A stretch of DNA of 12,826 bases from Nannocystis exedens (GTDB taxonomy: Bacteria; Myxococcota_A; Polyangia; Polyangiales; Polyangiaceae): positions 1 to 12,826 of the forward strand of contig CAMBEV010000065.1 of assembly GCA_945865595.1 (NCBI GenBank). The letters run 5' to 3'. Under the pieces are notes generated by a model. The model was not told the DNA's origin and made no database searches. It worked only from the letters and a program-made list of their open reading frames with translations. Position numbers and translations under genes: made by a program. Positions 1-12,826 of this stretch are shown here, one piece after another. Within the stretch, counting starts at the first letter, position 1; the number at the start of each line of letters is the position of its first letter.

Positions 1-97
1 TGGTCTTGGCGAGATCGAGGTCATCCATGCGTCCGCTCAACGGAAGCATAGTCACTTTTCATGGTGACGTCCGAGTACGCGTCTATCCTAGCGGCAG

Positions 98-340
98 ATG
101 ACCATCCAAGACGAACCCACCATCCGACTCGATCAGCTACTCAAGCTCACCGGAGTTGTGAGCAGCGGTGGACAGGCCAAAGCGATGGTGCAGGGTGGCG
201 AGGTGAAGGTGAACGGCGAAGTCGACACCCGACGCGGCCGCAAGCTGCGCGCCGGCGACTCGGTCGAAGTGCATGGCCAGACTCTTGCGGTGGACGCCGC
301 GCTGTTGAGCCGTTCGCCAGGCGATGACAGTCCGCACTAA
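98..340 (+). CDS. ybcJ: S4-domain RNA-binding protein, YbcJ-like (80 aa)
   Basis: ATG at 98 and TAA at 338-340. The translation MTIQDEPTIRLDQLLKLTGVVSSGGQAKAMVQGGEVKVNGEVDTRRGRKLRAGDSVEVHG matches the E. coli YbcJ / S4 pattern (LLKL.G..SG.QAK..I..G.VKV.G.V.TR...K...G..V). It carries a short C-terminal extension. Confidence 0.75.
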   Translation: MTIQDEPTIRLDQLLKLTGVVSSGGQAKAMVQGGEVKVNGEVDTRRGRKLRAGDSVEVHGQTLAVDAALLSRSPGDDSPH

Positions 341-378
341 TCCTGCGGTCTTTGTGAGCCGTACTTCCGGCAGACGCC

Positions 379-501
379 ATGAAAACGACCCATTATCGCA
401 CGTTCCTCCTGCTCGGCGCCTGCGCCCTCGGCTCTCTCGCGCCCAATGTGCCCTTCGCCGAGTCCGCAACGGCTGTGAAAGTGAGCACCACGTTCAAATA
501 A
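379..501 (+). other. orphan 40-codon ORF encoding only a Sec/lipoprotein-type signal peptide (MKTTHYRTFLLLGACALGSLAPNVPFAESATAVKVSTTFK); possible remnant 5' end of a disrupted secreted-protein gene
   Basis: ATG at 379 and TAA at 499-501. The peptide has a positively charged n-region, a hydrophobic core, a lipobox-like L-G-A-C and an A-x-A-like cleavage context. Its frame differs from the downstream CxxCH gene. Confidence 0.3.
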
Positions 502-542
502 GGTGACGCGCCTGGTGCCCTTTGGCAGCGTTCCCGTCCTGA

Positions 543-1241
543 GTGCTGAAGAACGCAGGGCGCATGGTCGCGTGCGACACCAACCAGTACCCGGCCGACA
601 AGAAGCCGAGCCAGCTCGATCCGCAGAGCCTCCGACCCTCCGACAAGAGCAACCGCTGGGCCATGTGCATGATGCATGAATTCCCAAAAGACGGAATCAT
701 GATCAAGACGCGTTGGGGCAAGGTCTCGAGCGGCGTCAAGGCCTACGGCACGAGCGCAACTGACCTCGCAACGATGTGGGCCGCGTCAAGCGCCGGCACA
801 TTCAAGGCGAGCGAAACGACGACGCCCGACGCCAGCACGATGTACACGCTCACGGACGAGACGGGGGTGGTGTGGGGCCTCGAGGGAATGCACATTTCCA
901 CGAAGGACATTCAGCTCTGGACGTGGATCTCGGTCTGGTGGTCGAAGCCGTCCGTGAAGGACAGCGATCCTGCGAGCCACTACCGCAGCAGCGACAAAAC
1001 CAAGTCGCTCGGCGACGCGTTCGATAAGCTCAAAGGCCTCTCGGGCGGGGCCCAGTGGTGTGCCAATCCGTACCTCGAAACGTCCTTCGCCAAGACGAAT
1101 TGCATCGGCTGCCACCAAGGCGCGGGCGTCAATTTCGACGTGACTGCGGTCAAGAAGAATCGGGAGAACGGCATCCCGGACTTTGTCTATGGCTTCGATT
1201 CGATCAGGGCGGCGATAGAATCCGAAAACGCACAAAAGTAG
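543..1241 (+). CDS. hypothetical protein with a single C-terminal CxxCH haem-c motif (NCIGCHQGAG); no N-terminal signal peptide in this frame
   Basis: Frame 0 is open from GTG 543 (alternative ATG at 564) to TAG 1239-1241. Third codon positions are GC-rich, consistent with coding. The motif C-I-G-C-H lies near the C-terminus. Stops at 504-506 and 540-542 lie in frame immediately upstream. Confidence 0.6.
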   Translation: MLKNAGRMVACDTNQYPADKKPSQLDPQSLRPSDKSNRWAMCMMHEFPKDGIMIKTRWGKVSSGVKAYGTSATDLATMWAASSAGTFKASETTTPDASTMYTLTDETGVVWGLEGMHISTKDIQLWTWISVWWSKPSVKDSDPASHYRSSDKTKSLGDAFDKLKGLSGGAQWCANPYLETSFAKTNCIGCHQGAGVNFDVTAVKKNRENGIPDFVYGFDSIRAAIESENAQK

Positions 1242-1276
1242 GCCACGCAAGTCGTTTCTGTGAGAGATCCGTGGTG

Positions 1277-1282
1277 AAGGAG
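1277..1282 (+). promoter_or_regulatory. Shine-Dalgarno AAGGAG, 6 nt upstream of GTG 1289
   Basis: AAGGAG at 1277-1282 is followed by caacgc and then GTG. Confidence 0.45.
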
Positions 1283-1288
1283 CAACGC

Positions 1289-1498
1289 GTGAAGACCCTC
1301 CTATTTCTGGTTTCTATGATGGCGTTCTCGACAGGGTGTTCGACCTTTTTCAACGCCTCCGTTGAAGGCCCGAAGCCCGGCTACCGCTACGTGGTCGGGA
1401 GCCACAACGCGATGCAGAGCAAGGCGACGGTTTGGCTCTGCCCAGACAGCCACTCCAGCCTTGCCGAATGTGAAACCGTTGACGTCGAGGAGAAGTGA
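1289..1498 (+). CDS. small lipoprotein (69 aa), paralog 1 of a tandem pair
   Basis: GTG start at 1289 with a good SD. The N-terminus VKTLLFLVSMMAFSTGC is a signal peptide with a lipobox Cys. The mature part GYRYVVGSHN...WLCPDSHSSLAEC shares a motif with the next gene. TGA at 1496-1498. Confidence 0.65.
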   Translation: MKTLLFLVSMMAFSTGCSTFFNASVEGPKPGYRYVVGSHNAMQSKATVWLCPDSHSSLAECETVDVEEK

Positions 1499-1499
1499 A

Positions 1500-1706
1500 A
1501 TGGCGCGAACGCTGATCCTCTGTTGGACGCTCGCTGTGACGGCGGCGGGCTGCTACCCGACGCAGTACACGCACATCGAAAAGGTCAGTGACGGTTACGT
1601 GCTCACGAAGAACCAAGGTGGCTTCCTTCGCGTGAGCGGTGAACTGTGGCACTGCACGCCGCACGGCGAGAAGCACTTCGAGTGTGTGAAGACCGCTTCG
1701 GACTGA
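1500..1706 (+). CDS. small lipoprotein (68 aa), paralog 2 of a tandem pair
   Basis: ATG at 1500 overlaps the upstream stop (GTGAAATG). The N-terminus MARTLILCWTLAVTAAGC is a lipoprotein signal. The mature part DGYVLTKNQ...WHCTPHGEKHFEC keeps the GY.(Y)V ... W.C.(6-8 residues).EC pattern. TGA at 1704-1706. Confidence 0.65.
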   Translation: MARTLILCWTLAVTAAGCYPTQYTHIEKVSDGYVLTKNQGGFLRVSGELWHCTPHGEKHFECVKTASD

Positions 1707-1716
1707 GCCGCGGCGC

Positions 1717-3156
1717 TTACCGATCAAACACCGCGGCGCCTGCGCTCATCGTCCACGGGCCGGTGCCGCACGTCCCTTGTGCCCGACGTTCGACGGCGAC
1801 GCTCGCGCCGGAGTTGCGGCGTTGGACAAGAAGCGTGAAGTCAGTCACGGCGGCAACGCGATCCCAAGCGTCACGCTCGTTGCGATAGAAGGTTTCGAAG
1901 CAGTAAACGTCGTCGTTCGTGATGTCAGAGAACTTGCGGTTGATGGTTCCGCTACTTGACGGAATGTACCGGTAGAGACCCGCCGTTACGCTGGGCACCG
2001 ACGTGCCGATCGAGAAGTCGTAGACGTTGTCCGTAAAAGTGCTCGGGCCGAGGTACAATTGCGGCCCTTCGCTTTGCGTGACCACTGGCGCAAACCAGTT
2101 GCCTTGCGCGCTGCCCACAACGTCGTGATAGACGCTGCCGCAACGCGGCGCTTCGGTGCGCAACACCGTTCGGCTTGAGTCGAGCAGCAAGTTGAACATC
2201 GATGTTTTGTCCGGCGAGTCGGGTAAGTACTCAAGCGCACATGCCGTGTAGCAGCGCGCGAACACGTTGCCACCGCCAGCGCAAAAGCGATCCGGTTTTG
2301 CGAACGCAGATTTACCGGTCGGATTGCGGTAGTCGCGAAATCCGATGTCGAGACCGCGACCGGCTTTGACCACGCCGATTTCTTCACCGGCTTTCACCGA
2401 CACGCTCATGTCGACCTGACACAGCGTTCCACCGCCGACACCCGGCACGGCAACCGGTACACATGCCTTCATGGCGTTGAGCAACGCGCTATGCGTGACG
2501 CTCGTTATGAGGCCGATGTAGCCCTGCACTTCGACGCCGCAGAGCTCGTACGACACGGTGTACACATCTTGAAACGGGTCACCCCCAAAGCCGGAGCTCG
2601 CGTCTTCATCATAGTCGCGCCACATCACACGGGTCATCCGCAACGAGGCAGGCGCAACGACCGAGATGGGCGTCGTTCCTGCCTTGGTGGCGATGCCCAT
2701 GTGCGGCGACGGGAAGGTGTGATCGGGCGGCACAAGCAAGCCGAGCGGCGCCATGCTTTGGATGTTGGCGAGTGCGACCGGCCATTGGGTGAGTTGGTAG
2801 CCGTTGCAGGAGGGTGCGTCCGCTGCGTCCTTCGCAGCATCAGTCCCGGCTGGCCCACTGTCGCCACCGGGCGCATCGTGGGGGGGCTGGTTCGACGATG
2901 CCTCATTGTGTGCGTCGTTTGCCCACACGTCTGGCTTCGCCGACGCGTCAACCGCAGGCGGCGCGCTCGCATCGCGCACCTCGGTGGCATCGGGCGCACC
3001 GGCGGCATCAAGCGTGCTTGCCGCAGTGGCATCAGGTGCACCCGTCGACGGCGGGGCGGAGTCGAAGCTCTCGGCGTCTGTGCCTGTGGGCGCTGGATCA
3101 GCGGGTGGCGAGCAGCTCAAAACCGCGATCGCGCACAGAATGGAGATCCCCCGCAT
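1717..3156 (-). CDS. secreted lipoprotein (479 aa) with an ~150-aa Ala/Pro/Asp/Thr-rich low-complexity linker and a ~320-aa C-terminal globular domain of unknown function
   Basis: The minus-strand ORF starts with MRGISILCAIAVLSCSPP, a signal peptide with a lipobox. The amino-acid composition is protein-like, whereas the overlapping + strand ORFs (2491..3309, 2804..3166) are Arg-rich nonsense. The C-terminal domain has many Cys and a weak M23/LytM-like stretch VKAGEEIGVVKAGRGLDIG with no HxH. Confidence 0.8.
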   Translation of the reverse strand: MRGISILCAIAVLSCSPPADPAPTGTDAESFDSAPPSTGAPDATAASTLDAAGAPDATEVRDASAPPAVDASAKPDVWANDAHNEASSNQPPHDAPGGDSGPAGTDAAKDAADAPSCNGYQLTQWPVALANIQSMAPLGLLVPPDHTFPSPHMGIATKAGTTPISVVAPASLRMTRVMWRDYDEDASSGFGGDPFQDVYTVSYELCGVEVQGYIGLITSVTHSALLNAMKACVPVAVPGVGGGTLCQVDMSVSVKAGEEIGVVKAGRGLDIGFRDYRNPTGKSAFAKPDRFCAGGGNVFARCYTACALEYLPDSPDKTSMFNLLLDSSRTVLRTEAPRCGSVYHDVVGSAQGNWFAPVVTQSEGPQLYLGPSTFTDNVYDFSIGTSVPSVTAGLYRYIPSSSGTINRKFSDITNDDVYCFETFYRNERDAWDRVAAVTDFTLLVQRRNSGASVAVERRAQGTCGTGPWTMSAGAAVFDR

Positions 3157-3220
3157 GAGCCGATGAACGGGCTTCCAGCGGGAACCTTGAGACGCGCCCG
3201 GCGATTGCCGACGTCAGGAG

Positions 3221-3475
3221 TTAATTGCTTTCGGCCCAACTGCTGTTGCAGGTCACTGAACCGTCAGAGAACTCGCCGCAGGCATTGGCCGACTCGCCAG
3301 TGGCCGTGATGTCGGCGGCATCGGTGCATTCACCCTCCGTGTACGACCCGGTAAGCTTCTTGACGGTCGTGCCGACCCCAGAGATCAAACAGGTGCACGT
3401 GCAAGTTCCCACGGCGGTCCTACAGGAGGAGAGACCGAGCGCGCTGACGCACACAAGAACGAAACAGAATTTCAT
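3221..3475 (-). CDS. small Cys-rich secreted lipoprotein (84 aa; about 9 Cys in the mature part, including GTCTCTC)
   Basis: The minus-strand ORF MKFCFVLVCVSALGLSSC... has a lipobox LSSC. Its stop is at 3221-3223. It lies 7 nt downstream of the DUF1993 gene and 64 nt upstream of the 479-aa lipoprotein gene, so the three may form one minus-strand operon. Confidence 0.6.
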   Translation of the reverse strand: MKFCFVLVCVSALGLSSCRTAVGTCTCTCLISGVGTTVKKLTGSYTEGECTDAADITATGESANACGEFSDGSVTCNSSWAESN

Positions 3476-3482
3476 GAGACAA

Positions 3483-3989
3483 TCAGGGAGCGCGAAGACT
3501 GAGGGTGCCGAGGTAGTCGCGCTTTCCTACGGTCACGCCGTTGTGACGGAGAATTGCGTACGCGTGCGACAGGTGGAAAAAGAAGTTCGGAACCGCATGC
3601 TCAATGAGGTAGTCGGCGCCCGTCATGGTCTTGCCCTCCCAGCGGGGTTGGGTCACCGAGCGCGTTGCGGCGCCTTCGAAGTCTTTCGCCGCGTAGCTGT
3701 CGAGATACGCGATGACCGAACGGACGCGAGCACGGAGTTCGTCGAGCGTCTGCTCCGTGTCGGCATGTGACGGGGCATCCTTGCCACTGAGGCGCGAAGC
3801 AGCAAGCTTGGCGGTGTCGCACGCGATCTGAATCTGGCGTACGAAGGCAAACTGATCAGGCGCGAGACGCAACGCCAGGAAAAGGTTTGGGTCGAACGAC
3901 TTTGCCTGCGCATGGGCGGCGGCGGCATCGAACCACTTGTCAAGTTGGGCGAGTTGCTTCTTCATCTGACCAAAAATTGCGTAGTACAT
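3483..3989 (-). CDS. DUF1993-family protein (169 aa)
   Basis: The translation from M123 of the listed 290-aa ORF (MYYAIFGQMKKQLAQLDKWFDAAAAHAQAKSFDPNLFLALRLAPDQFAFVRQIQIACDTAK...IEHAVPNFFFHLSHAYAILRHNGVTVGKRDYLG) matches the DUF1993 consensus end to end. The upstream 122 codons of the ORF are Ser/Ala/Gly-rich and are rejected. Confidence 0.85.
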   Translation of the reverse strand: MYYAIFGQMKKQLAQLDKWFDAAAAHAQAKSFDPNLFLALRLAPDQFAFVRQIQIACDTAKLAASRLSGKDAPSHADTEQTLDELRARVRSVIAYLDSYAAKDFEGAATRSVTQPRWEGKTMTGADYLIEHAVPNFFFHLSHAYAILRHNGVTVGKRDYLGTLSLRAP

Positions 3990-4065
3990 GGGCCGCAGTC
4001 TACCCACTTCCGGCGCGCCAGCCACGGTCGTCTTTTCCAACCACGCCCCAGCGCATCCATGCACA

Positions 4066-5415
4066 ATGTTCGGCATGCGGTACGTCCTTGGGGTCCTTCT
4101 CTTGTCGGGCTGCACCTCGTCATCCCCGACGTTCCCCGCTCCAGTCGACATGGGCCCCGCCGATGCGACACCCTGGCCTGAAGCCACCGTGGTCTCCGAT
4201 GGCGGCGACGCCGGAGCGTCATGCGTACCCTCAGCGGTTACCGAAGACGATCTAACCCCCGCGCGCGAAGCCTGCTCATTCGCAGCAGGCGCGAAACCTT
4301 CGTTCACGCTTCGCATGCCCACCGCCATACCGATCAAACACGTCATCGTGGTCATGAACGAAAACCGTTCCTTCGATCACTACCTCGGCAAGCTTGGAGA
4401 GGCCGGCAAAGCAGACGTCGACGGATGGTCAGCGTCCTTTACGAATCCCGACAAGAACGGCGTCAAGGTTTCGCCCGAACACCTTTCGAGCGCGTGTCTG
4501 AGTAGCGACATCCCGCACGGGTGGACCGCGATGCATGCGCAATGGAACGACGGCGGCATGAACGGCTTCGTCACATCTGCAGCCAGCGACGCGGGAAATG
4601 GCCACCACGCGCTCGGGTACTACGATCAAACCGACCTGCCATTTTACTACTGGCTCGCAAAGACCTTCGCGATCTCTGACCGTTATTTTTCTTCGGTCAT
4701 CGGACCCACGTGGCCGAATCGCCAATACCTCTACATGGGCTCCTCGTACGGCAACAAGTCAACGAGCGGAACCAAAATAACCGACGAGCCAACGATCTTC
4801 GACGCGCTGACGAAGGCCGGCGTCTCGTGGAGGGTTTACACCGATGGTTCACCTCGCCAAGATTGCATCGGGTGGAGCAAAGGGCACGACGGCACCGCGA
4901 AGTACGCAGAGTTCGTTGCGGACCTCAAAGCGAGCACGCTTCCGCAAGTCGTCTTTCTCGACCCCTCCGGCGACAATCAAGACGAGCACCCACCGAACAG
5001 CGTCTACACGGGCGAGCAATGGGCACGCGATGTGATGGCCAACGTGGTGTCGAGTCCATTGTGGTCAACGACCGCGCTATTTTATACCTACGACGAAGCA
5101 GGCGGCCTTGCCGACCACGTGCCGCCACCGAAGGCATGCCTTGCGGATCCGACGCAGACCGCGTTCGATCGACTTGGCTTCCGCGTTCCTATCTACGTCG
5201 TGTCGCCCTGGGCGCGGCCTGGATACGTTTCGCATCGCACACACGAGCACGCGTCGATTGTCCGCTTCATCGAGACCGTGTTCGACCTTGGTGCGCTCAC
5301 CGCACGCGATGCAAACTCGGATGCCATGCTCGACATGTTCGACTTCACGTGTCCGGCACTCGCTTCAGTGCCGATGGCACCCGAGGCCCACACCGGGAAA
5401 GCGGATTGCAAATGA
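4066..5415 (+). CDS. phosphoesterase-family lipoprotein (phospholipase C / AcpA-type acid phosphatase family, PF04185-like), 449 aa
   Basis: The hallmark VMNENRSFDHYLGKL is present, and the whole protein has a family-like pattern (DIPHGW, YYDQTDLPFYYWLAKTFAISDRYFSS, PNRQYLYMGSS, TYDEAGGLADHVPPP). The start is taken at MFGMRYVLGVLLLSGC, a signal peptide with lipobox; ATG 4075 is also possible. The ATG at 3988 is rejected. Confidence 0.9.
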   Translation: MFGMRYVLGVLLLSGCTSSSPTFPAPVDMGPADATPWPEATVVSDGGDAGASCVPSAVTEDDLTPAREACSFAAGAKPSFTLRMPTAIPIKHVIVVMNENRSFDHYLGKLGEAGKADVDGWSASFTNPDKNGVKVSPEHLSSACLSSDIPHGWTAMHAQWNDGGMNGFVTSAASDAGNGHHALGYYDQTDLPFYYWLAKTFAISDRYFSSVIGPTWPNRQYLYMGSSYGNKSTSGTKITDEPTIFDALTKAGVSWRVYTDGSPRQDCIGWSKGHDGTAKYAEFVADLKASTLPQVVFLDPSGDNQDEHPPNSVYTGEQWARDVMANVVSSPLWSTTALFYTYDEAGGLADHVPPPKACLADPTQTAFDRLGFRVPIYVVSPWARPGYVSHRTHEHASIVRFIETVFDLGALTARDANSDAMLDMFDFTCPALASVPMAPEAHTGKADCK

Positions 5416-6269
5416 AGCTCTTGGCTCGATTCGCCTTTGTATCTTTGGCACTGGCGGCATGCAGCGATGTGTCCACGGACGTAACCGCCGACGCTGCCAC
5501 CGACGCTGCCACCGACGCTGCCACGGACGTGACCGCTGACGCTGCCACCGAGGCAGCGAAGGCCGACACCAGCACCGACGCGAAGCCGGACGCCACACTC
5601 AGCCCCAGCGCGCTGTGCACGGTTGAGGACATGACCACGCTCTACGCAGGCGTCTTGCCAACCAACCCTTATGCCAAGCAGCCGGCGCCGAGCGCGTGCC
5701 TCAAAAAGGCGCACGACGTCATCATGGTGCTCGGCTGCCCGAACAACAAAGACGGCACGGCCGCAACGTGCCAGACCAAGCGCGCCGACATCGCGGTTGC
5801 GCTCTCGAAGGCGGGCTACGCAGATCGCTTCATCGTTTCAGGGGCTGCCGTGCACAACGCCTACGTCGAGGCCGAAACGTTGGCGACGCTTCTTGTGGCA
5901 CGTGGCGTTCCAAGCGCGAACATCATTAAGGAACCGAAGGCCAACCACACCGACGAGAACATCTATTACAGCTCGCGCATCATGCTCGACAAAGGGTGGA
6001 CCACGGCACTCGTCGTTTCCGATGATCCTGGGCACCTCATCATGTCCGCGGTGTGCGACGCAAACTGCTGCGTTGAACTCGGGCGCCTGACGGTGTTCGA
6101 TTTTCCAGTGTCGGGTGGCGCTGAGATCGCCGGCCACTACACCCTTGTACCGCCGAGCACCGCGGTGTCCAAGAGCGAGTGCGATCAGATTAAGCAAATC
6201 CTGAAGGTCATGTGCGTCAACTTGTCGAGCCGGCTTTCGTGCAAAGACGATTTCAAGTTGAAACTCTGA
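5412..6269 (+). CDS. DUF218 (YdcF/ElyC/SanA-like) domain lipoprotein, 285 aa
   Basis: Its ATG overlaps the upstream TGA (ATGA at 5412-5415). The N-terminus MKLLARFAFVSLALAAC is a lipoprotein signal. A (T/V)DAA/TDVTA repeat linker follows. The DUF218-like core is ADRFIVSGAAVHNAYVEAETLATLLVARGVPSANIIKEPKANHTDENIYYSSRIMLDKGWTTALVVSDDPGHL. Confidence 0.85.
   Translation: MKLLARFAFVSLALAACSDVSTDVTADAATDAATDAATDVTADAATEAAKADTSTDAKPDATLSPSALCTVEDMTTLYAGVLPTNPYAKQPAPSACLKKAHDVIMVLGCPNNKDGTAATCQTKRADIAVALSKAGYADRFIVSGAAVHNAYVEAETLATLLVARGVPSANIIKEPKANHTDENIYYSSRIMLDKGWTTALVVSDDPGHLIMSAVCDANCCVELGRLTVFDFPVSGGAEIAGHYTLVPPSTAVSKSECDQIKQILKVMCVNLSSRLSCKDDFKLKL
5478..5549 (+). repeat. six 12-nt tandem units (gacgctgccacc and variants) encoding a TDAA/TDVTA linker
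   Basis: Direct repeats read in the DNA at 5478-5549, inside the DUF218 lipoprotein gene. Confidence 0.7.
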
Positions 6270-6676
6270 GAGGCAAGCCTACCTTCAAGTCCGTGCTTGC
6301 CCCTCGCAACTCTCGCGCACTCACCGCAATCGCGCTTCTCGCCGCGGCGACCTCGCCCGATCTTGCGAAAGAGGCACTCGCACACGGCAAGACGTGGCTG
6401 CGCGATTTTGCGAAGCGCGATCCGATCGACGCGGCGCTCGCAACGGTCCTCGTCAGCGCGCATCTCTTTTACGAAGCGGAGCGCGGGCACAACCCGAAGG
6501 TCAACTCCATTTACGATGCGCTTGTCTTCGTCTCGACGAATCTCTCGGTTGGCTTTTGCGACATTTACGCGCGCACCGATGCTGGCAAAGCGATTGCCAG
6601 CGCACTGATGACCTTTGGGCCGGCGCTCGCGACGAACATTTTTGCGCCGCCGACTGTCGCTACGCAGGCAGTCTGA
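6212..6676 (+). CDS. KcsA-like 2-TM potassium-channel-family protein with a non-canonical selectivity filter (SVGFCD in place of TVGYGD)
   Basis: The segment ATVLVSAHLFYEAERGHNPKVNSIYDALVFVSTNLSVGFCDIYARTDAGKAIASALMTFG aligns with the KcsA TM1, pore helix, filter and TM2 segment (AATVLLV...AERG...Y.RALWWSVETATTVGYGDLYPVT.WGRCVAVVVMVAG). The stop is at 6674-6676, 1 nt before the NfeD start. The start is uncertain: GTG 6212 overlaps the upstream gene by 58 nt, and GTG 6293 is the alternative. Confidence 0.7.
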   Translation: MRQLVEPAFVQRRFQVETLRGKPTFKSVLAPRNSRALTAIALLAAATSPDLAKEALAHGKTWLRDFAKRDPIDAALATVLVSAHLFYEAERGHNPKVNSIYDALVFVSTNLSVGFCDIYARTDAGKAIASALMTFGPALATNIFAPPTVATQAV

Positions 6677-6677
6677 C

Positions 6678-7409
6678 ATGGGCAATCTCGTCGCTATCGC
6701 GCTCGCATTTCCGACCGTTGTCTGGACGGTGTTGCTTGGCGTGGTGCTGATCTACTGGCTCTTTGTCGTGCTCGGGGCCGTGCACTTGGGTTCAGGCCAT
6801 GCCGACGGGGCGCTCGATGGACTCGATGCTGACGGCGCTGTCGAAGGTGCAGCAAAAGGTGCCGCAGAGGGCTTACACAGCGAGGCGCCGGCTGGCGCAG
6901 ACGGCGCAGACGGTGGCGCCGACGTTGAGGGACACGAGCCGAGCATTCTGGCCTCGCTGAAGTTGCGCTCGGTGCCAGTGACCGTCGTGGTCAGCTTGAT
7001 CGTCATTTTCGCTTGGATGCTCAGCACGATGGCCATGCAAGCGTGCGGCTCGCTGCCACTGAATCGTTTCGTCGTAGGAGCGATAGTGCTCCCGATTTCC
7101 GCCTTGCTCGCGTTGCCACTCGCATCAATCGCCGTCCGACCTCTCGCGCGGTTTTTTGCGCACACGCAAGCCAGGACCCATCAAGATCTTGTGGGCAAGA
7201 CGTGCCAAGTGCGCACGGGCTCCGCCGATGGCCGCTTTGGCGAGGCCACGATAACGGAGCGAGGTTCCGATCTCGTGGTTCGCGTTCGCATCGACGGTCA
7301 AGCGCTCAAGCGCGGACAAGACGCGATCATCACGGGGTGGGACCACGAGCGCGATGCCTTCACGGTTGAACCTCTCGATGAAGTGATGGGGCGCAAAGAG
7401 AAAGCGTAA
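6678..7409 (+). CDS. NfeD-like (YqiJ/YuaF-type) membrane protein, 243 aa
   Basis: ATG at 6678 (MGNLVAIALAFPTVVWTVLLGVVLIYWLFVVLG) begins an N-terminal TM segment. An acidic Gly/Asp/Ala-rich insert follows, then two more TM segments. The C-terminal OB-fold-like segment reads LVGKTCQVRTGSADGRFGEATITERGSDLVVRVRIDGQALKRGQDAIITG...FTVEPLDE. The gene sits immediately upstream of a flotillin gene, which is the classical pairing. Confidence 0.85.
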   Translation: MGNLVAIALAFPTVVWTVLLGVVLIYWLFVVLGAVHLGSGHADGALDGLDADGAVEGAAKGAAEGLHSEAPAGADGADGGADVEGHEPSILASLKLRSVPVTVVVSLIVIFAWMLSTMAMQACGSLPLNRFVVGAIVLPISALLALPLASIAVRPLARFFAHTQARTHQDLVGKTCQVRTGSADGRFGEATITERGSDLVVRVRIDGQALKRGQDAIITGWDHERDAFTVEPLDEVMGRKEKA

Positions 7410-7410
7410 C

Positions 7411-7416
7411 GGAGGA
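7411..7416 (+). promoter_or_regulatory. Shine-Dalgarno GGAGGA, 7 nt upstream of the flotillin ATG
   Basis: GGAGGA at 7411-7416, then tagtcag, then ATG at 7424. Confidence 0.5.
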
Positions 7417-7423
7417 TAGTCAG

Positions 7424-9430
7424 ATGCCTGAAGGTTTGCTGCCGGTTGTCATTGTTGTGGGCGCGATCTCGATCGTGCTGTTCGGTTTGTTGATCATGGT
7501 CGCGCGCTTCTACCGTCAGGTAGAGCAAGGCCGCGCACTCATCATCAACACGATGCGCACTGAACCCGTGGTGACCTTCACGGGGGCCATCGTGTATCCG
7601 ATTATCAATCGCGCCGAGGTGATGGACCTCTCCGTCAAGACCATCGAAATCGATCGGCGTGGGAAAGAGGGCCTCATCTGCGCCGACAACATTCGCGCCG
7701 ACATCAACGTCACCTTCTTTGTGCGCGTCAACAAGACCGAAGCGGACGTCCTTCGCGTCGCGCAATCGCTCGGCTGCCTCCGCGCAAGCGATGGCGCAAC
7801 GTTGAACGAACTCTTTGGCGCCAAGTTTTCAGAAGCGCTGAAGACTGTCGGCAAGCACTTTGAGTTCGAGAAGCTCTATACGAACCGCGACGACTTCAAA
7901 GACAAAATCATCGAAGTGATCGGCAAGGATCTTAACGGTTTTATCCTCGACGACGCTGCGATCGACTTCCTCGAGCAAACGCCGCTTGAAGCCCTCGACC
8001 GCGACAACATCATGGATGCCGACGGTATTCGCAAGATCACCGAACTCACCGTGAAGCAAAACGTACAGACGAATTTGCTTCGTCAGGCAGAGCGCATGGA
8101 GATGGGCAGCCAAAACCTCAACGCCGATGAAGCCGTGTTTCGGTTTGAGCAACGAAGGGCCGAAGCCGAAGCGAAGAAGAACAAGGACATCTCGATTGCG
8201 CAGTCCCGCGAGCAAAACGAGGCACTTCGTATTGCAAGCGATGAGCAAAAGAAGACCGCCTTGGTCAACCACAAGAACGAAGAAGAATCGCTCGTGGCCG
8301 CCGAAACCAAAGCGCGCGGCGTCGCCATCGCACAGAAGAATCGCGAGAAAGAAGTGGCCGTCGAAACCGAGCGCGTCGAGCGGGCCCGCATGCTGGAAGC
8401 GATCGGCCGCGAGCGCGAAGTCGCACTCGTGAGCATTTCGCGCGACAAAGAAGTCGAGCTGCAAAAGAAAGAAATTGCCGACGTCGTGCGCACGCGCATC
8501 GCCGTTGAAAAAACGGTCGCGGCCGAAGAAGAGCAAATCAAAGATCTGCGCAATCGCTCACAGGCCGAGCGCGAGAAAGACGTCATCCGCATTGGCGCCG
8601 AAGCGAGAGCTCAAGAGCTGTCCGTGAAGGCAATCAAGGCCGCAGAGGCTTCGCAAGAGGCCGCAAAGTTCAAAGCGATGGAGACGGTCGTCACTGCCGA
8701 GGCCGAGCTCGAGGCTGCCGAGAAGATCGCGCGTGCGAAAATTCGTGCCGCCGAAGGTCTGCAAGCCGAAGTCGCAGCGCCTGGTCTCGCCCAAGTGCGC
8801 GTACGCGAGGCAGAAGCTGTGGCCTATGAGAAGCAGGGCATCGCAGAGGCGGTCGTGGTCGATCGCAAGGGCCAAGCTGAAGCCGCGGCATATGAGAAAC
8901 AGGGCGTTGCAGAATCGGTCGTGGTTGAGCGAAAGGGCGCGGCCGAGGGAAGCGCCATCCGCGAACGCACGACCGCCGAGGCGAAGGGCATCTCTGAGAA
9001 GGCAGCGTCGATGAAAATTCTCGACGAAGCCTCGCGTGGCCACGAAGAGTTCCGCCTGCGCCTTGAGAAAGACAAGAACGTGGAACTCGAGACCATCCAC
9101 GCCAAGAAGGACATCGCCGCCGCGCAGTCTGAGATTCTTGCGAAGGCGTTTACGAACGCGAAGTTCAACATCGTGGGTGGCGATGGTCAGTTCTTCGATC
9201 GATTTGTCAAAGCGGTCTCCGTCGGACAGGCGATCGACGGAGCCGTCGACCAAAGCGATACGATCCGGTCGCTGCTGAGCGAATTTACCGGCGCGAAGAA
9301 CGGGGACTCTCACCTGTCCGATTTAGTCGCGCGGTTTTCAAAGGGCGACGGCGGCGCGCGGGCCGAGCTGTTGGCGCTCGTGCAAGGGTCGTCGAAATCG
9401 GGCAAGACAGTCTCCTCGGCTGGCGAGTAA
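7424..9430 (+). CDS. yqiK: flotillin-family SPFH/Band-7 protein (YqiK/FloT-like), 668 aa
   Basis: The N-terminus has a TM helix followed by ARFYRQVEQGRALIINTMRTEPVVTFTGAIVYPIINRAEVMDLSVKTIEI...ADINVTFFVRVNKTEADVLRVAQSLG, which matches the E. coli YqiK N-terminus. A long Glu/Ala/Lys-rich coiled-coil (EA-repeat) region follows. TAA at 9428-9430. Confidence 0.95.
   Translation: MPEGLLPVVIVVGAISIVLFGLLIMVARFYRQVEQGRALIINTMRTEPVVTFTGAIVYPIINRAEVMDLSVKTIEIDRRGKEGLICADNIRADINVTFFVRVNKTEADVLRVAQSLGCLRASDGATLNELFGAKFSEALKTVGKHFEFEKLYTNRDDFKDKIIEVIGKDLNGFILDDAAIDFLEQTPLEALDRDNIMDADGIRKITELTVKQNVQTNLLRQAERMEMGSQNLNADEAVFRFEQRRAEAEAKKNKDISIAQSREQNEALRIASDEQKKTALVNHKNEEESLVAAETKARGVAIAQKNREKEVAVETERVERARMLEAIGREREVALVSISRDKEVELQKKEIADVVRTRIAVEKTVAAEEEQIKDLRNRSQAEREKDVIRIGAEARAQELSVKAIKAAEASQEAAKFKAMETVVTAEAELEAAEKIARAKIRAAEGLQAEVAAPGLAQVRVREAEAVAYEKQGIAEAVVVDRKGQAEAAAYEKQGVAESVVVERKGAAEGSAIRERTTAEAKGISEKAASMKILDEASRGHEEFRLRLEKDKNVELETIHAKKDIAAAQSEILAKAFTNAKFNIVGGDGQFFDRFVKAVSVGQAIDGAVDQSDTIRSLLSEFTGAKNGDSHLSDLVARFSKGDGGARAELLALVQGSSKSGKTVSSAGE
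8814..8945 (+). repeat. internal 66-nt tandem duplication in the flotillin gene (EAVAYEKQGIAEAVVVDRKGQA / EAAAYEKQGVAESVVVERKGAA)
   Basis: Two consecutive imperfect 66-nt units read in the DNA at 8814-8879 and 8880-8945. Confidence 0.7.
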
Positions 9431-9436
9431 GCCGCG

Positions 9437-12400
9437 ATGTCAGAGGCAGAACTCGACGGTGGCAGCTACGATGTCATTCGAAGGCGGCTCGTTGAGCAAG
9501 CAACAGAGCTTGGCGCCAAGGCCGAAGCGCTCAACAAGAAGCGCACGCAAGTCTTTGGCGGTACCGAACTTCAGCTCATCGCAAACGAACGCGTCCGCAC
9601 CGAAAACAACTGCGTACCTCGCGACATCGTCAGCATCGCGGGCCACTTGCTGTTCGGCTTTCAGGTGTTCATCGGGCTGAAAACAGAGACGTCCGTTGCC
9701 GACGTCCTCAGCGTCTACAAATTTGTCAAGAGCCCGAACCAAGGCGCTGACGGCGGCTTCGACCTTTCGGCTCAAGCCTTCGAAGGCCCTGCCGGGTTTC
9801 TTGCGGACGAAGCCTTCGCGAAAGATTTTCGAGACACCTTTCGGTACACGAAGGAAGCACGGCTTCTGCAGCTTCGACGAACCGAGACGCGACTGCTTGC
9901 CGCTGTCCAGGTGGGCGCAACGGCGCGCGATGCCAAGGTCTTCCGATGGAGCATCGACGCTGCAGGGCGCCTTGCCTACATGGATGCGCGCGGCGATGAC
10001 GACAACGCTTTTCCTCGATCGCACGGCTTTGTGTGGACCCCCACCGGCCGCGACGATCATGTGGGCGGCGCACACCCACACGTCAATATTCTTGACCAAC
10101 TTTTCGTCGAGACCGTCGGTGGCGATCTCACCATCAAGGTCGAGAACAACACGAAGACGGGCGTCGGCATTTATCGCGAGTCCGTCGATGACGCGAACCA
10201 AACGCTCGACGATGCCGACATTGCATACGCCCAAATCGGCGCGCTGATCTTGCTCAAGATTCTGCCGTATCGCGAAACGCAATACAGGTACTTCGTTTTC
10301 AACACGCGCACAAAAACGGCCAAGCGCATCGACGCCATTGGCCAGGCGTGCGTCGAGCTGGCGGAAGACCAGGGCATTGTGTTTCCTGGTGGTTACTATT
10401 TGAAAGACGGCGAATGCCGCGTCTTCGACAGTGACACGGCAGCCATGGAGCTCGAGCGTACGGTGCGCGCACCCAACGGAGAAGACGTTCTCTATGTCTT
10501 CTACCGACGCGAGCAAGGGCAGTACCTGCTCTTGCCCTACAACCTCATTCGCAAAGAAGTCGCAAATCCGCTGCGATGCAACGGCTACAGCTTGTTCGCG
10601 GACGGAACGATGGCGCTGTTCCGTGCGGAAGAAAGCGCAGAGCCCACGCGCGTTCATGCACTGCAAGTCTGGCGCACGCCATTTGCCACACTCGAGCATG
10701 CCGCAGCAGCACCCGCCGGAAACAGCTACCTCGCGAAGGTCGGTAACGCCGAACTCGTGCGTGGCATCAGCGAAGCGCTGACCCTCAAGAAGCTCGCGTC
10801 GAGTGATGCACCGACACGTCTCACCTACGAAGACGCGGTCGCAACCGCCACGCGTATCAGCCACGCGTACTATTGGCTCGGCCATGCGGAGACCGAAAAT
10901 CTCGCCGCGAGCGTCAGCGCGATCAAGAAGACGAGCGAACTCATCATCGACGAGTTCGAAAAGATGCTCGCCAGTCGACGGCGTGCCGACGAGGCGCTTG
11001 CGCTCGCAACGACGACGCAGACCGGTCTGCTCGCACGGCTAAGACCTGATGACCTTTCGACGGTCGAAGGTTTTCTCGAAGCGCTCACCGAGCTGCGCAA
11101 GCAACGCGGTGCGCTGATCACATTGAAGGAACTTCGCGGCGTTGACGTTGCGCGTGTTGCGGCACTCGACGAAGAGGTGAAGAAGCACGCCGAGTCGGTC
11201 AGCGATGCGTGCGTTGGGTTCTTCCTCAAGCAAAACGCCTTCGCGCCGTTGCTTGATCGCCTCGACGGGCTCACGCGTGACGTCGAGGCCGTAGCCAAGG
11301 TTTCGGACCTCACGCCGTTTGGGGAAGAGCTCGCACGCGTGCAGTCCGGGTTGACGATTTTGGCCGAGGTGGCAAGCGGCCTCAAGGTCGATGACGCAAC
11401 AGCGCGCACGCAAATTCTTGATGGCGTGAGCGCTGCATTCGCGCAACTCAATCGCGCCCGATCGGGCTTTGACGCCAGAAAACGCGACCTCGCAACAAAA
11501 GAAGGCCGCGCCGAATTCGGCGTTCAGTTTAAACTTTTTGGCCAAGCCGTGGTCAGTGCATTGGCCATCTGTGACACGCCCGAGCGCTGCGACGAAGAGC
11601 TCTCACGCTTGCTCATCGAGCTCGAGACGATCGAAGGTCGCTTCGGCGAGCTGGATGAATTTGCGCCCGATCTTGCGACGAAGAGAGAGGATGTCAGTGA
11701 AGCGCTGGGGACCCGTCGACAGCAGCTGGTCGATGAGCGTCATCGGCGCGCGCAGAATCTGTTCTCTGCCGCCGAGCGCATTTTGGCCGGCGTGGGTCGC
11801 AAGGCCGCGACACTCAAGACCGAGTCCGACCTGCAGGCCTATTTTGCTGCAGACCCCATGGTTCACAAACTTGACGCTCTCGCGGAGCAGCTGCGCGCGA
11901 TTGGCGATTCGGTGCGTGCCGATGAAGTGAACGCGCGAATCAAGTCGCGCAAACAAGAGTCGTTGCGACAGCTTCGCGACAAGGTCGACCTCTCTGAGGG
12001 AAGCGACGACACCATCAAGCTCGGCAACCATCGCTTCAGCGTGCAAAAGCAAGCGCTCGAACTCGTGCTTGTGCCGCGCGATGAAGTCATGACGGTTCAC
12101 CTCACCGGCACAGATTTTTACGAGCCGGTCGTGGACGACGAGCTCGATGGCGCGCGCAACCTGTGGGACGAAACGCTCGTTTCAGAATCGTCCGAGGTTT
12201 ATCGCGGGGAATACCTCGCCTACCTCATGTTGCGCGACGCGGAGCAGAACCGCGGATTGTCTGACAGCGGGCTTCGATCGGCAGTGGTCGCGGGCACACT
12301 TGAAGAGGTCGTGCGCACGTATGCCGCCGATCGTCTCGACGAAGGATACGAGCGTGGCGTGCACGATCACGATGCTGCGCTTATTCTCGAACGTTTGCTC

Positions 12401-12826
12401 GCGTTGCGCGAATCTGTGGGCCTACTTCGCTACGTGCCCGATGCGCGGGCGTTTGCGACTTTCTTCTTTGCGGAACAAGAGAATGCAACTCGCGAACTTC
12501 TCGTTCGACGGGCGCGCAGTGCAGGCAACCTTGTCGCGAGATTCGGTCATGGTGCTGCCCAAGACGATCTCGCTCGCGAGCTAGAAGCGCAGATGCACGG
12601 GTCTATCGCCGCGGGCAAACTCGAGGCCTGGGCGCTTGACGTTCCAGGGGCGTGCCGATTTCTGGTGCAACAGATCGCACGCGATCCGTTGTCGTTTACG
12701 ACCTCGCATGCGGCCGATGCGATCGCCAATGCGCTGCTCGCTGAGCTGGATGCACAAGGGGCTCGGCGCGCGTTCGAAGAAGACCTGCGCGCACTTGAAA
12801 AGCATGCGTCACTTCGACTCGCACTC
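9437..12826 (+). CDS. very large uncharacterised protein, 3'-partial (at least 1,130 aa in the window; runs off the window end)
   Basis: Frame +2 is open without any stop from ATG 9437 to position 12826, checked codon by codon. The ATG lies 6 nt after the flotillin TAA, in the same frame. Composition is protein-like, with GC-rich third positions on this strand. The ORF track omits it only because it has no stop in the window. No P-loop or other motif that I recognise. The first ~430 aa look like a mixed-fold domain with aromatic-rich stretches (YRYFVFNTRTKTAKRID, LYVFYRREQGQYLLLPYNL). The rest is a long, mainly alpha-helical, Ala/Leu/Glu/Arg-rich region. Confidence 0.8.
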   Translation, partial: MSEAELDGGSYDVIRRRLVEQATELGAKAEALNKKRTQVFGGTELQLIANERVRTENNCVPRDIVSIAGHLLFGFQVFIGLKTETSVADVLSVYKFVKSPNQGADGGFDLSAQAFEGPAGFLADEAFAKDFRDTFRYTKEARLLQLRRTETRLLAAVQVGATARDAKVFRWSIDAAGRLAYMDARGDDDNAFPRSHGFVWTPTGRDDHVGGAHPHVNILDQLFVETVGGDLTIKVENNTKTGVGIYRESVDDANQTLDDADIAYAQIGALILLKILPYRETQYRYFVFNTRTKTAKRIDAIGQACVELAEDQGIVFPGGYYLKDGECRVFDSDTAAMELERTVRAPNGEDVLYVFYRREQGQYLLLPYNLIRKEVANPLRCNGYSLFADGTMALFRAEESAEPTRVHALQVWRTPFATLEHAAAAPAGNSYLAKVGNAELVRGISEALTLKKLASSDAPTRLTYEDAVATATRISHAYYWLGHAETENLAASVSAIKKTSELIIDEFEKMLASRRRADEALALATTTQTGLLARLRPDDLSTVEGFLEALTELRKQRGALITLKELRGVDVARVAALDEEVKKHAESVSDACVGFFLKQNAFAPLLDRLDGLTRDVEAVAKVSDLTPFGEELARVQSGLTILAEVASGLKVDDATARTQILDGVSAAFAQLNRARSGFDARKRDLATKEGRAEFGVQFKLFGQAVVSALAICDTPERCDEELSRLLIELETIEGRFGELDEFAPDLATKREDVSEALGTRRQQLVDERHRRAQNLFSAAERILAGVGRKAATLKTESDLQAYFAADPMVHKLDALAEQLRAIGDSVRADEVNARIKSRKQESLRQLRDKVDLSEGSDDTIKLGNHRFSVQKQALELVLVPRDEVMTVHLTGTDFYEPVVDDELDGARNLWDETLVSESSEVYRGEYLAYLMLRDAEQNRGLSDSGLRSAVVAGTLEEVVRTYAADRLDEGYERGVHDHDAALILERLLALRESVGLLRYVPDARAFATFFFAEQENATRELLVRRARSAGNLVARFGHGAAQDDLARELEAQMHGSIAAGKLEAWALDVPGACRFLVQQIARDPLSFTTSHAADAIANALLAELDAQGARRAFEEDLRALEKHASLRLAL

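Follow-up and report, generated by a model that had tools for sequence, protein, structure and literature searches.

What does the long open reading frame that directly follows the flotillin gene in Nannocystis exedens encode, and how is its product connected with the membrane proteins specified by the genes before it? The frame lies at the end of a stretch of 12,826 nucleotides (contig CAMBEV010000065.1, positions 1 to 12,826 of the forward strand), which is referred to here as the window and which the frame leaves without having reached a stop codon.

The open frame and its extension

Translation of positions 9437-12826 on the plus strand yielded 1,130 codons with zero stops, in agreement with the initial annotation, which had reported at least this number. 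The TAA of the flotillin-like frame occupies positions 9428-9430 and the ATG of the following gene is located at 9437, so that the spacer of 6 nt described earlier was recovered exactly, and a spacer this short indicates that the flotillin/ATPase junction is tightly coupled. No in-frame stop lies closer upstream than this TAA, so that the gene cannot start before 9437. The absence of the frame from the list of open reading frames had been attributed solely to the position of its stop outside the window, and indeed the list omits frames that run off the window.

An extension of the contig to the stop had been proposed and was provided by three public contigs (L001-L003), which were found by exact look-up of the flotillin protein and differ from the window at 3 of 12,826 positions. 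On these contigs the gene runs to a stop at window-equivalent position 14983 and comprises 1,848 codons, of which 718 lie beyond the window. These specify what is left of a helical scaffold and, after it, the AAA+ module, a linker of helices and a β-barrel resembling PilZ. The open frame of the window represents the 5' portion of a gene for a cytoplasmic AAA+ ATPase of 1,848 residues that belongs to the catalogued family DUF3686.

GC content by codon position in the plus frame (0.69/0.43/0.68) is of the coding type, and its translation matches a large protein family with E=0. The four minus-strand frames over the same interval (9440..10885, 10870..11451, 11039..11545 and 11603..12100), which stand in the list with exactly these coordinates, matched no Pfam family. 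These observations together identify them as antisense shadows, as had been supposed. A read-through fusion of flotillin and ATPase was also considered, given that both genes are in the same frame and separated only by the TAA and two codons, yet it was rejected because 18 of 76 orthologous pairs are in-frame, which is not above the chance expectation of one in three. A promoter and terminator scan revealed no σ70-like sites, and all of its terminator-like matches fell inside coding sequence; Rfam gave no match in the window, and NCBIfam gave none in the operon proteins.

Table 1. Features of the flotillin-ATPase locus in window coordinates.
Feature	Position	Strand	Evidence or remark
Ion_trans_2 (K+-channel pore-like) protein, 127 aa	6293..6676	+	Pfam E 3e-7
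YqiJ/YuaF-type (NfeD2-like) inner-membrane protein, 243 aa	6678..7409	+	Three TM segments and C-terminal β-domain
Divergent YqiK-type flotillin (SPFH2), 668 aa	7424..9430	+	Membrane anchor, SPFH domain, Glu/Ala-rich coiled coil
Spacer, flotillin stop to ATPase start	9431..9436	+	6 nt, sequence read
Giant AAA+ ATPase gene, 5' 61% (codons 1-1130 of 1848)	9437..12826	+	Translation and contig extension
DUF3686 domain, aa 24-479	9506..10873	+	Pfam PF12458; AlphaFold secondary structure and pLDDT
First helical scaffold, aa 431-852	10727..11992	+	AlphaFold; helices up to ~58 residues
DUF7902 (PF25472), aa 600-683	11234..11485	+	Pfam E 2e-25, 89 bits; inside first helical scaffold
Small β-strand unit, aa 859-897	12011..12127	+	AlphaFold; flanking loops of low confidence
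Second helical domain, aa 901-1130	12137..12826	+	AlphaFold; continues past window end to AAA+ module

Family and N-terminal architecture of the ATPase

The protein had been regarded as a member of no recognisable family, and this assessment has to be abandoned. The DUF3686 match, with 632 bits against a gathering cutoff of 25 (E 5e-190), extends over profile positions 1-448 and thereby over the full length of the 448-position profile, and it is accompanied by DUF7902 (Table 1). A large protein database contains more than 6,700 relatives; the DUF3686 family is represented by 1,347 sequences at the 50% identity level and is present in at least 474 species genomes. The relatives are collinear over aa 1-1130, and the same set of DUF3686, DUF7902 and a C-terminal AAA domain was recorded in all 120 homologues listed.

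The earlier description, an N-terminal domain of ~430 aa with a long helical region behind it, is consistent with the AlphaFold prediction, in which a long N-terminal helix (aa 11-40) precedes the strands of a β-propeller (aa 46-413) and the helical regions (aa 431-852 and 901-1130) belong to a scaffold of ~800 residues between the propeller and the AAA+ module. In these models, which have a pTM of 0.52, the helical regions and the inter-domain geometry are uncertain. Foldseek searches with the DUF3686 region matched only β-propellers (the prolyl-oligopeptidase propeller, Elp1, YncE and PON1) with E values of 1e-4 to 1e-5 and ~10% identity. Sequence searches against the PDB revealed no solved relative of the propeller or the scaffold, and returned only weak matches to classical AAA proteins and RuvB around Walker A. 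A dynein-like motor was considered and rejected, as dynein heavy chains were matched by Foldseek at a TM score of about 0.1 and over long helices only.

The AAA+ module and the C-terminus

The initial annotation had seen no Walker or GTPase motifs, which is correct inside the window because the AAA+ module (aa ~1240-1560) starts ~330 nt past its end, with its Walker motifs within about 330-1,000 nt of it, but does not apply to the full protein, in which the module was read on L001 and is conserved. On the contig extension, Pfam reported AAA (E 1.5e-7), AAA_5 (E 1.3e-5, 25.7 bits against a cutoff of 22) and RuvB_N (E 2e-4). The module displays the features of the AAA+ superfamily, namely an αβα core with a helical lid, Walker A (SPPGYGKT, K1291), Walker B (DDIQH, D1353/D1354, with D-D and not the usual D-E), sensor 1 (AGNPYTE, N1401) and an arginine in NR(A)D (R1419). 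These four sequence motifs show at least 90% conservation among members with only 24-48% identity; this preservation of the catalytic motifs argues for an active enzyme.

In structural comparisons the AAA+ core was matched by NorQ (E 9e-8, target TM 0.56) and CbbQ (E 6e-7), with RuvB also close, and NorQ, RuvB, CbbQ and FtsH were all recovered as fold matches at a probability of 1.00. The ATPase contains no hydrophobic segments, compared with three transmembrane segments in the YqiJ-like protein and one in the flotillin. Its C-terminus was modelled as a PilZ-like β-barrel (aa ~1740-1845). The match to the PilZ profile is weak and below threshold (Pfam E 0.15), the PilZ motifs appear degenerate by eye ('DVIEHGG', no RxxxR), and PF07238 (PilZ) is recorded for ~15 of the 120 close homologues listed.

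The relatives carry the NCBI name 'DNA repair ATPase', and a role in DNA repair is what Pfam and NCBI names imply. Apart from these database names, the reading can draw on the weak RuvB_N match and on the fold similarity to RuvB, which is explained by the shared AAA+ core, and NorQ, a MoxR ATPase that does not act on DNA, matches this core at least as well as RuvB does. Moreover, domain searches of the ATPase revealed neither a DNA-binding nor a nuclease domain, its conserved partners are membrane proteins and not repair genes, and no paper backing a repair role was found in the literature. We consider a function in DNA repair highly improbable.

The membrane proteins encoded upstream

The product of 6678-7409 was not matched by the Pfam NfeD family. 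It is related to E. coli YqiJ with a BLASTP E value of 1e-3, and a profile of 31 syntenic orthologues aligned with YqiJ by hhalign over the transmembrane and C-terminal regions (94.5%, E 8e-8); PF21001 (YqiJ_N) was matched by 2 of these 31. Its hydrophobic segments span residues 14-32, 101-119 and 131-149. On these sequence comparisons, the protein is a member of the NfeD2 / YqiJ-YuaF family with a predicted OB-like domain at its C-terminus.

The flotillin is more readily recognised through YqiK of E. coli, with which it aligns from residue 1 (BLASTP E 4e-28; profile hhalign 99.9%, E 5e-33), and it contains one transmembrane segment at residues 8-26. The window protein did not match Pfam Band_7 even at E 10, a family that was matched by 6 of 29 flotillin orthologues and by about one third of the close homologues, for which the sources name YqiK. 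PDB sequence searches revealed no solved relative of the flotillin or of the YqiJ-like protein.

The Ion_trans_2 gene ends 1 nt before the start of the YqiJ-like gene. Its homologues were found in only ~6 myxococcotal loci, of which L006 and L012 have the gene on the same strand and L021, L022, L026 and L030 have it on the opposite one. It is a lineage-specific, possible member of the operon and does not belong to the conserved core.

Conservation of the three-gene operon

The coupling of the gene to NfeD-like and flotillin genes that had been noticed in the window was substantiated well beyond Myxococcota by a synteny survey of 80 loci from Myxococcota, Actinomycetota, Gammaproteobacteria, Planctomycetota, Acidobacteriota and Lentisphaeria. 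Sufficient upstream DNA was available for 77 loci from at least six phyla, and by tblastn 75 of these have a flotillin gene directly upstream of the ATPase gene. A same-strand flotillin homologue is present in 76 of 80 loci, and in three of the four remaining ones the sequence upstream is shorter than 350 bp; a YqiJ-like homologue was detected in 69 of 80. Two Labilithrix loci depart from the pattern: in L028 the ATPase has no nearby flotillin and in L005 the flotillin is 6.4 kb away. The stop and start codons of flotillin and ATPase overlap by 4 nt in at least 12 orthologous loci.

All-against-all clustering of open reading frames from 81 loci (the 80 surveyed and L002) revealed the YqiJ-like, flotillin and ATPase genes as the only conserved ones and no conserved fourth gene. 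Since greedy calling in high-GC loci also took in antisense shadows, the cluster counts underestimate the true linkage, and the tblastn counts are the reliable ones. The upstream phosphoesterase and DUF218 genes were examined as potential operon members and discarded, not being conserved beside the module. Extended operons with genes for DUF2170 (CesT/Tir-like), PspA-like, rhomboid and PLD proteins occur in 6-9 gammaproteobacterial loci and also on pQBR103. The ATPase gene closes a tightly coupled operon in which a yqiJ-like gene and a yqiK-like flotillin gene precede it.

Large multidomain NTPases with propeller or repeat sensors, as well as Band-7 effectors, are known from defence systems, and the three genes could accordingly be read as an anti-phage or conflict system in which a large NTPase drives a membrane SPFH/NfeD sensor or effector. 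The results speak against such a function. None of the six proteins scanned matched PADLOC-DB 2.0 at E 0.01, phage-encoded family members are lacking, and plasmid-borne ones were found in 13 of 72,556 plasmid records, mostly on megaplasmids or chromids. In addition, the genes neighbouring the ATPase are housekeeping or envelope genes and not defence islands, and the family is broadly and collinearly conserved. Defence thus appears very unlikely. Of the functions first suggested (structural, envelope stress or defence), envelope stress or membrane remodelling fits best, while defence found no support.

Relation to described systems

The ATPase had been put forward as a candidate new partner of the SPFH/NfeD module, a novelty that does not hold, as Ravi et al. 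2024 (mSystems, PMC11237479) have published the gene order of YqiJ/YuaF, Band-7 with flotillin, and an ATPase with β-propeller, coiled coil and AAA domain, and proposed ATP-dependent assembly or remodelling of sub-membrane complexes. The window locus resembles their operon in gene order, in the three architectures and in the membrane topologies. The same authors described a full form with a CesT/Tir-PspA dyad and an 'abbreviated' form (PMC11237479); the extended form (CesT/Tir(DUF2170)-PspA, PLD) occurs among the relatives of the window ATPase itself, which indicates that the ATPase family is the same. The window locus corresponds to the abbreviated form, genes for PspA, CesT/Tir and PLD proteins being absent from the 22 kb of sequence read (window and L001/L002 flanks), and differs by the small upstream Ion_trans_2 gene and by the PilZ-like C-terminus, which is found mainly in Myxococcota. 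The match to the Dokdonia example of Ravi et al. is one of architecture and context and not of direct alignment, as their article does not assign the ATPase a Pfam accession. Literature searches revealed no experimental work on the flotillin-linked ATPase operon, and no papers surfaced for DUF3686/PF12458, for 'DNA repair ATPase' with flotillin, or for YqiK and YqiJ with an ATPase.

An SPFH membrane assembly is likewise paired with an AAA+ ATPase in HflK/C-FtsH, where the SPFH cage encloses an AAA+ protease, and the two systems may work alike. FtsH, a member of the classical AAA clade, is anchored in the membrane and has a zinc protease domain, whereas the window ATPase is soluble, matches no peptidase family, possesses a propeller and a long helical arm, and has a core nearer to NorQ/RuvB. 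The best structural matches to this core are MoxR-family ATPases (NorQ, CbbQ, RavA), a likeness that extends to the motif 'NP..E.G..F.(I)P..L.NR' after sensor 1. MoxR ATPases comprise about 250-500 aa and normally work with a VWA-domain partner; the window ATPase differs in having ~1,240 residues of propeller and scaffold N-terminal to its core, and no cognate VWA gene was conserved across the 81 loci clustered.

Homologues of the two upstream genes are arranged in the same order in the SPFH2/NfeD2 operons yqiJ-yqiK of E. coli and yuaF-floT of B. subtilis. The E. coli operon ends after yqiK and contains no ATPase gene, which implies that flotillin function does not generally need the ATPase. 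The survey of SPFH2/NfeD2 operons by Hinderhofer et al. 2009 (PMC2636767) mentions no ATPase partner.

A possible role in the remodelling of flotillin assemblies

The whole of the evidence is best explained if the operon ATPase is an ATP-driven remodeller of flotillin membrane assemblies, a reading to which we assign a probability of roughly 0.55 and whose mechanistic steps we infer from synteny and fold analogy. The AAA+ modules would probably form a ring, as in NorQ/CbbQ and RuvB, and the propeller and helical arm would dock this ring on the cytoplasmic face of an oligomeric flotillin-YqiJ membrane assembly. ATP hydrolysis could then remodel the assembly by building it, dismantling it or releasing client proteins or lipids. 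The module may act in membrane maintenance and envelope stress alongside PspA-type ESCRT-III proteins; the gene for PspA belongs to the operon itself in gammaproteobacteria and, in the present genome, presumably lies elsewhere. The logic would be similar to that of FtsH in HflK/C cages or Vps4 on ESCRT-III, minus the protease, the membrane anchor and the homology to Vps4.

Alternatively, the ATPase might act on the PspA-type ESCRT-III polymers themselves as a non-homologous Vps4 analogue, for which flotillin and YqiJ would provide only the membrane platform. In 6-8 gammaproteobacterial loci and on pQBR103 the operon does include PspA-like and CesT/Tir-like genes, Ravi et al. (PMC11237479) have compared PspA-linked AAA+ proteins with the ESCRT system, and according to a 2025 review bacterial PspA has no known Vps4-like ATPase. 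On the other hand, the window locus, like most of the 80 loci surveyed, lacks PspA, the near-universal neighbours are flotillin and YqiJ, and the ATPase shows no MIT-like domain or Vps4 similarity, its nearest folds being NorQ and RuvB. These findings make PspA an unlikely primary substrate.

Within the remodelling of flotillin assemblies, the more specific proposal of a dedicated, non-proteolytic assembly/disassembly machine for flotillin cages, which would dock via its β-propeller and helical arm, play a Vps4-like role and in Myxococcota perhaps be tuned by the PilZ-like domain, is put forward only tentatively.

Implications

For the window itself the outcome is mostly one of clarification: the gene is real, its family is catalogued and its operon context had been described before. 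The label 'DNA repair ATPase' is widespread and found no support in our analysis, and annotation would gain from its correction. The function of bacterial flotillins, and how flotillin membrane assemblies are built and turned over, are still unsettled, and a soluble ATPase encoded right after flotillin in nearly all surveyed loci offers a concrete experimental handle on this question. If the ATPase does serve as a machine for flotillin cages, it would be the first regulator of an SPFH2 microdomain that consumes energy.

The open frame and its extension

Translation of window positions 9437-12826 (+) confirmed the giant open frame of the initial annotation, with 1,130 stop-free codons beginning 6 nt past the flotillin stop. 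The last codon of the flotillin ORF (7424-9430) is TAA at 9428-9430, and the gene referred to here as the ATPase gene has its ATG at 9437; because this TAA is the nearest upstream in-frame stop, the ATPase can start no further 5' than 9437. The two ORFs share a reading frame, with TAA GCC GCG and then ATG at window 9428-9439, and read-through of that single stop would join them into a fusion. The frame was absent from the mechanical ORF list since the list leaves out ORFs running past the window. The list does hold the four minus-strand ORFs previously named over 9437-12826, none of which matched a Pfam family, whereas the plus frame shows the GC pattern of coding DNA across its codon positions (0.69/0.43/0.68) and has thousands of protein matches; the four antisense ORFs are, as proposed, shadows of the ATPase gene.

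When the complete flotillin-like protein was looked up by exact match, three public contigs were recovered, one from a MAG (GCA_947485185.1) and one each from an ENA and a Logan assembly. These depart from the window sequence at only 3 of its 12,826 positions, and the last 327 nt are identical. The substitution at 10974 alters ATPase residue 513, Ser in the window and Ile in the contigs. The stop sought beyond the window was reached on these contigs, where the gene comprises 1,848 codons and ends at window-equivalent position 14983. The next gene, coding for an α2-macroglobulin-like protein, is convergent, and the ATPase gene is therefore the last of its transcription unit. The nearest relatives come from Labilithrix and Polyangiales, which makes the source an uncultured member of the Myxococcota.

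Features of the ATPase, its locus and the public contigs (L001, L002)
Feature	Position	Strand	Basis or remark
DUF3686	residues 24-479		Pfam, 632 bits, E 5e-190
DUF7902	residues 600-683		Pfam, E 2e-25
AAA, AAA_22, AAA_5, RuvB_N	around residues 1271-1404		Pfam, full-length ATPase
PilZ	residues 1759-1837		Pfam, sub-threshold, E 0.15
Walker A	K1291		SPPGYGKTT
Walker B	D1353, D1354		MLYLDD
Sensor-1 stretch	N1401		AGNPYTE
Arginine	R1419		LANRAD
Helix	residues 11-40		AlphaFold
β-rich domain	residues 46-413		AlphaFold
Long helices	residues 431-852		AlphaFold
Small β unit	residues 859-897		AlphaFold
Helical domain	residues 901-1130		AlphaFold
PilZ-like C-terminal β-barrel	L001 17230-17557		residues ~1740-1848, past window end
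α2-macroglobulin-like gene	L002 17593-22007	-	>1,470 aa, thioester-like motif YPYECNEQ
Contig difference	window 6589		A/G
Contig difference	window 7900		A/G
Contig difference	window 10974		G/T
479-aa ORF	window 1717-3156	-	called as gene on public contigs
Phosphoesterase and DUF218 genes	window 3988-6269		phosphoesterase: family of phospholipase C / acid phosphatase, E 4e-79
Ion_trans_2 protein	window 6293-6676		127 aa, pore-like domain only

Family, fold and catalytic motifs of the ATPase

The protein had been described as unannotatable and without family, a view overturned by its DUF3686 and DUF7902 matches. Out of 8,000 candidates scored, more than 6,700 were relatives, carrying the NCBI name 'DNA repair ATPase', and the 1,347 family representatives at the 50% identity level typically have 1,600-1,930 aa and align collinearly with the query. 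Across 29 aligned members with only 24-48% identity to the query, the Walker A, Walker B, sensor-1 and arginine motifs were at least 90% conserved, and such conservation among divergent members argues for an active enzyme.

An AlphaFold model of residues 1-1130 (mean pLDDT 81) was compared with the PDB by Foldseek, where its β-rich part matched only β-propellers (prolyl-oligopeptidase propeller, Elp1, YncE, PON1, WDR91; E 1e-4 to 1e-5, about 10% identity). A likeness to dynein heavy chains was discarded, the matches at TM about 0.1 reflecting long helices only. The second model (residues 1063-1848, pLDDT 80) shows an AAA+ core in which a β-hairpin precedes the sensor-1 strand, together with a helical lid, a linker and, at the end, a β-barrel. 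In the PDB it came closest to the MoxR-type NorQ (E 9e-8, target TM 0.56), CbbQ and RuvB (E 9e-8), followed by FtsH, spastin, Rix7, MgsA and MCM. The RuvB likeness is that of a generic AAA+ core and is the sole link to 'DNA repair'; with the database name as its only basis, a DNA-repair role for the ATPase is scarcely credible. A Kyte-Doolittle scan found no membrane segment, and the ATPase is soluble, combining a propeller, a scaffold and an AAA+ module whose catalytic motifs are conserved.

The C-terminal barrel resembles PilZ, PF07238 being on record for some 15 of 120 close homologues. By eye it lacks RxxxR and DxSxxG, the canonical motifs for c-di-GMP, and reads 'DVIEHGG'; it may be a PilZ domain that has degenerated or been repurposed.

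The upstream partners and conservation of the linkage

Neither the flotillin nor the YqiJ-like window protein individually matched Pfam, even at E 10, and the labels 'flotillin' and 'NfeD' were therefore tested directly. The 668-aa protein has a single N-terminal hydrophobic anchor. Its alignment to E. coli YqiK begins at residue 1 (E 4e-28), and a profile of 29 syntenic orthologues matched YqiK with 99.9% probability (E 5e-33); Band_7 was passed by 6 of the 29, and by about a third of close homologues. The 243-aa protein, with three TM segments, gave a weak alignment to E. coli YqiJ (E 1e-3) and, as a profile, matched it at 94.5% (E 8e-8). In the terms of Hinderhofer et al. 2009, the two proteins thus form a divergent pair of the yqiJ-yqiK (NfeD2-SPFH2) kind; that survey (PMC2636767) does not mention an ATPase partner. 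Contrary to the E. coli operon, which stops after yqiK, the window operon continues with the ATPase gene.

Scanning a single genome for each GTDB species by pattern revealed an ATPase relative in at least 474 genomes, the best 80 loci coming from Myxococcota, Actinomycetota, Gammaproteobacteria, Planctomycetota, Acidobacteriota, Lentisphaeria and some other MAGs. By tblastn, a same-strand flotillin homologue occurred in 76 of the 80, directly upstream in 75, and a YqiJ-like gene in 69, so the suggested SPFH/NfeD partnership is well supported and the synteny is tight and phylum-spanning. In at least 12 loci the flotillin stop and ATPase start overlap by 4 nt, indicating translational coupling. 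All-against-all clustering of the loci found no further widely conserved gene. Three of the four loci lacking flotillin have less than 350 bp of upstream DNA; the fourth, L028 (Labilithrix, 9914-15703), is the sole one with 10 kb upstream and no flotillin, having an aldehyde dehydrogenase instead. At L005 (9923-15706), flotillin lies 6.4 kb upstream, with OmpA-, DUF11- and CopD-like genes between; both Labilithrix/Myxococcales ATPase genes may be paralogous or rearranged copies. The flotillin orthologue of an Oleiphilaceae locus (L081, 7828-9888) has one in-frame stop, which could be a pseudogene or sequencing error.

Near the module, a single nucleotide separates the end of the Ion_trans_2 gene from the start of the YqiJ-like one. 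About six Myxococcota loci have a homologue beside the module, sharing its strand in L006 and L012 and lying on the opposite one in L021, L022, L026 and L030, and the gene may represent a lineage-specific ion-channel tie. The co-directional phosphoesterase and DUF218 genes just upstream overlap by 4 nt and are not conserved module neighbours elsewhere; given PLD in gammaproteobacterial operons, a lipid-hydrolase theme may recur. For the 479-aa ORF, Pfam, NCBIfam and PADLOC gave no match, and none of the 80 loci contained a homologue.

Extended operons and prior description

Gammaproteobacterial operons are longer. Upstream they carry DUF2170 in 6 loci and a PspA-like gene in 8; downstream, a rhomboid gene is present in 8 and a PLD/HKD gene in 9. 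The 425-kb Pseudomonas fluorescens plasmid pQBR103 (L085, NC_009444.1 85434-100852) carries a nine-gene version, in the order PspA, rhomboid, DUF2491, DUF350, DUF1190, glutathionylspermidine synthase, hypothetical, SPFH, 'DNA repair ATPase'; its PspA-to-glutathionylspermidine-synthase genes, together with the YqiJ-like/SPFH/ATPase core, link the module to polyamine-type PspA operons.

The partner is not new, as the same gene order was published by Ravi et al. 2024 (mSystems, PMC11237479; bioRxiv 2020), who described operons joining CesT/Tir-PspA with three proteins, one of them a 3TM YqiJ/YuaF, and PLD in some versions. Abbreviated operons (flotillin, YqiJ/YuaF, sometimes the ATPase) were reported as more widespread, and in their Table S3 the genes follow the order YqiJ-YuaF, Band-7+coiled-coil+flotillin, β-propeller+coiled-coil+AAA-ATPase. 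The window locus matches in architecture, order and topology, as do the extended contexts among its ATPase's relatives, and is an 'abbreviated' instance of that system. We put the identity and context assigned here to the ATPase at about 95%. Our literature search found no experimental study of the system, and no papers on DUF3686, PF12458, 'DNA repair ATPase' with flotillin, or YqiK with YqiJ and ATPase.

Proposed function

The AAA+ modules probably assemble as a ring, by analogy with NorQ, CbbQ and RuvB. The propeller and helical arm would recruit this ring to the flotillin-YqiJ assembly, on its cytoplasmic side, and hydrolysis of ATP would then remodel the assembly or its clients in membrane maintenance or envelope stress. 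That flotillin is the direct substrate is close to an even chance. The main rival substrate, PspA polymers, is unlikely: PspA-system genes recurrently join the ATPase/flotillin/YqiJ operon, and a 2025 review calls the Band-7 partners of PspA still 'undetermined' and knows no Vps4-like ATPase for bacterial PspA, but PspA is missing from most loci. A defence role for the operon found no support and is very improbable, with no PADLOC match, no phage copy of the ATPase family found, only 13 of 72,556 plasmid records containing the family, and no defence-island context.

The system behind this proposed flotillin remodelling is catalogued and known from bioinformatics, while experimentally uncharacterised, and the window locus adds one member. 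The value comes from the system, which offers a way into the function of bacterial flotillins, and not from this one locus.
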